The translations under genes and the position numbers were made by a program. Below, one piece after another: positions 1 to 64,000 of a stretch of DNA of 64,000 nucleotides. Source of the stretch: Candidatus Levybacteria bacterium RIFCSPHIGHO2_01_FULL_40_16. GTDB taxonomy: Bacteria > Patescibacteriota > Microgenomatia > Levybacterales > UBA12049. The notes under the pieces were generated by a model, which saw only the letters and a program-made list of their open reading frames with translations, did no database searches and was not told the DNA's origin. The DNA lies in contig MFNS01000005.1 in the NCBI GenBank assembly GCA_001783805.1, positions 1,636-65,635 of the forward strand, read 5' to 3'. The number at the start of each line of letters is the position of its first letter. Position 1 is the stretch's first letter.

Positions 1-86
1 GGTTGATAGGCAGGCAGTGGAAGAACCGTAAGGTTTTAAGCTTACCTGTACTAATGGTTGAACGAGTAGATTTAAAAATTAACCTT
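1..86 (+). rRNA. rrl: 23S rRNA, 3' terminal fragment (window starts inside the gene)
   Basis: GGTTGATAGGC...GTACTAATG...AACCTT matches the conserved 3'-terminal helices of bacterial 23S rRNA. The E. coli end is ...GGTTGATAGGCCGGG...GGTACTAATGAACCGTGAGGCTTAACCTT. The 3' boundary is approximate. Confidence 0.7.
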
Positions 87-153
87 CTCTTCACTTTCAA
101 GGAGCTAAAAATGCAATGTCATTTTGACATTTTGACAATTTGAAGAAAGGAAT

Positions 154-272
154 TCTCTGGTAATTAGAGCGGTGTGGAACCACCTTTTCCCATTCCGAAC
201 AGAGAAGTGAAACGCGCCAGCGCTCACGATACTTTAGGTGTATGCCTAAGGGACAATAGGTCATTGCCAGGG
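154..272 (+). rRNA. rrf: 5S rRNA
   Basis: About 119 nt carrying the 5S hallmark CCCATTCCGAACAGAGAAGT...; the 5' TCTGGTAA...and the 3' ...GGTCATTGCCAGG ends pair. It lies directly downstream of the 23S end. Confidence 0.8.
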
Positions 273-326
273 GATTTCTTTCTTCAAAGCAAGTCTTATT
301 CCTCACTTTCTTGATATACTACAGAC

Positions 327-911
327 GTGGATAATACAAAAACTATTTTTAGCATCGTTGCCATTCTTCTAACTTTTATTGGTTATATTCCTTATATTCG
401 CGATACCCTACAAAGAAAAACAACGCCTCATATTTATACATGGTTTATATGGGGATTGGTTACTGCAATTGCATATGGGTTGCAAGTTGGCGCTGGAGCA
501 GGAGTTGGTTCTTGGGTGACATTAGCAGTTGTTATTGTCTGTTTTTTTATATTTTTCCTAGGACTTCGTAATGGAAAAAAAGATATTACCAAATCCGATA
601 CTATATTTTTTCTATTATCCCTTGTTGCTTTATTTTTATGGTTAGTTGCTAAGCAACCTGTATGGTCAGTAATTCTTGTTTCTTCTATTGATATGCTAGG
701 TTTTATTCCAACAATCAGAAAATCTTGGAATAAGCCCTACTCGGAAACACTATTCTCATATGAATTAAATTCCTTTAGGCATGGATTAAGTATTCTGGCT
801 TTGCAGCAATATAGCATTATTACTTGGCTCTATCCAGCTACTTGGGTGATAGCAAATGGCTTGTTTAGTATCATGTTAATAATCCGCCGCAAGCAAATTG
901 GGAAAAATTGA
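327..911 (+). CDS. Six-TM membrane protein with an internal 3-TM duplication (PQ-loop/SWEET-like transporter fold?)
   Basis: Hydrophobic 194-aa ORF. GYIPYIRDT in the first half is repeated as GFIPTIRKS in the second half, suggesting a duplicated 3-helix unit. The family assignment is weak. Confidence 0.45.
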   Translation: MDNTKTIFSIVAILLTFIGYIPYIRDTLQRKTTPHIYTWFIWGLVTAIAYGLQVGAGAGVGSWVTLAVVIVCFFIFFLGLRNGKKDITKSDTIFFLLSLVALFLWLVAKQPVWSVILVSSIDMLGFIPTIRKSWNKPYSETLFSYELNSFRHGLSILALQQYSIITWLYPATWVIANGLFSIMLIIRRKQIGKN

Positions 912-942
912 ATTTGACAAGCAGTAACTTATAAGTTACTAT

Positions 943-1260
943 ATGAAGAAGAATATATTTGTAGATAAGAATGCCGAAAGGGAACTGCGGGAGTTTGGTG
1001 AGGAAATACAGTTAGAATTTGAAGCGTATATTAAAATTCTAGGGCTTGAAGGAAAACTGGATTTTCCCCATGCGAAGAAGATTACGAGAGATTTATTTGA
1101 AATTAGAATTAAATTAAAAGGAGAATATCGCTCTCTTTATGCTTATATAGGAAAATTAGATATTGTCGTTTTACATTTTTTTAGAAAGAAAACACATAAA
1201 ACACCGATAAAAAATCTGGAATTAGCTCAAAAGAGGCTTAAATTATATGAATTCCATTAA
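943..1260 (+). CDS. Type II toxin, HigB/RelE-like (Gp49/DUF891-type)
   Basis: 105 aa with a ...LDFPHAKKITRDLFEIRIKLKGEYRSLYAY... motif typical of Gp49-like HigB toxins. It overlaps the downstream HTH gene by 14 nt. A paralogue sits at 45227..45580. Confidence 0.7.
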   Translation: MKKNIFVDKNAERELREFGEEIQLEFEAYIKILGLEGKLDFPHAKKITRDLFEIRIKLKGEYRSLYAYIGKLDIVVLHFFRKKTHKTPIKNLELAQKRLKLYEFH

Positions 1261-1549
1261 TCAAGCTGTTAAAAAAGGAAACCTTATCGCTTATAGCGAT
1301 CTTTTTGCCGGTTATTCTAAGAAACATCAGCAGGAGATTTTAAAGAGAGCAAGATATCTAAAAGCTGCAATGGAACTCAAAAAACTAAGAAAAGAATTGA
1401 AGATTTCTCAAGGAGAATTGGCTCATAAAATGAAGGTGAAAAGGGAATTTATCACCAGGATCGAAAGCGGAGAGCAGAATGTAACCATTGAAACGTTGAA
1501 TCGGGTAGCTGAAGCTACGGGCAAAGAGTTTGAGTTCCATTTCAGATAA
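1247..1549 (+). CDS. HTH XRE-family antitoxin (HigA-like)
   Basis: LKKLRKELKISQGELAHKMKVKREFITRIESGEQNVTIETL is a classic Cro/C1-type helix-turn-helix. It is translationally coupled to the upstream toxin. Confidence 0.75.
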   Translation: MNSINQAVKKGNLIAYSDLFAGYSKKHQQEILKRARYLKAAMELKKLRKELKISQGELAHKMKVKREFITRIESGEQNVTIETLNRVAEATGKEFEFHFR

Positions 1550-1868
1550 TTTTTGAATATGATATTTTCTAAATCTACTTGCGGTCTTTGCAAACCAACG
1601 AAAAGATATAAAAGAAATAATACAAAATTAAAAAACGTAATTAAACGTGCCATGCTGGAAGATGAGCTTACAGTAAATCTGATTAGAAGTTTCTCGAAAT
1701 CTTAATTTCTGCTTAGTCTGAGAAAAATCCTCAAGAAACGGGGGATTTCTTTCTTCAAATTCAAACTTAACTCCTCTTTGTCATCCTGAAATTGCGCCAC
1801 CTCCACAGAGGGAAGTCCTTTTGGAGGAGCTCAGGATCTCCCAAAAGTAGTTTTTTTATATGTTTTCT

Positions 1869-2035
1869 TTGTACTTTTGGCCGCAAAAGTACCAAAAACT
1901 CGCGAGCCGTGAAAGGTCGCTAAAATTGCTCAGTCGTTAATCGGGTGATTTGCACCCCCTCCTCAACAGGTTTGTGAGGAATCCCCCTGATAACTCCTTC
2001 GCAATTTTTCAACGCGCTGCTTTCAATGCTCGCAC
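1869..2035 (+). repeat. Structured dispersed repeat, copy A (candidate ncRNA or MITE)
   Basis: Shares conserved blocks with copies at 18438-18660, 37085-37282 and 44910-45077. The blocks are TTGTACTTTTGACCGCAAAAGTAC; CTCTGCGAGCGGTAAAGTCGCGC; TCGGGTGATTTGCACCCCCTCCTCGA, then a variable loop, then GAGGAATCCCCCTGA; and CGCTTTGTTTAATGCTCGCAC. Confidence 0.7.
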
Positions 2036-2080
2036 GTTATGTTTTGAATTGGGCTGGGGGGGGTGGGGCGCCCGGGATTT

Positions 2081-2521
2081 TCATTTGGCGAGAACTTTTT
2101 TATTTTTCCGTGCGGTTCTTACTTCCTGAAGTTTCTGAATTCTGCGGAGCTCTTCACGAAATTCTTTTCCCGCACCTTCCATTCCCATTTTCAAGATCCT
2201 TTTTGCTTCTTCAGGATAAATCTTAAAATTTTCAATTAGCGGGCGTTCATAAATAAATATTATGTCTTCACGCCTCTTTCTGGGAATTGCTCTTCCTTGA
2301 GAATCGGTTAATTGTTCTTTGGAGGTGATTATTGCAGCCCCAATTAATGCTCTAATCTGCAATTTTTTTAATTCTTCTTGCGATAAGCCGGGATTAACAA
2401 ATTGTCCAATTTTGTCCAATGCATCATGCGAATGCATTCCGCTCCCGATGTCTACAGTCAATTTATAAGCCAACTCTTTATCCAAAAGATGTTCGGATGC
2501 TTTACTAACTTGTTCACTCAT
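2081..2521 (-). CDS. Hypothetical protein (146 aa, basic C-terminus)
   Basis: Clean ORF with an ATG start; no motif I can name confidently. Confidence 0.45.
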   Translation of the reverse strand: MSEQVSKASEHLLDKELAYKLTVDIGSGMHSHDALDKIGQFVNPGLSQEELKKLQIRALIGAAIITSKEQLTDSQGRAIPRKRREDIIFIYERPLIENFKIYPEEAKRILKMGMEGAGKEFREELRRIQKLQEVRTARKNKKVLAK

Positions 2522-2616
2522 ATGCGTATTTTAGCATATTCGGATATTTGGTATTGTTAGGGAGGGAATTTTGTGGTAGAATACTAGAATTGTCAAAAGA
2601 AAGGTGAATTTAATGA

Positions 2617-3780
2617 ATGCAAACATCAACTTCAACTAAAAAAGCAACCTCAATGGCTGATCTGATGAAGAAGGTTGCAGCTGCGAAGACTCCATTTGTT
2701 TCTCCTCACAAAGGCGATATGCTCACGGGAACAATTACCAAATTAACGAGCGGCGAAATTTTGGTGGACATTAATGCCAAAACCGAAGCTGTAGTTTTGG
2801 AAAAAGAAAGGCAGATCATGAACAAAATCCTTACCTCCTACAAAGTGGGGGACAAAGTAGCTGTTCAGGTTCTCAATCCCGAGTCAGACTTTGGTTATCC
2901 GGTTGTTTCTTTGAGACGATCGGTCGGCGATATTACTTGGGACCGTTTGGCAAAATTGCAGAAGAGTCAAGAGCCTGTTGAAGTTAACTTGGATATGGCA
3001 ACCAAAGGCGGATTTTTAGGCACAACTAATGATGGGATTTCCGGATTTTTGCCAAACTCCCATACTTCGAGTCTGGAAAATCCAAATAATCTAATCGGCA
3101 AGAAAATTAAAGTCGTGGTTTTGGAATTAAACAGAGAGCTGAATAAAATTATTTTTTCCCAGAAACAAGTTATGGGTCCGGCGGACTTCCAGAAGTTAAT
3201 TGGTAATTTAAAGGTTGGACAAAAAATTGACGCAGTTGTGTCAAATGTGGCTCCCTTTGGAGTCTTTCTTTCTATCCCGGTTGACCCCGAAGGATCTTCC
3301 CGTTCGGCTTCGGGTACTATTCGTACACGCCTCACGGAGCGATCTGACGGGGCAGGTGACGGCAAATTGGCAGAAGGGTTCATTCATATCTCCGAAATCT
3401 CTTGGGAAAATGTAGAGAATGTTGCCGACCTTTTCAAGCTCGGCGACAAAATTACCGGCGTAGTTACCGGATTTGACAAAGAAAGCAGACGCGTAAACCT
3501 TTCCGTAAAAAGATTATTATCCGATCCGTTTGAGAAAAAATTAGATGAATTCACAATAGATAAAAAAATCAAAGCAAAAGTGATAAGAATTATTGCCACC
3601 GGCGTACTTTTAGACCTTGGAGACAACATTACCGGATTGATCAAGAAAGAAAAAATTCCGGTTAAAACCATTTACAAAGAAGGACAAGGAGTTGACGTTA
3701 CCGTTTCTTCGGTTGATAAAAAAAGACACCGAGTTGAAGTTGCGCCTGTCCTTACCGCAAAACCCATAGGATATAGATAA
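2617..3780 (+). CDS. rpsA: 30S ribosomal protein S1 (short form, 4 S1 domains)
   Basis: Repeated S1 OB-fold signatures (GDMLTGTITKL..., KVGDKVAVQVL..., GKKIKVVVLELN..., KVGQKIDAVVSNVAPFGVFL..., GDKITGVVTGFDKESRRVNLSVK..., KIKAKVIRIIATGVLLDLG...). An AAAGGTG Shine-Dalgarno lies upstream. Confidence 0.8.
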   Translation: MQTSTSTKKATSMADLMKKVAAAKTPFVSPHKGDMLTGTITKLTSGEILVDINAKTEAVVLEKERQIMNKILTSYKVGDKVAVQVLNPESDFGYPVVSLRRSVGDITWDRLAKLQKSQEPVEVNLDMATKGGFLGTTNDGISGFLPNSHTSSLENPNNLIGKKIKVVVLELNRELNKIIFSQKQVMGPADFQKLIGNLKVGQKIDAVVSNVAPFGVFLSIPVDPEGSSRSASGTIRTRLTERSDGAGDGKLAEGFIHISEISWENVENVADLFKLGDKITGVVTGFDKESRRVNLSVKRLLSDPFEKKLDEFTIDKKIKAKVIRIIATGVLLDLGDNITGLIKKEKIPVKTIYKEGQGVDVTVSSVDKKRHRVEVAPVLTAKPIGYR

Positions 3781-3925
3781 AACTCAAAACGCAAAAGTCA
3801 AAGGTCAAAACTACAACTCAAAACTCAAATCTTTAAAGAAAAAGTTTTTAGCTTTGAACTGGGTTTTGAGATTTGCACTTTGAGCTTTGCGCTTATTTAA
3901 TTTCCCGCTTCAATTTTGAGCTTCA
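3781..3925. repeat. Long imperfect (CAAA)n/(TTTG)n palindrome, intergenic (terminator-like)
   Basis: Left arm AACTCAAAACGCAAAAGTCAAAGGTCAAAAC...; right arm GAGATTTGCACTTTGAGCTTTGCGC..., roughly its reverse complement. It is homologous to elements at 47955-48050, 49370-49480, 50510-50640, 29735-29790 and 16295-16400. Confidence 0.55.
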
Positions 3926-3945
3926 TAGGGGTATAATCAGGGGGT

Positions 3946-5268
3946 ATGAAAAAGACTACGACAAGTTTTGTTTGTCAGGAATGCGGTTATGATTCTCCGC
4001 AGTGGCTGGGAAAGTGTCCCGAATGCGGCAATTGGAACTCCTTAAGGGAAATCCGGGTTGCGGAGTTCAAACCTCAAAATTCATTGGTTGCACAAAAAGT
4101 AAATATTGAACCAAAAAGACTTGATCAGATAAAATTCCAAAAAAAGCAGAGATTGCTAACCGGATTTTCGGAATTAGATACGGTTTTGGGCGGCGGAATT
4201 GTCAAGGGTAGTGCTATTCTTCTGGCAGGAGATCCGGGAATCGGAAAGTCGACACTGCTTCTACAAATCGGACTGAAAATGGCAACTGCAAAAGAAAAAG
4301 TTTTATATATTTCCGCGGAAGAATCGGAAGAGCAAATAAAACTCCGGGCCGACAGAATTTCTTCAAAGAAGAATTCCAATCTTTTCATCGTTTCTAGTAC
4401 TAATACCGATTTGGTCTGTGAAGCAATCCAAAAGCTTAATCCGGCATTGGTCATTGTCGATTCAATTCAGACAATGGAATCGGAAAATGTCAGCGGTCTT
4501 TCCGGGTCTGTCGGGCAGGTCAGATATGGAGCTTTTCAATTTATCAAACTGGCCAAAACATTAGGAATTCCTGTGGTAATGGTAGGCCATGTCACCAAAG
4601 AGGGAATGGTTGCCGGACCGATGGTTTTATCCCACATGGTTGATACGCTATTATTTTTGGAGGGGGAAAAATTTACCTCAACCAGAATTCTAAGAAGTTT
4701 GAAAAACCGGTTTGGTCCGGTGGATGAAATTGGGCTTTTTGCGATGGAAGATGCCGGAATAAAAGAATTAACCAGCCCCGAACAACTTTTTTTATCAAAA
4801 GAAAGCGTTGGGGCAGTGTCGGGGAGCGTTCTCTCGGTGACCATGGAAGGCACCAGACCGTTCTTGATTGAAATTCAAGCCCTGGTAGTTAACTCAAAAA
4901 TTCCCATTCCCAGAAGGGTCGCGTCGGGAATTGATTATAAACGGTTGGAGCTATTGCTGGCAGTTTTGCAAAAACATTGCAATATTCCTTTAAGCGGAAT
5001 GGATGTTTTTGTCAATGTTGCTGGTGGAATAAAACTTTCAGATCCGGGAACAGATTTAAGTATTTGCCTGGCAATCATTTCCAGTTTTCAAAACATTAAA
5101 ATTTCCAATAAAGTTGGAATCGGGGAAGTCGGTCTTTTGGGAGAAGTGCGCCGCGCAAATTCCCTGGAAAAGCGCATTAAAGAAGCCCAAAAGCTCGGGT
5201 TTAAAGACATTCTAAGCTCCAACAAATTTAAGACATTAAGGGATGTTCTAGCTAGTCTAAGCAAATGA
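3946..5268 (+). CDS. radA: DNA repair protein RadA/Sms
   Basis: N-terminal C4 zinc finger (CQECGY...CPECGNW), Walker A GDPGIGKST, the RadA KNRFG motif (LKNRFGP) and a C-terminal Lon-like domain. Confidence 0.95.
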   Translation: MKKTTTSFVCQECGYDSPQWLGKCPECGNWNSLREIRVAEFKPQNSLVAQKVNIEPKRLDQIKFQKKQRLLTGFSELDTVLGGGIVKGSAILLAGDPGIGKSTLLLQIGLKMATAKEKVLYISAEESEEQIKLRADRISSKKNSNLFIVSSTNTDLVCEAIQKLNPALVIVDSIQTMESENVSGLSGSVGQVRYGAFQFIKLAKTLGIPVVMVGHVTKEGMVAGPMVLSHMVDTLLFLEGEKFTSTRILRSLKNRFGPVDEIGLFAMEDAGIKELTSPEQLFLSKESVGAVSGSVLSVTMEGTRPFLIEIQALVVNSKIPIPRRVASGIDYKRLELLLAVLQKHCNIPLSGMDVFVNVAGGIKLSDPGTDLSICLAIISSFQNIKISNKVGIGEVGLLGEVRRANSLEKRIKEAQKLGFKDILSSNKFKTLRDVLASLSK

Positions 5269-6056
5269 AAAATACAAAAGGAAATCCGCCCGCTTCGCCG
5301 CGAGGCGAGCCGGCCGGCGGAAAAAAAGAAGGCAAAAAAGAATCGCAAGGATTTCCGCAAGGATTCGTCAGTATTCTTGCAGACGAAGTGGCAAAAACAC
5401 TTGCCAAAATGCCCAGATTTAAGCATTCGAAAAGAAAATCCAACTCCCCAAAAAAGAAAATAGAAAATCCGATATTTCTGGATACCTCGGCAATTATCGA
5501 CGGAAGAATCTTTGAAGTGATCGCTCTGGGCGTATTTACGGGCACATTTGTGGTTTTGGAAAGTATTCTTTTAGAATTAAAACATATTGCGGATTCTCAA
5601 GATATGGTTAAGCGAGTCAGGGGAAGAAAGGGACTTGATTTCCTGGAAAAATTAAAAAAAGGAAAAAGAAATAAATTTATGATTCTTCAAGATTCGGAAG
5701 ATTCCAAAAATAAAGAAGTCGATGAAAAATTAATTATCGCTTCCAAAAACAATAAAGGGAGAATTATAACCTGCGATTATAATCTGGAGAAAAAAGCCAC
5801 AATTAGCGGAATTTTGGCTATCAATGTGAATACTTTGGCAAATCATCTCAAAATAACTGCTGTTCCGGGAGAGACTTTGCATATCAGCATTTTGCATAAA
5901 GGCAAAGAAATAACCCAGGGGGTCGGGTACCTGGATGATGGCACTATGCTGGTTGTAGAGAGCGCTTCCGAGGATTTGGGTCACATGGTGGATGTAGTTG
6001 TCTCTCGGGTAATTCAAACGACTGCAGGACGTATCCTTTTCGCGAAAAAGATATAA
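5265..6056 (+). CDS. PIN + TRAM domain protein (YacL-like)
   Basis: The FLDTSAIIDGRI PIN acidic core is followed by a C-terminal TRAM-like beta segment (GETLHISILHKGKEITQGVGYLDDGTMLVVE). It overlaps radA by 4 nt (ATGA). The radA-yacL linkage is conserved in Firmicutes-like genomes. Confidence 0.8.
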   Translation: MKNTKGNPPASPRGEPAGGKKEGKKESQGFPQGFVSILADEVAKTLAKMPRFKHSKRKSNSPKKKIENPIFLDTSAIIDGRIFEVIALGVFTGTFVVLESILLELKHIADSQDMVKRVRGRKGLDFLEKLKKGKRNKFMILQDSEDSKNKEVDEKLIIASKNNKGRIITCDYNLEKKATISGILAINVNTLANHLKITAVPGETLHISILHKGKEITQGVGYLDDGTMLVVESASEDLGHMVDVVVSRVIQTTAGRILFAKKI

Positions 6057-6438
6057 GTTTTTCTTAAACTAAGAAGAGGTAGGAATCTTTACCACGTAAA
6101 AACTTTTCTAGAAAAACATTTATGCGCTTAAAAGAGGTAAGAATCCCTGCCCAAGACTCTTACCTCATTAAAAAACGTAAAAGTTCTTGTCTAGCCAAGT
6201 CTGACTTGGTCTAAAAATATCTTTCTTTGTCAAGATAAACGATTAAGTTTAGCCTCGCTTTTTTTTCTTGACAACAATAATTAATTTTGCTATTAACAAG
6301 ACATTGACATTTAGTTTTATCCTGCCTGAAAAACTAACTGTCGAATTCACAAGGGCATTGCTTATCGTACCTGAACTTATATTTTGAGTAACGAAAGCGA
6401 TGCTCTTTTTTATTTTTTGGACTTTGCCAACCGACGAA

Positions 6439-6621
6439 TTACAAAAGTGCTACCGGGACACTTATTCCTTTTTCAATTAATTTTTTAAATTGATCCCGCC
6501 CCTGTTTTACAAGCATTTCCATTTTATAGTCGGAGATTGTTTTGCCGGATGCTTTTTTTTGCTTCTTAAATCTAAAGGTCATACCTAAAGGGATTTTATC
6601 ATACGTTGTCAAGTATGTCAA
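6439..6621 (-). CDS. Small hypothetical ORF (60 aa)
   Basis: Basic 60-aa ORF in an otherwise non-coding 800-bp interval. It may be spurious or a gene remnant. Confidence 0.25.
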   Translation of the reverse strand: MTYLTTYDKIPLGMTFRFKKQKKASGKTISDYKMEMLVKQGRDQFKKLIEKGISVPVALL

Positions 6622-6854
6622 ACCTATAGCATTCTGCAGGGCAGAATAGTCATGACCTAGAGTAAAAAGTGCTTAATTTAGCCCGTCAAATCAGCATAAT
6701 TATTTTAGGTAAAAAAATGTGGATAAGTAGGGGAAACATCTGCTCGGGGTCCTGTCGCTCGATTCATCTCCGCCAGTGCTCCCTTGCAGTCCGCGCTGTC
6801 GGCCGCCTCCTCTCTCGCGCCACCCCTCGCAATTAATAATTAATAATTTGTAAT

Positions 6855-7616
6855 TTATCCTTGTTTAATGAGGGGGGTGAAGAAGGATTTGATGGACAAT
6901 TGATAATCATAATTGGCAATCGATTTTATCCAAAGTTTAATCAGGGAAATAAGATGTACTCTTAGATCTCCAAAATATTCTTTCGGATCATTCCTGTGAT
7001 AATGCAGATATTTTGGCAGATTGGCAAATTTCCCGTAGGGGAGAAGTTTTAAGAGCACATCGGAATAGATGAAATAATCGGAATTTGCCTGAAATTTGAG
7101 AAGGTCTTTGGGAATAAGAGTTTTATTAATCAAAACCGTTTCGAATTGCAGAGATATTCCGTGCAGGGGTGACTGATAAATAAACTGATTTTCCTTGGGG
7201 AAGTCTGACTTCCCAATAAGAGTTCCTTTATCATTCATAAACCGGCACTGACTTCCAACTGCCACTACCCCCGGATTTCCCAGAAGGAATTCAATTTGTT
7301 TTTTAATTTTTGAGCGGGAGGCCACATCTTTTGCCGACATGAAAGCAATATAATCTCCTTTGGCGCGGCGTAACAGGCGGTTTAAAGTCATGACAATGCC
7401 GTATCTTTTGATATTTCGGAAAACTCTGACTTTTTTGTACCTTTTGGCGAAGCTCTTTAGAATTTTGAGGGAGTTATCGGAAGATTTGTCATCGATGGCA
7501 ATTATTTCAATTTGCCGGTAATTTTGCTTGACAAGACTGGTCAGACAATCGGCAAGGAATAATTCGCAATTGTGAACAGGCAATAAAACAGAAACTAAAG
7601 GTTTTTGATTATTCAT
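6855..7616 (-). CDS. Family 2 glycosyltransferase
   Basis: N-terminal LVSVLLPVHNCELFLADCLTSLVKQNYRQIEIIAIDDKSSDNS is the GT-A/GT2 signature with a DXD-type motif (IDD). Confidence 0.85.
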   Translation of the reverse strand: MNNQKPLVSVLLPVHNCELFLADCLTSLVKQNYRQIEIIAIDDKSSDNSLKILKSFAKRYKKVRVFRNIKRYGIVMTLNRLLRRAKGDYIAFMSAKDVASRSKIKKQIEFLLGNPGVVAVGSQCRFMNDKGTLIGKSDFPKENQFIYQSPLHGISLQFETVLINKTLIPKDLLKFQANSDYFIYSDVLLKLLPYGKFANLPKYLHYHRNDPKEYFGDLRVHLISLIKLWIKSIANYDYQLSIKSFFTPLIKQG

Positions 7617-7750
7617 AGACTATAAAAAGCTGCGGGGCAGTAACAGAAATGGAAATTACATAAGGAGCAAACATTGTAGCACGATTTTTACCCGAGAGTC
7701 AAGTTCGCAGGAGCATTGACAAAAACACAGGAATATGACCTAATAGATAT

Positions 7751-8941
7751 ATGACTGACGGAAATCAGGATTCAAATTCTCCGGATATGTCACCAGACGC
7801 TCAAATGGGCAGATTTAATGCTGGAACGTGGCGCGGAAAACCCAATCAGGATACGGTTCAAAATGAGGTAATTCAGTCGCCAGCGAGTCCTCTTGCTGCC
7901 GAACCAAAGCCCCCAACGGATAAAGAACAATTTGCACAACAGTTTGAAGAAAAGGTTCCGGGGGGTTCGATTTCCAGAGAACCAACGCAGGAAGAGATAC
8001 AATTAGCAGCTTATCTTGATTGGGTAAATGACGGGAAGCCGCCCGGCAATGACGGCAAAAGCTATTATTACAATGCGCAAAATCGTTTAAGGGCAGAGCG
8101 AAACCTCACTAAAATGGAAGAGAAAATAAAACCGGAAGCGACTACAGCCATAAACCCGCAAGAAATAATCGAAAAAGCAGCCGGAGAAATAAATTCAGCG
8201 GAGAATAAGCCCGCAGCAGGAACAGCTCCGGCGGACAAGACAGCCAAAGACGAAACAAAAAAGACAGCGGAAGAGTTAAGGGAAAAGGATCTAAAACTTT
8301 GGATAGATAAAGCCGGAGACCTTTTACTTAAAGCAGCTGATTCGTTGGGGGGAAATCCTCCGAGACCCGGAGAGGGGCATCAGTATAACCTCAATGATGA
8401 AGATATTGCTTATAAAGCCTTCGATAAAATTGGAGATTATATAGAAAAAGGAGCAATGAATACAGAAAAAACAATAAGAAAACTTGCTGGCCTGATTAAA
8501 GGGATAGGTAAGCGTCACGTGGTTTGGACTGAAGAAATTTTAAAGCAGACAGAAACTCTCGCAGAAACACCGGAAACAGCACCAGCTCCTGTGTCGACAG
8601 AGCCACTTAATAACATAATTCAAGCAGAAGCTGCCGCAGAAACTCAACAGCCGGTAGTAGAAAAAACCGTTACTCCCCCTGCATCCGCAGAAGAGCAAGA
8701 AAAGAGAAGAAAAGAAAACTCTCTTAATTTCGTCAAGGCACAGTTAAAGATGAAAGATGATGAGGGGGGAAAAGTTCACCTTTTTAGAGATGTAGGAGTA
8801 GAGGAATTTCTGAAGGACAATGGTGTTCTGCAAGAAGAAATTACCAAAATGACGGACGATCAAGCGTGGGCCAAGGCTAGAGAATTCGTAGGGACTATGT
8901 CAACTCAAACAAAGAAAGAAGAAGGATTACCTACGCCTTAA
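7751..8941 (+). CDS. Acidic low-complexity protein with a DUF2934-like motif
   Basis: EEIQLAAYLDWVNDGKPPGNDGKSYYYNAQNRLRAERNL matches my recollection of the DUF2934 core (I.ERAY..W...G.P.G.D...W..AE.EL). It is rich in E/K/P/A/T. A paralogue is at 12621..13883. Confidence 0.6.
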   Translation: MTDGNQDSNSPDMSPDAQMGRFNAGTWRGKPNQDTVQNEVIQSPASPLAAEPKPPTDKEQFAQQFEEKVPGGSISREPTQEEIQLAAYLDWVNDGKPPGNDGKSYYYNAQNRLRAERNLTKMEEKIKPEATTAINPQEIIEKAAGEINSAENKPAAGTAPADKTAKDETKKTAEELREKDLKLWIDKAGDLLLKAADSLGGNPPRPGEGHQYNLNDEDIAYKAFDKIGDYIEKGAMNTEKTIRKLAGLIKGIGKRHVVWTEEILKQTETLAETPETAPAPVSTEPLNNIIQAEAAAETQQPVVEKTVTPPASAEEQEKRRKENSLNFVKAQLKMKDDEGGKVHLFRDVGVEEFLKDNGVLQEEITKMTDDQAWAKAREFVGTMSTQTKKEEGLPTP

Positions 8942-11710
8942 GTGGAAGCCAATAACTGCGAAAGTTCCTCCGAGCATTAATAGTCCCAGATATTCCAGAT
9001 ACTGCGGCCAGAAGATGATGATAATTTTTTGATTGTTAAATTGTTGAATTGTTAAATTGCTATCAAGGATCCAGCCGTTAGCCCAATTATTTACCAGAAC
9101 ATGCTCTTTTAATTCGTTACCAAACAAAAAAGGGAGTGCATTACTTAGCCAGTTTATGTTTTTAACCTCATAAGCTTTCCACCCTGAATCAAAGGATTGG
9201 GAATAAACAAGAACATTTATATCTTCATTTGAAGCTTTGGAGGAGTAGGTTTCTATCTGTGAAAGTTTAGCGTAATCAAAAGGGTAGACTTCAATTGCCT
9301 TGATGTCGTTTACGCTTGGATTGTTTTTAACGGAGAAATTATTAATATTAATATCAAATCCCACACTCTGATCAATGGGAGGAAGTAAAAAGAGATTTTG
9401 CTTGAATTCTTTTGAGCCGGAAAGATGAGTAAAAAGATCACAACGTTTGGAAATATAGTTGTAGACACACAATCTCAACGGAAGTCCCTGAACATTCCTT
9501 GCATTAATTGAAATAAGATATCCCTGGTTTCTGGGGAAAGAGGTATAGGAAAAATGTTCGCAAAAAGACCCGCCCAGAGAAGAATATTCAATAAATCCGT
9601 CTGATTTTTCCAGAATAATGGTTTTCTGAAAGTTTGTTTTTTCTTGAGAATTTATTGGCGGACAATCATTGTTGGCGTTTGAGGTGATTTTCTGATCCAA
9701 AGTAACGGGGGTGGGGAATGAAGCTAAAATATCTTTGGAAATGATTCTATTTTGATTATCAAGAATATTTCTAAAAGGATAAAAAACTGTGTTTTCTTCA
9801 GAATTGAGATAAGTAATATAGTCATGATATTTTGCGTAAGCAAAATCATCATAAAAAACAGCGGAGGGACCGACCGAAATAGGGTTTTTGATAACACGCA
9901 CTTGCGGATTTTTAAATTCGGTCTCATAAACTAAAAGGTCTCCAAAATGAGCAATTTGCTTGAGCGATGCATCATTATTTAAAAGTTTTTCTGTTTCACC
10001 CTGAAAAAGAACTTCATTATTTTCTCCTTGTTCGGGAGCAATAATGCTTTGATCCCAAAGAATATAGGAAATATCATACTTTTGCAGCACGTTGTTTAGT
10101 TTTTTTTGATCCTGTGAATAGATAGCTTGGGACATTTCCCGGTAATATTGTTCATTTGCCGGGTTCCACCTGTCAAATTCCCGTTCCATTACAGGATCTT
10201 TAAGACCAAACCATAAGAATCCTGCGCCTTGATAGCCCCCGCCTGCAACGCTTGCGCTAGCATTGCGGGCAGGCCAAGAATAATAATTCCAACCCCAAAA
10301 ATTATGAATCGGCAAAGTTGCTACCCGACCGTAAGGCTGATTATTAAGCAGGTTAAAAACAGAGAAATAACCGGAAGGAATATTAACTTTCATCAGGGGA
10401 CTAATGAGATTGCCTTGGAAAGCAGGCAGCATATAATACAGAAAAGCCAAAAAGATTAAAATGAAAGAATACGTATTCAACTTTCTAATTAAAAGTTTTA
10501 TACCGAAAGCAAAATAGCAACTCAGGGCAAGCATCAAAAGGATAGAAAATTTAGTGAAGGGAAAACGTATTGCTTCTTTAAAAAGTGGAATTGTATTTTG
10601 GAGAAAGCTAAACAAGAGCCCAAAAGGAGGATTATCAGTCAGAAGGAAAAAAGTTGCCAGTCCGAAAATTGCCAGCAGACAAAAAGAAATTATATTTTTC
10701 TTAATAACAGAATAAGCCAGTCCCAGAAGAGCGATTAAAAATAATCCATATCCGATAATTAACACAATAGGTTGCTGTAGATGGCTAATCCAGACTTTCA
10801 GGAGGGGTCCGAATTCACCATTACCAACATAAGCGTTCCAGTTAAAAAGGAAATTTTTAAAAATTAAAATATCGGGAATTGTCCCGTAAAGCTTATTATT
10901 CGCAAAAGCCTCTTCGGTGAAAAGAGATTCAATTTTGGAACTGCCGATTTGCCCCCCCTGACTTAGGATGAAATATAAATTAGGCAAAAGCCAAAATGCA
11001 TTGATTAAAAATGTAATTAAAATAATTTTAAGAGAGCTTATCTTAATTTCTTTTTTTCGATGGATAAGATTATAGGCAAAAAGGAATAACAGAAGCGAAA
11101 GGAAATAAGCAAACCAGAGGGTGGAGGTGTGGGCGATTGAGGCAGAGAAAAAAGTGAAAATTGCAAATAGCAAAAGATATCTCTTTAAGCTAGATTGGAG
11201 AAATTGAACAACAAATAAGAACAGCCAGGGAAGTGTGGCGAAATGAGTTGCGAACATTTCCAAGGGTACAAAATAGTGCTGAACTGTTCCTAAATTAAAT
11301 AAATAAAAAAGAGCTCCGCCAAACGAGGAAATTTTATTTTGAAGAGAATCTTCTTTCAAGATACCCCTTTTTATAAAATAATACATTCCCAAAGGTCCTA
11401 AAATTAAAGTAAGAAAAAAATAAGAGTAGCGGAGAAAAGAGAGCGGTAAGATAAACGAAAGGGGATAATAAAGAAGCATTCTGGGAAATTCCGAAGGATG
11501 AGCTTGAGAAGAAAGAGCGCCAAGCCCCTGATGCGATTCCCAAACTCCAAATAGAATTCTCTTAAAATATTCCGGGAAATTAAATTCGGGATGAAGAGTG
11601 TCCCAGCCGGAAAGGATTGTGCCACCTTTATAATTTGCCATCGCCAGAATTAGAGATAGCAAGATTAAAATAAAGACAAAAATATTATTTTTTAATATTC
11701 TTTTCATCAC
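8927..11710 (-). CDS. Large polytopic membrane protein with a C-terminal extracytoplasmic domain (GT-C/YfhO-like glycosyltransferase candidate)
   Basis: 927 aa: about 13 predicted TM helices in the N-terminal 520 aa (first loop GWDTLHPEFNF...WESHQGLG), then a 400-aa soluble domain and a final TM. Its neighbour is a GT2, as in CsbB/YfhO-type pairs. The family call is inference. Confidence 0.55.
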   Translation of the reverse strand: MMKRILKNNIFVFILILLSLILAMANYKGGTILSGWDTLHPEFNFPEYFKRILFGVWESHQGLGALSSQAHPSEFPRMLLYYPLSFILPLSFLRYSYFFLTLILGPLGMYYFIKRGILKEDSLQNKISSFGGALFYLFNLGTVQHYFVPLEMFATHFATLPWLFLFVVQFLQSSLKRYLLLFAIFTFFSASIAHTSTLWFAYFLSLLLFLFAYNLIHRKKEIKISSLKIILITFLINAFWLLPNLYFILSQGGQIGSSKIESLFTEEAFANNKLYGTIPDILIFKNFLFNWNAYVGNGEFGPLLKVWISHLQQPIVLIIGYGLFLIALLGLAYSVIKKNIISFCLLAIFGLATFFLLTDNPPFGLLFSFLQNTIPLFKEAIRFPFTKFSILLMLALSCYFAFGIKLLIRKLNTYSFILIFLAFLYYMLPAFQGNLISPLMKVNIPSGYFSVFNLLNNQPYGRVATLPIHNFWGWNYYSWPARNASASVAGGGYQGAGFLWFGLKDPVMEREFDRWNPANEQYYREMSQAIYSQDQKKLNNVLQKYDISYILWDQSIIAPEQGENNEVLFQGETEKLLNNDASLKQIAHFGDLLVYETEFKNPQVRVIKNPISVGPSAVFYDDFAYAKYHDYITYLNSEENTVFYPFRNILDNQNRIISKDILASFPTPVTLDQKITSNANNDCPPINSQEKTNFQKTIILEKSDGFIEYSSLGGSFCEHFSYTSFPRNQGYLISINARNVQGLPLRLCVYNYISKRCDLFTHLSGSKEFKQNLFLLPPIDQSVGFDININNFSVKNNPSVNDIKAIEVYPFDYAKLSQIETYSSKASNEDINVLVYSQSFDSGWKAYEVKNINWLSNALPFLFGNELKEHVLVNNWANGWILDSNLTIQQFNNQKIIIIFWPQYLEYLGLLMLGGTFAVIGFHLRRR

Positions 11711-11796
11711 AGTAAACCCTAGAGATTATTATAGAATCTCTAGGGTTATTTGCAGACCTACAATTAAACCACTACTGTATAGAGGTGTAATTATAA

Positions 11797-12600
11797 TTAT
11801 CTCTCTCCTCGAACGTTAGTTCGAGCCCAATTATTATCAACAGCCCTATTTAAAGCGTCAGCTTCATGCGCTGCCGCGTTTGCAATCGGGACTATCGTTA
11901 CTGCGCCATCAGTTATAGTGGGATTAAACCATGCTGGATAATTATTTCCAGTAGATCTATTCATCCGAATTTGAAATAATCCAGGACCTTCTCCATTGAC
12001 AAAATAACCCTGTTCTATAGCTGCTTGGCCAGGATTAAGAGAATAAGGGACCTGCATGGTATTTCCCACGCCGGTTAATAAATTACTTATTGGCTGAACC
12101 ATATGCGCGGCTATATTTACGGATTTTTTTGTCCGAACATCTATCAGATCATAACGTCCGGTAGATTGATTAAATCTGACACTATAAAAATCTCCGTATG
12201 CTGCTGCTGATTCAGGCCTCGGTGTATATATCTCATAGCCTGGTGCTGGAAATATCTCACTTGGCCTTGGAGTAACAGGCACATAGACCGGCACCTCTTT
12301 TATTATTGTTTTTGGCGGCTTTTTTGCTGCAGCCTCTTCAACCGCTTTATCAAATTTTGCCTTTTCTGCTTCTCTCCTCGCCAATTCTTTATTTACTGCT
12401 TGTTCTAAAGTCTCTGTTGGCGTAGGTGTTCCCGTTGCTGGACTTGCAATTGGAGGAACAGTAATATTTACAGTTTTTCCCTCACAACCTGCTGCAGCGA
12501 CACCTAATGAAGCAAGAAGTGTCAATGCCGTTAAGGTACCTACTAATCTCTTAGTTACTTGTTTCATTTTGCTTCTTGGCTTTTCTATTTCATGTTTCAT
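11797..12600 (-). CDS. Secreted protein / putative lipoprotein
   Basis: Signal peptide with a lipobox-like LASLGVAAAGC and a Pro/Thr-rich linker. Noticeably more GC-rich than its neighbours. Confidence 0.55.
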   Translation of the reverse strand: MKHEIEKPRSKMKQVTKRLVGTLTALTLLASLGVAAAGCEGKTVNITVPPIASPATGTPTPTETLEQAVNKELARREAEKAKFDKAVEEAAAKKPPKTIIKEVPVYVPVTPRPSEIFPAPGYEIYTPRPESAAAYGDFYSVRFNQSTGRYDLIDVRTKKSVNIAAHMVQPISNLLTGVGNTMQVPYSLNPGQAAIEQGYFVNGEGPGLFQIRMNRSTGNNYPAWFNPTITDGAVTIVPIANAAAHEADALNRAVDNNWARTNVRGER

Positions 12601-12620
12601 ATTTTCACCCCCCTCCTTGA

Positions 12621-13883
12621 TTATTTAGGAAAAATTTTAGTTCCATTTAGGAATATTTCTTTTACTGGGATTCGGAATGGGAGAAAATAACCAAAATATT
12701 GCATTGTTGCCCAAGTTGCGAGCACAACTGCGGCTCCGGCTATAATAACCTTTTTATGACGTTTTATAAAGTTTCCGAATCTTCTAAAGACATTTTTATT
12801 CTTCTTTTCTTCAATTTCATGCAATAGTTTTTCTTTTCCTGCTTTTTCACCATTCTCTTTGGCTTTTTTAGCTTCTGACTTGGTTGCTTCTACTTCTTTT
12901 TTTGCCGCTTCTGCATCTTTTCTCGCCGCTTCTGCCCTGTCGTTTGCTTCTTTTATTACCTTATTTGCTTCATCTATTATTTTTTGCTCTCTTTCAGTTG
13001 GTGTTGGCTGAGTTGCCTCTGTTTCTTTGGTTTCGGTTTTCTTTTTTGCTTCTTCGGGTTTTGTTTCAGAGGCTGCAGCTAGTTTAGCTGGCGTTTGTTC
13101 TGCGGGAGCAATTTTTATTTCTGGCTGTTGTTTTGCATCCTCGATTGGTTTTATTTCCTTAACTGCTACCGATTTTTCTTCCTGTTTATCTTCAGCCGGA
13201 GCGGCGTTCATTAATTTTCTCAAGCGGTTTTGCGCAGCGTAATAATAGCTTTTGCCATCATTCCCTTGCGGTTTTCCGTCGCCTGACCAGTCAAGGTAAG
13301 CTGCCAATTTTATTTCTTCTTCCGTTGGCTCTTTTATGGATTGCCCTTCTTTTACTGGAGATTGTGAATCCGCAACTGGGGATTCTGCTGATTGATTCTT
13401 TCCGCGCCATATTCCGGCATTGTAACTAGCCTCCTGTTCGGCATTTGAGAGGCCTATCGAATCCTGTGCCGAAACCTCTTGAGGTTTTTCTTCCTGCGTG
13501 ACTTCTTGTTTTTTCGCATTATCTTCAGCTATTTTTTTGGCTTCATCAGTAGCTTTTTGTATCGTAATAAGTGTATCATTGAGGTTCTGAATTCGTTGAT
13601 CAGCTTCATCCAAAACTTCAGGCAAAGATATCTTAAAAAATAGATCTGTTCCCAACAATTTGCCGCTTTTATTGTATTCATCTGCTGTGTCTGTCTGCTT
13701 CTTTTTTCTAGATTGGTTTCTTTGTTTTAATATATTTTCCGCAGCAAACCAATCTCTCCAATCATTGCCGTCCTTTTTTCCATTTCTTTCAAAAATACCG
13801 TAGGCAATTTTTTGTGTTTGCTCAAATTTATTTAGTCTTTTTTTTGACTCCTGTCCATTTAGTGGTTTTCTTTCGAGTGTCAT
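12621..13883 (-). CDS. DUF2934-like x2 protein with a C-terminal TM anchor (paralogue of 7751..8941)
   Basis: N-terminal KIAYGIFERNGKKDGNDWRDWFAAENIL and internal EEEIKLAAYLDWSGDGKPQGNDGKSYYYAAQNRLRKL motifs. It shares a near-identical 40-aa block with 7751..8941. C-terminal hydrophobic helix VIIAGAAVVLATWATMQYFGYFLPF. Confidence 0.6.
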   Translation of the reverse strand: MTLERKPLNGQESKKRLNKFEQTQKIAYGIFERNGKKDGNDWRDWFAAENILKQRNQSRKKKQTDTADEYNKSGKLLGTDLFFKISLPEVLDEADQRIQNLNDTLITIQKATDEAKKIAEDNAKKQEVTQEEKPQEVSAQDSIGLSNAEQEASYNAGIWRGKNQSAESPVADSQSPVKEGQSIKEPTEEEIKLAAYLDWSGDGKPQGNDGKSYYYAAQNRLRKLMNAAPAEDKQEEKSVAVKEIKPIEDAKQQPEIKIAPAEQTPAKLAAASETKPEEAKKKTETKETEATQPTPTEREQKIIDEANKVIKEANDRAEAARKDAEAAKKEVEATKSEAKKAKENGEKAGKEKLLHEIEEKKNKNVFRRFGNFIKRHKKVIIAGAAVVLATWATMQYFGYFLPFRIPVKEIFLNGTKIFPK

Positions 13884-13884
13884 A

Positions 13885-14640
13885 TTAGTTCAAACCCTCC
13901 TTTTTGATTGCTTGTTTTCTCAAAAACCATCCGGCGAGACCGGTGGGGATCATCGCGATTAAGCCAAAAGCTTCCGGGCCGGTTTTAGGAGAGGTAGCTA
14001 CAGATACAGGAGAGTAGACCGGAAATCCGCCCTTGGTAGTTACAGTAGTTATACTCGGCGCGGCTTTTTCAATGCAGAATTGCGCGTTATCCTGGCTGAC
14101 ATTCGCGCTGTCAATCGTAGCAATTGCCTGATTTACTACACATACCACGGATCCCTGGGCAACAGGAATTTGATCCGCGTTGAGAATTCTGCCGACAATA
14201 GAATACTTACGTGTTTCATTTGGCGCGAGATTGGTAAGACTGAAAGAAAGAGTATTAGTATTGATATCAAAAGTTCCTGCTCCGGAGCCAAAACTGACGT
14301 ATTGAGGAAAAATATCTTTGACGTCAATCCTGGCAACATTATTATTGCCGGTGTTGGTTATAGATATTTGAAAAGTGGCAATGAATCCCGGTTGGTACTT
14401 GGAATCATTAATACTTAAGTTATCAATGAATTGATTTGTCTGGGGATTGAGTACGGTTTTATTGACTACGATATTATTAGTAGTAACACAGCTTTGTCCG
14501 CCGCCGTAAATTGGCTGGCACGAAGTGTCGGCAAAAGCAGTTTTTGAAAATTGAGAATTGAAAATTGAAAATTGAAAAACGGACAATATAATTAAGGCCG
14601 TTTTTAATATCCTGCCCATAAGTAGTGGTAAGATTATCAC
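13885..14640 (-). CDS. Surface protein with a DUF11-type repeat domain and a C-terminal sortase sorting signal (SPKTG)
   Basis: Signal peptide, then a DUF11-like segment (FQISITNTGNNNVARIDVKDIFPQYVSF...). The C-terminus carries SPKTGPE, a hydrophobic stretch (AFGLIAMIPTGLAGWFL) and a basic tail (RKQAIKKEG), which is LPXTG-like architecture. Confidence 0.65.
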   Translation of the reverse strand: MIILPLLMGRILKTALIILSVFQFSIFNSQFSKTAFADTSCQPIYGGGQSCVTTNNIVVNKTVLNPQTNQFIDNLSINDSKYQPGFIATFQISITNTGNNNVARIDVKDIFPQYVSFGSGAGTFDINTNTLSFSLTNLAPNETRKYSIVGRILNADQIPVAQGSVVCVVNQAIATIDSANVSQDNAQFCIEKAAPSITTVTTKGGFPVYSPVSVATSPKTGPEAFGLIAMIPTGLAGWFLRKQAIKKEGLN

Positions 14641-14770
14641 AAAGCTATAGGCTAAGTCAAGTTACTCCTTGACCCCCCCGCTACGTCGCTTACTTGCTCC
14701 CTGGGGCAACAACAATCTCGCATCGCAAGAGCGCGCGTACGGGGTCTGCGTCGCAAATTTCATTTGCTCC

Positions 14771-14799
14771 TTGACAAGGCGGGGAAGTTATGGTGTAAT
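14771..14799 (+). promoter_or_regulatory. Sigma70-like promoter upstream of rho (TTGACA-17-TGTAAT)
   Basis: TTGACA at 14771-14776, a 17-nt spacer, TGTAAT at 14794-14799. It would give a leader of about 145 nt before rho. Confidence 0.4.
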
Positions 14800-14949
14800 A
14801 CGGATGGTTCTGCATTGCAGAATAGTCCCTTCGGAGAAAAGTTCCACAAGATGTGAATAATAATTTCTAATTGACCCAATAATTAAAGTATAATTTATCA
14901 TTTAACAGGTATCGTTTAACACTTATTTTTCACTGCCAAATTTTCAAAT

Positions 14950-16293
14950 ATGCCTTATAAAAAAACTACGCCTCAAAAAGATTCAGTTAAGGTACAAGTA
15001 GATAAAATAATCGGTTCTCCTTCCATTGCTTCCGCCTCCGCCAAGGCTTCGGCGGACAAGAAAACATTGGAGGGCAAACCTTCTGCGGCAGTTCTTGCTA
15101 TAAAGCCTATTTCTGTAACACCAGCGGCTTCACCAGCTCAAGCTCAAGCCCAGCCAATCAACAATTTTGCCTATCGGCAAGAGCCCTCGATTACGGTTGA
15201 GGTTTCGGGAATTTTAGATATTCAGCCGGAAGGACACGGATTTTTAAGACCTAAATTTATTCCTTCTCAACGTGATGTTTATATTTCCCAATCTCAGATA
15301 CGCCGTTTCATGCTTCGTCCCGGAGATTTGATCAAGGGAGTCGGGCGTCCTCCCAAAGATACGGAACGTTACTTTGGATTATTAAAGGTAGAAACCGTTA
15401 ATAGCATACCGGCGGATGATTCTTTGCGGCGGCCTTATTTTGATGATCTGACTCCTGTTTATCCCAAAAAACAAATCATCCTATCAACCGGCAAGCTTCC
15501 TTTGTCAACCCGCATAATTGATCTGGTTTCTCCGATTGGATTTGGGCAAAGAGGAATGATTGTCTCGCCTCCCAAAGCCGGGAAAACGACAATTCTCAAA
15601 GAAATTGCCGCCGGAGTTGCTCAAAATTATCCCAAAGCACATTTAATGGCAGCTTTAATCGGGGAGCGCCCTGAAGAGGTAACGGACATTGCCCAATCTG
15701 TCAAAGGAGATGTAGTTGCTTCGCATTTCGATGAGCCGCCGGATAATCAAACCAGAGTTGCAGAAATAACTCTGGAGCGGGCAAAAAGACTGGTGGAAAC
15801 GGGAATAGACGTGATCATTCTCTTAGATTCAATTACCCGTTTAGCCCGCGCCTACAATCTGTCTGTCGCGCCATCCGGCCGTACCCTATCCGGAGGTTTC
15901 GACCCTGCAGCCTTATGGCCGGCCAAAAAATTCTTCGGAGCAGCCAGAAATTGCCAGGAGGGCGGATCTCTAACGATTATTGGAACCGCTTTGGTTGACA
16001 CTGGATCCCGCATGGATGATTTAATTTACGAAGAATTTAAAGGCACTGGAAATTTGGAATTGCATTTAGATAGGAGACTGGCTGACCGTAGGATCTTCCC
16101 TGCAATTGACATTACCCGTTCTGGAACAAGGCAGGAAGAGCTATTGTTATCTGAAAAAGATCTTAAAAAAGTCTCGACAATGCGCCGGATGATTGATATG
16201 CTCGGACCGGAAGAGCGGACCAGCATTTTTGTGGAAAGATTGTCCAAAACTACCACCAACGAAGAATTCCTCGAAACTCTCGGAAAAGGCTAG
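14950..16293 (+). CDS. rho: Transcription termination factor Rho
   Basis: Walker A GQRGMIVSPPKAGKTT, the Q/R loops and C-terminal RecA-like core motifs. The N-terminus is a low-complexity Ser/Ala/Pro-rich segment rather than the usual helical Rho_N subdomain. Confidence 0.95.
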   Translation: MPYKKTTPQKDSVKVQVDKIIGSPSIASASAKASADKKTLEGKPSAAVLAIKPISVTPAASPAQAQAQPINNFAYRQEPSITVEVSGILDIQPEGHGFLRPKFIPSQRDVYISQSQIRRFMLRPGDLIKGVGRPPKDTERYFGLLKVETVNSIPADDSLRRPYFDDLTPVYPKKQIILSTGKLPLSTRIIDLVSPIGFGQRGMIVSPPKAGKTTILKEIAAGVAQNYPKAHLMAALIGERPEEVTDIAQSVKGDVVASHFDEPPDNQTRVAEITLERAKRLVETGIDVIILLDSITRLARAYNLSVAPSGRTLSGGFDPAALWPAKKFFGAARNCQEGGSLTIIGTALVDTGSRMDDLIYEEFKGTGNLELHLDRRLADRRIFPAIDITRSGTRQEELLLSEKDLKKVSTMRRMIDMLGPEERTSIFVERLSKTTTNEEFLETLGKG

Positions 16294-16437
16294 TCCAATT
16301 TTCAATTTGCAATTTTCAATCAATTTTCAATGATTAAATGTTTAAAAATTAAAACATTTAGATTTCATTCAAGATTTCGAATTTAAAATTTAAAATTTGA
16401 CTCTGTCATCCATTTTTGTTACCATTTCTTCTCAACC

Positions 16438-17544
16438 ATGATTAAGCCCTCCCTTAATTCTTTTGTCGCAGGCGTTTCGGATTTCGCTAAATTTTGTCAG
16501 TTCCTCTTTTCCTATTTCAAGAAAAAAATTGTCACCATGTCAGTTATTTTTGAGGCTAATAAAAATAGTCTTGTAAAATTGTTTACGATGAAAAGAGGGC
16601 GTTATAACAGGCCGTTTATGCATGTTGCAGCAATGGGATTTTTGGGAATCGGAGTAATTATTTCTCCATTTCTGGCAGACACCTATCCGATATTTGAGAA
16701 TCAAGCAAGTAATCTCCCGATTAGCTCTTCGAATTCCAAAGAGTCAATTAGTGTAAGTTCGGATGTTTTCCAAACCGTTAACTCCGTGAAGCCCCGGGAT
16801 AGAATTCTTGATTATACTGTTGAAAGGGGAGATACTCTTTCGACGATTGCCGAGAAATTTGGCATCTCCACGGAAACTATCCGTTGGGCGAACGATTTAT
16901 CTAACGATAATATAGCAGTTGGAGACAGTCTTAAGATATTGCCGGTGACGGGAATTGCCTACAAAGTCGCCAAAGGTGATTCCGTATATTCAATTGCGAA
17001 AAAATTAGATACGGAAGCTCAAAAAATAGTTGATTTTCCCTTTAATGATTTTGCCAATCCGGAGACATTTACCTTGGTTGAAGGCCAAATGCTCATAGTT
17101 CCGGATGGAGTCAGGCCTGCAGAGCAGCCAACGTTTAGACGTCAAATCTATATAGCTTCAGGCCCGGTTACAATTTCCGGCTTAGGCTTTACTTGGCCGG
17201 TTCGTGGAGTTATCAGTCAATTTGCGTCTTGGTATCATATGGCAATTGATATTGCCACAGCTTACGGTACGCCGGTTGCTGCAGCGCAAAATGGAGTAGT
17301 GAGCAGCGTAAGTGTGGGAACATGGGATGGCGGTTATGGAACAAATGTTCGGGTTAGAAATGGTGATGTCGAAACTCTTTATTCACATCTTTCAGGCGTA
17401 AATGTCTCTGCCGGACAGACTGTAGTCGCCGGATCAACAGTTCTAGGCTGGATTGGTCTGACCGGAAGAACCACTGGTTCCCATGTCCACTTTGAAGTCC
17501 GCAAGGGAGGAACTCTGGTCAACCCGCTTCCATATCTGCAATAA
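16438..17544 (+). CDS. LysM x2 + M23 (LytM-type) peptidoglycan endopeptidase
   Basis: Two LysM motifs (GDTLSTIAEKFGIS, VAKGDSVYSIAKKL) and a C-terminal M23 motif (HLSGVNVSAGQTV...TGSHVHFEV). An N-terminal TM lies near residue 60, so the true start may be an internal Met (e.g. MKRGRYN). Confidence 0.85.
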   Translation: MIKPSLNSFVAGVSDFAKFCQFLFSYFKKKIVTMSVIFEANKNSLVKLFTMKRGRYNRPFMHVAAMGFLGIGVIISPFLADTYPIFENQASNLPISSSNSKESISVSSDVFQTVNSVKPRDRILDYTVERGDTLSTIAEKFGISTETIRWANDLSNDNIAVGDSLKILPVTGIAYKVAKGDSVYSIAKKLDTEAQKIVDFPFNDFANPETFTLVEGQMLIVPDGVRPAEQPTFRRQIYIASGPVTISGLGFTWPVRGVISQFASWYHMAIDIATAYGTPVAAAQNGVVSSVSVGTWDGGYGTNVRVRNGDVETLYSHLSGVNVSAGQTVVAGSTVLGWIGLTGRTTGSHVHFEVRKGGTLVNPLPYLQ

Positions 17545-17566
17545 TTATAGTATCATTATTGTTCAA

Positions 17567-17639
17567 GGGCCTGTAGCACAGTTGGTAATGCGCTGCATTC
17601 GCATTGCAGAGATCAGCGGTTCGAATCCGCTCAGGTCCA
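17567..17639 (+). tRNA. tRNA-Ala (anticodon CGC)
   Basis: Cloverleaf with acceptor GGGCCTG/CAGGTCC including the G3:U70 Ala identity pair. Anticodon loop TTCGCAT, T-loop GGTTCGAATCC. No encoded CCA. Confidence 0.8.
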
Positions 17640-17641
17640 CT

Positions 17642-17712
17642 GGGCCTGTAGTACACCGGTAGTATAACTCCATGGCATGGAGTAGAAAGGGGTTCAATTC
17701 CCCTCAGGTCCA
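17642..17712 (+). tRNA. tRNA-Ala (anticodon GGC)
   Basis: Same acceptor stem with G3:U70. Anticodon loop ATGGCAT, T-arm AGGGGTTCAATTCCCCT. It starts 2 nt after the first tRNA. Confidence 0.8.
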
Positions 17713-17923
17713 CTAAAAATTTTGGTGCTTGCTATTTTGTTTTGGGTTGCTGTATAATATGCAATATATTAATCCATCCTCCTTTCTCTAAATTCGAGAA
17801 ATAGGTAGGCGGAGTTTAGAGAAATTTTAATGATAAGCAAAATCCCAACAACATTATTACAGTTAAGCTATATTTTTTATGTTAAGCGAAGCCCGACTTC
17901 GCTAAAGCTTCGTCGGGTGAAAG

Positions 17924-18238
17924 GTGGTGAAATATAGAATGGCAAATTTTCAAGATCAAAACTTAACTTGTCGCGATTGCAGCAAACCTTTTACTTGGAC
18001 AGCTTCTGAACAAGAATTTTACCAACAGAAAGGTTTCCAAAACGCACCGGTTAGATGTCCGGCCTGCCGCGCCTTAAAAAAGGCCCGTATGGAAGGAGAT
18101 CGGGGAATGTCCTCTGGACAATCCTTTCCGATAACTTGCGCAACCTGCGGCAAGTCAGATACTGTACCTTTCGAACCGAAAGGAAATAGACCAGTCCTTT
18201 GTAAGGATTGTTTTAGAAAACAAAGACAATCTGCATAA
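17924..18238 (+). CDS. Zinc-ribbon protein (two CxxC...CxxC pairs)
   Basis: CRDCSKPF...CPACRAL and CATCGKSD...CKDCFRK; 104 aa, basic. Confidence 0.6.
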   Translation: MVKYRMANFQDQNLTCRDCSKPFTWTASEQEFYQQKGFQNAPVRCPACRALKKARMEGDRGMSSGQSFPITCATCGKSDTVPFEPKGNRPVLCKDCFRKQRQSA

Positions 18239-18295
18239 GAGCGGATGTTATTTGGCCCCCTTCGCCCGTTGGGCTTCGGAGGGCTAAATGTATCG

Positions 18296-18420
18296 AAAGT
18301 ATCACGGCTTTTTAGATTTTCTATTTAGATTTATCCAGCACCTTTTGGGTGTTGGATGAAATCCAAGCAGTTTTAATTAATTTTAGAAAGGTGCTGGATT
18401 AATTCTTATCGTGATACTTT
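18296..18420. repeat. Long hairpin (nested inverted repeats) abutting repeat copy B
   Basis: The arms GTATCACGGC...CCAGCACCTTT and AAAGGTGCTGG...CGTGATAC pair, with an 11-bp perfect inner stem. Confidence 0.4.
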
Positions 18421-18437
18421 TGGTATAAAGTATATTC

Positions 18438-18660
18438 TTGTACTTTTTTCCGCAAAAAGTACCAAAAGCTCTTTGCGAGTGAAAGTCGCGCCCCAAGGGC
18501 ACTAGCTTCTTCGAAGCGGCGGCTATTTTGCTCGCTCACTTATCGGGTAATTTCACCCCCTCCTCAATCTCGCTTTGCCAAGTCTGACTTGGCTTTGCTC
18601 GCTGAGGAATTCCCCTGACGCGTTCGCTCACAAAAACTTAACGCTCTTTGTTTCAGTCGC
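18438..18660 (+). repeat. Structured dispersed repeat, copy B (most diverged; carries insertions)
   Basis: GTACTTTTTTCCGCAAAAAGTAC hairpin with a compensated 1-bp insertion. GGGTAATTTCACCC and CCTCA...TGAGG stems co-vary with the other copies. The internal loop contains CCAAGTCTGACTTGG. Confidence 0.65.
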
Positions 18661-18680
18661 AAAATTAAGACAGAAGAGGT

Positions 18681-20795
18681 TTACTTGGAAGATTGGGTGG
18701 CGGTAGGAGGAGCGGGGATTTTAACCGGCGGATTTTGTGCAGGAAGTTGTGCTTCCGGTTTATTTACGTTAAGGGTTTGATTCTCATTGGTTGAAGGACT
18801 GACTGCCGCTTGGGCTTTGCCTTGGAGAACGGCAATCTCTTTGTCGATTTGATCTAAGGAAGTTTTGTCGTTAGCAACTAGAGTTCTTACCGCTTGGTAT
18901 TGTACTAAGGCATTTTGCAAATCTCCTTTTTGCTCCAGAGCATGACCTAAGTTATAATGTGAGTTTGCATAATCAGGCTTAAGAGAGACTGCGATTTGGA
19001 ACTGGCTTTGAGCATTGTCCCATTGCCCCATTTGATAATAAATACCTCCTAAGGCGATGTATTCCTGCGGGTTATTAGGATCAAGAGCGATTGCCTGCTG
19101 AGCAGTGGCAATCGCGAAACTCTCTGCATTTTGACCAAATCCGATCAAGCCTCGATATACGGAAGACAAATTTTGCCAGTTAAGATAGGTTTGAGGAGCG
19201 ACTGTCACTGCTCCTCGGGCGGCATTAATAGATTGCTGGATAAGTGTTGTGATATTTTGTTGGGTAGTTTGGCTTGGAGTAGAACCTGCCGACTGTTGAG
19301 ACGCAAGAGTATTAGCCAAAGCCAGATTTGTTTGAGAAAAAACCCGATAAAACCCATCCCGATACTGGAAATTTGAAATTGCCTGTGCTTGCAGCTGATA
19401 CGTCAAGGATCCATTATTTTGAGCTGCTGCCAGAAGAGATTTTTGGAAAGTCAGATCGGAAGTTACATAGGGGATACTAAAATAGCCTATAATTCCTACA
19501 ATTGCCAAGATGATCACGCCGGTAATTACGGGGAGAATTAGACTTTTCTCATTTTTTGCTGCAGGCGCTTCCATTGCGATAAGCCCTTTTCTAAGGGCGA
19601 CGATCCGAAGTTCAATGTCAAAAAATCTGTTTTGAGCTTTGTTGATTAAGCCTTGATTAGCGGCAAATAGTCCCAAGATTATGAAGAACAAGGTTTGCGA
19701 CGTAAAGCTTAAAGGCAAAAAAAGCGAAATCAGAAGCAGTACGATTACAGAAACAAGCATTTTATTTTGAGGACTGATGCGTACCTCCTTAAACACTCTA
19801 ATTAAGAGGAAGATGAAAGCGCATAAGCCCAATACCCCGGTTGTGGCTAAGAGTTCAAGTGCAAAATTTGAAGATTGGAAAAAAGTTAAATTCCAAAGAT
19901 CCGAATTTTGATTGAATGAAGCTTGTTTCCATTTTGAAAAATCAGTAGCATATGTTCCAAATCCGCTTCCCAGAAAAAAGCTCTGCGCTACGCGTCCCGT
20001 ATCCAGAGAAATTTCGGAAAAAGCCGTTTGAAATCCTGTTTCAATTGGCAGAAGAAGGGGTTTATTGAGCTTGAAGAGTGCATAAGTTGTAACAACAATG
20101 CCCATTAGAATCACCAAAGATGCTATTCCAAAGCTCACGGCTTTCGTCAATTCCCGACTGGACATGGAGGGATTAGCCGCATTTACAAAAGCGGCATCTG
20201 TTTGCGTCTTTGCTTTAAATTTAAGAAATCTGTAGATGTAATAAAAAGAGATGGCGAATACCAAAACCAGATAAATTTCCTGTTCGAGCATTGATCCGAG
20301 CGGCGTAAATGTCTGGACATGAGTTCCCGGGAAAGGCAGGATATAAATTTTAAAAAAAGACAAGGTTGCGGAGATAGATAATAAAACTGCGCCTATAATC
20401 AGAGAGGACATAAGGAAAAGAAGTGAGTTTTTGTCTTTAACTATATTAACAATTAGGAAAAATCCCAAGATCGCAAGGAAATAAGGGATAAAGGCTGTCA
20501 ATGCGTCTGCCCTATTGATTGCAAATAGGCTTGATAAAAAAGCGACCAGCGCCAGTGAAAGAACCGGAATGTCAAAAGCTGTTCTGTGTAACTTTACTGA
20601 TCTTTCAGCGAACATTCTTACGGCTTGAAGAACCAAAAGAACGAGAGCTACTCCTCCCAGCAACACCTGCTTGGGCAAAACAATAGGATTAGTAGTAATG
20701 GTCGTAAAAATAACCGGGAAGGCCATGAAGAGAATTCCCAAAAGGAATAAAGAAATATTCTGAACATATAAATTCAGTTCGTTTTTTTGTTCCAT
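18681..20795 (-). CDS. O-antigen ligase/polymerase (Wzy_C) family membrane protein with C-terminal TPR repeats
   Basis: About 11 TM helices in the N-terminal 440 aa. The C-terminal periplasmic region has TPR-like repeats (...ANSHYNLGHALEQKGDLQNALVQYQAV...). Confidence 0.7.
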   Translation of the reverse strand: MEQKNELNLYVQNISLFLLGILFMAFPVIFTTITTNPIVLPKQVLLGGVALVLLVLQAVRMFAERSVKLHRTAFDIPVLSLALVAFLSSLFAINRADALTAFIPYFLAILGFFLIVNIVKDKNSLLFLMSSLIIGAVLLSISATLSFFKIYILPFPGTHVQTFTPLGSMLEQEIYLVLVFAISFYYIYRFLKFKAKTQTDAAFVNAANPSMSSRELTKAVSFGIASLVILMGIVVTTYALFKLNKPLLLPIETGFQTAFSEISLDTGRVAQSFFLGSGFGTYATDFSKWKQASFNQNSDLWNLTFFQSSNFALELLATTGVLGLCAFIFLLIRVFKEVRISPQNKMLVSVIVLLLISLFLPLSFTSQTLFFIILGLFAANQGLINKAQNRFFDIELRIVALRKGLIAMEAPAAKNEKSLILPVITGVIILAIVGIIGYFSIPYVTSDLTFQKSLLAAAQNNGSLTYQLQAQAISNFQYRDGFYRVFSQTNLALANTLASQQSAGSTPSQTTQQNITTLIQQSINAARGAVTVAPQTYLNWQNLSSVYRGLIGFGQNAESFAIATAQQAIALDPNNPQEYIALGGIYYQMGQWDNAQSQFQIAVSLKPDYANSHYNLGHALEQKGDLQNALVQYQAVRTLVANDKTSLDQIDKEIAVLQGKAQAAVSPSTNENQTLNVNKPEAQLPAQNPPVKIPAPPTATQSSK

Positions 20796-20868
20796 TAGCT
20801 TAGGTTAACAAGGACTTTAGGCAATGTCAAGAGGGGATATCCTGCAGAGAAATTTTCCGTCTGCCAAC

Positions 20869-23800
20869 TTAATTAACGATTAGCCAATTAAAGTCAATCG
20901 GGTGATTGGTGGGTGACTGCACTCCGACAGTAAATGACCCTTCGGCTCCGCTCGGGGCAGGTCCACGGGAAATTTGACGCATCAAGAATGGAGTTTGAGC
21001 GCTAGGTGTTCCAGCAGGAGTTATATAAATTACAGATTTGCTTGTTACCAAAGCGTTTCTAATCGTAATTTCCGATTGATAAGGGGCAATATTGGCAATT
21101 CCCGCAGAAGAACTGGCAATCACTTCTGTCGCAGAAACAGCCAAAACCGGTGCAACAAGGCTGAAATTAAGCTTGGCAAAAGTGCCTGATCCTGAAGCTG
21201 CTAAATCTCCGGCTTGATTTACAGACAAAACACTTGAACCGCTGGCATTATTCACAAGTAAGTCGGACGAAGGATGCGGAGAAAGAATATTTACAGCCAA
21301 CTTTCCGGTTACGGATAGATCTCCCTGAACCCTGATATTGCCTTGTGTATCAATGTAAATTAATCCGCCCATGATTGAAAGTCCTCCTTGTTTCAGACTT
21401 TGGAGGGATAAATCCGTGCCCAAAACTTCTAGGGAATTTTCTGTAATGTACATTATTCCTCCGATTGAAAGTCTGCCTGCAAGCGCCAGATCGGAAAGAC
21501 TGGTCGGACCAAAGACCATCAATCCTTGACTGAATTGAGCTCGCTCTGCGGTCAGATCGGGAATGTTGGAAAATTGAGCGGAGTAAGACGCAATATCCAT
21601 ATATGCAGAAACTTTCGCCTCAAGGCCGTCGATAGAGTCGGCAAGAATATTTTCTGCCCACAGGGTACCGCTGATGCTTGCATTACCTGTTGTTAAATTA
21701 CTACTATTAATAGTGCCGGAGAAAGAAGCATTACCCTGATCATCAATTTTGGCAATCGCAGACCCGCTTGAATTTTGGATTATGAATGATGAATCATGAA
21801 TCTCCGCAGAAGGCGTTGCCAGTTTCACTATTAACGATTTACCTAAAGGTGAAATAATATTGGTAGATAGCTGATCTATTCTCGCGACTGATGAGATTAT
21901 TCTCGGTTCTTGATTCATAATTCCTGATTCATTCACAACTCGAACAATATAATCTTTCAGACTCTGCCCACTAACTATTAGAGAATCGGAAGATACAATA
22001 AGAGTGTTCGTAATCACTTCAGAAGCGTTAATTAAACCTGCTACGGTCAGTGCTTGCGCATGAACGTAGCCTGCCTTAATATTTGCAGCTACGATTTCAA
22101 AAAATCCCCCGCTGTTGGTTAGAACTTCATTTTTAGAATTAGAAATAGAGTATCCGTTGGCGTTGGTACTGTTAATAATCAGGTCTCCGTTTTGGGCAAG
22201 ATAAGCTCCCGGGTCATACCAGGAGACATTAATTAAGATTGAGATTTTAACAACGCGAACAATATTTGATTTCAGAGGAATGTCCGGGAAACTGGTTTTG
22301 CTTCTATACTCCTTGCTTTCGGGATCATAATAGCCAACAACTTTTGATTCATCTATAATGCTTAAATTCTCCAAAGTCTTTCCTATAATTTGTCCTGCTT
22401 TTGTGGCTTTTATTGTAACTCCCGGGATATCCGATGACGTCAGCATATCTCCTGCTTTTATTTCTCCGTTGATGGTTGCAGCAAATGCTTCAACTTGTCC
22501 CGTAAGACCAACTGCTATGGAACCATTGCCTAGATTCTGTCCTCCCAGGAATGCAGGGCGCTCGGAAGCAACCCCAATAATTTTATTGTTATCGTTGCTG
22601 CATTTAACAATCAATCCGTTGTCTTTTAAACAGACAGCAGAGCCATATTCTATTACTTGGTTATTATCTTTTTTGAAATACTCGGCGAAATCTGCGGTTC
22701 CGCTGGTTGCATAAGTTACACCTGTTCCCGTGCTCCCTTGAATAGATCCGACAATACCGATTCCGGCCGTTTCAAAACTAATAAAGTGATTTGAAGCGGC
22801 AACGGCACTCGTTAAAGCATTGCCAAGCTTAACTATCAATCCATCCGCATCCGTCCCCGTATCGGTATTAAATATTTGAGCCGCAGCAGTTGCCAATTGA
22901 GAATCTTGAACATCAAGTTTAAATAAGGGCGTTGTTGTCCCGATTCCAACATTGCCTGCATTGAACCAAGAATTATTTGATCCCGCAATGTTTGTTCCGG
23001 TTAATTTGATTAAAGCTGAAGATGTTGAGGTTGCTCCTAATAATAAATCGAGCGTTGTGTTGCCGGGATAAATTGCCCCATTAGCTTGATTAAAAATGCT
23101 GGTGACGGAGCAGGAAGTAAAAAATGGAGTAGTTCCTCCCATCAGACAATCGGAGCTTGAGCCGGCGGACGCCTGATAGATCTTTCCCGAAGCATTTGTA
23201 TATAGAATACCACCGTTTGATGTTAAAGAAGAAAGAATTAGATTAGATTTTACTGTCGTATTTCCGCCTGAAATACCTAAATTAACGGTTGTGGCTGCGC
23301 CTCCCAAATTCAGGGTTGTAACAGTTGAATTTAGAAAATTGAAAGTGGTGGCTGCGCTCGTCAGGTCCCCGCCATTTACTACCAGGTCGCCGGTGAATTT
23401 GCCGGTTCCATCGTTCTCTACGACGAATTTGGCAGCCCCGGAGGTACTGGCGCTAATCAATGTCCCCGTTGAGTTTTGATTGATATACAGGGCTGCTTGC
23501 GCACTGGTGGTTGCCAATATTGCGACCGTATCATCAAACTCTACCGATCCCACGGCGGACACTAAATTGTTATTGTTTGTGCTATTCTGTATGGGTCTTG
23601 AGAGATCAATTTTTCCTAATCCATCAGGCGCGATTACGATATTGCTATTGCTTCCCGGAACAGTAGTCAAAGATAAAACTTTTCCCGAAAGCACAAGGCT
23701 TCCTCCAATTACCTGAAAGGTATGCGCTTGAGCGCCTGCGATACTTAAATTGCCGGAAGAATCCAAAGCTAAAACTACATTACTTACTTTGGCAGAATTG

Positions 23801-25314
23801 GTAATCGGTTCAAGGCCCTGCAGAGTTTCTGCGTTGCTGGCGAAAGGAACAGTTGCCAGTTCCTGACGAGGACGCAGCTCCGGACTATTTCCGACAGTAA
23901 TTCCTAAGAATAGCTTTGAATTTTGGCTAAAAACAGTGTCGGAAATAGGAGTTTTCTTTCCCAGAAGTACTGAAAAGATTCCATCCGAATCAGGCTTGAC
24001 AGCGTTGTTTTCCTGCCAGATGGCGGCTCCCGAGGATGCATTTTCATCATCATAAAGAGAAAAGAGAATGGCTGTTTCCTTAACAATTGGAGTTTCGGAT
24101 AAATCGGTAAGTTTTCCCTGGAAAGACAAGATTCGAGGCGGAGCGCTGGTAGAAGCTCCCAAGATAGCATTTTTTGCCTGGGTATTTGCAAAAAAACTGC
24201 TGTATATTCCAAAGCCAATTGCAGTAGCCAGTATCGTCAGTATTGCAAAGTGTAAATAATGTGTAAATGAGTATGAATGATATCTTTTGTACCAGTTTGG
24301 TCTGACGTGACGGATGTAATGCCAAATTCTTTGATGAACCGGTAGATAGCGGGTAGAAACATTCAGGGGAGCATAAAAATCCTTTTTGATGTTTGATATC
24401 TCCTCAGGCTGAGCTATTTGAAACGTCTTCGGGGCAGTCTTTTTAAATACCTTTTTTCCGGTGAGCTTCCAGAATAGATACCGTGTTGTTTCAAGTGTCT
24501 GAGCGAATGGCAAGATAAACAGATTATCAAAAAGAGAATTAACTCCTTTTATGCTTTTCTGCATTAGTCTTTCCGGTGGGAAAGAGGAATAAGCCGCCTT
24601 GTCATCCTGAGTACCCTTCGGGGTATCTTCGTCTTGTTTCGGGATTTCCTTAAGATTAGATGCTGGGATAAATTCAGCCTGACTTGAAGTCTGACCCGAA
24701 GGAATTAGCCTCTGGGTTTTGGCCCAGCCTATATAGCTTCTTAAGGAGGAAAGTTTTCTGTTAATAGTTGCGGGAGAGAATTTGGCTGCAGTTAGTCTTT
24801 GTTTATACTCTTCAATAATAGGAAAATTAATTTTGTTCAGCAAATTTCTGTCTGCTAGATTCCAGCTATACTTTACTAAAGCTACCTCCTCAAGCCAAGC
24901 AAAAAAACTTTTTACATCATTGATATAGTTTTTTATAGTAAGGTTAGTTTTTTTGGATTCCTTAAGAAAATTCTTGAAGCTTCTAATCATCCATGGATCA
25001 GCTTCAATTTTTTCTTTGTAGTCCGGAACAGGAAATAAATCAAAGATAATTATTCCCTGTGCCTTCAAGAAGTTAAAGAACTTGCGTAGGGAAGAAGTAT
25101 GTCTTTCCATTGAGCTTTCGGACAACCCCCTTTCCTGCTTATATTTTTGGAATATTTGTAAGGTAACTTTTGTCGGGTCAAAAGGAAATTTACATTCTTT
25201 CTCAAACCAGCTGATGAATTGTCCTATATCTGCCTTATAATTTTTCACGGTCAGCAAAGACCGTTTGGGTTTTTGATTTAAGAGAAATTCAACGAATTGC
25301 TGCGATAAATTCAT
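20869..25314 (-). CDS. Giant single-pass membrane protein: two cytoplasmic integrase-type SAM-like (core-binding) domains, one TM, and an ~1100-aa Thr/Ser/Gly/Asn-rich ectodomain
   Basis: Residues 1-200 hold two full copies of the Xer/phage-integrase N-terminal DNA-binding domain (LLTVKNYKADIGQFISWF...SLRKFFNFL and LTIKNYINDVKSFFAWL...SLRSYIGWA). No catalytic RHRY domain is present. A TM helix lies near aa 345-367 (FTHYLHFAILTILATAIGFGIYS). The rest has repetitive beta-rich adhesin-like composition. Confidence 0.75.
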   Translation of the reverse strand: MNLSQQFVEFLLNQKPKRSLLTVKNYKADIGQFISWFEKECKFPFDPTKVTLQIFQKYKQERGLSESSMERHTSSLRKFFNFLKAQGIIIFDLFPVPDYKEKIEADPWMIRSFKNFLKESKKTNLTIKNYINDVKSFFAWLEEVALVKYSWNLADRNLLNKINFPIIEEYKQRLTAAKFSPATINRKLSSLRSYIGWAKTQRLIPSGQTSSQAEFIPASNLKEIPKQDEDTPKGTQDDKAAYSSFPPERLMQKSIKGVNSLFDNLFILPFAQTLETTRYLFWKLTGKKVFKKTAPKTFQIAQPEEISNIKKDFYAPLNVSTRYLPVHQRIWHYIRHVRPNWYKRYHSYSFTHYLHFAILTILATAIGFGIYSSFFANTQAKNAILGASTSAPPRILSFQGKLTDLSETPIVKETAILFSLYDDENASSGAAIWQENNAVKPDSDGIFSVLLGKKTPISDTVFSQNSKLFLGITVGNSPELRPRQELATVPFASNAETLQGLEPITNSAKVSNVVLALDSSGNLSIAGAQAHTFQVIGGSLVLSGKVLSLTTVPGSNSNIVIAPDGLGKIDLSRPIQNSTNNNNLVSAVGSVEFDDTVAILATTSAQAALYINQNSTGTLISASTSGAAKFVVENDGTGKFTGDLVVNGGDLTSAATTFNFLNSTVTTLNLGGAATTVNLGISGGNTTVKSNLILSSLTSNGGILYTNASGKIYQASAGSSSDCLMGGTTPFFTSCSVTSIFNQANGAIYPGNTTLDLLLGATSTSSALIKLTGTNIAGSNNSWFNAGNVGIGTTTPLFKLDVQDSQLATAAAQIFNTDTGTDADGLIVKLGNALTSAVAASNHFISFETAGIGIVGSIQGSTGTGVTYATSGTADFAEYFKKDNNQVIEYGSAVCLKDNGLIVKCSNDNNKIIGVASERPAFLGGQNLGNGSIAVGLTGQVEAFAATINGEIKAGDMLTSSDIPGVTIKATKAGQIIGKTLENLSIIDESKVVGYYDPESKEYRSKTSFPDIPLKSNIVRVVKISILINVSWYDPGAYLAQNGDLIINSTNANGYSISNSKNEVLTNSGGFFEIVAANIKAGYVHAQALTVAGLINASEVITNTLIVSSDSLIVSGQSLKDYIVRVVNESGIMNQEPRIISSVARIDQLSTNIISPLGKSLIVKLATPSAEIHDSSFIIQNSSGSAIAKIDDQGNASFSGTINSSNLTTGNASISGTLWAENILADSIDGLEAKVSAYMDIASYSAQFSNIPDLTAERAQFSQGLMVFGPTSLSDLALAGRLSIGGIMYITENSLEVLGTDLSLQSLKQGGLSIMGGLIYIDTQGNIRVQGDLSVTGKLAVNILSPHPSSDLLVNNASGSSVLSVNQAGDLAASGSGTFAKLNFSLVAPVLAVSATEVIASSSAGIANIAPYQSEITIRNALVTSKSVIYITPAGTPSAQTPFLMRQISRGPAPSGAEGSFTVGVQSPTNHPIDFNWLIVN

Positions 25315-25965
25315 ATGATCCTTCGACTTTGCTCAGGATGACATGTCAGCTACGAAATTATACACATTATACTGATTATTTGATTATCTGAAAATAAATC
25401 TATACAACTAGAATAAATAATTTTAAGGAACTTGTCAATAGCCTAAATGAAGGAAAAGCTGATATATTGTGATATGTTCCGATATGTCTGTTGTTTAATC
25501 AAAGTCTTGTGAAAACTCGGTGAAAACTGATAAGTGTTAATCGGGGATGTATATTCGAAAAATATTCGTATATTTGAATATTCCCTGAAAATTAGGTATA
25601 TATCAGAATATGTCAATCTACATTATTTGTTGGTTGTGTTTTGGATCTTTTTCTTCCAGATTTCACGCTCACTCTTATTGTACTAATAAGCATATTTAGC
25701 AGTTATAAGTAGAAAGTGATAGGGGAAGTTTTGTTTCATTTTGGATTGTAGGGATAAGATTAATTTTATGCTAAATATAGATTATTAATTATCCAGTCGG
25801 ATTTTTGGTAAAAATTCAGCCCGTTAGTTCATTTAGCCATATTTAGTTTTTCTACTCCAAAATTGAGTATAAGTAATAATAATCGCTAAATTTGTCTTTT
25901 CACGGCTTAAAAATCCTAAAGGCTGAGATAAAGCAAGTCGCTTGAGTGCATGATTATCTTTAAAA

Positions 25966-26973
25966 TTATACTTGCATTCGATCTTTATTCGCATACAGCT
26001 TAAGTCTATTTCTAATCACGATTACTGCGATTACCACAATCACGATTACGATTAAGATTAAAAGAGGAAAAGCAAAGAAGTGAATGGTTCTTGTGAAAGT
26101 AGGGCCCTCATTAGACATGGAGATATTTAGAGTTGCCGTATAGAGTCCCAAAAGAAAGCTCTCGTTCCATAAGGCAATTGGGTGTTTAAAATCAAAAGCG
26201 TTTTTTGTTTTCGTATTTGAATTATCTTTTAACCTCAGACTCTGCATATAAACGCCATTGGGAATCGCCCGGGTTGAACCCGATAAAACATTTATAAGAG
26301 TTAAATCAAGCTTACCAATGCTCTGACCAAACATATTCTTTATGGTAATTTCACCCTTCGGTTCTATGAAATGAGCTCCTTTATTATTGACTCTGATCGT
26401 AAAGGGCACCGGACCTTTTTCAAAGAAGATATTGGATGAAAATTCCTCAATAGTTGCTTTGGGAATTTCCAAAGCGCCAACAGATAACAAAACATTGGCC
26501 GCAATTCCAAGCTGATTTACGGAAAAATTTGATTCAACCGGAAAGGAATTGACGGATACAAATACAACTGAAAAATAATAGTCTGATATATTTGTATCTT
26601 GCGGTATGTTTATATCTAAATTCAAGCTTTTCTGCTGCTGTGGTCCTAGCGTGATACTTCCGACTGGCACATTAGCATCCAAAATTTGGATGCTCTTAAA
26701 AATTTCTGAGGTTTCTTTGGAATATTCAAGTTCCCCATTTTCCCCTTTAGCCTTAAAGGGTTTGAGTTGAATCTGAAGCGTAATTGGTGTATCACCCTTG
26801 TTTTGAATATTTAGTGCGCTGGTTATATTCGCCGGAGGAATAACTTTGATTACGATTATCGGCGGGTCAATAGATAAACTCAAAGGCGCTGCGGCTGCCG
26901 TTTGAGTAATAAACAAATAACCCAATAAGCAAATAAGCAAATAGGAAATCTTAAATCTTAAATCATTAATCAT
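25966..26973 (-). CDS. Secreted protein with a C-terminal TM anchor (DUF916/CscA-like architecture)
   Basis: Signal peptide, then an Ig-like beta-rich region (PLSLSIDPPIIVIKVIPPANITSALNIQNKGDTPITLQIQLKPF), then a C-terminal hydrophobic helix and basic tail (LLILIVIVIVVIAVIVIRNRLK). Confidence 0.5.
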   Translation of the reverse strand: MINDLRFKISYLLICLLGYLFITQTAAAAPLSLSIDPPIIVIKVIPPANITSALNIQNKGDTPITLQIQLKPFKAKGENGELEYSKETSEIFKSIQILDANVPVGSITLGPQQQKSLNLDINIPQDTNISDYYFSVVFVSVNSFPVESNFSVNQLGIAANVLLSVGALEIPKATIEEFSSNIFFEKGPVPFTIRVNNKGAHFIEPKGEITIKNMFGQSIGKLDLTLINVLSGSTRAIPNGVYMQSLRLKDNSNTKTKNAFDFKHPIALWNESFLLGLYTATLNISMSNEGPTFTRTIHFFAFPLLILIVIVIVVIAVIVIRNRLKLYANKDRMQV

Positions 26974-26980
26974 AAATCTT

Positions 26981-27760
26981 TTAGAAGTTTGGTACTGCGA
27001 TATAGGTAATGATATTGCTGTAATTGCCTTGAGTTTGAGTTCCCGAAATATTTACTTTATAGGAGATACGGACAGCTTTATCATTCGAACCAATGCCTGC
27101 CATAATTGAGGTAGGATCGTCATTACTGGCAAGGTCGGGAAAATGTTTGTAAGAATTAGTTTTGGCAAATGAACTGTCGCAGTCAGTGCCGGTGACATTG
27201 TCACAGCGATATCCGAAACCATAGGTAAGCGCATTGATCCATTCGGATGCATTTTCAGTCCCGCACTGTCCGTTGTCGCAAGTTGTATCGGGAATAAAGG
27301 TTTTACTGACCGAAGCCGAGTTTAACTCGGTCGGGGGAATAATCGTTAAGGGATCATTCTCAAATACCAATACCGAGTACCCATAAACTGTCAGGCTATG
27401 CGTAGTTAAATCAACCGTACGGATTATGGGATTGGTCGGACTAAGAGCCCCAAAGTCAATGAGGCCAGAAGAAAGCAGAATGGAAAAAGGAATAGTAGCG
27501 GCAAGGTTTTCAAAGCCTGTTCTGACTTTAAAATTCACGCCTTCTGAAGTTATGGGATTAAGATCGCCGACCGTGGATCTCAAGCCGTAGTCTTTCCCGG
27601 CAGTCACACCGGAAAGCGTATTAAAGCCCTGCATTTTTATGATGTAACTGTCATTAGACATGGTTTGTGCGCCTACAGGCGCAGCGGTAGTATGTATGAT
27701 GAACGCAATAATAAAGAATATTTTTAAATTTCGATACATAATACTGAATACATAATACAT
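26981..27760 (-). CDS. Secreted beta-rich protein with a Cys-rich segment (possibly WxL-like)
   Basis: Signal peptide and a cysteine cluster (CDNGQCGTEN...YRCDNVTGTDCDSS). The C-terminus ends ...ITYIAVPNF. Co-operonic with the pilin-LamG genes. Confidence 0.5.
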   Translation of the reverse strand: MYYVFSIMYRNLKIFFIIAFIIHTTAAPVGAQTMSNDSYIIKMQGFNTLSGVTAGKDYGLRSTVGDLNPITSEGVNFKVRTGFENLAATIPFSILLSSGLIDFGALSPTNPIIRTVDLTTHSLTVYGYSVLVFENDPLTIIPPTELNSASVSKTFIPDTTCDNGQCGTENASEWINALTYGFGYRCDNVTGTDCDSSFAKTNSYKHFPDLASNDDPTSIMAGIGSNDKAVRISYKVNISGTQTQGNYSNIITYIAVPNF

Positions 27761-27841
27761 GATACCAAATCATTCCAATCGTAGGGAATCTTGGCTAAAA
27801 TTGCAACCGCTTTTCCTGCAGGCTGAACGTGCAAAGCCTTT

Positions 27842-28786
27842 TTAATATTGTCTGATTGCCAACCGGTGCTCTTTTAAGCCTTGGGCATAAAGCTGTTGGA
27901 TTTGAGAAAGCGAAAAAGCTTGTTTGTAAATGCGCACATCATCAATAAAACCATTGAAGGAGCGATTGCTTGGGCCATACGGATATGAACCGATCCCCAC
28001 TAGTGCATTGTTGCTGTCCATAGTTAACCCAAGCACATCAGTGCGGTTTTGAACCAACTTTCCATCCAGCCAGAGTTCCATGCCCCTTTTTTTAGTGTCG
28101 AAAACCCCCACTACATGGTGCCATTCATTTGTGGTAGGAATTACCTTACCGACCCCATAGTAATTTCCACCGTTATTGAAAGAAGCAGTAAAAGCAAGCC
28201 CGGGGCCGCCTTCATCATTTGTTCTTTCGTCATTTCTTAATATATAATTTGCCGTTGAAAGCTCTTTCGTTAAAATATGGTAACGACCAGTTGCGCCAAA
28301 ATCTCTTTTAGTGTAAAACCAAGCTTCAACGGTAATTTCGTTAGTGGCATCCAAGGCATTGGAATCAGCTATTTGCACATAATCATCCACTCCGTCAAAA
28401 CTGTATGCCCTGTTTGCTCGCCCCCTTCTATCTGCGTCTAGGATAGGACCATTTACCGTACCGTTATTCCCGTATCCCGAAGTATCCTTAGCAGAGCCCT
28501 GAATCTCCTCATCAAATGTCCATTCTCCCACCAGATTAATAGCCAGAGAATTTTGTACGCTGGCTGCAAATGTTTCCGCCTTAGCCAGATTGGCAGAATT
28601 AATTTTCGCTACAGGATTAATAGCCGCGATAACTCCGGCTGCGAGAATTCCTAAGACTGCGATAACGATGAGAAGTTCAATAAGAGTAAAACCAGGTGCA
28701 GTCCTGTACCTGGTGAAACCTTTTTGTTTCTTTATGCAATCAATCATTAATTTAAGTTTAAGCGTAAATAAAAAGGAAGTCAACAA
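27842..28786 (-). CDS. Type IV pilin-like protein (prepilin N-terminal methylation motif) fused to a LamG/concanavalin-like domain
   Basis: GFTLIELLIVIAVLGILAAG prepilin motif, then a LamG-like jelly roll (GEWTFDEE...GYGNNGTV...AYSFDGVDDYVQI...). The C-terminal FIDDVRIYKQAFSLSQIQQLYAQGL is shared with the paralogue. Confidence 0.8.
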   Translation of the reverse strand: MLTSFLFTLKLKLMIDCIKKQKGFTRYRTAPGFTLIELLIVIAVLGILAAGVIAAINPVAKINSANLAKAETFAASVQNSLAINLVGEWTFDEEIQGSAKDTSGYGNNGTVNGPILDADRRGRANRAYSFDGVDDYVQIADSNALDATNEITVEAWFYTKRDFGATGRYHILTKELSTANYILRNDERTNDEGGPGLAFTASFNNGGNYYGVGKVIPTTNEWHHVVGVFDTKKRGMELWLDGKLVQNRTDVLGLTMDSNNALVGIGSYPYGPSNRSFNGFIDDVRIYKQAFSLSQIQQLYAQGLKEHRLAIRQY

Positions 28787-28788
28787 AG

Positions 28789-29706
28789 CTAGAAATGAAA
28801 AATATTTGAGGTTAACAAATGGCTGGGTAATCCTTGAGCGTAAAGCTGCTGGGCTTGGGAAAGCGAAAAAGCTTGTTTATAAATACGCACATCATCAATT
28901 GAACCATTGAAATCATAATTAGTAGGATCGATACCGTAATAGCGGCCTATATAGCTATCGTATGTACCAGAATTAAAATCTCTCCCCGAATAAGTCCTTA
29001 TATTTATCAGCGCACCGTTTCTGTAATGCTTTATCTGCTTAATGTCGTTATTTAAAGTTACCGCAACAAAATACCATTTGCCCAATACCCATGGAACAGC
29101 AGTAGAATTATATTGTATCCAGCCACTTGAGTCTCCTACTTCGAGCCATAAAGTATCGTTACTTTGTATGCCCCACCAGAAATGTTGAGCTGCGGCTTCA
29201 GGTCCTTTATTTATTATTGTTGGAATATACTTCCTATCGTTCATCTTTATCCATGCAGTAAGGGTGAACCGTGAAAGACTATTCAAGCTTGTGCGATTTC
29301 CAATGCTCACATAGTCACCATTTCCATCAAAACCAAGCGCCTTATTACTCCTTTCCCTTCTGTCTGTTGTTGTGATTACACCACTTCCCGCTATTGAACC
29401 GTTATTTCCATAGCCTGACGTATCTGTTACGGGACTAAGAGAACCATCATCAAATGTCCATTCTCCCACCAGATCAAAAGCGAGATTGTTTTGCATGCTT
29501 GCCGAGAATGTCTCTGCTACGGCCAGATTGGCAGAGCTAATCTTTCCTGCAGGATCTATAGCTATGAGCACTCCTCCTCCCAAAACTCCCACCACTGCTA
29601 TGACTATTAAAAGCTCGATGAGGGTAAAACCACGTTCATGAAAACTGAATGTGGCAAACCCTTTTGCGCGCAGGATCAATTTCATGGAATAAGTTAAGTT
29701 AAGCAC
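28789..29706 (-). CDS. Type IV pilin-like protein with a LamG-like domain (paralogue)
   Basis: GFTLIELLIVIAVVGVLGGG prepilin motif, GEWTFDDGSLSPVTDTSGYGNNGSI..., and the same C-terminal SIDDVRIYKQAFSLSQAQQLYAQGL block. A 2-nt gap separates it from the downstream paralogue. Confidence 0.8.
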   Translation of the reverse strand: MLNLTYSMKLILRAKGFATFSFHERGFTLIELLIVIAVVGVLGGGVLIAIDPAGKISSANLAVAETFSASMQNNLAFDLVGEWTFDDGSLSPVTDTSGYGNNGSIAGSGVITTTDRRERSNKALGFDGNGDYVSIGNRTSLNSLSRFTLTAWIKMNDRKYIPTIINKGPEAAAQHFWWGIQSNDTLWLEVGDSSGWIQYNSTAVPWVLGKWYFVAVTLNNDIKQIKHYRNGALINIRTYSGRDFNSGTYDSYIGRYYGIDPTNYDFNGSIDDVRIYKQAFSLSQAQQLYAQGLPSHLLTSNIFHF

Positions 29707-29792
29707 ATCTATTAAATAAATTCAAACAAATTCAATTTCACGCTTAGTTAAAGAAGTCAGTATGATATACTTAAAACAAATTCAAAACTCAA

Positions 29793-32318
29793 ATGCCAAA
29801 ACTCAAAAGTATTACCGCAGATGCGGGATCCCGACTGAAAACTATCAGCGGGATAAACGAAAAGCATAATCCTTCAGAAATTGAACTTAAGTGGCAGAAG
29901 AGGTGGGAAGAAGCCAAAATTTATTCCCCAAATCTGGATAAAGCTCAAAAGCCTTTTTACAACCTCATGATGTTTCCGTATCCTTCGGCAGAGGGAATGC
30001 ATGTTGGCAACATGTATGCTTTCACAGGTGCAGATGTTTACGGCCGGTTTCAGCGAATGCAGGGAAAAGCGGTTTTTGAGCCGATTGGCCTGGACGGATT
30101 TGGAATTCACAGTGAAAATTACGCTATCAAAGCAAACAAGCATCCGGTCGAACAAGCCAGAACCTCTGAGAAAAATTTTTACAGACAGTTGAAAAGCATT
30201 GGTAACGGTTTTGATTGGACGCGGACTGTAGAGACCTACAAGCCTGAGTACTACAAATGGACGCAGTGGCTGTTTATCCAATTATTTAAGGCGGGTTTAG
30301 CCTACCGCAAAAAAGCTCCGGTTAATTTTTGCCCGTCCTGCAAGACTGTCTTAGCAGACGAACAAGTTGAGGATGGTTTGTGTGAGCGCTGTAATTCGAT
30401 AGCTGAGAAAAGAGATCTGGACCAGTGGTTTTTCAAGATTACGAAGTATGCTGATCGATTACTAGCTGGTTTGAGCCAGATTGATTGGGCGGAAAAAGTT
30501 AAAACCGCCCAAAAACAATGGATAGGGAAAAGCGAAGGGGTCAATCTTCGCTTCAAAATTAAAGATATGGATATTCATTTTGAAATGTTTGATTCTGTAC
30601 CCCAAACGTTTATGGCACAAACATTTACAGTTATTGCTCCCGAGCACAAAATGGTTTATGAATTAGTTAAGGGTACAGAACATGAAAAACCTGTCATGGA
30701 ATTTATAAAAACGATCAAAAAGAAAAAGTCGATTAATAAGTTTGATTTGGAGAAAAAACCTGAGGGTATATTTACCGGAAGATATCTGGAATATACGCCA
30801 ACAGGCAAGTCAATCCCAATTTGGGTTGCTTCATACGCTATTTACGGATATGGAACTGGCGTTGTTAACTGTAGTGCTCATGATGAGCGAGATTTTATCT
30901 TTGCTAAAAGATATGGCATATCTTTGCACCCAGTTATGTTTCCCAAGGATCCTGTGGAGGCTAAAAAAGTAAAAAATCTTGAATATTGCTATCATCATGC
31001 CGAAGATGGAATCTTACAGGAGCCAGTAGAATTCAAAGGGAGAAAATGGGAAGAGGTAAGAGGGGATATTGTACACTATATAGAAAAACAGGGCTATGGC
31101 AAAGCGCAAGCGCAATATCATCTGCGGGATTGGTTGATTTCAAGACAGAGGTATTGGGGTCCGCCAATCCCGATGATTTATTGCCAGACTTGCAGTTGGC
31201 AGCCGGTTCAGGAGAAAGATTTGCCGGTTAAGCTGCCATTCATAGAGGATTACAAGCCTTTGGGTACGGGGCAGGCGCCTTTGGCGAGCCATCCTGAATT
31301 TTACAAAACAAAATGCCCGAAATGCAAAGGAGACGCCAAAAGAGAAACTGATGTCTCAGATACTTTTCTGGACAGCGCCTGGTATTTCTTAAGATACGTC
31401 TCAACTGATATAGAAACTATGGCTTTTGATACAGAAAGGGTAAAAAAATGGTTGCCGGTCAATATGTATGTTGGCGGAGCAGAGCATTCGGTGCTGCACC
31501 TTTTGTATTCGCGGTTTATCACGATGTGTCTTCACGATTTGGGGCTGATTAGCTTCGAAGAGCCGTTTACGAAGTTCCGCGCGCATGGACTGATAGTCAA
31601 GGATGGCGCGAAAATGAGCAAAAGCAAAGGGAATATAGTGGTGCCTGATGCTTATATCAAGAAATTTGGCGCAGACAGCCTGCGCTGTTATCTTATGTTC
31701 ACCGGACCATTTGATATGGGCGGAAATTTCAGAGATTCTGGAATTGAAGGTATGAGTAGGTTTTTGAAGCGAGTCTGGGCTTTAGTCCACCGGAAAAAGG
31801 ACTCTATGAACAATAAAAGCGGCTCCAAGAAAAGTTTATTAGGATCTAATGAGGCTCTTGTTTTTATGAATAAAACAATTAAAAAAGTAACAGGAGACAT
31901 AGGGAATCTAAAATACAATACTGCTATAGCAGGTCTAATGGAATATTATAATTTTTTGTCTTCGCAAAAATATATTGCGATCGAAGAATTCAGAGTTTTA
32001 TTAAAACTTCTAGCACCTTTGGCTCCTCATATTGCTGAAGAATTGTGGGAGTATATTGGCGAAAAATTTTCTATCCATCAACAATTTCTCCCGGATTTTA
32101 ACGAAAGTATTCTAAAAGCTTCTTATCTGACAATAGCGATTCAGATTAATGGAAAACTTCGAGGTGTCTTAACAGTAACCAGCCAATTCTCAAAAGATAA
32201 AGACAGGGTTGAGCAGTTGGCAAAGGAGAGTGATAAAATAAAAAAATATTTGAAGGCCAAAGAGATTAAAAAAATTATTTATATTGAAGGTAAGGTAATC
32301 AATTTTGTGGTCACATAA
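29793..32318 (+). CDS. leuS: Leucyl-tRNA synthetase
   Basis: HIGH-type motif (P..AEGMHVGNMYAFTGADV), KMSKS (KMSKSKGN), and editing and anticodon-binding regions. The N-terminal ~25 aa are encoded by a (CAAA)n repeat. Confidence 0.95.
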   Translation: MPKLKSITADAGSRLKTISGINEKHNPSEIELKWQKRWEEAKIYSPNLDKAQKPFYNLMMFPYPSAEGMHVGNMYAFTGADVYGRFQRMQGKAVFEPIGLDGFGIHSENYAIKANKHPVEQARTSEKNFYRQLKSIGNGFDWTRTVETYKPEYYKWTQWLFIQLFKAGLAYRKKAPVNFCPSCKTVLADEQVEDGLCERCNSIAEKRDLDQWFFKITKYADRLLAGLSQIDWAEKVKTAQKQWIGKSEGVNLRFKIKDMDIHFEMFDSVPQTFMAQTFTVIAPEHKMVYELVKGTEHEKPVMEFIKTIKKKKSINKFDLEKKPEGIFTGRYLEYTPTGKSIPIWVASYAIYGYGTGVVNCSAHDERDFIFAKRYGISLHPVMFPKDPVEAKKVKNLEYCYHHAEDGILQEPVEFKGRKWEEVRGDIVHYIEKQGYGKAQAQYHLRDWLISRQRYWGPPIPMIYCQTCSWQPVQEKDLPVKLPFIEDYKPLGTGQAPLASHPEFYKTKCPKCKGDAKRETDVSDTFLDSAWYFLRYVSTDIETMAFDTERVKKWLPVNMYVGGAEHSVLHLLYSRFITMCLHDLGLISFEEPFTKFRAHGLIVKDGAKMSKSKGNIVVPDAYIKKFGADSLRCYLMFTGPFDMGGNFRDSGIEGMSRFLKRVWALVHRKKDSMNNKSGSKKSLLGSNEALVFMNKTIKKVTGDIGNLKYNTAIAGLMEYYNFLSSQKYIAIEEFRVLLKLLAPLAPHIAEELWEYIGEKFSIHQQFLPDFNESILKASYLTIAIQINGKLRGVLTVTSQFSKDKDRVEQLAKESDKIKKYLKAKEIKKIIYIEGKVINFVVT

Positions 32319-32943
32319 GATGGATGTTCGAGAGCTGGTTTCGAGGTATTTTCCTCTAATAAAAAAGAATTGGCTTCCCCTGAGCCTGGGGATCCTAGGA
32401 GTGATATTCTTTACATATGGTTTGATGGGGTTATTCGCGGCCAATAAGGCAAGTTCGGAAGATATCGTTTTCGAGGCTTCTTCAGAGAAGAATGCAGCTG
32501 AAGCTAAAACTATTTCGGTGGACATAGAAGGAGCAGTGGTAAAGCCGGGATTGTATAAATTACCACAGGAATCAAGAATTCAGGATGGTCTGGTTGCCGC
32601 AGGCGGGTTATCAGCTCAAGCGGATAGAGAATATATTGCCAGGAATCTGAACTTGGCAACGAAGCTAATTGATGGGGCAAAGGTATATGTTCCGATTATT
32701 GGGGAAGCAGTCGGTAAGGCGGAAGCGCTAAGCGTATCTTCGGAAGGAATAGCAGTTGGCGCTTTGCTAAATATAAATACAGCTTCGCAATCTCAGCTTG
32801 ATAGCTTACCCGGAATTGGTCCGGTGACAGCTCAGAAAATCATCACAGGAAGGCCGTATAGCTCTATAAATGAGTTATTAGATAAGAAAATAGTAGGTGC
32901 TAAAGTCTTTGATCAGATCAAAGGGAAAATTTCAGTTTATTAA
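32305..32943 (+). CDS. comEA: Competence protein ComEA (membrane-anchored, SLBB + helix-hairpin-helix DNA binding)
   Basis: N-terminal TM, an SLBB-like segment (AVVKPGLYKLPQESRIQDGL), and a C-terminal HhH pair (LNINTASQSQLDSLPGIGPVTAQKIITGRPYSSINELLD). Confidence 0.85.
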   Translation: MWSHKMDVRELVSRYFPLIKKNWLPLSLGILGVIFFTYGLMGLFAANKASSEDIVFEASSEKNAAEAKTISVDIEGAVVKPGLYKLPQESRIQDGLVAAGGLSAQADREYIARNLNLATKLIDGAKVYVPIIGEAVGKAEALSVSSEGIAVGALLNINTASQSQLDSLPGIGPVTAQKIITGRPYSSINELLDKKIVGAKVFDQIKGKISVY

Positions 32944-34170
32944 TTGTTAATGAATTCAAAGCTGCTCGTATTCCTTTTGATAATTCTTAGCTTCAGATTC
33001 TATTATTTTTATCGCAACCAACCGCAATTAATGGATGGACAGATGCTTAGTTTTGAGGCGGCAATTCTATCTCAACCGCAGGCGGTTAACAGTCAACAGA
33101 TAATTGTTGCTAATTATCAGAATCAATCCTTCGGCGGGCTCAGGATCAGAATCGCAACCGGCCGTTTTCCGGAATTTAGTTATGGAGATTTCGTGCGTAT
33201 TTCAGGTTCCATAAGCAGTAAGAATGGTCGAGTGCTAATGTATTTTCCCAAAATTGAAGCAATTAATAATTCTTCCAATATCTTGCAGTCAAGCTTGAAA
33301 AACATAAATATACTCCGGCAAAAACTGATTATCTTATTTTCCAAAACACTTCCATCGCCGTCTTCAAGTCTTCTTCTGGGAATAATTTTTGGAATAAAAG
33401 AGCAAATGCCCAAAGATTTTTCTGACAACTTAAGAACCTCGGGAGTTTTTCATGTGATTGCCGCATCCGGAATGAACGTTACTTTAATCGGGGGATTTAT
33501 CAGTACGTTTTTTGCCTTTTTCGTTAAAAGGCAAATTGCAATTGGCTTAAGTATTTTAGGAATTTTATTTTACGCAGTTTTGGCAGGGCTTGAACCGTCA
33601 ATTATCAGAGCATCAATCATGGGAATTCTGGTTTTTTCTGCTCAAATTATGGGCAGGCAAACTCTGGCCATAAATGGTTTGACTTTGGCAGGGTTTGGAA
33701 TGCTTTTTATTGATCCAATGCTCCTGTCGGATGTGGGTTTTCAGCTTTCCTTTGCGGCAACACTCGGACTTATTCTTATTCCAAAAATTAGGGCGATTGG
33801 GAGAATTTGGGTGATTGGCAATGACATAAATACTACAATTGCTGCACAAGTTGCCACTTTGCCGATTCTTCTGGCGAATTTTGGAACTTATTCAATCTAT
33901 TCTATCCTAGTCAATGGATTGGTGCTTTGGACAGTGCCGATATTAATGATGATCGGAGGAATCGGAGCTGTCCTAGGGCTGATTTTAGAGCCTTTTGGGC
34001 AATTATTAATCTATTTATCCTTCCCGCTTTTGCTTTATTTTGAAACAATAGTAAATTTCTTCGGAGAAATTGGCGGAATAATGGCACTTAAAAATTTTCC
34101 TTGGCAATTTACTGTCGGATATTATTGCTTGTTAATTTCGGTATTGCTTATTTTTAAAAGAGGAAAATGA
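32944..34170 (+). CDS. comEC: ComEC/Rec2 DNA-uptake channel (DUF4131 + Competence domain)
   Basis: Multi-TM with LRTSGVFHVIAASGMNVTLIGG, the ComEC competence-domain signature. Confidence 0.85.
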   Translation: MLMNSKLLVFLLIILSFRFYYFYRNQPQLMDGQMLSFEAAILSQPQAVNSQQIIVANYQNQSFGGLRIRIATGRFPEFSYGDFVRISGSISSKNGRVLMYFPKIEAINNSSNILQSSLKNINILRQKLIILFSKTLPSPSSSLLLGIIFGIKEQMPKDFSDNLRTSGVFHVIAASGMNVTLIGGFISTFFAFFVKRQIAIGLSILGILFYAVLAGLEPSIIRASIMGILVFSAQIMGRQTLAINGLTLAGFGMLFIDPMLLSDVGFQLSFAATLGLILIPKIRAIGRIWVIGNDINTTIAAQVATLPILLANFGTYSIYSILVNGLVLWTVPILMMIGGIGAVLGLILEPFGQLLIYLSFPLLLYFETIVNFFGEIGGIMALKNFPWQFTVGYYCLLISVLLIFKRGK

Positions 34171-34201
34171 CCCTTCGGTAAGCTCAGGGTAAAATTAAAG
34201 T

Positions 34202-35080
34202 ATGAGAAAGTTTTTGTTAATTTCAAGTGTTCTTCTCTTTTTGTTGGGCTGCATCTTTGTATATCAAAACATAATCTATAATGACAAAAAATTGCATGTG
34301 GTGATTTGCAATGTCGGACAGGGGGATGCGATTTTCGTCAGAACGCCAAGCGGATCGGATATTCTAATTGACGGCGGGCCGGACGATTCGGTTTTAAATT
34401 GTTTGGGAAAACATATGCCTTTCTGGGACAGGACTTTGGAACTTGTGATGCTTTCCCATCCGCACACATATCATTTTATGGGTCTCTTTTCGGTTTTACA
34501 AAATTATAAAGTCACAGCATTTGCGTCAGAGAATTTAAGCAACAAAACTACAGGATTTAGCAATCTGATGGATAAAATTAAAACGCAAAACATTCCGATA
34601 AAATTTCTTTTTGCAGGAGACAGATTCGTTTTGAAAGACGGAATTATGCTGAAAATTGTCGGACCGACACAAGAGTTTCTTAATCGGACAAGTCCCGGAG
34701 GCACAATCGGGGAGAGCAGTGAATTTGCATCTTTGGAAACCCTAGTTAAATATAAAAAGTTTTCTGTATTGTTGACGGGGGACAGTCAGGTAGCGGAACT
34801 TGGAGATATCCTTCCCCCGACGCTTCGGGGTCAGGATGACATCCCTTTATCGGTTCTTCAAGTGCCGCATCATGGATCAAGATTCGGCTTAACCGCAGAC
34901 ATTCTGGATGTTTTAAGCCCAAAACTCGCGGTGATTTCTGTCGGTAAAAACAACAAATACGGTCATCCAACGCCATTCATTTTAGACTTATTAAAATCCG
35001 CAAACATCAAAACCCTGCGGACGGACCAAATCGGGGATATTGAGATAGTTTCGGATGGGGCGAGTTGGAAGACAAGATAA
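34202..35080 (+). CDS. ComEC metallo-beta-lactamase domain protein (separate ORF with its own TM)
   Basis: N-terminal TM, then VVICNVGQGDAIFVRTPSGSDILIDGGP...VMLSHPHTYH, the MBL HxHxDH region. It begins 31 nt after the ComEC membrane ORF with its own ATG. Confidence 0.8.
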   Translation: MRKFLLISSVLLFLLGCIFVYQNIIYNDKKLHVVICNVGQGDAIFVRTPSGSDILIDGGPDDSVLNCLGKHMPFWDRTLELVMLSHPHTYHFMGLFSVLQNYKVTAFASENLSNKTTGFSNLMDKIKTQNIPIKFLFAGDRFVLKDGIMLKIVGPTQEFLNRTSPGGTIGESSEFASLETLVKYKKFSVLLTGDSQVAELGDILPPTLRGQDDIPLSVLQVPHHGSRFGLTADILDVLSPKLAVISVGKNNKYGHPTPFILDLLKSANIKTLRTDQIGDIEIVSDGASWKTR

Positions 35081-35109
35081 ACTCCTTGATGTTTCAGATC
35101 TTAACTTTT

Positions 35110-35472
35110 TTATGCCGTTAAAGGATTTTCTCCTTTGGTAATTTTTCCAATTCCTCCCGCAATAGCGGCAGTTAAACCGCCTATGGTCAAGAGCTGATCT
35201 AATCTGTTTCTGGGTAATTGGACAAACTGTTGATATTGCTCGGACTCCTGCCCTCCTTGTATTTGGCTGACCATATATCCGCTGTCTAAGTATCCCGCGG
35301 TCAAGGATAGAATGCCTATTATTCCTACTGTTAAACAAATATCTTCTTTGGACATTTTAGGTAATACGATTTCCATCTGTCTGGGAGCTTTTGTTCTATC
35401 GATATTTCTGATTAACCAGTCGCCAGCGCCGTCAACAGTTTTCGTAAATGAATTCGGGTGTCTTTCTGTCAT
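35110..35472 (-). CDS. Hypothetical glycine-zipper membrane protein
   Basis: GIIGILSLTAGY and TIGGLTAAIAGGIG small-xxx-small motifs. Confidence 0.4.
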   Translation of the reverse strand: MTERHPNSFTKTVDGAGDWLIRNIDRTKAPRQMEIVLPKMSKEDICLTVGIIGILSLTAGYLDSGYMVSQIQGGQESEQYQQFVQLPRNRLDQLLTIGGLTAAIAGGIGKITKGENPLTA

Positions 35473-35522
35473 TTGTATTTTAAGAACATTATAAACATAA
35501 AATTTGTTTTGTCAAAGAGATT

Positions 35523-35720
35523 TTAATTAACAGTTTGGGAGAGTTTGGAAAGAGGCGACGAAATTATTCCCGACGGAAAAACGTGGAAAGCAAAAAACTT
35601 CTTCTTATCAGACTTGCAGGGTATCTCCTTGCAAGGCGGAGCTTAAATCAGTCAAATATTACATTTTGCGACGTGAAAAGCAGGCGGGGAGAGTTTGCCA
35701 AGAGGCGCAATATTTTTGCT
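35523..35720. repeat. Short repeat family R (TTAATTAAC-GTTTGGGAGAGTTTGG...), copy R1 plus a partial tandem copy
   Basis: TTAATTAACAGTTTGGGAGAGTTTGGAAAGAGGCGACGAAATTATTCC at 35523; a partial copy GGGGAGAGTTTGCCAAGAGGCGCAATATTTTTGC at 35686-35715. Homologous to 36273-36348 and 37294-37350. Confidence 0.55.
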
Positions 35721-35855
35721 TAACCTGTTTTTTAGTAGGTTTGCAAGGCCTGGCCTCTTCGAGCCTGAGCGACGGCCTCAAAGCCGAAGGCTTGCGAAGC
35801 TAATAATTGCATTTGACAAGATTTTAATAATGGAATAAAGTATTAGAAAGCTAAG

Positions 35856-36215
35856 ATGAAATTTTTTGAAGCTCGTGAAGGTCGTTTAAAATTTGAAAAT
35901 AAAGTAAATGGAGAGGGGTGCGCGTCAGTTACGAGAGTCTATGAACTTAAGGGCGAAGTTCAGGGCGTGGGCTTTAGAGACTTTTGCGATATGCGAGTTA
36001 GCGATCCTCGAGTCAACTGTTTTCCCATGAATATGAAAGATAGAAGCACTGTCAGAGTGGTTCTTCAGGGACAGTCAGACATTCTCGATGAATATATGAC
36101 TAATCTTTGTCAAGAGGCAACAAAAAAATTGCATATCTCTTTGCCGATGGTAAGTTTGAAAAAGGAAGGTCCGATAGTGACTGGAAGGAAGTTTAAAAAC
36201 CTTTTTAAGGAGTAA
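35856..36215 (+). CDS. Acylphosphatase-like domain protein
   Basis: The VQGVGFRDF acylphosphatase signature is present. Confidence 0.55.
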   Translation: MKFFEAREGRLKFENKVNGEGCASVTRVYELKGEVQGVGFRDFCDMRVSDPRVNCFPMNMKDRSTVRVVLQGQSDILDEYMTNLCQEATKKLHISLPMVSLKKEGPIVTGRKFKNLFKE

Positions 36216-36272
36216 ACTATAACCTCTTTATTTTCTGTTACTTTATCTTTCCGTGATTCTTAAATGAAGAAC

Positions 36273-36348
36273 TAATTCACAGTTTGGGAGAGTTTTGTTA
36301 GGGGACATCGAAATTATTTCAGGCGGAAGGACTTGGAGAATTAATTAA
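36273..36348. repeat. Repeat family R, copy R2
   Basis: CTAATTCACAGTTTGGGAGAGTTTTGTTAGGGGACATCGAAATTATTTCAGGCGGAAGGACTTGGAGAATTAATTAAA. It overlaps the 3' end of the convergent ORF 36319..36750. Confidence 0.5.
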
Positions 36349-36750
36349 ATCTTTTTTTAGCTTTAAATAGACTACCGTAAATATATGGGTGGGGTGATTA
36401 ATAAACCATTCCAACATTTTTTCTTTGGTAACCCTTCTTACAGGAGCATCACACATTTCCCTGTCAATTACAAATTTTCTGTCACTTTTATCAATGATTG
36501 CAAGATGTTCCAAAAGCGGTTCTTTTGAGCTTTTTATTTTTGTAGTTAGGCCAATTACATCCGCTTCTTCTTCGGTAACAATAAAAAACTTTTCCATGAG
36601 AGATTGATAGCTTGGTCTATCTATCCATTTGTCTTCTTTTTGCAATCCAAACGTATAAAAAGCGAAGCCAAAGCAATTGAACTTCTGTTTTGTGCGAAAT
36701 TTAGTTTCTTGTTCCACTGGGGCGGATTTTAACATAACAAAAATACACAT
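36319..36750 (-). CDS. Hypothetical protein (possible papain/transglutaminase-like Cys...His...Asp arrangement)
   Basis: FNCFGFAFYTFG resembles the G.C..FA active-site context of transglutaminase-like cysteine peptidases, with His and Asp further downstream. This is weak. Confidence 0.35.
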   Translation of the reverse strand: MCIFVMLKSAPVEQETKFRTKQKFNCFGFAFYTFGLQKEDKWIDRPSYQSLMEKFFIVTEEEADVIGLTTKIKSSKEPLLEHLAIIDKSDRKFVIDREMCDAPVRRVTKEKMLEWFINHPTHIFTVVYLKLKKDLINSPSPSA

Positions 36751-37084
36751 GCAATGATTATTTTAAATTTGACATGAGACTTATAGCGTGGCATAAGCTG
36801 TTCATGGGAAAAGCAGAAATCTTAGAAAGAATTAATAGGCTAGGGCAGAATCTATTCCAGAGAGCAAGATCTAAGGAAAAAACGCTCCCAAAGAAAATCC
36901 CTACGAAAGGATAAAGGTAATATATGAATAGTTGCCCAAAAATTCAGATTCGATTGTAAGTACAAAAACTTTATTGATTAAGAACAAATCAGGCCGAAAA
37001 TCAAAGATTTACTTTTATCCATCTATTTGTTCGGATTCGATGTATGCTCAGACGGGCTGAGTTGGAAAGTTAACTAATTTTTTT

Positions 37085-37282
37085 ACTTACTTTTGACCGC
37101 AAAAGTAACAAAACTCTGCGAGCGGTAAAGTCGCGCTACATTTTTTCGCTCGTTTTGTCGGGTGATTTGCACCCCCTCCTCGATTCCGATCGAATCGGAA
37201 CGAGGAATCCCCCTGACAACTCGCTCAAAAATGCCTCCTGCCTGCCGGCAGGCAGGTAACGCGCTTTGTTTAATGCTCGCAC
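37085..37282 (+). repeat. Structured dispersed repeat, copy C
   Basis: First hairpin TTACTTTTGACCGCAAAAGTAA (G-C to T-A covariation relative to other copies). GGGTGATTTGCACCC and CCTCG...CGAGG stems enclose an internal hairpin TTCCGATCGAATCGGAA. Ends CGCTTTGTTTAATGCTCGCAC, followed immediately by R-family copy R3. Confidence 0.7.
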
Positions 37283-37293
37283 TTATTTTTAAT

Positions 37294-39033
37294 TTAATTA
37301 ACCGTTTGGGAGAGTTTGGAGAGCGGCGTTGCGGTGGGCCTTGGGGCATCATAAGATGGTTTAACTGCATCTGTAGCCGGAAGCGAAAAAGAAAAGGTCG
37401 TGCCTTGTCCCGGAACGGATTTTACCCATATCCTTCCCTCGTGTGATTCAATGATCCCCTTGACCAGATAAAGTCCCAGTCCCGTACCCATGGTAGTAAT
37501 TTCTTCGGACGTATTTTTGGCCTGCGTATACTTGGAGAAAAGCAATTTTTGCTGTTCGGGCGAGAGTCCGACTCCGTTGTCCGAGACGGAAACCACAATA
37601 TATTTGTCCAGACTTAAAAACTCTCCCATCGGCGATATGCCGTCCAAAACCGGAGGAATAGTTTTGTAGTCTATTTCAACCTTTATTTTTCCTCCCTCCG
37701 GGGTGAATTTGAGGCTGTTTGACAATAAATTATCAATTACCTGGCTGATTCTTATTTCATCAAAAGAAATTTCCGGCAGAGATTTCGTAGCAACATTGAA
37801 GCTCAAGGAAATATTTTTCCGCTCTGCCTGAGGCGTAAAAGTTTGAATTTCATCTTTAATTAATTTGGCAATATCGCCTTTGGTTTTTTGCAGAACTAAT
37901 TTTCCCGCATCAAGCTTGGCAGTATCCAAAATCGAACCGATTTGTCCCAGAACTTTTTTTGCCTGCTGATGGATAATTTCCAAGAATTTTAATTTTTTGT
38001 CTTCCTCAAGAGTATCTTTGGACGTAACAATCAATTCTGCCGAATCTTTGATGGTTGTAACCGGCGCGCGTAATTCATGAACCATAATGTGGATCAAGTC
38101 TTCTTTCAGCAACTCTTTCTTTTTGTAGTCCGTCATGTCATGCAGGATAACCGATATCCGATCGTTTGGCATTGGATTTATAAAGATATTTAAGATATTG
38201 TTATTAACTTGAATTTCTTTGGCAAACTGTGGCTTTTTACTAATTAAAACTTCATTGATTTTGTTTCCCAAGTTGAAATTTTGCCCAAAAACATTTAAGA
38301 CATCAAAAAAATCAGCATTTAAGTTCACTCCCAAGATTTTTTTTGCGGAATCATTAATTATCAATAAGTTATTTTTACTGTCAGCCATAATGATTCCGTC
38401 ATTTATGCTCATAATTAATGAAGAGAATTTTTCTGTTTCCGAATCAACGGCCCGGCTAAAATGCGTTAAGGCCGATTGAGCCGTATCGATTAGCTCATGC
38501 AGATCTCCCATATCGGAGTAAGCATTTTCCGCAGTTGAGGATAGATAGATGAGAGCCAAGACTTTGTTGTTGGCAATAAGGGGTAGATGAAAAGATGATG
38601 AGTAGATTGATTTAACGGTATTATCTATAGGTATCCCGTACATCTGTCTGTCGATTTTCAAGGGCAGTTTGCCAACGAGTTTTTCAAATGAAGACAGCAT
38701 GTCTTCCTCAAGTTTTTTTACGTATTCCGGTCCAACCTGATCTTCGCAATAAATTTTAAAAACAATCCGTGCATCTTTTACCACCATGGATGCTGTTGCG
38801 GAATAACTAAAAAAATTCCGCAAGGAAACAATGATAATGTCAACTACTTTTTCGGGATCGGTTGAGTAAGCTATTTTTTCTTGAATCTCTTTAATTACGG
38901 ACAGCTTGTAAATCCTATCTTCTTCCTTCTTCCTTGTCCCAAGAGAAGCTTTCTGTAGCTTGTCATTTTCCAAAGATAGAAGAACAGCAATTAACCACCC
39001 TATTAGGAGGGTGATAAAAAAAGCAATTTCCAT
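37294..39033 (-). CDS. Sensor histidine kinase (N-terminal TM, PAS-like, HisKA, HATPase_c)
   Basis: H-box HELRAPVTTIKDSAELI; N/G boxes DNGVGLSPEQQ...GTGLGLYLVKGIIESHEGRIWVKSVPGQGTTFSF. The last ~18 codons and the stop codon are encoded by R-family repeat R3. Confidence 0.9.
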   Translation of the reverse strand: MEIAFFITLLIGWLIAVLLSLENDKLQKASLGTRKKEEDRIYKLSVIKEIQEKIAYSTDPEKVVDIIIVSLRNFFSYSATASMVVKDARIVFKIYCEDQVGPEYVKKLEEDMLSSFEKLVGKLPLKIDRQMYGIPIDNTVKSIYSSSFHLPLIANNKVLALIYLSSTAENAYSDMGDLHELIDTAQSALTHFSRAVDSETEKFSSLIMSINDGIIMADSKNNLLIINDSAKKILGVNLNADFFDVLNVFGQNFNLGNKINEVLISKKPQFAKEIQVNNNILNIFINPMPNDRISVILHDMTDYKKKELLKEDLIHIMVHELRAPVTTIKDSAELIVTSKDTLEEDKKLKFLEIIHQQAKKVLGQIGSILDTAKLDAGKLVLQKTKGDIAKLIKDEIQTFTPQAERKNISLSFNVATKSLPEISFDEIRISQVIDNLLSNSLKFTPEGGKIKVEIDYKTIPPVLDGISPMGEFLSLDKYIVVSVSDNGVGLSPEQQKLLFSKYTQAKNTSEEITTMGTGLGLYLVKGIIESHEGRIWVKSVPGQGTTFSFSLPATDAVKPSYDAPRPTATPLSKLSQTVN

Positions 39034-39167
39034 AGACGTTTAGTTTCAATCCGCCTTCGTTCTAACGAACTTCGGCGAGATTTAAGCTCGATATATAAAA
39101 GTTTCGCAAATACCAAGAGAGATTGCAAGGGCTTTGCCGAGTCTAACTCGGCTTTGCCCTTGGAGCT

Positions 39168-39515
39168 TCAAGCGGATTTATGTTTTGACAGAGTTTCAAG
39201 TTTATCTCCCATATTTTTACTTCCGATGACAATAATGTAAGCCCCAAGCACAAAGAAGACTTGCCGGACGATTAATAAAAGACTAAGCGATGAGGGATTG
39301 TTTGAGGCTTGAACATATATTTCAATAGCATCGATGATGATTCCTAAAGCTAAAACGAATACTCCGATTCCGATTGTTCTAAATCCCATTGACAGAATTC
39401 CTGTGACAAAACGCCTGATGAAACGGGCCATGATTACTGCGGCGGCAATTGCTGCAAAAGCAGAGATAAAAGAAGCTGCTTCAATTAGAATTGGCAACAG
39501 TTTGGCGTAATTCAT
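39168..39515 (-). CDS. Small 3-TM membrane protein located between the kinase and the response regulator
   Basis: Three hydrophobic helices, 115 aa. Confidence 0.45.
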   Translation of the reverse strand: MNYAKLLPILIEAASFISAFAAIAAAVIMARFIRRFVTGILSMGFRTIGIGVFVLALGIIIDAIEIYVQASNNPSSLSLLLIVRQVFFVLGAYIIVIGSKNMGDKLETLSKHKSA

Positions 39516-39526
39516 TTATAATATAA

Positions 39527-39928
39527 TTACATTTTAAGAGCTTGTTTTACTTTGTTAACCAGATCCTGGGGTTCAACTTGATATTTAAAGATATAGTCCA
39601 TAGCTCCGTTATTGATTGCTTCTTTGACCAATTCTTCCTGTGAAAAATTTGAGAGTATAAGAACCGGAATATTTTGTGTATCTGAGTCCATTTTTAGAGT
39701 CCGCAAGACTTCATTACCGGAGATGTCCGGAAGAACTTGATCCAAGAGTATCAGATCGGGTTTCTCCGAACGGGCCTTGTCAAGACCACTTTTTCCGTTC
39801 AAAGCAAAAATAGTTTCAAAACCGGCTTTTTGCAGCGCAGTTTCAAAAACCGCGCTTAGATTTTCATCATCATCAATAATCAAAACCTTCACTACCATCA
39901 GGCTATCAGTTACGCCAAGTCTTGTCAA
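39527..39928 (-). CDS. Response regulator, receiver domain only (CheY-like)
   Basis: VLIIDDDENL...KPDLILLDQVLPDISG...with conserved Asp, Thr and Lys positions. No output domain. Confidence 0.9.
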   Translation of the reverse strand: MTRLGVTDSLMVVKVLIIDDDENLSAVFETALQKAGFETIFALNGKSGLDKARSEKPDLILLDQVLPDISGNEVLRTLKMDSDTQNIPVLILSNFSQEELVKEAINNGAMDYIFKYQVEPQDLVNKVKQALKM

Positions 39929-40025
39929 TCCCTCTTCGTCGCTCCGCCGCTGAAGCTTTGAAGCGCAAGCGGCAAGACTTCGGATAGGGATTGATGCCTC
40001 CGTAGCCTCTGGCGAAGGGGTATCA

Positions 40026-41879
40026 ATGGGTTTTTACTATGTTTGTGATAAAATAAATATTGCGATGGATATAAAAGCGGAAATCATTTCGGTTATTAAG
40101 CAGTCTTTGGGGGAATTTACAAAGGAAAGAATCGAATTTTTGGTTGAAGAGCCGGAAAATGAAAGTTTTGGCGACTACTCGTCGAACATCGCACTTGCTC
40201 TGTTCTCAAAATCAAAAATCAAAAATCAAAAATCAAAAACACAGTTCAAAATTCAAAAGTTAAGAAGTCCCCCGGAGTTGGCACAAGAAATTATAGATAA
40301 ATTCATAATTCATGATTCGCAATTCATGATTCATTTTGACCGAGTTGAAGCAGTGAAGCCGGGATTTATCAATTTCTATCTCTCGCAAGATTATTTATTT
40401 TCACAACTGACAAGAATTTTGGAAGAAAAAGAAAAATTTGGTTCTAAAAGTGAAAATCCGAACAAGAAAGTTGTTGTTGAGTATTCCTCGCCAAATATAG
40501 CTAAACCCTTTACTGTTGGTCATCTTCGGTCAACAATTATCGGAGACGCCATCGCCAATTTGTTGCAAGCAAACGGGTGGAAAGTTTACCGGGATAATCA
40601 TCTGGGAGACTGGGGAACACAATTCGGAAAACAAATTTATGCCATCAAAACTTGGGGAGATGAAAACGAAATTAACAAAGTTGAGAATCCGGTCAGGGAA
40701 TTGGTGGCTTTATATGTCAAGTTTCACGAGGAAGCGGAAAGGAATCCGAAATTAGAAGAAAAAGCGCGGGAATGGTTTAAAAAGCTTGAAGACGGAGATG
40801 TAGAAGCGAGAAGACTTTGGAAAAAATGCGTTGAATGGTCGCTTGTGGAATTTAAAAAGATTTATGAAAAACTGAGAGTTGAATTTACGGAAAACAATGG
40901 ACTGGGTTATGGGGAAGCCTTTTTCGAAGATAGAATGACAGGAGTAATTAGGGAGCTTAAAGAAAAAAAATTACTCAAAAAAGGAGAACGGGGAGCGGAA
41001 TTGGTTTTCTTTGAAAAAGATAAATATCCGCCTCTAATGATTCTAAAGCAGGATGGAGCAACTTTGTATGCAACCCGGGACTTGGCAACGGACAAATTTA
41101 GGCTAGATAAATATGGAAAAGATATTGTCATAATCAACGAAGTTGGAGTAGAGCAGGCTTTATATTTCCGGCAGCTTTTTAAGGTTGAAAAAATGCTGGG
41201 GTGGGTTAAGGAAGGGCAGAGAATTCACAAAAGACATGGCTTGTATAGATTCAAAGACCAAAAAATGTCCACGCGCAAGGGGAATACAATTTGGCTTGAA
41301 GAAGTTTTGCAAGAAGCGGTTAAAAGAGCGGAAAAACTTGGTTCGGAAAATAAGGAAATAGCGGAAGAAGTTGGAATTGGGGCAATTAAGTGGAATGATT
41401 TGAAAAGAACTTCGGAACAAGATATTGTTTTTGACTGGGACGAAATTCTCAATATGCAGGGAGATTCCGGACCGTATTTGCAGTATGCGTTCGCAAGAAC
41501 GCAGAGCGTTCTTTTGAAAGCAACAAGTGATAAGAAAAAAGAAGCAAGTAGCAAAAATAAAATTAAAAATGAGATTGGCCTTGCAAGGATAATGCTTGCA
41601 AGGCCTCTCCTTGCAAGACTAGAGACGGAAGAGATTTCATTATTGCGGGCGTTGAATAGATTTCCGGAAGCGGTTAGTCAGGCGGGGGAGAAGTTTGCGC
41701 CGAATATTTTGTGCAATTATTTGTTTGGTCTGGCTCAAAAGTTTAATTTGTTTTACCAAAAACATAAGATCATTGGCTCGGAAAATCAGGATTTTCGCCT
41801 TAAACTAACTGCCGGAGTCGGGCAAATCATCAGAACAGGTCTCAACCTTTTGGGGATTGCTGCGCCGGAGAAGATATAG
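40026..41879 (+). CDS. argS: Arginyl-tRNA synthetase
   Basis: The Arg_tRNA_synt_N region, class I core (SSPNIAKPFTVGHLRSTIIGD) and C-terminal DALR anticodon-binding domain are present. It carries in-frame insertions derived from the (AAATCAA)n microsatellite and from a CCTTGCAAGG palindrome. Confidence 0.95.
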   Translation: MGFYYVCDKINIAMDIKAEIISVIKQSLGEFTKERIEFLVEEPENESFGDYSSNIALALFSKSKIKNQKSKTQFKIQKLRSPPELAQEIIDKFIIHDSQFMIHFDRVEAVKPGFINFYLSQDYLFSQLTRILEEKEKFGSKSENPNKKVVVEYSSPNIAKPFTVGHLRSTIIGDAIANLLQANGWKVYRDNHLGDWGTQFGKQIYAIKTWGDENEINKVENPVRELVALYVKFHEEAERNPKLEEKAREWFKKLEDGDVEARRLWKKCVEWSLVEFKKIYEKLRVEFTENNGLGYGEAFFEDRMTGVIRELKEKKLLKKGERGAELVFFEKDKYPPLMILKQDGATLYATRDLATDKFRLDKYGKDIVIINEVGVEQALYFRQLFKVEKMLGWVKEGQRIHKRHGLYRFKDQKMSTRKGNTIWLEEVLQEAVKRAEKLGSENKEIAEEVGIGAIKWNDLKRTSEQDIVFDWDEILNMQGDSGPYLQYAFARTQSVLLKATSDKKKEASSKNKIKNEIGLARIMLARPLLARLETEEISLLRALNRFPEAVSQAGEKFAPNILCNYLFGLAQKFNLFYQKHKIIGSENQDFRLKLTAGVGQIIRTGLNLLGIAAPEKI

Positions 41880-42201
41880 GGGTTTTTATCAAATCAAGAT
41901 ATTTTTCAGGTCTGCCTTCCTCTGTCATTCTGGTCGGGAAAATAATTGCAAAACCTTTATGTCTTAACCAGCCATTAACGCGGGAAACTGTTCCTCGCGC
42001 ATTACAATGTCCAACGCACATGTCTTTTTCATTAAGCGCATTAAATTTTTTCTCAAAAATTGCAAACGCTGTTTTTGCTGTTGCCATTTCTAGGCACATT
42101 TTTGCCTTTGGGTTTTTTGCGATATAGCATTGACCGTCTGGAAGAACAATTTTCTCTTCTATATAATTTTCTTTAGCTTGAGTTGCTCTTTCTTGGCTCA
42201 T
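41842..42201 (-). CDS. Hypothetical Cys-containing protein (119 aa)
   Basis: ORF with four Cys, including a DMCVGHCNARG segment. It is preceded by the same promoter element as the next gene. Confidence 0.5.
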   Translation of the reverse strand: MSQERATQAKENYIEEKIVLPDGQCYIAKNPKAKMCLEMATAKTAFAIFEKKFNALNEKDMCVGHCNARGTVSRVNGWLRHKGFAIIFPTRMTEEGRPEKYLDLIKTPISSPAQQSPKG

Positions 42202-42212
42202 ATTACCAATAT

Positions 42213-42252
42213 GGATTATACCAAAGAGTACTCCTGATTGTCATTTTTTGGA
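42213..42252 (-). promoter_or_regulatory. Conserved promoter element (ATGACA-18-TATAAT on the minus strand), copy 1
   Basis: GGATTATACCAAAGAGTACTCCTGATTGTCATTTTTTGG; its reverse complement gives -35 ATGACA, an 18-nt spacer and -10 TATAAT, ending 11 nt before the ATG of 41842..42201. Near-identical to 43011..43050. Confidence 0.5.
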
Positions 42253-42258
42253 GAAAAG

Positions 42259-42999
42259 TTATTGAAAATGGTTTGAGGTATTTCTTATTCGAATGAAGTG
42301 CTCACCTTGACCGTTAGGCTCTTTGTCTACGAAAATTTCCACATCTATAATCCTTAGGCCGGTATTAACAGTGGCAGTTCGCTGTTCTATCACATTACGC
42401 GGTAATAATGAACCCGGATTTTGCCTAATAAGTTCTTGCAGCCAAGCTTCCCTTGTGTGGCCTTCTTTGGAGGTAACCTTTTCTAATAATATTCTTGTTT
42501 TGGGATTGCTGGGAGTATACAATCTGCCGTTTACAAGGATACCTGAATTTTTTGGATAAACCATTTTTCTCCCCCTTTTAACGGGTTGTTTATTTTCTTG
42601 TTTGTTTAAGTGGTAAGCGCGGTCAACCGCTTTTGGTTTTCCTTCCGGAGAGTTTTGGTAAACAGTTTCCCATTTATAGTCCCATTTGGTATTGTTCCTC
42701 AAGGTTCCGCTTAGCGTGTCAACGATCATCATTGCTTTTCTTCTTAACTTTTCTCCGGCTAACTTTGAATTATCTTTTGTATTAGCATTATAAATTTCTC
42801 CTATTTGGGACAGAAAAATTTTATGTTCGGGAACACCTAATGATTGCCGAAAAACTTTTGCGCCTGTGCTTCCCCGTCTTAGCGTAAATTTCTCTCCGTC
42901 CGGTAAAGTAAAAGTATCAAGTGGGGGTCCTGATTTACCTTTTTCTCTGTGCGGATTTACCTCCTCCACGCCAATTATTTTTATTTGCTCTGCAGCCAT
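42259..42999 (-). CDS. Hypothetical protein (246 aa)
   Basis: Clean ORF with no family I can name. It has its own copy of the conserved promoter. Confidence 0.5.
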   Translation of the reverse strand: MAAEQIKIIGVEEVNPHREKGKSGPPLDTFTLPDGEKFTLRRGSTGAKVFRQSLGVPEHKIFLSQIGEIYNANTKDNSKLAGEKLRRKAMMIVDTLSGTLRNNTKWDYKWETVYQNSPEGKPKAVDRAYHLNKQENKQPVKRGRKMVYPKNSGILVNGRLYTPSNPKTRILLEKVTSKEGHTREAWLQELIRQNPGSLLPRNVIEQRTATVNTGLRIIDVEIFVDKEPNGQGEHFIRIRNTSNHFQ

Positions 43000-43010
43000 A
43001 TTGTAGATAC

Positions 43011-43050
43011 GGATTATAGCAGAAAATACTCCCGATTGTCATTTTTTGGG
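43011..43050. promoter_or_regulatory. Conserved promoter element, copy 2; apparent face-to-face divergent promoters sharing the -35 hexamer
   Basis: GGATTATAGCAGAAAATACTCCCGATTGTCATTTTTTGGGG. The minus strand reads ATGACA-18-TATAAT. The plus strand reads TTGTCA-16-TAGAAT, ending 9 nt before the ATG of the M16 peptidase, which would give a near-leaderless mRNA. Confidence 0.45.
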
Positions 43051-43069
43051 GATTTGGTAGAATGAGAAC

Positions 43070-44344
43070 ATGAATTTTCATAGGAAGGTTTTGGCTAATG
43101 GCTTGCGCGTCTTGACTATTCCCATGCCCTCATTTGAGTCTGCTACAGTGATGGTCATGGTTGGGGCAGGGAGCCGTTATGAAACCCGGCTTAACAGTGG
43201 GATATCTCATTTTCTAGAACACATGGCTTTTAAGGGGACAGAGAAGCGTCCAACAGCCATGGAAATCTCCAGTCTGATCGACGGAATGGGAGGAGAATTC
43301 AATGCCTCAACCGGCAAGGAAGCGACTGCTTTTTACATCAAATCCGAAGCAAGCAAAGCAGAACTTTCCTTAGATGTGCTATCGGACATGCTGAAAAATT
43401 CCAAACTTGATTCCGGCGAAATTGAAAAAGAAAAAGGCGTGATTATTGAAGAGATCAACATGTGCGAAGACAATCCCATGAGAGATATCGGTGATGTTTA
43501 TGAGCGCTTGGTATATGGAGATACGCCGTTGGGGTGGAATATTGCCGGAGAAAAAGAGATTGTCAAAAAAGTGACTCGGGAAGATTTCATTAGCTACATT
43601 AAAAGCCTATATAGTCCGCATAACATAACAGTGGTCATTGCAGGCGGAATTGAGAGTAAAAAAGCCGTGGAATTAGTAGAAAAATATCTGGGAGATATGA
43701 AGAAGTTTGATACATTACGATATGATGAGTATGCAGAATTACAAATAAAACCGGAAATTTTTGTCAAGACCAAGAAAACCGAGCAAGTGCATATCGCAAT
43801 TGGCTTTAAAACCGTAAAAAATGAACATCCTGATAAATATCCTCTGGAGGTTTTGGCCGCAATCTTGGGCGGAGGAATGAGTTCCAGGCTTTTTCATGAA
43901 GTCAGAGAGAAAAGGGGAATGGGGTATTATATTGGAACCGGTTCCGAAGCTTATCAGGATGCGGGAAGTTTAATCACCACAGCCGGAATTGATCCTAAAA
44001 GAGTCAAGGAAGCGCTTAAAATTATTCTTGAAGAACACCAAAAAATCTCAAATCTCAAATCTCAAATCTCAAAAAGCGAGTTGAAAAAGGCAAAGGAATA
44101 CTTGAAGGGACATATGGTTTTGGGGCTTGAGAACAGCCGGTCGGTGGCGTATTACTACGCCGTACAGGAGCTTTTGGAGAAAAAAATTGACAATCCTGAC
44201 AAAATAATGAAAAAAATAGATGCCGTAACTGTTGAGCAAATTAAAAATGTAGCGAAAAAATATTTTGTTGAGAAAAATTTAAACATAGCCATCATCGGAA
44301 ATTTTACTTCTGGACAAGAGTTTCAAAACTTGCTAAAGTTATAA
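43070..44344 (+). CDS. M16-family zinc peptidase (insulinase-like)
   Basis: Inverted zinc motif HFLEHMAFKGT (HxxEH). It contains a KISNLKSQISKSELKK insertion encoded by the (TCTCAAA)n repeat. Confidence 0.9.
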   Translation: MNFHRKVLANGLRVLTIPMPSFESATVMVMVGAGSRYETRLNSGISHFLEHMAFKGTEKRPTAMEISSLIDGMGGEFNASTGKEATAFYIKSEASKAELSLDVLSDMLKNSKLDSGEIEKEKGVIIEEINMCEDNPMRDIGDVYERLVYGDTPLGWNIAGEKEIVKKVTREDFISYIKSLYSPHNITVVIAGGIESKKAVELVEKYLGDMKKFDTLRYDEYAELQIKPEIFVKTKKTEQVHIAIGFKTVKNEHPDKYPLEVLAAILGGGMSSRLFHEVREKRGMGYYIGTGSEAYQDAGSLITTAGIDPKRVKEALKIILEEHQKISNLKSQISKSELKKAKEYLKGHMVLGLENSRSVAYYYAVQELLEKKIDNPDKIMKKIDAVTVEQIKNVAKKYFVEKNLNIAIIGNFTSGQEFQNLLKL

Positions 44345-44416
44345 TTAGACTACAGTCTACAGGCTACGGGCTGCAGCTTGATGCGGTGGACCGTAGGCGG
44401 TAGTCAGTAGACGAGT

Positions 44417-44884
44417 ATGGAGCGTTCTGTTGTTTTGGTCAAACCTGATGGCGTGCAAAGAGGGCTAATCGGAGAGGTAATCCATCGGTTTGAAAGAAAA
44501 GGTCTGAAATTGATCGGTCTGAAAATGATCTGCTTAAACGATGCTGTTCTGGATGAATGGTACGTTCATCACAAAGATAAGCCTTTCTTCGGGGGATTGA
44601 AGTCTTACATGAAATCATATCCGGTAATTGCCATGCTTCTGGAGGGGAAAGATGTAGTTGCGACAGTCAGAAAAATGATTGGGATTACCCGCGCACGTGA
44701 TGCGGAGCCTGGGACTATCAGAGGGGATTTTGCCATGAGCCAGCAATACAATCTCATTCATGCTTCGGAAAGCATTGAAATTGCCAAAAAAGAGCAGGGT
44801 TTAATTTTTGATAAAGAAGAAATCTTTGAGTGGGATAAAAAAGATCTCAAAAACATCTACCTAGAGGACGAATTAAAAGGATAG
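44417..44884 (+). CDS. ndk: Nucleoside diphosphate kinase
   Basis: ERSVVLVKPDGVQRGLIGEVIHRFERKGLKLIGLKM... plus an active-site His region (NLIHASES). Confidence 0.9.
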   Translation: MERSVVLVKPDGVQRGLIGEVIHRFERKGLKLIGLKMICLNDAVLDEWYVHHKDKPFFGGLKSYMKSYPVIAMLLEGKDVVATVRKMIGITRARDAEPGTIRGDFAMSQQYNLIHASESIEIAKKEQGLIFDKEEIFEWDKKDLKNIYLEDELKG

Positions 44885-44909
44885 CTTTGTTATCTGATCT
44901 TTATTTTTC

Positions 44910-45077
44910 TTGTACTTTTGACCGCAAAAGTACCAAAACTCTGCGAGCGGTAAAGTCGCGCTAAAATTATCTCGTTCGCTAGTCGGGTGATTTGCACCCC
45001 CTCCTCGACAAGTTTGCGAGGAATCCCCCTGACAGCTCACTTGACAATTTCTTGACGCGCTTTGTTTAATACTCGCA
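44910..45077 (+). repeat. Structured dispersed repeat, copy D
   Basis: TTGTACTTTTGACCGCAAAAGTACC...TCGGGTGATTTGCACCCCCTCCTCGACAAGTTTGCGAGGAATCCCCCTGACAGCTCAC...CGCGCTTTGTTTAATACTCGCA. Confidence 0.7.
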
Positions 45078-45226
45078 TTTTTAAATTATTCATGCATTCA
45101 ACTGCGAACGACGGTCAATTTTTTTTGAGACGAGGAAAATTGCAAAGAGTATTAATTCAACCAAAACGCAGCATTGACCAAAGGCGTGCAGGTCTTGATC
45201 TCAAAATTTTCTGCTAGAATAAGTTC

Positions 45227-45580
45227 ATGGATCAGAAGTGGAAAATCTTATACTACAAAACTTCACAGGGAACTGATCCTGTTCATGATTTTATCGATAG
45301 CCTAGATGAAAAGATAAAAGCAAAGATTATAGATGCGCTAGATTTGCTCGAAGAATTTGGGGTAAGGCTAGGATTACCTCATGCCAAAAAACTAACAGGA
45401 ACTCCTTTATGGGAACTTCGGGTCGTTGGAAGCGGCAACATTAGAATTTTCTACGTTGCTGTCGTTAGTAAAACTTTTCTTCTGCTTCATGGTTTCCAAA
45501 AGAAAAAACAGAAAACAAACAGGAAAGAAATCAAAATAGCCATTTTTAGATTAAAAGAACATGTTGAGCGGTCAAAATAG
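45227..45580 (+). CDS. Type II toxin, HigB/RelE-like (Gp49/DUF891-type), paralogue
   Basis: LGLPHAKKLTGTPLWELRVVGSGNIRIFYV shares its motif with 943..1260. Confidence 0.7.
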   Translation: MDQKWKILYYKTSQGTDPVHDFIDSLDEKIKAKIIDALDLLEEFGVRLGLPHAKKLTGTPLWELRVVGSGNIRIFYVAVVSKTFLLLHGFQKKKQKTNRKEIKIAIFRLKEHVERSK

Positions 45581-45622
45581 GTTCTTGCAATTATTACAAT
45601 ATTGTGATAATGTTATATTATT

Positions 45623-45892
45623 ATGGATTGGAAAACACATAGAGCAGAATTATTAAAAGATCCGAAAGTAAAAAAAACTTGGGAAGAAAATAGGCTGGAA
45701 TACGAAATTGCCAGAAGTATTATCCGCGCAAGAATAGGGCAGGATTTAACGCAGGAGCAATTGGCTCATAAGCTTAAAACCAGACAATCGGTTATCTCCA
45801 GAGTCGAAAATGCAAAAACAGTCCCCTCATTATCATTTCTAAAAAGGTTGGCAGCAGCGCTGAACACCTCACTCTCTGTCCAATTCCGCTAG
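45623..45892 (+). CDS. HTH XRE-family antitoxin (HigA-like), paralogue
   Basis: RIGQDLTQEQLAHKLKTRQSVISRVENAKTVPSLSFLKRLAAAL is a helix-turn-helix. Confidence 0.75.
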   Translation: MDWKTHRAELLKDPKVKKTWEENRLEYEIARSIIRARIGQDLTQEQLAHKLKTRQSVISRVENAKTVPSLSFLKRLAAALNTSLSVQFR

Positions 45893-45934
45893 CCATCCCT
45901 AAAATCTGATCTCGCAAGGCCTGGCCTTGCGAAG

Positions 45935-46324
45935 CTAAAAAGGCTCTTTTTGTTTGAAGCTTACGATAAATATTGTAAAGATGATTGCTTCCACGAGAAG
46001 GCAGTATTGGCAGAAGGCGTGTAGGACAAAGGCTTGAATGTACAGAAGGACAATTGAGACCGCAACTCCGGCTAAAGTGAGCCATTTAAAATATTTAATC
46101 CAGCCCAAAAGCAAAAGAAAAATAAGCACGAGGAAAAACAGGCTTCCGAAAAGAGAAATAGGAACACCGAAAATCGTGGCGAATTGACTTGTCAGGACTT
46201 TTTCGCAGCCATGGGTTATGCTACAGGGCGGAATAATGTTTTTGTAATGAACAATGGTTAAATAACTGCTGTCGAAAAATCCTGCAAGGGAGAGAATTAA
46301 GAGGACAATTTTTTTAAGAGTCAT
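45935..46324 (-). CDS. Vitamin K epoxide reductase (VKOR) family membrane protein
   Basis: Four TM helices with a loop Cys pair (PPCSITHGCEKV) and a TM CxxC (FCQYCLL), as in bacterial VKOR homologues. Confidence 0.7.
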   Translation of the reverse strand: MTLKKIVLLILSLAGFFDSSYLTIVHYKNIIPPCSITHGCEKVLTSQFATIFGVPISLFGSLFFLVLIFLLLLGWIKYFKWLTLAGVAVSIVLLYIQAFVLHAFCQYCLLVEAIIFTIFIVSFKQKEPF

Positions 46325-46362
46325 TTTTGTTAATCCGCCTTCGCTAGGGCTTCGGCAGGATT

Positions 46363-47013
46363 TCAGCGCGCTTCAATTTCATCTTGGATAACTTTTTTAA
46401 ACGCTTCGTAATCTGCCGGGCTTTGAATAAATTTTCCATTAATAAAAAAACTGGGAGTAAAATTAATTCCAATTGAGATTGCCTCATTTGCAGATTTGCT
46501 TATAAATTGTTTGGTCGAATTCGCATCTAAATCTTTGGCAAATTTATCCATACCCAGCTTTAAGTCCTTTGCGTAGCCAATAAATATGTCACGGGCCTCC
46601 CTATCAGACCAATCGTTTTGGTTTTCAAAAAGAAGATCGTGCATTTCCCAGAATTTACCCTGTAGACTTGCGGCATAAGCGGCTTGAGCTGAAAGCATGG
46701 CGTTTTGATGAATATTTGTTAAGGGGAAAAATCGATAAATCATCCTTAAATCCTTGTTAAAATCAGCTGAAAGCTTTGTTACCAAAGGAGCGTAGGTTTT
46801 GCATGCGGGACATTGAAAATCCGAATACTCAACCAAAGTCACGCGGGCGCTCGGACTTCCTATTGCGATATCCTGATTCGAAACCTCGGGAATTTTAATT
46901 GAGAGAGGAGTTGAAACTGATGGAGAGCTATTAACTGCGTTGATCAAAAGCCACATCCCACCGATCAAAACCGCAATTATTGCTGCCCAAATTCCCAATT
47001 CCTTAACTTTCAT
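46363..47013 (-). CDS. DsbA-family thiol:disulfide oxidoreductase (membrane-anchored)
   Basis: N-terminal TM and a thioredoxin-fold CxxC (YSDFQCPACKTYAP). Adjacent to VKOR. Confidence 0.85.
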   Translation of the reverse strand: MKVKELGIWAAIIAVLIGGMWLLINAVNSSPSVSTPLSIKIPEVSNQDIAIGSPSARVTLVEYSDFQCPACKTYAPLVTKLSADFNKDLRMIYRFFPLTNIHQNAMLSAQAAYAASLQGKFWEMHDLLFENQNDWSDREARDIFIGYAKDLKLGMDKFAKDLDANSTKQFISKSANEAISIGINFTPSFFINGKFIQSPADYEAFKKVIQDEIEAR

Positions 47014-47041
47014 ACGCTATATCTTAACACAAAACAATCAG

Positions 47042-47112
47042 TCGGGGTGCTGGGAATTGAACCCAGTCTATACGCACCCGAAGCGTACGTACTACCGTCA
47101 TACTCCACCCCG
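47042..47112 (-). tRNA. tRNA-Pro (anticodon CGG)
   Basis: The reverse complement folds as a cloverleaf: acceptor CGGGGTG/CACCCCG, anticodon stem TACGC/GCGTA with loop TTCGGGT, T-arm CTGGGTTCAATTCCCAG. Confidence 0.75.
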
Positions 47113-47116
47113 ATTG

Positions 47117-47191
47117 TGTCCCTGGGGGGAATCGAACCTCCGACAACCCCCTTAGGACGGGGGTGCTCTAATCCAACTGAGCTACAGGGAC
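47117..47191 (-). tRNA. tRNA-Arg (anticodon CCT)
   Basis: Reverse complement GTCCCTGTAGCTCAGTTGGATTAGAGCACCCCCGTCCTAAGGGGG...: D-arm GCTC/GAGC, anticodon loop GTCCTAA. The T-stem has one A.C mismatch. Confidence 0.7.
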
Positions 47192-47255
47192 TTTTCGGCA
47201 AGCTCAAGGCAAGCCTTGTTTGTATTTTAGCACAAAAAAACTTAAAATAGGTTAA

Positions 47256-47951
47256 ATGACAACTAAGGAAAAAATACGGTTTTTGGTTATCCGCAGTGTT
47301 GGAAATTTTTTGGTGCTTTTTGCCATCTTCGGAGTTCTGGCAACTTTTGGTCCTGCTTTATATTACGAAGCTCAATACCGGATTATTCAAATTAGAGGAA
47401 TCCACTTTTCTGTCGGCAGTACTCAAACTTCAATAAAAAATCAAACACAAATTACCAAACCATCGATGAGTTTTGCAGATGTTCTGTCGGGTCCCAAAGA
47501 ACAAATTCTGACACCAATTGATCCGGTGTTTAATATTTTGATACCCAAAATTGGGGCAAATGCGAGAGTTTTTCCCAATGTCGACCCGTCCAGACCGGAT
47601 CTTTTTTTGCCAGTTTTGCAGCAGGGAGTCGCGCATGCTGCCGGGACATTTTTCCCCGGACAACCGGGAAACATTTATTTATTTGCGCACTCAACTGACA
47701 ATTTTTGGAATGTCGGAAGATATAATGCAGTGTTTTATTTACTGAAAGATTTGAAGCCGGGGGATGACGTGGTGATTTTCTCTCAGAACGTCAGATATAA
47801 TTACAAAGTCACGAAAGTAGAAATTGTCGGACCTTCGGAAGGTTCATTTATAACGCGTGCGCAGACCGGAAAAGAACTTTTAATCTTGCAAACCTGCTGG
47901 CCCCCGGGCACCACCTGGCAACGCTTGTTAGTATTCGCAGAACCTAAGTAG
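47256..47951 (+). CDS. Sortase (transpeptidase)
   Basis: N-terminal TM, a catalytic His region (LFAHSTDNF), the active-site TLxTC-type motif (LILQTCWPPG), and a conserved Arg downstream. Confidence 0.8.
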   Translation: MTTKEKIRFLVIRSVGNFLVLFAIFGVLATFGPALYYEAQYRIIQIRGIHFSVGSTQTSIKNQTQITKPSMSFADVLSGPKEQILTPIDPVFNILIPKIGANARVFPNVDPSRPDLFLPVLQQGVAHAAGTFFPGQPGNIYLFAHSTDNFWNVGRYNAVFYLLKDLKPGDDVVIFSQNVRYNYKVTKVEIVGPSEGSFITRAQTGKELLILQTCWPPGTTWQRLLVFAEPK

Positions 47952-48051
47952 TACAACCTCAAAAATCAAATATCAAAGATCAAAAACAAGTTAAAAGTTT
48001 AAAACTTTAAGCTTTGAATTAAGCTTTGAAGTTTGATTTCTAAACTTTGAG

Positions 48052-49242
48052 CTATTTCAACCCAATGGTGTACAGGTTGGGGGAGATGGCGGGGTTGCCA
48101 AGGTCAGTTAGTATCAAAATCTTTGATCCATCAGGCCAGGCAAAAGCATAGCCATCAATAAATGGCCCCGCGTAAATAGTAGTTTTGTTTTGTCCATCAT
48201 AGTCCATGATTTGAATTTTTTGGTCGGCGATATAGGTCAAATGTTTTGAGTCGGTGAACCAATTTAAGGGGTAGGCATCGGAGTCCAGAATCTTAAAATT
48301 TTTATCTTCCCGGATATCATAAACATAGACCGCTCCAATACTAATTTCTCGTGTTTCGGGCGTTGAATTCGTGCCTATTAACGGAGGATCAATGATTAAA
48401 GGCAAAGTAGCCGATCGACTGGCTATATAAAGAATTTTTGTTTCGTCTTCAGACCAAGATAAGATTGTAAAATCGTCTTTAATTAAATTTTGCAATTTTG
48501 TTTTTAATCCCAACAGTTGGGATTTGTCCTGATTTGCCCTTTGCTCGGTCCAGGTTGAATTAAGAGTGGCTAAGGTTGCCGTAACGTCTTGTGGATTTTC
48601 ATTGAAGGTAGTTTTTAAAAGATAAGTTGTAAAAGCGGGTCCTGCCGAGATTGTTGCAACCAGCTCTTTGGCATCAGGGGACCAGGAAAGTTGAGCTGTC
48701 GAAAAGTTATCAATCGTATCGTCCGCGATCTGCGTTGATGAGCTTTGCAAAGTTAGAATTGGGCGCAGTCCCATATCCAAAATGTAAATTCCATTTTTGC
48801 GGGGATTATCCAAAGAGGATACGGTATAGGCTATTTTGGTGCGGGTTGGATCCAAAACCGGATTGCTTACCCCTGCCTGGGTAACATTGTCAAGTTTTGG
48901 AGCAGTCGGAATTAAAAGCCCATAAGCACTTGACACAACTTCCTTTTCAATTTTTATTTTTTTCTGCCATAGTGAATAGCCCGATTTGGAAATCTTTACA
49001 TCATATTCGCCGGGGGGTAAACTAATTGTATTGTTGGTAGCGGATGTCAAATGGTCGTTGATATATATTCCGGCACCATCAGGCTGACTTGTAGCCACAA
49101 GCAATCCTGTTCCGGAAATTCCTATTTTACCGTCGCCAAAATTGAAATTATAGCCTCTGCCATACAAAATAACGGCTGTTGTCGCGACAATCAGAAACAC
49201 AACCGTAGCAGCATAAAAAACGAGCTTTCTCATCAAAGACAT
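48052..49242 (-). CDS. Membrane-anchored PEGA-domain protein with a TolB-like beta-propeller
   Basis: N-terminal TM, a PEGA-like segment (GIYINDHLTSATNNTISLPPGEYDVKISKSGYSLWQKKIKI), and a C-terminal WD40/TolB-like repeat composition. Confidence 0.55.
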   Translation of the reverse strand: MSLMRKLVFYAATVVFLIVATTAVILYGRGYNFNFGDGKIGISGTGLLVATSQPDGAGIYINDHLTSATNNTISLPPGEYDVKISKSGYSLWQKKIKIEKEVVSSAYGLLIPTAPKLDNVTQAGVSNPVLDPTRTKIAYTVSSLDNPRKNGIYILDMGLRPILTLQSSSTQIADDTIDNFSTAQLSWSPDAKELVATISAGPAFTTYLLKTTFNENPQDVTATLATLNSTWTEQRANQDKSQLLGLKTKLQNLIKDDFTILSWSEDETKILYIASRSATLPLIIDPPLIGTNSTPETREISIGAVYVYDIREDKNFKILDSDAYPLNWFTDSKHLTYIADQKIQIMDYDGQNKTTIYAGPFIDGYAFAWPDGSKILILTDLGNPAISPNLYTIGLK

Positions 49243-49486
49243 TATATATCAAAAGCTTCTAAAAACAAAGCCATTTTGTACTCTTGCATTGTTGAAGAAA
49301 TAGAGTATATAATGACTCTACTCGCTAAGGCTTGCGGTTTTTTTGACATAGTTTGTAGATAGATTGATATGGTTATAAAGCTCAAAACGCAAAGCTCAAA
49401 GTTCAAAATTTAAGCGCAAAGTTAAAAGCTTTTAAGTTTGAGATGCAGATTTGAGTTTTGACATTTGAGTTTTGAGTTTTTAAATT

Positions 49487-50509
49487 ATGTTTTCATTCTC
49501 AGGTAAGCGAATTGGGATTGACCTTGGTACCGCTAATACGTTGGTTTATTTGGTGGGACAGGGAATAGTTCTCAATGAGCCCACAGTCGTGGCCGTAACT
49601 GCCGAAGAAAATAGGGTAGTTGCGGTAGGACGCGAAGCAAGGGAAATGTTAGGCAGAACTCCGGGAAATATAGTAGCGCTTAGACCTCTTAGGGATGGAG
49701 TTATCGCAGATTATACGATAACAGAGGCAATGCTTTCTTATTTTATAGATAAGGCAGCAGGAAAATCCCGATTCTTCAAACCGGAAGTAATGGTTTGTAT
49801 CCCATCAGGTGTAACTCAAGTTGAAAGACGCGCGGTTTTAGACGCGACCATGGCAGCCGGGGCAAAAATTGCTTATCTAATCGAAGAGCCCTTAGCTGCG
49901 GCAATCGGAGCAAAAATCCCTATCGCTCAGGCTGCGGGACACATGATTATTGATACCGGCGGAGGGTCAACCGAGTGCGCGGTTATTTCTCTAGGTGGTG
50001 TTGTGGTCCACAATTCGGTTCGCGTTGCGGGCAATAAAGTTGATGAGGCAATAGCAAATTACACTAGGAAAAAATTTAATCTTCTGGTTGGAGAACGGAC
50101 GGCAGAAGAAATAAAAATTACAATCGGAAATGCTTTTATTGAAGAAGAAGCTCGCGAGCTGGCAAAAATGGAAATAAGAGGCCGCGACACAATCACGGGT
50201 TTGCCAAGGACGATCGAACTGACGGAAGCGCAGATAAACGAAGCTATTCATCCTGTTCTGCTGCACATTGTGGGCGCAGTCAAGAGCGTCCTGGAGCAAA
50301 CCCCGCCCGAATTGGCGGCAGACATCATTGATAAAGGTGTCGTGATGAGTGGGGGAACATCACTGATTAAAAATTTTGACAAGCTAATGACGAAGCTAAC
50401 CGGCGTACCCTGTCATGTTGCCGAGGATGCTCTTTTATGTGTTGCCAAGGGAACAGGAGTAGCGCTGGAGAATATTGAACTTTATAAAAGAAGTATTTCC
50501 AAGAAATAA
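49487..50509 (+). CDS. mreB: Rod-shape-determining protein MreB
   Basis: GIDLGTANTLVY phosphate-1 motif and actin-fold motifs throughout. Confidence 0.95.
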   Translation: MFSFSGKRIGIDLGTANTLVYLVGQGIVLNEPTVVAVTAEENRVVAVGREAREMLGRTPGNIVALRPLRDGVIADYTITEAMLSYFIDKAAGKSRFFKPEVMVCIPSGVTQVERRAVLDATMAAGAKIAYLIEEPLAAAIGAKIPIAQAAGHMIIDTGGGSTECAVISLGGVVVHNSVRVAGNKVDEAIANYTRKKFNLLVGERTAEEIKITIGNAFIEEEARELAKMEIRGRDTITGLPRTIELTEAQINEAIHPVLLHIVGAVKSVLEQTPPELAADIIDKGVVMSGGTSLIKNFDKLMTKLTGVPCHVAEDALLCVAKGTGVALENIELYKRSISKK

Positions 50510-50880
50510 ATTCTAAATACAAAATTACAAGTTCCAAATAATATCAAAATCACAATCATCAAAATTCAAAACGATTTGGAGCTTAGAATTTGGAAATTTG
50601 AATTTATTTGGGATTTGAGATTTTGAAGTTGTAATTTAAATAATTTAGGCTTATAATATTTCATGCTGACGTTTTCAGGGTTGTGAAAATTTTCAAAAGT
50701 CAAGACTTTTCACGGGACAATAGAATTATAGTATTTTGCAAAGTAAGACAATTAGAACCAATGGTTTTATGACCACGGAAGCACGAAGTTTGGAAGCAAA
50801 AAATGAGTATATTAAGTATTCAAAATGACTATTAATGCAAATATCTGGAGAAGTGCGATAAAACTTATAGTAGTAAAATT

Positions 50881-51822
50881 ATGATAGGTAAGAAAAATAT
50901 ACTTGGCGTCGGCATAACAGATGCTACCAAAGAAGAAATCCTAGAGTATATTGTCAAAAATCTTGAAAATTTCCATAAAAAGCTCTATTTTGTGACCCCA
51001 AACCCGGAATTTCTAGTCCTTGCAAGTAAAAATCCTGCCTTCAAAAACATCCTAAATAAAGCTGATTTAGCCTCGGCTGACGGCATTGGGGTAATAATTG
51101 CCGCTAAAATCTTGGGTAAGCCACTGAAAGAGCGTTTTGCCGGTGTAGATCTTGTGAAAAGCCTCTGTGAAAGGATAGCAGAAAAGCCTATAACAGTGGG
51201 CTTTCTGGGAGGGAGGAGTGGAGTAGCAAAGAAGACTGCCGAGTGCTTACTAAAAATGCATCCAAAATTGAAAGTTACTTTTGCCGGGGAAGAATGGCCA
51301 AAGAACGTTAAGGCTCGGCAACCACGCGTTTCAGATGACGCTCAGCCTGGTTTTCGGGGTCCTGTCAAAAGTAATCCTTCCGCCCACCTTCGTCAAGACT
51401 ACGGCGGGCAAGCCAGTGCAAGCGCTGCTTTACCCCTCGAAGCTTTTAAGCGAAGTGGGGTCGGAAGCCCTTCCTCTTTTGCCACCCCTCAAGATGCAAG
51501 TTTTAATAATTTAACAATAGAACAATTTAACAATAGAACAATTGATATCCTGTTCGTTGCTTTTGGTGCGCCCAAACAGGAATTTTGGATTAATGAAAAT
51601 CTTAATAAAATTCCTGTAAAAATTGCCATCGGAGTTGGCGGTGCATTTGATTATCTTAGCGGAAAAATACCAAGAGCACCGGGTTTCGTCAGAAATGTCG
51701 GACTGGAATGGTTGTTCCGTTTACTAGTCCAACCCTGGCGTCTCAAACGCCAACTTGCGCTGATAGAGTTTATCTGGTTAGTTATTAAAGAAAAATTAAG
51801 TAAATCCCATAGCACGACTTAA
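50881..51822 (+). CDS. WecB/TagA/CpsF-family glycosyltransferase (GT26) with a ~75-aa internal insertion
   Basis: N-terminal ILGVGITDATKEEILEYIV...VTPNPEF and C-terminal FVAFGAPKQEFWI...LEWLFRL are the conserved TagA blocks. The GC-rich insertion between them contains a 16-mer tandem repeat (TTAACAATAGAACAAT x2). Confidence 0.8.
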   Translation: MIGKKNILGVGITDATKEEILEYIVKNLENFHKKLYFVTPNPEFLVLASKNPAFKNILNKADLASADGIGVIIAAKILGKPLKERFAGVDLVKSLCERIAEKPITVGFLGGRSGVAKKTAECLLKMHPKLKVTFAGEEWPKNVKARQPRVSDDAQPGFRGPVKSNPSAHLRQDYGGQASASAALPLEAFKRSGVGSPSSFATPQDASFNNLTIEQFNNRTIDILFVAFGAPKQEFWINENLNKIPVKIAIGVGGAFDYLSGKIPRAPGFVRNVGLEWLFRLLVQPWRLKRQLALIEFIWLVIKEKLSKSHSTT

Positions 51823-51995
51823 TGATTGTGATATTGAAAAAGTGGTATGACGTGAAATAAAATCCGATAGGTTTCGTAATCTTTAGATATATTGTGATAC
51901 TAAATGCAATATTGTTAAAATCAAATTTTTTCCTGCAATTTTCAAGATAATAATTCCCAATTTTGACTTAATGCGAATTATGTTATAATGCTGAA

Positions 51996-53261
51996 ATGAG
52001 AATAATGTTTCTTTACATGTTTCCTTTGTGGGGAAACGGAAGCGGGGCTTATCTTAGGGCACTGGCTCTAAAACTGGCCAAAAAAGGACACAATATTGCC
52101 ATTGTTGCTCCGGATAAAAGAACGCTTCCCGGAATAAAACATTATGTCGTAAATCCGCCCCAAATAGGTGTATTTGTCGGCCATCCGGAATTACCTAAAT
52201 CTAAAAAATTTGCAGACATGAACGGAAAAGAACTGGGCGCAATTTACACAAGTTATCTGAAGACAACCATAGATGCCGTAGCTGATTTTAATCCCGAAAT
52301 TATCCATGTTTTCCATACCGCATTCTTGCCCGGAATTGCCCGCGTGATTAAAATTTTATTTGGAATAAAGTTTATTATTACAACCCATGGAAGCGACTTA
52401 AATTATCTGGTAAAAGACAGAAGATTTATAGGACTTATAAATGATGCGAACAAAGTCGCCAGATTCATTACCGCCAATAGTGAATTCACCAAAAAGTGGT
52501 ATTTGGATATGTTTGGGCAATACTTAAGACATAAAAGTACTGTAATCATGGGCGGAGTAAATCTTGAGGACTTCAGGAAAGAACCTAAATACATAGACAT
52601 TATCAATGAAAAATATAATCTCTCCGGCAAAAAAGTAGTTTTATTTACCGGAAGATTGACTAAGCACAAAGGAGTAAATTATCTTGTAAAGGCGGCACCT
52701 TTTATTAAGGGAAATGTAGTGATCGCCGGTGATGGGCCGGAAAGAAAAAATATTGAAGAGCAAATTAAGAAAAACAAAGTAAAAAATATTGTGATGGCAG
52801 GATATATCACTACTGAAAATCAAAAGCTTTTCCATGCATTCTACGAAAGAGCGGACGTCTATATCGCGCCGAGCGTTTGGAGCGAGCCCTTGGGATTAAC
52901 AATACTTGAAGCTATGGCAGCGCATAAACCTGTAATTGCCACCAAAAAAGGCGGAATACTCTCAATAATAAAAGATAAGGAGAATGGTTTTCTAATAAAC
53001 TCAAGAAATTCTCAACAAATAGTCGAGGTTGTGAATATGCTTTTAGACGATGACGAATTGAGGAGAAAAATAGGAGACAACGCATATAAATCAATAGTGG
53101 AAAACTTTACTTGGGATAAGATAGCCAGTCAGTTCGAAAATATCTATAAAAAATTTAAATATTCTACCTCGGAGTATGTGGCAAGAGTTAAAGGTATGAA
53201 TCCTGAGCTTTCTAATTTTATAAAATCAATTAAAAAACTTGGGATACCGATAGGAATTTAA
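51996..53261 (+). CDS. GT4-family glycosyltransferase (glycosyl transferase group 1)
   Basis: The C-terminal EX7E-type motif ...SVWSEPLGLTILEAMAAHKPVIATKKGGI is present. Confidence 0.85.
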   Translation: MRIMFLYMFPLWGNGSGAYLRALALKLAKKGHNIAIVAPDKRTLPGIKHYVVNPPQIGVFVGHPELPKSKKFADMNGKELGAIYTSYLKTTIDAVADFNPEIIHVFHTAFLPGIARVIKILFGIKFIITTHGSDLNYLVKDRRFIGLINDANKVARFITANSEFTKKWYLDMFGQYLRHKSTVIMGGVNLEDFRKEPKYIDIINEKYNLSGKKVVLFTGRLTKHKGVNYLVKAAPFIKGNVVIAGDGPERKNIEEQIKKNKVKNIVMAGYITTENQKLFHAFYERADVYIAPSVWSEPLGLTILEAMAAHKPVIATKKGGILSIIKDKENGFLINSRNSQQIVEVVNMLLDDDELRRKIGDNAYKSIVENFTWDKIASQFENIYKKFKYSTSEYVARVKGMNPELSNFIKSIKKLGIPIGI

Positions 53262-53267
53262 CTCATT

Positions 53268-54410
53268 ATGGCCAAATTAAAAATTGCCCTTTTGGCTCCG
53301 TTGAAAAGGCCGATAAATCCCCAGACGACTGTCAGCAGGAATAGAATTGTTGCCGATTTGGCGCTCGGACTGACACAGAAAGACCATAGCGTAACAATTT
53401 TTGGCACAGCTGATTCATATTTACCCGGAGTTGAAATAATAGGAGTTGTTAATAAGGGTTTGGTAGAGCTTCCGCCAACAGAAAATCCGTTTTATACGGA
53501 CACGGCTTATATTACTCACGATATTATGCAGGTTTTGACAGTACAAGATAAGTTTGATGTGATTCATAATCACATGTATCCGGAATTTTTACCTCTGATT
53601 GCGCAAAAACTATTTAGAAAGCCTCTGATTACAACTGTACATTCGCAGGCAACGAAAGAACTTGCAATGGCGATTTCCGATACAAAGGGGACAAGCCGGC
53701 TGATATCTATTTCGGAAAGCGCAAAAAAAGCGCTCGGTCTGGAAGCAGCTGTAATTTACAACGGTATTGACACAAATTTATACGTTCCGAATGAAGCGTC
53801 TGCAAAAACCTATTTATTCTTTATCGGCAGGATGAGTAAAGCCAAAGCAAACGGAAAATTCCTTGATCCTAAAGGCGCAGGCAATGCTTTGGAAGTTGCC
53901 AAGGCAATGGGTGAAGATCTTAAAATTGTCGGAAATGTTGAAGATAGAAAATTTTATGATGAAATTATCGCCCCAAATTTATCGGACAAAATTCAATTTG
54001 TCGGAGATGTATCAAGTGAACAAACGTTAAGCAGGGAACAGATGATAAGCCTTCATCAAAATGCGAAAGCCTTTCTTTTTCCAATAAATTGGGAAGAGCC
54101 ATTTGGTCTGGTAATGACAGAGGCAATGGCCTGCGGAACTCCGGTTATTGCCTACAATCGAGGAAGCGTTTCTGAGTTGGTGCGAGATGGTCTTACCGGG
54201 TTTGTTATAGAGCCGGAAGAATCTGAAAGCGAATCAAGATTTGTGATTAAGAAAAAAGGGATGGAAGGCTTAATCGAAGCGGTTAAAAGAATAGGGGAGA
54301 TAGACAGAAAAGCTTGCCGGGAGCACGTTTTGCAAAAATTCAGCATGGAAAAAATGGTTGATAATTACGAAAAACTCTATTACGAGATAATAGATAATAA
54401 GAATGAGTGA
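53268..54410 (+). CDS. GT4-family glycosyltransferase
   Basis: ...INWEEPFGLVMTEAMACGTPVIAYNRGSVSELV motif. Confidence 0.85.
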   Translation: MAKLKIALLAPLKRPINPQTTVSRNRIVADLALGLTQKDHSVTIFGTADSYLPGVEIIGVVNKGLVELPPTENPFYTDTAYITHDIMQVLTVQDKFDVIHNHMYPEFLPLIAQKLFRKPLITTVHSQATKELAMAISDTKGTSRLISISESAKKALGLEAAVIYNGIDTNLYVPNEASAKTYLFFIGRMSKAKANGKFLDPKGAGNALEVAKAMGEDLKIVGNVEDRKFYDEIIAPNLSDKIQFVGDVSSEQTLSREQMISLHQNAKAFLFPINWEEPFGLVMTEAMACGTPVIAYNRGSVSELVRDGLTGFVIEPEESESESRFVIKKKGMEGLIEAVKRIGEIDRKACREHVLQKFSMEKMVDNYEKLYYEIIDNKNE

Positions 54411-55266
54411 AGCAGGAGATTCTTTAGAAATTAGACCTGAGTCAAAACAAACGACAGGATCCGCAGATACGCCAAAAACTGCAGAAATTCAAAAAACTTC
54501 TTTAGACGCGATTCTCGTTTTTGGCCAGGGACCGGTAATTGAAAAAGACACAAGACTGAAAGCAGGGGAAACTCCTAAGGGAAAAGGATCAGAAGATATA
54601 AATTTCTGGGGAAAGACCTTGGCGGAGGCGGCAGCTCAGCTTTACAAGCGGGGACAAACAAGAGAGATTATTATAATGGGTGGGAGGACAGGCGGAGCAG
54701 AATACGATTCGGAGGCGGATTTGATTGCACAGGCGCTTGTTGCTCATGGCGTTCCGGCGCATGCAATTAAGAAAGAAGACATGTCCACAAATACCTTGGA
54801 GAATCTCGTTAATGTTCTTAATGAACAGCTTGATAAACAGCCACGTTATAATAATCTTGGAATTTTGACAGCTAACTATCATCTTCCCCGAACGCAAATG
54901 CTCATGGAGCTGTTTGATATTCCTTATAAGTCAGCTTTTTCCGCAGAAGAAGTCTTAAGATATGTGGCACGTGAAAGGGAGAATTGGGATAATGACAAAC
55001 TATTAGAGATTGAGAGAAGATTAAATATGGGAGAAGCTTCTAAAGCTCCCGCTTCCTCTAAGGATAAGGTGGATACTTTTTATCAGGAAAAACAGGGCAC
55101 GGAAAAAAAGAATATCGTAAGGCGTGGGCAGGAAGAGGATGTTTGGAGCAAGGCACTTCTGGACATGCCGGAATATTGGATAAGCTATGTAGGGCGTCTT
55201 CAGAGCGGAGAGGATAAGGCGGATTTTGGCTGTTCAAGATCAGAAAATGCTTGCAGAAAAGTTTGA
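54403..55266 (+). CDS. DUF218 (YdcF/ElyC-like) domain protein
   Basis: AILVFGQGPV...IIIMGGRTGGAEYDSEADLIAQAL...STNTLENL matches the DUF218 pattern. It overlaps the upstream GT4 by 8 nt. Confidence 0.65.
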   Translation: MSEAGDSLEIRPESKQTTGSADTPKTAEIQKTSLDAILVFGQGPVIEKDTRLKAGETPKGKGSEDINFWGKTLAEAAAQLYKRGQTREIIIMGGRTGGAEYDSEADLIAQALVAHGVPAHAIKKEDMSTNTLENLVNVLNEQLDKQPRYNNLGILTANYHLPRTQMLMELFDIPYKSAFSAEEVLRYVARERENWDNDKLLEIERRLNMGEASKAPASSKDKVDTFYQEKQGTEKKNIVRRGQEEDVWSKALLDMPEYWISYVGRLQSGEDKADFGCSRSENACRKV

Positions 55267-55423
55267 TATTGATTTGACGGTTGATGTGGATGAAGTTATT
55301 AAGCAAAAATTATTGTTAATTACAAGGACACTGCCTGATCTCGAAAAAGAGATTGGGAAAGATTGGTCACCCGAAGTAAAGGCAAAACTTGATAAGATTA
55401 TAGAACAAAGGCAAAAATAAATT

Positions 55424-56860
55424 ATGCAGCTTAAAATTTTAATTACGGGTTACGAGGGAGCGCCATTTTATAAAAAGGGAGGACTTGGGGATGTAATGGA
55501 ATCTTTGCCCAAAGCTCTTGCCAAAATCGGAATAGATGTTAAGGCGGTTATTCCTTATTATTATTGCATAAAAGAAAAATATCATTTGGAAAAAGAGGGA
55601 GAATTTACGGTGACATTTGGATCGGAAACAGAGCATCTGGGAATATACTCTACCCTGCTTCCAAACACCAAAGTCCCTTTTTATTTTTTGGAGAACAGAA
55701 AATATCTTTTTTCAAGCAATGCCGGAGGTAAAAACAAAAGAATAGAGCAGTTTGCTTTTTTTAATCTTGCAGTTGCGCATTTTGTCAATTGGGTCTCTGA
55801 ACATCATCATTGGTCGCCGGCCTTGATTCACTGCAATGATTGGCATACCGCACTTATTCCTTTAATTCTGAAGAAGAAAATAAAATCTTCAATCCCTACG
55901 CTTTTAACCATTCACAATCTTCTTTATCAGGGAGTTGGGTCACTGCGGGTTTTAGATCTTTTGAATATGAAAAATGAAGAGACAAAAGAGCTGAAAAAGG
56001 GAAAACCGGCAACAGAAATGAATATTTTGGGGGAAGGAATTATCTATGCGACCCGGGTTTCTACGGTTTCCGTTTCTTACGCGAAAGAAATTGCCAGCGA
56101 TTATGACAGAAGTCCGATAGGACCCTTTCTTAAGAAAAGGGAAGAGGAGTGCTGCAATAAAGACGGGAAAATATTGGGCATTCACAATGGCATAGATTAT
56201 GATATTTGGAATCCGGCAGTAGATGAACTTCTATATCATAAATTCGATATGAATACTTGGGAAGCCTGCAAGAAAGACAACAAGAAAGATTTGTTGGAAA
56301 GTCTGGGATTGCCGGATAAACCGACTTTTTGTTTTGTGGGTAGAATGGTCAAGCAGAAAGGTCTAGACGTCTTGATAAAAGCAATTAATCGAATTTCTCG
56401 CCTTGATGTTAATGTAATAATTTTAGGCTCCGGAAATTTGAAAATACAAAAAAACGTTTCGAAGATAGCCAACAAATTTCCTTGGGTTAAAGCGGAATTT
56501 GTTTATAGCGAAGAGCTAGCCCATAAGCTTTATGCCGGATCTGATTTTATTATCATTCCCTCGCGTTACGAACCTTGCGGGTTGATACAGATGATCGCAA
56601 TGAGATATGGAACGATACCTATAGCATCGCGGACAGGCGGATTGCAAGACTCAATTATGCATGGGAAAAATGGTTTTCTTTTTGCTAAAGGTAGGTCAAT
56701 CAGGCTGAAAAAAGCCATTGAGCACGCCCTAAATGTTTACAAAAATAAAGAACAGTATAGAAAAATGGTGGAGCGGGCAATGAAAACTGATTTTTCCTGG
56801 GATAAGAGCGCTTTATTGTATAAAAAACTGTACGAGGAAATGCTGACAATTGACAAGTAA
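55424..56860 (+). CDS. glgA: GT5-family glycosyltransferase (glycogen/starch-synthase-like)
   Basis: N-terminal KKGGLGDVMESLPKAL is the GlgA-type K-x-GGL signature; C-terminal GT-B Rossmann fold. The substrate (glycogen versus another alpha-glucan) is unresolved. Confidence 0.75.
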   Translation: MQLKILITGYEGAPFYKKGGLGDVMESLPKALAKIGIDVKAVIPYYYCIKEKYHLEKEGEFTVTFGSETEHLGIYSTLLPNTKVPFYFLENRKYLFSSNAGGKNKRIEQFAFFNLAVAHFVNWVSEHHHWSPALIHCNDWHTALIPLILKKKIKSSIPTLLTIHNLLYQGVGSLRVLDLLNMKNEETKELKKGKPATEMNILGEGIIYATRVSTVSVSYAKEIASDYDRSPIGPFLKKREEECCNKDGKILGIHNGIDYDIWNPAVDELLYHKFDMNTWEACKKDNKKDLLESLGLPDKPTFCFVGRMVKQKGLDVLIKAINRISRLDVNVIILGSGNLKIQKNVSKIANKFPWVKAEFVYSEELAHKLYAGSDFIIIPSRYEPCGLIQMIAMRYGTIPIASRTGGLQDSIMHGKNGFLFAKGRSIRLKKAIEHALNVYKNKEQYRKMVERAMKTDFSWDKSALLYKKLYEEMLTIDK

Positions 56861-56884
56861 CAATTAACAGGTGACAATTAAACT

Positions 56885-57793
56885 ATGGATTTTCAATTTT
56901 TACAAAATCCGCTAAGTAAAAAATGGGTGATTTTGGCGCCTCGGAGGGCAAAACGTCCGGATATAGCAAAAGGAATGGAGCCGGTTTGCCCCTTTTGTCC
57001 GGGAAAAGAGGGTCAAGAGAAAGAAGTTTATCGGATTGGCGGCAGGGATACGGACAGCAAATGGCAAATCCGTGTATTAAATAATAAATTTCCTTTCGCA
57101 CCCATTCATGAAATCGTCATTCTTTCTCCGGATCATCACAAAAGCTTTGGCGAATTATCTCTATCGCAAGTCGAATTGATTTTAAAAACTTACCGCCAGC
57201 GTTACAATACCCACAAAGAAAAAGGACAAGTGTATATTTTTCATAATCATGGGGCGGCGGGAGGAGAGAGTTTACCTCATCCGCACACGCAACTTGCAGT
57301 AATACCCTCGGAAATAACTTTGGATATTCCCCGTCTGGCAACTCCAATGGAAATGGAAATTGCGGCAAAAGACCAGATCTTCAAGGAAACCAAGTATTTT
57401 GCGATCTTTTGCCCTAAAACTTCACAGTGGCCTGATGAGGTTTGGATCGCACCAAAGGAGCGGGGGAATCTTTTCAGTTCAATCAAAGATCCACAGATTT
57501 CGGATTTGGCATTTGCGCTTTCACGGTTAATCCAAATTTTTGACCTTCGCCACGGCTTGGAATTTCCATTTAATTTTTATATTTATCCGGGAGGGGATTG
57601 GTACTTAAGGATTCTTCCCAGAGTTAAGGTTTTGGGCGGATTTGAAGTTGGAACCGGAATCATGGTCAATACCCAAGATCCTAGAGAAACTATTGAATTT
57701 ATCAAAGAACATTTTGATCAGCCAGCAGGCGGAGCGGATGAGGAAAAAATCAGAACAATCCACCGCGCTAATTACCACAAAGAGGGGGTTTAG
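56885..57793 (+). CDS. GalT-like HIT-superfamily nucleotidyltransferase (galactose-1-phosphate uridylyltransferase or ADP-glucose phosphorylase type)
   Basis: Zinc-site CPFCPGKE, the active HPH motif (LPHPHTQL), and a duplicated half-barrel length. Confidence 0.7.
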   Translation: MDFQFLQNPLSKKWVILAPRRAKRPDIAKGMEPVCPFCPGKEGQEKEVYRIGGRDTDSKWQIRVLNNKFPFAPIHEIVILSPDHHKSFGELSLSQVELILKTYRQRYNTHKEKGQVYIFHNHGAAGGESLPHPHTQLAVIPSEITLDIPRLATPMEMEIAAKDQIFKETKYFAIFCPKTSQWPDEVWIAPKERGNLFSSIKDPQISDLAFALSRLIQIFDLRHGLEFPFNFYIYPGGDWYLRILPRVKVLGGFEVGTGIMVNTQDPRETIEFIKEHFDQPAGGADEEKIRTIHRANYHKEGV

Positions 57794-58050
57794 GACCTGG
57801 GGTTGACGTAGATGTGGACTTCGTCTTTATAGACCCTGACAATACCGTTTCCGATTTGAATTTCCCGACTTTCTTTTGGGGTGAGGTGGATGATTACTTT
57901 GTCTTTGATAAGGCTAATGAAGTTTTCATGCTGGCCCAAAATATCGAAAACCCCTTTGTCATTAACAGCGGTTACCGCATAAACCTGTCCGCTATACAAA
58001 ACTCTGTCTCGGTTTTTGATAATAACAGTGAGAATAGAATCTTTAAGCAT
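57790..58050 (-). CDS. atpC: F-type ATP synthase epsilon subunit, beta-sandwich domain only
   Basis: 86 aa matching the epsilon N-terminal pattern (ILTVIIKN...VYAVTAVNDKGVFDILGQHENFISLIKDKVI). No C-terminal helical hairpin. Last gene of the operon. Confidence 0.55.
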   Translation of the reverse strand: MLKDSILTVIIKNRDRVLYSGQVYAVTAVNDKGVFDILGQHENFISLIKDKVIIHLTPKESREIQIGNGIVRVYKDEVHIYVNPRS

Positions 58051-58252
58051 GTTTTCGCCTTCTGCATCTCCATTTCATGTTTGGCTCCGGAAACAGAAAT
58101 TTTCTTGTCGACGGCTCACTTTCTTTTTTGGTTGCGCTTGCGTTATTAATATCTCTTAACAACCTTGATTGCGCAGCCTGATTCTTATCGACTTGCGAAA
58201 ATTTGTTTCCTTCGCCAAATCAGACTTGGTCTCGGCAGACCTAGACTGACAA

Positions 58253-59653
<1,401 letters not shown>

Positions 59654-60520
59654 TCACTTCCAGAGCTGTATGCTGGCGAACTTCTCTGCTTGCCTTTTGT
59701 TTTTTTCCTGGTGTTTAATCCTGTTTTTCGCAAGAATTGCCTGTTTTAATCTGGTTTTTGCATTTTCCGTAGCAGCATCCAAAGAAACCATGCGGGCTGC
59801 AAATTTGGCAAGTTCCGACTCGAAGATTGTCTGGACGAAAATAGACGCAAAGATTTCCTTTTCAAAAAATTCCATGATTTTTTCAAGAGAAGGTTCGAAA
59901 AAGTATCTTGCTTGCGGTCCGCCTTTTTCCCAAGGCAAAGGATCTCCGGAGATATTGGTCACAATCGGAGATTGATTAATTACATTATTAAACTGTTCAT
60001 AAAAAACCAGCACTTTTTCGTATTGAATAAGGTGCTCAACGATTTTCCGGACGACATCGTTATCCATTCGATTGTCGGGGAATTCAAAATAAGTCAGGGG
60101 AAAGCTGATTTTGTCCTCCTTGAAGAATTCAAGCCCAAGACGCCCCAGGATAGCAACATCGCCCGGCTCTTTTTTGAGATTTTCGATAAATACATCATAG
60201 GTTTTGCGGATGACCTCTCCATACAGACCCGTATTAGCAGAGATAAGCAGATAGAGAGTCTTGCCATTCCTTTTTATAAAGGTGAGCTTGGACGGATCTT
60301 TTATTTTCTTGGTTCTCATCAAAAGCTCGATTTGAGTCTTGTAGGATATTTTGACTTGCTGAAAAATTGCATTTATTTCCAGCAAAAAATCCCGGCTTCC
60401 CAAGACGCTACTCCGGATACGGGCCATCCTGGTTGCGGCAATCTCTTCGTACGTTTCCAGTATTGTCTGAAGAGTCGTCAGAAATTCTGTTTCCCGTGTC
60501 AGTTCTCTTTTAGTAACCAT
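59654..60520 (-). CDS. atpG: F-type ATP synthase gamma subunit
   Basis: 288 aa of coiled-coil composition, sitting between alpha and beta as in canonical atp operons. Confidence 0.75.
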   Translation of the reverse strand: MVTKRELTRETEFLTTLQTILETYEEIAATRMARIRSSVLGSRDFLLEINAIFQQVKISYKTQIELLMRTKKIKDPSKLTFIKRNGKTLYLLISANTGLYGEVIRKTYDVFIENLKKEPGDVAILGRLGLEFFKEDKISFPLTYFEFPDNRMDNDVVRKIVEHLIQYEKVLVFYEQFNNVINQSPIVTNISGDPLPWEKGGPQARYFFEPSLEKIMEFFEKEIFASIFVQTIFESELAKFAARMVSLDAATENAKTRLKQAILAKNRIKHQEKNKRQAEKFASIQLWK

Positions 60521-60539
60521 AATGGTTTTTTGTCTTTCT

Positions 60540-62012
60540 TCAGCTTTTTAGACTGGATAAGAGTTGTTCTCCTTTTTCTCTCATAGTTTTTAGCATATCG
60601 TTGAAAGTTTTTGCCTCGGCTATAACCCCATCAATCACTTTGCTAACGTTTGGTTTGGTTTTATATGTTTCGATCATTTTGTTAATGTCTGTTCCGACCG
60701 GCTCAACATTTCTGTTTTGTAAAATATTATCCCAAAGCATGGAAAATAAAAGTATTTGTAAATTAATAGGCATAGTCGTGAAAGGTCCCTGATCCAAAAA
60801 CCTGATCACTCTTTCGCCAACCGCCAAAGTTACCTTGCTGGCTTCGGTGAGCTCTGCTCCAAAATGAGAAAAATTTTGCATTTTTTCGGAAATCGTCAGG
60901 AAAGAAAGAATCTCGCGATTGATGTCTCTTTTCAAGGGAGACTGGGTTTGTCTGCCAACCCTGGTTACGGACAGGAAGGGGTTGATAGCCGGTCTTCTTC
61001 CTTTGGCAAAAAAATCGGAATCAAAATATAAATGGCCGTCTGTCATGGACATAATATTGGTTTGGATATAGCCGGACAAATCCCCCTGTACGGTTTCAGC
61101 TACGGGCAAACAAGTAATTGCCTTTTCGCCTTTAGATGTTTGGAAATTTCCTGCCCGCTCTAAGAGCTTGGCGTGGGTGTAGAAAGTATCTCCGGGGTAG
61201 GAGTTGCGTCCCGGAAATTTTTTGCCCAAGAGCGAAATTTCTCTATAGAATTTGGCATGCGTAGTTAAATCATCAAGTATCAGCAGTACATCGTATCCTT
61301 CGTCTCTAAAATACTCTGCTACAGTCATAGCGGAGAAGGGAACAAGAAAAGAAAGCCCGATGGGATCATCAAAGCCTGTTGCGACAATAATTACCTGATC
61401 GGAAATTCCGTGTTTTATTAAAAAATTTTCAGCATCTTTAATGTCAAGTCTTCTTTTGCCAATCGCAGCGTAGATGCAAATGTGTTTTTGCTTGGCCTGG
61501 GTTAAAATCGTCTGCATCAGAAAATTTGTTTTGCCTGTTTTTCTGTCCCCGATAACCAGTTCTTTTTGGCCGAATCCTAAAGGCATAACCAAGTCGACAA
61601 CCGGTATGCCTGTTTCAAGCTGCTTATTGATGGTTTTTCGGGACAAAATGCCTGCAGGCAAAACATTTATTCCCCGGGTAACAGAGGGTTTTTTATAGGC
61701 AGCCATTGCGGTTAGGGAATTTCCGAGGGGATCAATTGTTCTTCCGAAAAGCTCTTTTCCAACCGGCACTTTGAGGAATTCATTGGTTCTGACTACTTTT
61801 GTGCCATGACTGATGGATTCTTTGAAAAAAACCAACACTACTACGGTATCAGAAGTAAATGACAGCACGATTCCTGTTTTGCCTGTCTCAAAAATGACTA
61901 TTTCATCAGTTTTGACTTTCGGAAGACCGCTGACGTAAACAATTGCATTGGAGGTTTTTTCCACAAAGCCAATTTCCGATATGGAATCTAAGTAAAATTT
62001 AAAATCCTTCAT
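60540..62012 (-). CDS. atpA: F-type ATP synthase alpha subunit
   Basis: ...PLGFGQKELVIGDRKTGKT matches F1-alpha P-loop.IGRGQRELIIGDRQTGKT. An N-terminal beta-barrel is present. Confidence 0.95.
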   Translation of the reverse strand: MKDFKFYLDSISEIGFVEKTSNAIVYVSGLPKVKTDEIVIFETGKTGIVLSFTSDTVVVLVFFKESISHGTKVVRTNEFLKVPVGKELFGRTIDPLGNSLTAMAAYKKPSVTRGINVLPAGILSRKTINKQLETGIPVVDLVMPLGFGQKELVIGDRKTGKTNFLMQTILTQAKQKHICIYAAIGKRRLDIKDAENFLIKHGISDQVIIVATGFDDPIGLSFLVPFSAMTVAEYFRDEGYDVLLILDDLTTHAKFYREISLLGKKFPGRNSYPGDTFYTHAKLLERAGNFQTSKGEKAITCLPVAETVQGDLSGYIQTNIMSMTDGHLYFDSDFFAKGRRPAINPFLSVTRVGRQTQSPLKRDINREILSFLTISEKMQNFSHFGAELTEASKVTLAVGERVIRFLDQGPFTTMPINLQILLFSMLWDNILQNRNVEPVGTDINKMIETYKTKPNVSKVIDGVIAEAKTFNDMLKTMREKGEQLLSSLKS

Positions 62013-62080
62013 ATCGCGAATGCGATTTACACTGATTAGAAACAGATTCTCGCTGATCTCTATCTGCGTCTATCCGCTTT

Positions 62081-62566
62081 TTATCGGCGAGAATCAGGCT
62101 GTATGAGTTTTAGCACGGCATTTTTATTTGCAAAGGTGTCTTCAATGCCCTTTTTAAGAGTAAAGTCAGAATATTTTCCATTAAAGATTACAACCGCGCC
62201 TCCCAGCAAATCTTGCGAAATTTCAATGTCCAGAATATAGCCAATACCCAAAGTTTCCTTGACGAAATTATGGATATTCTCAATTGTTTTGCGGGTCGGA
62301 TCAAAAGCCAGAACAAGCTTAATAACCTTAAATTTTTTTAAAAGCCCCTTCAGAGTTTCAAGAAATCCGGCAACTGTATCCCTGTCATTAATGTCAAGAT
62401 TATTTTTTGAAAAAACCTCCTTTATTTTTTGGGCGGAATTTGAGCTGATTGAGTCGAGCGTCTTTCCCAGCATAAGCGTATCGATTTCGGAAGCAAAACT
62501 GGCTACTTCCTGTACGGTTTTTAAAGAGGTGATCAAGTCAAAATAAATTAAAACGTCCTTCTTCAT
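62081..62566 (-). CDS. atpH: F-type ATP synthase delta (OSCP) subunit
   Basis: 161 aa with a C-terminal LLGGAVVIFNGKYSDFTLKKGIE OSCP-like motif. Positioned between b and alpha. Confidence 0.6.
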   Translation of the reverse strand: MKKDVLIYFDLITSLKTVQEVASFASEIDTLMLGKTLDSISSNSAQKIKEVFSKNNLDINDRDTVAGFLETLKGLLKKFKVIKLVLAFDPTRKTIENIHNFVKETLGIGYILDIEISQDLLGGAVVIFNGKYSDFTLKKGIEDTFANKNAVLKLIQPDSRR

Positions 62567-62571
62567 TTCAA

Positions 62572-63273
62572 CTACTTAAACACGCCTCCTTTCTTAGCTT
62601 TTTCCAGAGATTTCTCGATTAAGTCTTCATGGTCAGCAAGGCTAAGCGCTTTTCCCAAGACCTCCTTGGTTATTTTTTCCAAAAGTTCATAAATTCCTGA
62701 ATCTATTTTTTGCAACTCTTCCTTTTTATAATCTTCCAGTTCTTTTTTTGAAGCTAGGTAATCGGTATTTATTTTTTCCCTGACTTCCTTTTGGGAAAAG
62801 AGAGTTAATTTTTGCATCGACTCTTTAAAATTTTTCACCTCTGCCATGGTGTTTTCCTCGATGTCCTTTGATACGTTCTGAAATACTTCGATGTTGTTTG
62901 TTTTTAGATCTTTAAGGACTTGAGAATAAATATTGGCAAAATCGGAAGTTGCTTTTTCAAACTCTTTAATTTGGATGGAGGAGATGCGCGCCAAATTCTC
63001 CTTAAAGTTCTCAGAAGCAATGTCGGTTGACAGCGTAACCTTATTGATGATATCCAAAGCCTGATTATTGGCGTCATCGATGATTTTTATTGCTTTTGCT
63101 CTGGCTATATCGAGTAAGTCCGCATTCTTTTTATAAGCTTCATCTTTCAGGTTCAGGTTGGCATGGAGGGTTTTTGTAATGCGTGATAAATAAAAAACAA
63201 TCGCTACCAGAGTTAGGGTTAGGATCAGTATGCTGACTGCCATATCGAAAAATATTATGGGCGTAATATTCAT
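62572..63273 (-). CDS. atpF: F-type ATP synthase b subunit (long form)
   Basis: Single N-terminal TM, then a long charged coiled coil. Positioned upstream of delta. Confidence 0.6.
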   Translation of the reverse strand: MNITPIIFFDMAVSILILTLTLVAIVFYLSRITKTLHANLNLKDEAYKKNADLLDIARAKAIKIIDDANNQALDIINKVTLSTDIASENFKENLARISSIQIKEFEKATSDFANIYSQVLKDLKTNNIEVFQNVSKDIEENTMAEVKNFKESMQKLTLFSQKEVREKINTDYLASKKELEDYKKEELQKIDSGIYELLEKITKEVLGKALSLADHEDLIEKSLEKAKKGGVFK

Positions 63274-63280
63274 ATTTTTT

Positions 63281-64000
63281 CTAGAGAATAAGAATCAGAT
63301 AGCCAATTCCAAGTCCGACAAGTATAATCACAATCATAAAGGCAAGATTAAGAGCCAGATTTAGCTGAATTGTCCGGCTGGCTAAGGGGTTTCTTCCCAA
63401 AGCTTCAACTCCGCGCGTGGTAACTCGGCCGAAGTAAACAAAACCGATAGTAAACGAAATTAAAACTATACCCACTGCCAAAACGTATCTAAGCGAGGTT
63501 GCCTGAGTTAAAGTGCTAGGGTCTGATGCGTTTCTTAGGATCTCCAAAATGTTAGTTTTGGCGTCTACAAAAGAGGCGTTGAAGTGGGGGGCAACAGCCA
63601 CCAGGATTTTTCCGGTCGCCTTCTGATTTGAATTGCTGTAATCTTCTAAGGCAGTTCCCAAAACCATGCCGTTTCTGGTTGCTTTTTGACCGATACCCGC
63701 AATGGTTGAGGTAGTAATAAAGTCGTTTTTCTTGATATCTCCATTGATTGAGGAAACTAACACATTGGCCTTGCCCATCGTTGTGACCGGTTTTGTTTGC
63801 GGATCACTGGTATTTTGCAGAAAAATAGAGGGCGACTGTGTGTAGATGCCGTACATATTTGAGTCATAGGCTGTGGCTGTCAGTCCATAACCTTTGGGTG
63901 TTGAGGCAATGATGCTGCCGTCTGCAACGTCATTATCGATAATGGGAATGGAGATTGCGGTACCGACAGATTTACTTTGGGCATAAGCTAAGATTGGCAA
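63281..64000 (-). CDS. Secreted-domain protein ending in a c-subunit-like 2-TM hairpin that lacks the ion-binding carboxylate; 5' end beyond the window
   Basis: The C-terminal 70 aa align to ATP synthase subunit c (VGIVLISFTIGFVYFG...EALGRNPLASRTIQ...LAFMIVIILVGLGIGYLIL). Helix 2 has no Asp/Glu at the proton-binding position. About 170 aa of Ser/Thr-rich non-membrane sequence precede it with no internal ATG. The ORF continues past nt 64000. Confidence 0.4.
   Translation of the reverse strand: MPILAYAQSKSVGTAISIPIIDNDVADGSIIASTPKGYGLTATAYDSNMYGIYTQSPSIFLQNTSDPQTKPVTTMGKANVLVSSINGDIKKNDFITTSTIAGIGQKATRNGMVLGTALEDYSNSNQKATGKILVAVAPHFNASFVDAKTNILEILRNASDPSTLTQATSLRYVLAVGIVLISFTIGFVYFGRVTTRGVEALGRNPLASRTIQLNLALNLAFMIVIILVGLGIGYLILIL

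What the first reader, a model, noticed from the sequence alone, without database searches (positions are those of the whole stretch)
63281..64000. Gene at the atpE position of the F-ATPase operon encodes a long secreted-type domain fused to a c-subunit-like hairpin without the proton-binding carboxylate
The order on the minus strand is this gene, then b, delta, alpha, gamma, beta, epsilon (58253-63273 plus 57790-58050). That is canonical with c at the first position. The last 70 aa align to subunit c, including the polar loop (GRNPLASRT versus ARQPEL.P.L.T). At the position of the essential Asp/Glu of helix 2, however, there is only LAFMIVIIL. The GxGxGxG packing motif of helix 1 is degenerate. 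At least 170 aa of Ser/Thr-rich non-membrane sequence precede the hairpin with no internal start codon or Shine-Dalgarno, and the ORF continues past the window. Either the ATP synthase of this organism has an unusual rotor, or this is a c-like paralogue with another role and the true atpE/atpB lie upstream. The epsilon subunit is also truncated to the beta-sandwich (86 aa), with no inhibitory C-terminal helices.
Basis: partly seen in the sequence, partly recalled or inferred. Interest (0 to 1): 0.65.

Follow-up and report, generated by a model that had tools for sequence, protein, structure and literature searches.

The report
Carboxylate-free c-subunit fused to surface domain
In a large group of ultra-small (CPR) bacteria, the rotor subunit of the ATP synthase has lost the acidic residue needed to carry protons and gained an outward-facing domain borrowed from phage tail fibres. 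With no subunit a found nearby either, this "ATP synthase" probably no longer moves ions and may do mechanical work at the cell surface.

Summary
Window 63281-64000(-) encodes residues 19-257 of a 257-aa Candidatus Levybacteria protein, here called cX. It has a Sec signal peptide, a ~140-aa extracytoplasmic beta domain and a C-terminal two-helix hairpin.

- **Hairpin:** it is a true homologue of F-type subunit c by profile and by fold, with an invariant R-N-P loop. The ion-binding Glu/Asp is hydrophobic in all 347 family members examined. No other carboxylate lies in either helix.
- **Operon:** cX opens a cX-b-delta-alpha-gamma-beta-epsilon operon in every one of 80 fetched species loci, out of 394 matches.
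- **Missing Fo parts:** no subunit a, canonical c or other recurrent polytopic protein lies within 10 kb.
- **F1:** its catalytic motifs are intact.
- **Outer domain:** it resembles phage tail-fibre (pre-neck appendage, Peptidase_G2) and cement domains. A paralogous copy sits in a giant surface protein with an N-terminal MerR DNA-binding (HTH) domain. That protein is encoded divergently upstream, across an intergenic region rich in a repeated heptamer.

Best reading: an ATP-hydrolysing F1 motor on a non-ion-translocating ring with an extracellular output. Only a passing remark (Kantor 2013) was found in the literature searched. A genome-wide absence of subunit a could not be tested.

The parts
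63977..64000 (-). End of the Sec signal peptide of cX (residues 19-26). Residues 1-18 lie beyond the window.
   Evidence: The full-length P0001 / L001 9220-9993 starts MKYTALVASIFLLLVTGFLPILAYA|Q. Ala25 is conserved in at least 90% of 43 diverse homologues.
63560..63973 (-). Extracytoplasmic beta domain of cX (residues ~28-165). It is of the phage tail-fibre C-terminal (pre-neck appendage / Peptidase_G2) and cement-protein type. Conserved motif: V.VS..NG.I..GD.ITSS..PGVG.KA...G.V.G.ALE.
   Evidence: AlphaFold2 predicts an all-beta domain with pLDDT above 90. Foldseek against BFVD matches phage pre-neck appendage and tail proteins at E=1e-11. Foldseek against the PDB matches Borrelia phage BB1 procapsid outer-shell chains at E=6.6e-5, and weaker XM1 capsid and TW1 capsid entries. 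Weak Pfam hits among 43 members: XM1_gp53_minor_capsid 12, Phage_cement_2 2, Peptidase_G2 1.
63506..63559 (-). Linker with a short amphipathic helix (residues ~166-183).
   Evidence: AlphaFold2 gives pLDDT 59-73 here, with helix 169-177.
63284..63505 (-). C-terminal two-helix hairpin (residues 184-257) homologous to F-type subunit c.
   Evidence: A family profile gives its only significant PDB hits to c subunits, E=4e-5. Foldseek gives target-normalised TM-score 0.75-0.88 and rmsd 1.2-1.8 A to c subunits. 13 of 43 members hit Pfam ATP-synt_C. NCBIfam subunit C scores E=1e-4.
63386..63394 (-). Cytoplasmic loop R221-N222-P223, the counterpart of the R-Q-P loop of subunit c that contacts gamma and epsilon.
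   Evidence: Invariant in 43 diverse homologues and in 345-346 of 347 sequences. Translation checked.
63332..63334 (-). Ile241, at the position of the essential ion-binding Glu/Asp of subunit c.
   Evidence: HMMER alignment to the Spirulina and chloroplast c subunits. In 347 family members this position is I147 V88 L40 A36 F15 G8 M4, and never D or E. Translation checked.
62572..63273 (-). Subunit b (233 aa, one N-terminal TM helix plus a long helix).
   Evidence: A family profile hits PDB ATP synthase subunit b at E=1.7e-7. There is also a weak NCBIfam hit.
62081..62566 (-). Subunit delta / OSCP (161 aa).
   Evidence: A family profile hits OSCP/delta at E=1.5e-8. Pfam OSCP scores E=0.0014.
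60540..62012 (-). F1 alpha (490 aa).
   Evidence: Pfam ATP-synt_ab at 2.8e-63. GDRKTGKT and the Arg-finger context SVTRVG can be read directly in the sequence.
59654..60520 (-). F1 gamma (288 aa).
   Evidence: Pfam ATP-synt at 8.7e-29.
58253..59626 (-). F1 beta (457 aa), with catalytic motifs intact.
   Evidence: PDB F1 beta at E=1e-120. [15 protein letters not shown] and IDNVFRF can be read in the sequence.
57790..58050 (-). Epsilon, beta-sandwich only (86 aa).
   Evidence: Pfam ATP-synt_DE_N at 2.1e-9 covers residues 8-83. The median length is 89 aa in 73 loci.

Best explanation
cX is a derived F-type subunit c. Its hairpin still inserts with the c topology: N-terminus outside, R-N-P loop in the cytoplasm, C-terminus outside. 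It most likely still docks the gamma/epsilon foot of an otherwise ordinary, catalytically competent F1.

Two things have changed. The hairpin has lost the membrane carboxylate that every ion-translocating rotor ring needs. Its outward-facing N-terminus now carries a ~140-aa domain of the phage tail-fibre/cement type. No subunit a is encoded with it.

The complex is therefore most likely not an ATP synthase or ion pump. It is more likely an ATP-hydrolysing F1 motor, or mechanochemical device, seated on a non-conducting proteolipid assembly whose output is a crown of extracellular domains.

The likely partner is the giant surface fibre protein encoded divergently upstream. This protein has an N-terminal cytoplasmic MerR HTH and a single TM helix, and its large remainder is presumably extracellular. 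It carries a paralogue of the cX outer domain. It shares with the operon an intergenic region packed with a repeated TTGGACA element, which suggests co-regulation.

- **Shown:** homology, loss of the carboxylate, fused architecture, operon position, local absence of subunit a, the shared domain, and the enriched motif.
- **Inferred:** ring formation, loss of ion transport, ATP-driven output, and a functional link to the giant protein.
For: **Hairpin**
- Homologous to subunit c.
- R-N-P invariant and Glu217 present in 330 of 347.
- No Asp or Glu at the canonical site in 0 of 347, nor in the core of either TM helix (only 1-2 stray D/E at single TM2 positions). The only conserved polar residues are Asn236 and Thr/Met240.

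**Architecture**
- The same signal-peptide, domain, hairpin layout at ~255 aa is seen throughout the 150 best-scoring representatives. In total 3,221 50%-identity cluster representatives match at E<=1e-3.

**Operon and neighbourhood**
- cX sits directly upstream of the F1 genes in all 80 species loci, out of 394 matches.
- No ATP-synt_A was found among the polytopic ORFs checked against Pfam. No canonical c and no recurrent polytopic protein lies within 10 kb.
- Five loci have only cX-alpha-gamma-beta-epsilon.
- F1 is normal. b and delta are genuine.

**Outer domain and giant protein**
- Fold of the outer domain.
- A paralogous domain in the giant protein, E down to 7e-24.
- A divergent gene starting with a MerR HTH in 62 of 75 loci. 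HTH followed by one TM helix in all 59 examined.
- The heptamer is 24-fold enriched (3.6 against 0.15 per kb) in the upstream non-coding DNA.

**Literature**
- Kantor et al. 2013 (PMC3812714) report for a WWE3 genome (their study recovered complete and essentially complete genomes) that the operon's presumed a, b and c lack homology to known subunits, and that the same TM protein occurs in OP11 operons.
Against: - Genome-wide absence of subunit a was not tested. Only about 10 kb on each side of 82 loci and the 64-kb window were examined.
- Most operons retain b and delta, a peripheral stalk that in known enzymes holds on to subunit a. This fits a still-rotary, stator-containing enzyme. A non-homologous a-like partner may therefore exist elsewhere.
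- Ring formation is unproven. Helix 1 lacks the Gly motif, and the outer domain belongs to families that are typically trimeric (my own knowledge).
- The cX and giant-protein domains are old paralogues at 30-40% identity, not each other's closest relatives. Nothing shows that they interact.
- Synteny with the giant gene could partly reflect shared ancestry within one class.
- There are no expression or biochemical data.
Confidence: 0.55

Rival explanations
1. The complex is still an ion-coupled ATP synthase or pump. A divergent or non-homologous subunit a is encoded elsewhere. The ring binds H+ or Na+ at an unconventional site, for example Asn236 with Thr240 and backbone atoms. The outer domain is only an accessory, perhaps for envelope attachment or assembly.
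For: The full peripheral stalk (b, delta) and an intact F1 are retained in most loci. Asn/His236 is conserved in mid-membrane. Published metabolic reconstructions of CPR bacteria routinely count this operon as an F-type ATPase.
Against: No ionisable residue is conserved in either TM helix across 347 sequences. Every characterised F-, V- or A-type ring needs a carboxylate (established knowledge). No candidate subunit a lies near any of 82 loci. Five lineages show neither b nor delta in the operon. In a WWE3 genome, none of the operon's presumed a, b and c showed homology to known subunits.
Confidence: 0.2
2. cX is a passive membrane and envelope anchor. F1 is tethered to the membrane, and through the outer domain to the wall or S-layer, but does no rotary work there. 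The operon would be a decaying or re-purposed remnant, for instance an ATPase with a regulatory or ATP-buffering role.
For: The ion-coupling parts are lost. The outer domain belongs to families that act as structural cement or assembly modules.
Against: The loop, all F1 catalytic motifs, gamma and epsilon are strongly conserved across cX sequences only about 35-55% identical. That argues for selection on a working rotor-F1 interface. A mere tether would not need gamma/epsilon docking or a peripheral stalk.
Confidence: 0.15
3. cX is a paralogue beside a normal ATP synthase. The organism would have a separate canonical atpB-atpE(-F1) set, and cX with this F1 would form a second, specialised ATPase, as mycoplasmas have type 2/3 F1-like ATPases besides F1Fo.
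For: There is precedent in Mycoplasma (papers listed). Whole genomes were not inspected.
Against: No second set was seen in the 64-kb window or in any locus. The only extra alpha/beta-like hit was Rho. The beta here is a typical housekeeping-like F-type beta, E=1e-120. The WWE3 genome analysis describes a single operon.
Confidence: 0.08
4. Artefact: a frameshift or misassembly has fused a secreted protein to a normal c gene.
For: None found.
Against: The identical protein occurs on 25 contigs. The same architecture occurs in thousands of clusters and 80 species loci. The carboxylate is absent whatever the fusion status. There is no internal start signal.
Confidence: 0.01

Closest known systems
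F-type ATP synthase subunit c (AtpE, Pfam PF00137)
   Same: Two-helix hairpin; a polar cytoplasmic loop (R-N-P against R-Q-P) preceded by a G-x-E-A/G motif; a Gly in helix 2 five to six residues after the ion site; first Fo-type gene before b in the operon. Identity to the Chloroflexus, Spirulina and chloroplast c subunits is 25-29% in structure-based alignments.
   Different: No carboxylate in helix 2 in 0 of 347. No GxGxGxG motif in helix 1. A cleavable signal peptide and a ~140-aa extracytoplasmic domain precede the hairpin. No subunit a accompanies it.
Mycoplasma type 2/3 F1-like ATPases, including the G1-ATPase gliding motor of Mycoplasma mobile (PMC8406192; bioRxiv 10.1101/2024.06.11.597861)
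   Same: F1-derived alpha/beta/gamma machinery detached from ion translocation. Per my own knowledge, the M. mobile motor is thought to drive huge surface 'leg' proteins. That motor associates with a glycolytic enzyme, PGK (abstract listed). Here a phosphoglycerate mutase gene sits inside the operon in about 22 loci. The G1-ATPase beta appears among the PDB hits of this beta.
   Different: Here alpha and beta look like ordinary F-type subunits. b, delta and epsilon are usually retained, and a c-derived membrane subunit is present. The organisms are unrelated (CPR). No dimeric or chain architecture is known. No functional link has been demonstrated.
Proteolipids with carboxylate-free hairpins: the mixed c-ring of Acetobacterium woodii, and V/A-type multi-hairpin c subunits
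   Same: Natural c-type hairpins that lack the ion-binding carboxylate exist and assemble into rings (my own knowledge). The A. woodii c2 subunit (4bem) is among the profile hits.
   Different: In those rings other hairpins keep the carboxylate, so the ring still transports ions. Here the single c-like gene of the operon has none.
Phage tail-fibre / pre-neck appendage C-terminal domain (Pfam Peptidase_G2, PF11962) and phage cement proteins (PF09956, PF23982)
   Same: The fold of the cX outer domain (Foldseek E=1e-11 against BFVD; 6.6e-5 against the PDB) and weak profile hits. The paralogous domain of the giant protein passes the Peptidase_G2 gathering score (27.8 against 25 bits).
   Different: cX members stay below the Pfam thresholds. 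The domain is membrane-tethered to a c hairpin rather than placed at the end of a fibre or on a capsid. Autoproteolysis was not examined.
The 'putative c subunit' of WWE3 and OP11 ATPase operons noted by Kantor et al. 2013 (PMC3812714)
   Same: Most likely the same protein family: a TM protein at the c position in OP11 (Microgenomates) and WWE3 operons, without recognisable homology to known subunits.
   Different: That paper gives one paragraph. It does not recognise the c homology, the missing carboxylate, the signal peptide and phage-like outer domain, or the link to the giant protein. Its sequences were not compared here.

Membership tests
F-type ATP synthase subunit c (ATP-synt_C) | Helical hairpin of two TM helices with a short polar cytoplasmic loop. 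| tested here: met
   AlphaFold2 predicts helices 184-221 and 223-256 at pLDDT ~95. Foldseek gives rmsd 1.2-1.8 A to c subunits.
F-type ATP synthase subunit c (ATP-synt_C) | Significant sequence match to the family profile. | tested here: inconclusive
   No single sequence reaches the Pfam or NCBIfam cut-offs. The best results are E=1e-4, and 13 of 43 members at E<=1. A family profile does give its only significant PDB hits to c subunits, at E=4e-5.
F-type ATP synthase subunit c (ATP-synt_C) | Membrane-embedded Asp/Glu in helix 2 that binds H+ or Na+. | tested here: not met
   The position is Ile241 in the window protein and hydrophobic or Gly in 347 of 347 family members. No conserved carboxylate lies in either helix.
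F-type ATP synthase subunit c (ATP-synt_C) | Gly/Ala-rich GxGxGxG packing motif in helix 1. | tested here: not met
   The consensus is SFxLGFxYFG.
F-type ATP synthase subunit c (ATP-synt_C) | Loop R-Q/N-P that contacts gamma and epsilon. | tested here: met
   R221-N222-P223 is invariant. The contact itself was not tested.
F-type ATP synthase subunit c (ATP-synt_C) | Assembles into a homo-oligomeric ring. | not testable with these tools
   Only single-chain structure prediction is available.
Complete F1Fo ATP synthase | alpha, beta, gamma, delta, epsilon and b present in one operon. | tested here: met
   In 5 of 80 loci, b and delta were not detected in the operon.
Complete F1Fo ATP synthase | Subunit a (ATP-synt_A) providing the ion half-channels and the essential Arg. 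| tested here: not met
   None in the window. None upstream in the extended contigs. None within 10 kb in 82 loci. The rest of each genome could not be searched.
Mycoplasma-type F1-like (type 2/3) ATPases | A second, divergent alpha/beta set alongside a canonical F1Fo operon, without b and delta. | tested here: not met
   The beta is a typical F-type beta, and b and delta are usually present. Co-existence with a canonical operon was not testable.
N-ATPase | Operon atpDCQRBEFAG, with subunit a and a Na+-motif c subunit. | tested here: not met
   The gene order is cX-b-delta-alpha-gamma-beta-epsilon, with no subunit a and no carboxylate.
Phage Peptidase_G2 / cement-protein domains | Fold similarity. 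| tested here: met
   Foldseek E=1e-11 against BFVD and 6.6e-5 against the PDB.
Phage Peptidase_G2 / cement-protein domains | Profile match above the curated threshold. | tested here: not met
   cX members score at best E=0.0019-0.028, below the cut-offs. A profile of the domain finds nothing in the PDB by sequence.
Phage Peptidase_G2 / cement-protein domains | Autoproteolytic cleavage and trimeric assembly. | not tested
   No analysis of a cleavage site or of oligomeric state was possible.

The most novel reading that the evidence does not exclude
A whole class of CPR bacteria (Microgenomates, probably also WWE3) may have converted its only F-type ATPase into an a-less, ion-blind rotary motor. 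Its c-derived ring would carry tail-fibre-type domains outside the membrane and act mechanically on, or assemble, a giant surface fibre. That fibre is tethered by a MerR-type DNA-binding domain and encoded next door under a shared operator. The role could be attachment, retraction or movement on host cells. This would be an independent parallel to the F1-derived gliding motor of Mycoplasma mobile.
Probability: 0.25. Interest if true: 0.92.

Novelty: new variant of a known kind. Interest (0 to 1): 0.75.

Why it matters
Metabolic reconstructions of CPR/Patescibacteria routinely score this operon as "F-type ATPase present". From that they infer ATP synthesis driven by proton-motive force, or proton pumping.

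If the rotor has no ion-binding site and no subunit a exists, that inference is wrong for hundreds of Microgenomates species. The question of how these fermentative episymbionts energise their membrane would then be open again.

For rotary-motor research it would be the first F-type operon whose c subunit is uniformly free of carboxylate and carries an extracellular domain. That points to a natural re-use of F1 torque outside bioenergetics.

The conserved pairing with a giant, HTH-tethered surface protein that shares the domain gives a concrete hypothesis about host attachment in CPR bacteria. It can be tested by structure determination and cryo-electron tomography.

Tried and rejected
- **Window scan for subunit a:** six ORFs with at least 3 predicted TM segments turned out to be ComEC, VKOR, an O-antigen ligase with TPR repeats, and unknowns. 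None was ATP-synt_A.
- **Candidates in other loci:** polytopic ORFs upstream of cX were an EamA transporter and a Wzy_C/TPR protein (one, L059 6355-7425, has no Pfam match). A second alpha/beta-like hit was Rho.
- **The ~1.7-kb gap between cX and b in about 22 loci:** it holds iPGM, not a membrane protein.
- **Concerted evolution:** I tested whether the cX outer domain and the giant-protein domain of the same genome are each other's closest relatives. They are not; the own-genome copy ranks 3rd to 80th.
- **Conserved charged residue in the giant protein's TM helix** (an analogue of the subunit a arginine): none found.
- **Loss of the alpha N-terminus in the five b/delta-less loci:** no clear difference.
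- **Sequence-level PDB hit for the outer domain:** none.
- **Rfam scan of the window:** only 5S rRNA and four tRNAs, and nothing in the 202-nt gap between beta and epsilon.
- **Literature:** seven searches found nothing on this protein beyond Kantor 2013.
Full report
**What is in the window**

Window 63281-64000 on the minus strand is one open frame of 239 codons ending in a stop. The same protein in full is P0001, 257 aa. It was found on 25 contigs from independent assemblies and is named as from Candidatus Levybacteria RIFCSPLOWO2_01_FULL_39, a member of the CPR class Microgenomates. The window therefore misses only 18 codons, which lie within the Sec signal peptide MKYTALVASIFLLLVTGFLPILAYA|Q.

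- Beta is an ordinary F-type beta (E=1e-120 to Bacillus PS3 and other F1 structures). The P-loop, GER.REG and Walker-B motifs can be read in the sequence.
- Alpha carries GDRKTGKT and the Arg-finger context.
- b and delta are weak as single sequences. Profiles built from 26 orthologues hit PDB subunit b (1.7e-7) and OSCP/delta (1.5e-8).
- Epsilon is 86 aa and matches only the beta-sandwich domain. Short epsilons run through the family, with a median of 89 aa in 73 loci.

**The hairpin is a subunit c without its carboxylate**

- A profile of the last ~80 residues from 43 diverse homologues gives its only significant PDB hits to ATP synthase c subunits (best E=4e-5).
- The AlphaFold2 model (mean pLDDT 90) superposes on c subunits of Chloroflexus, Spirulina and chloroplasts at rmsd 1.2-1.8 A and 25-29% identity.
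- 13 of 43 members touch Pfam ATP-synt_C individually.
- In the HMMER alignment, LSLAFM-E-ALTIYG of the c15 ring lines up with LNLAFM-I-VIILVG. The essential Glu is therefore Ile241 (window 63332-63334).
- In 347 distinct family members this position is I, V, L, A, F, G or M and never D or E. No conserved carboxylate lies in either TM helix. The only conserved polar residues are Asn/His236 and Thr/Met240.
- The cytoplasmic loop R221-N222-P223 is invariant, and Glu217 is nearly so. This loop is the counterpart of the R-Q-P loop that contacts gamma and epsilon. Helix 1 has SFxLGFxYFG in place of GxGxGxG.
- The topology is self-consistent. A signal peptide exports the N-terminal domain, helix 1 runs inward, the loop is cytoplasmic and helix 2 runs outward, as in subunit c.
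- No ATG lies between Met131 and the hairpin, and the one in-frame TTG has no Shine-Dalgarno sequence. A separately translated free hairpin is therefore unlikely.

**The outer domain**

Residues ~28-165 are predicted with high confidence as an all-beta domain.
- Foldseek against viral models matches the C-terminal domains of phage pre-neck appendage and tail-fibre proteins (E=1e-11).
- Against the PDB it matches Borrelia phage BB1 procapsid outer-shell chains (E=6.6e-5), with weaker matches to the XM1 capsid and to the TW1 capsid entry.
- Weak Pfam hits agree: XM1_gp53_minor_capsid in 12 of 43 members, Phage_cement_2 in 2 and Peptidase_G2 in 1.
- A sequence profile finds nothing in the PDB.

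**How widespread it is, and what surrounds it**

An exhaustive search of 50%-identity representatives finds 3,221 proteins at E<=1e-3 and 208 at E<=1e-30. Nearly all of the 150 listed are ~255 aa and match end to end.

In a collection with one genome per species, 394 places encode a relative. The 80 fetched come from Levy-, Woese-, Ames-, Shapiro- and Chisholmbacteria and unnamed Patescibacteria. In every locus cX sits directly upstream of the F1 genes. There are three variations.
- About 22 loci have a phosphoglycerate mutase gene between cX and b.
- Five loci have cX followed directly by alpha, with no b or delta detected in the operon.
- Two loci have 23S-IVS-type genes inserted.

Nowhere is there an ATP-synt_A gene, a canonical small c, or any recurrent polytopic membrane protein within about 10 kb. 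Contigs that extend the window upstream show an HTH_32 gene, a Fic-like gene and then a divergent giant gene, not atpB or atpE.

**The giant neighbour**

In 62 of 75 non-redundant loci with enough upstream sequence, a gene transcribed away from cX starts within 2.7 kb. It encodes an N-terminal MerR-type HTH, a single TM helix 80-200 residues later, and then a protein of 1,000 to more than 3,200 aa, presumably extracellular, with FG-GAP repeats, PTL_trimer and a Peptidase_G2 hit.

An HMM of the cX outer domain matches a domain near the C-terminal part of these giant proteins. E-values go down to 7e-24 and cover almost the whole domain. The two copies share the motif V.VS..NG.I..GD..T.S..PG...KA...G...G.A.E. 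They are old paralogues, not each other's nearest relatives.

The non-coding DNA between the two genes is packed with the heptamer TTGGACA/TGTCCAA. Its density is 3.6 per kb, against 0.15 per kb in other non-coding DNA of the same loci. It often occurs as inverted repeats or in 10-12-nt phased arrays. Examples are L001 7512, 7522 and 7534, and L075 AAGTTGGACATTCTA..TAGAATGTCCAAGTT. This looks like an operator shared by the divergent genes. Binding by the giant protein's own HTH is an inference.

**Interpretation**

Every characterised rotary ATPase needs a ring carboxylate and a subunit a arginine to move ions (established knowledge). Here the carboxylate is absent throughout a family whose members are only about 35-55% identical, and no subunit a accompanies the operon. 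Yet the F1 catalytic motifs, gamma, epsilon and the ring's F1-facing loop are conserved.

The best-supported reading is an ATP-hydrolysing F1 on a non-conducting, c-derived membrane assembly whose working end is extracellular (confidence 0.55).

The retained b/delta stalk is the main argument for the rival that a cryptic a-like stator and some unconventional ion site exist (0.2). A passive-anchor reading (0.15) and a specialised paralogue beside a canonical enzyme (0.08) remain possible. An artefact is excluded.

The link to the giant fibre rests on conserved divergent synteny, the shared domain and the shared motif. It is suggestive, not shown.

**Relation to the known**

One paragraph in Kantor et al. 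2013 states that in a WWE3 genome the operon's presumed a, b and c lack homology to known subunits. It adds that the putative c resembles a TM protein in OP11 and WWE3 operons. Nothing further was found in seven literature searches.

The closest functional analogy is the set of Mycoplasma F1-like ATPases, including the M. mobile gliding motor. That motor is associated with a glycolytic enzyme (abstract listed) and, per my own knowledge, with giant surface proteins. Membership of that family fails, because beta is housekeeping-like and b and delta are present.

I file cX as a new variant of the F-type ATPase: a c-derived subunit that fails the defining carboxylate test.

**Limits**

No genome-wide search for atpB was possible. 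Ring formation, stoichiometry, rotation and any interaction with the giant protein are untested.

Noticed in passing
L001 1-7528(-), outside the window. Mapping: window x = L001 73274 - x. Also L014 2655-8789(-), L057 4365-9794(-), L065 4466-9913(-).: A giant gene (1,000 to more than 3,200 aa) is transcribed divergently from the cX operon in 62 of 75 loci. It has an N-terminal MerR-type HTH, one TM helix, a large remainder that is presumably extracellular (FG-GAP, PTL_trimer, Peptidase_G2) and a paralogue of the cX outer domain (hmmsearch E down to 7e-24). A membrane-tethered MerR domain on a giant surface protein is unusual in itself.
   Followed up: partly
L001 7512, 7522, 7534 and 8654; L075, L042 and L022 intergenic regions upstream of cX.: The heptamer TTGGACA/TGTCCAA (extended consensus AAnTTGGACA) is 24-fold enriched in the non-coding DNA between the giant gene and the cX operon. 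It occurs as inverted repeats or 10-12-nt phased direct repeats and looks like a shared operator.
   Followed up: partly
L036 10715-12454(+), L075 10751-12472(+), L065 10754-12433(+), and about 19 further loci.: A 2,3-bisphosphoglycerate-independent phosphoglycerate mutase gene is inserted between cX and b inside the ATPase operon in Woesebacteria-type genomes. This recalls the glycolytic enzyme (PGK) bound to the Mycoplasma mobile F1-like motor.
   Followed up: partly
L041, L057, L058, L063, L087.: In these loci cX is followed directly by alpha-gamma-beta(-epsilon). No b or delta was detected in the operon, so the peripheral stalk may have been lost in one sub-lineage. Whether b and delta are encoded elsewhere is unknown.
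   Followed up: partly
L001 7703-8641(+) and 8695-9111(+); the same arrangement in L006-L020 and other Levybacteria-type loci.: A conserved 312-aa protein (weak Fic/DOC hit) and an HTH_28/HTH_32 protein of 138-206 aa lie between the giant gene and cX. This occurs only in the Levybacteria-type loci.
   Followed up: no
L006/L007 11684-12061 and 12597-13196 (L006 coordinates).: Genes with the 23S_rRNA_IVP domain (PF05635) are inserted between b, delta and alpha in one Levybacteria species.
   Followed up: no
window 58051-58252: A 202-nt non-coding gap separates beta and epsilon. In most related loci the two genes abut or overlap. There is no Rfam match.
   Followed up: partly
window 54403-57793: Convergent with the ATPase operon lie genes for galactose-1-phosphate uridylyltransferase (56885-57793), glycogen-synthase-type GT5 (55424-56860) and DUF218 (54403-55266), which overlap or adjoin glycosyltransferase genes. 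Kantor 2013 describes the same glycogen gene set for WWE3.
   Followed up: no
window 156-272, 17567-17712, 47042-47191, 32944-34170, 45935-46324: Other features of the window: 5S rRNA, two tRNA pairs, a ComEC-type competence protein and a VKOR-family protein.
   Followed up: no
Record titles of L010, L012, L014 and many others.: Many MAG records that carry this clearly Microgenomates operon are titled 'uncultured Gammaproteobacteria' or 'Pseudomonadales'. L010 (CAZDTO010000012.1) has the same gene layout as a contig labelled Levyibacteriota (L011), and the same protein P0099 is encoded on both contigs. These titles appear to be wrong taxonomic labels.
   Followed up: no
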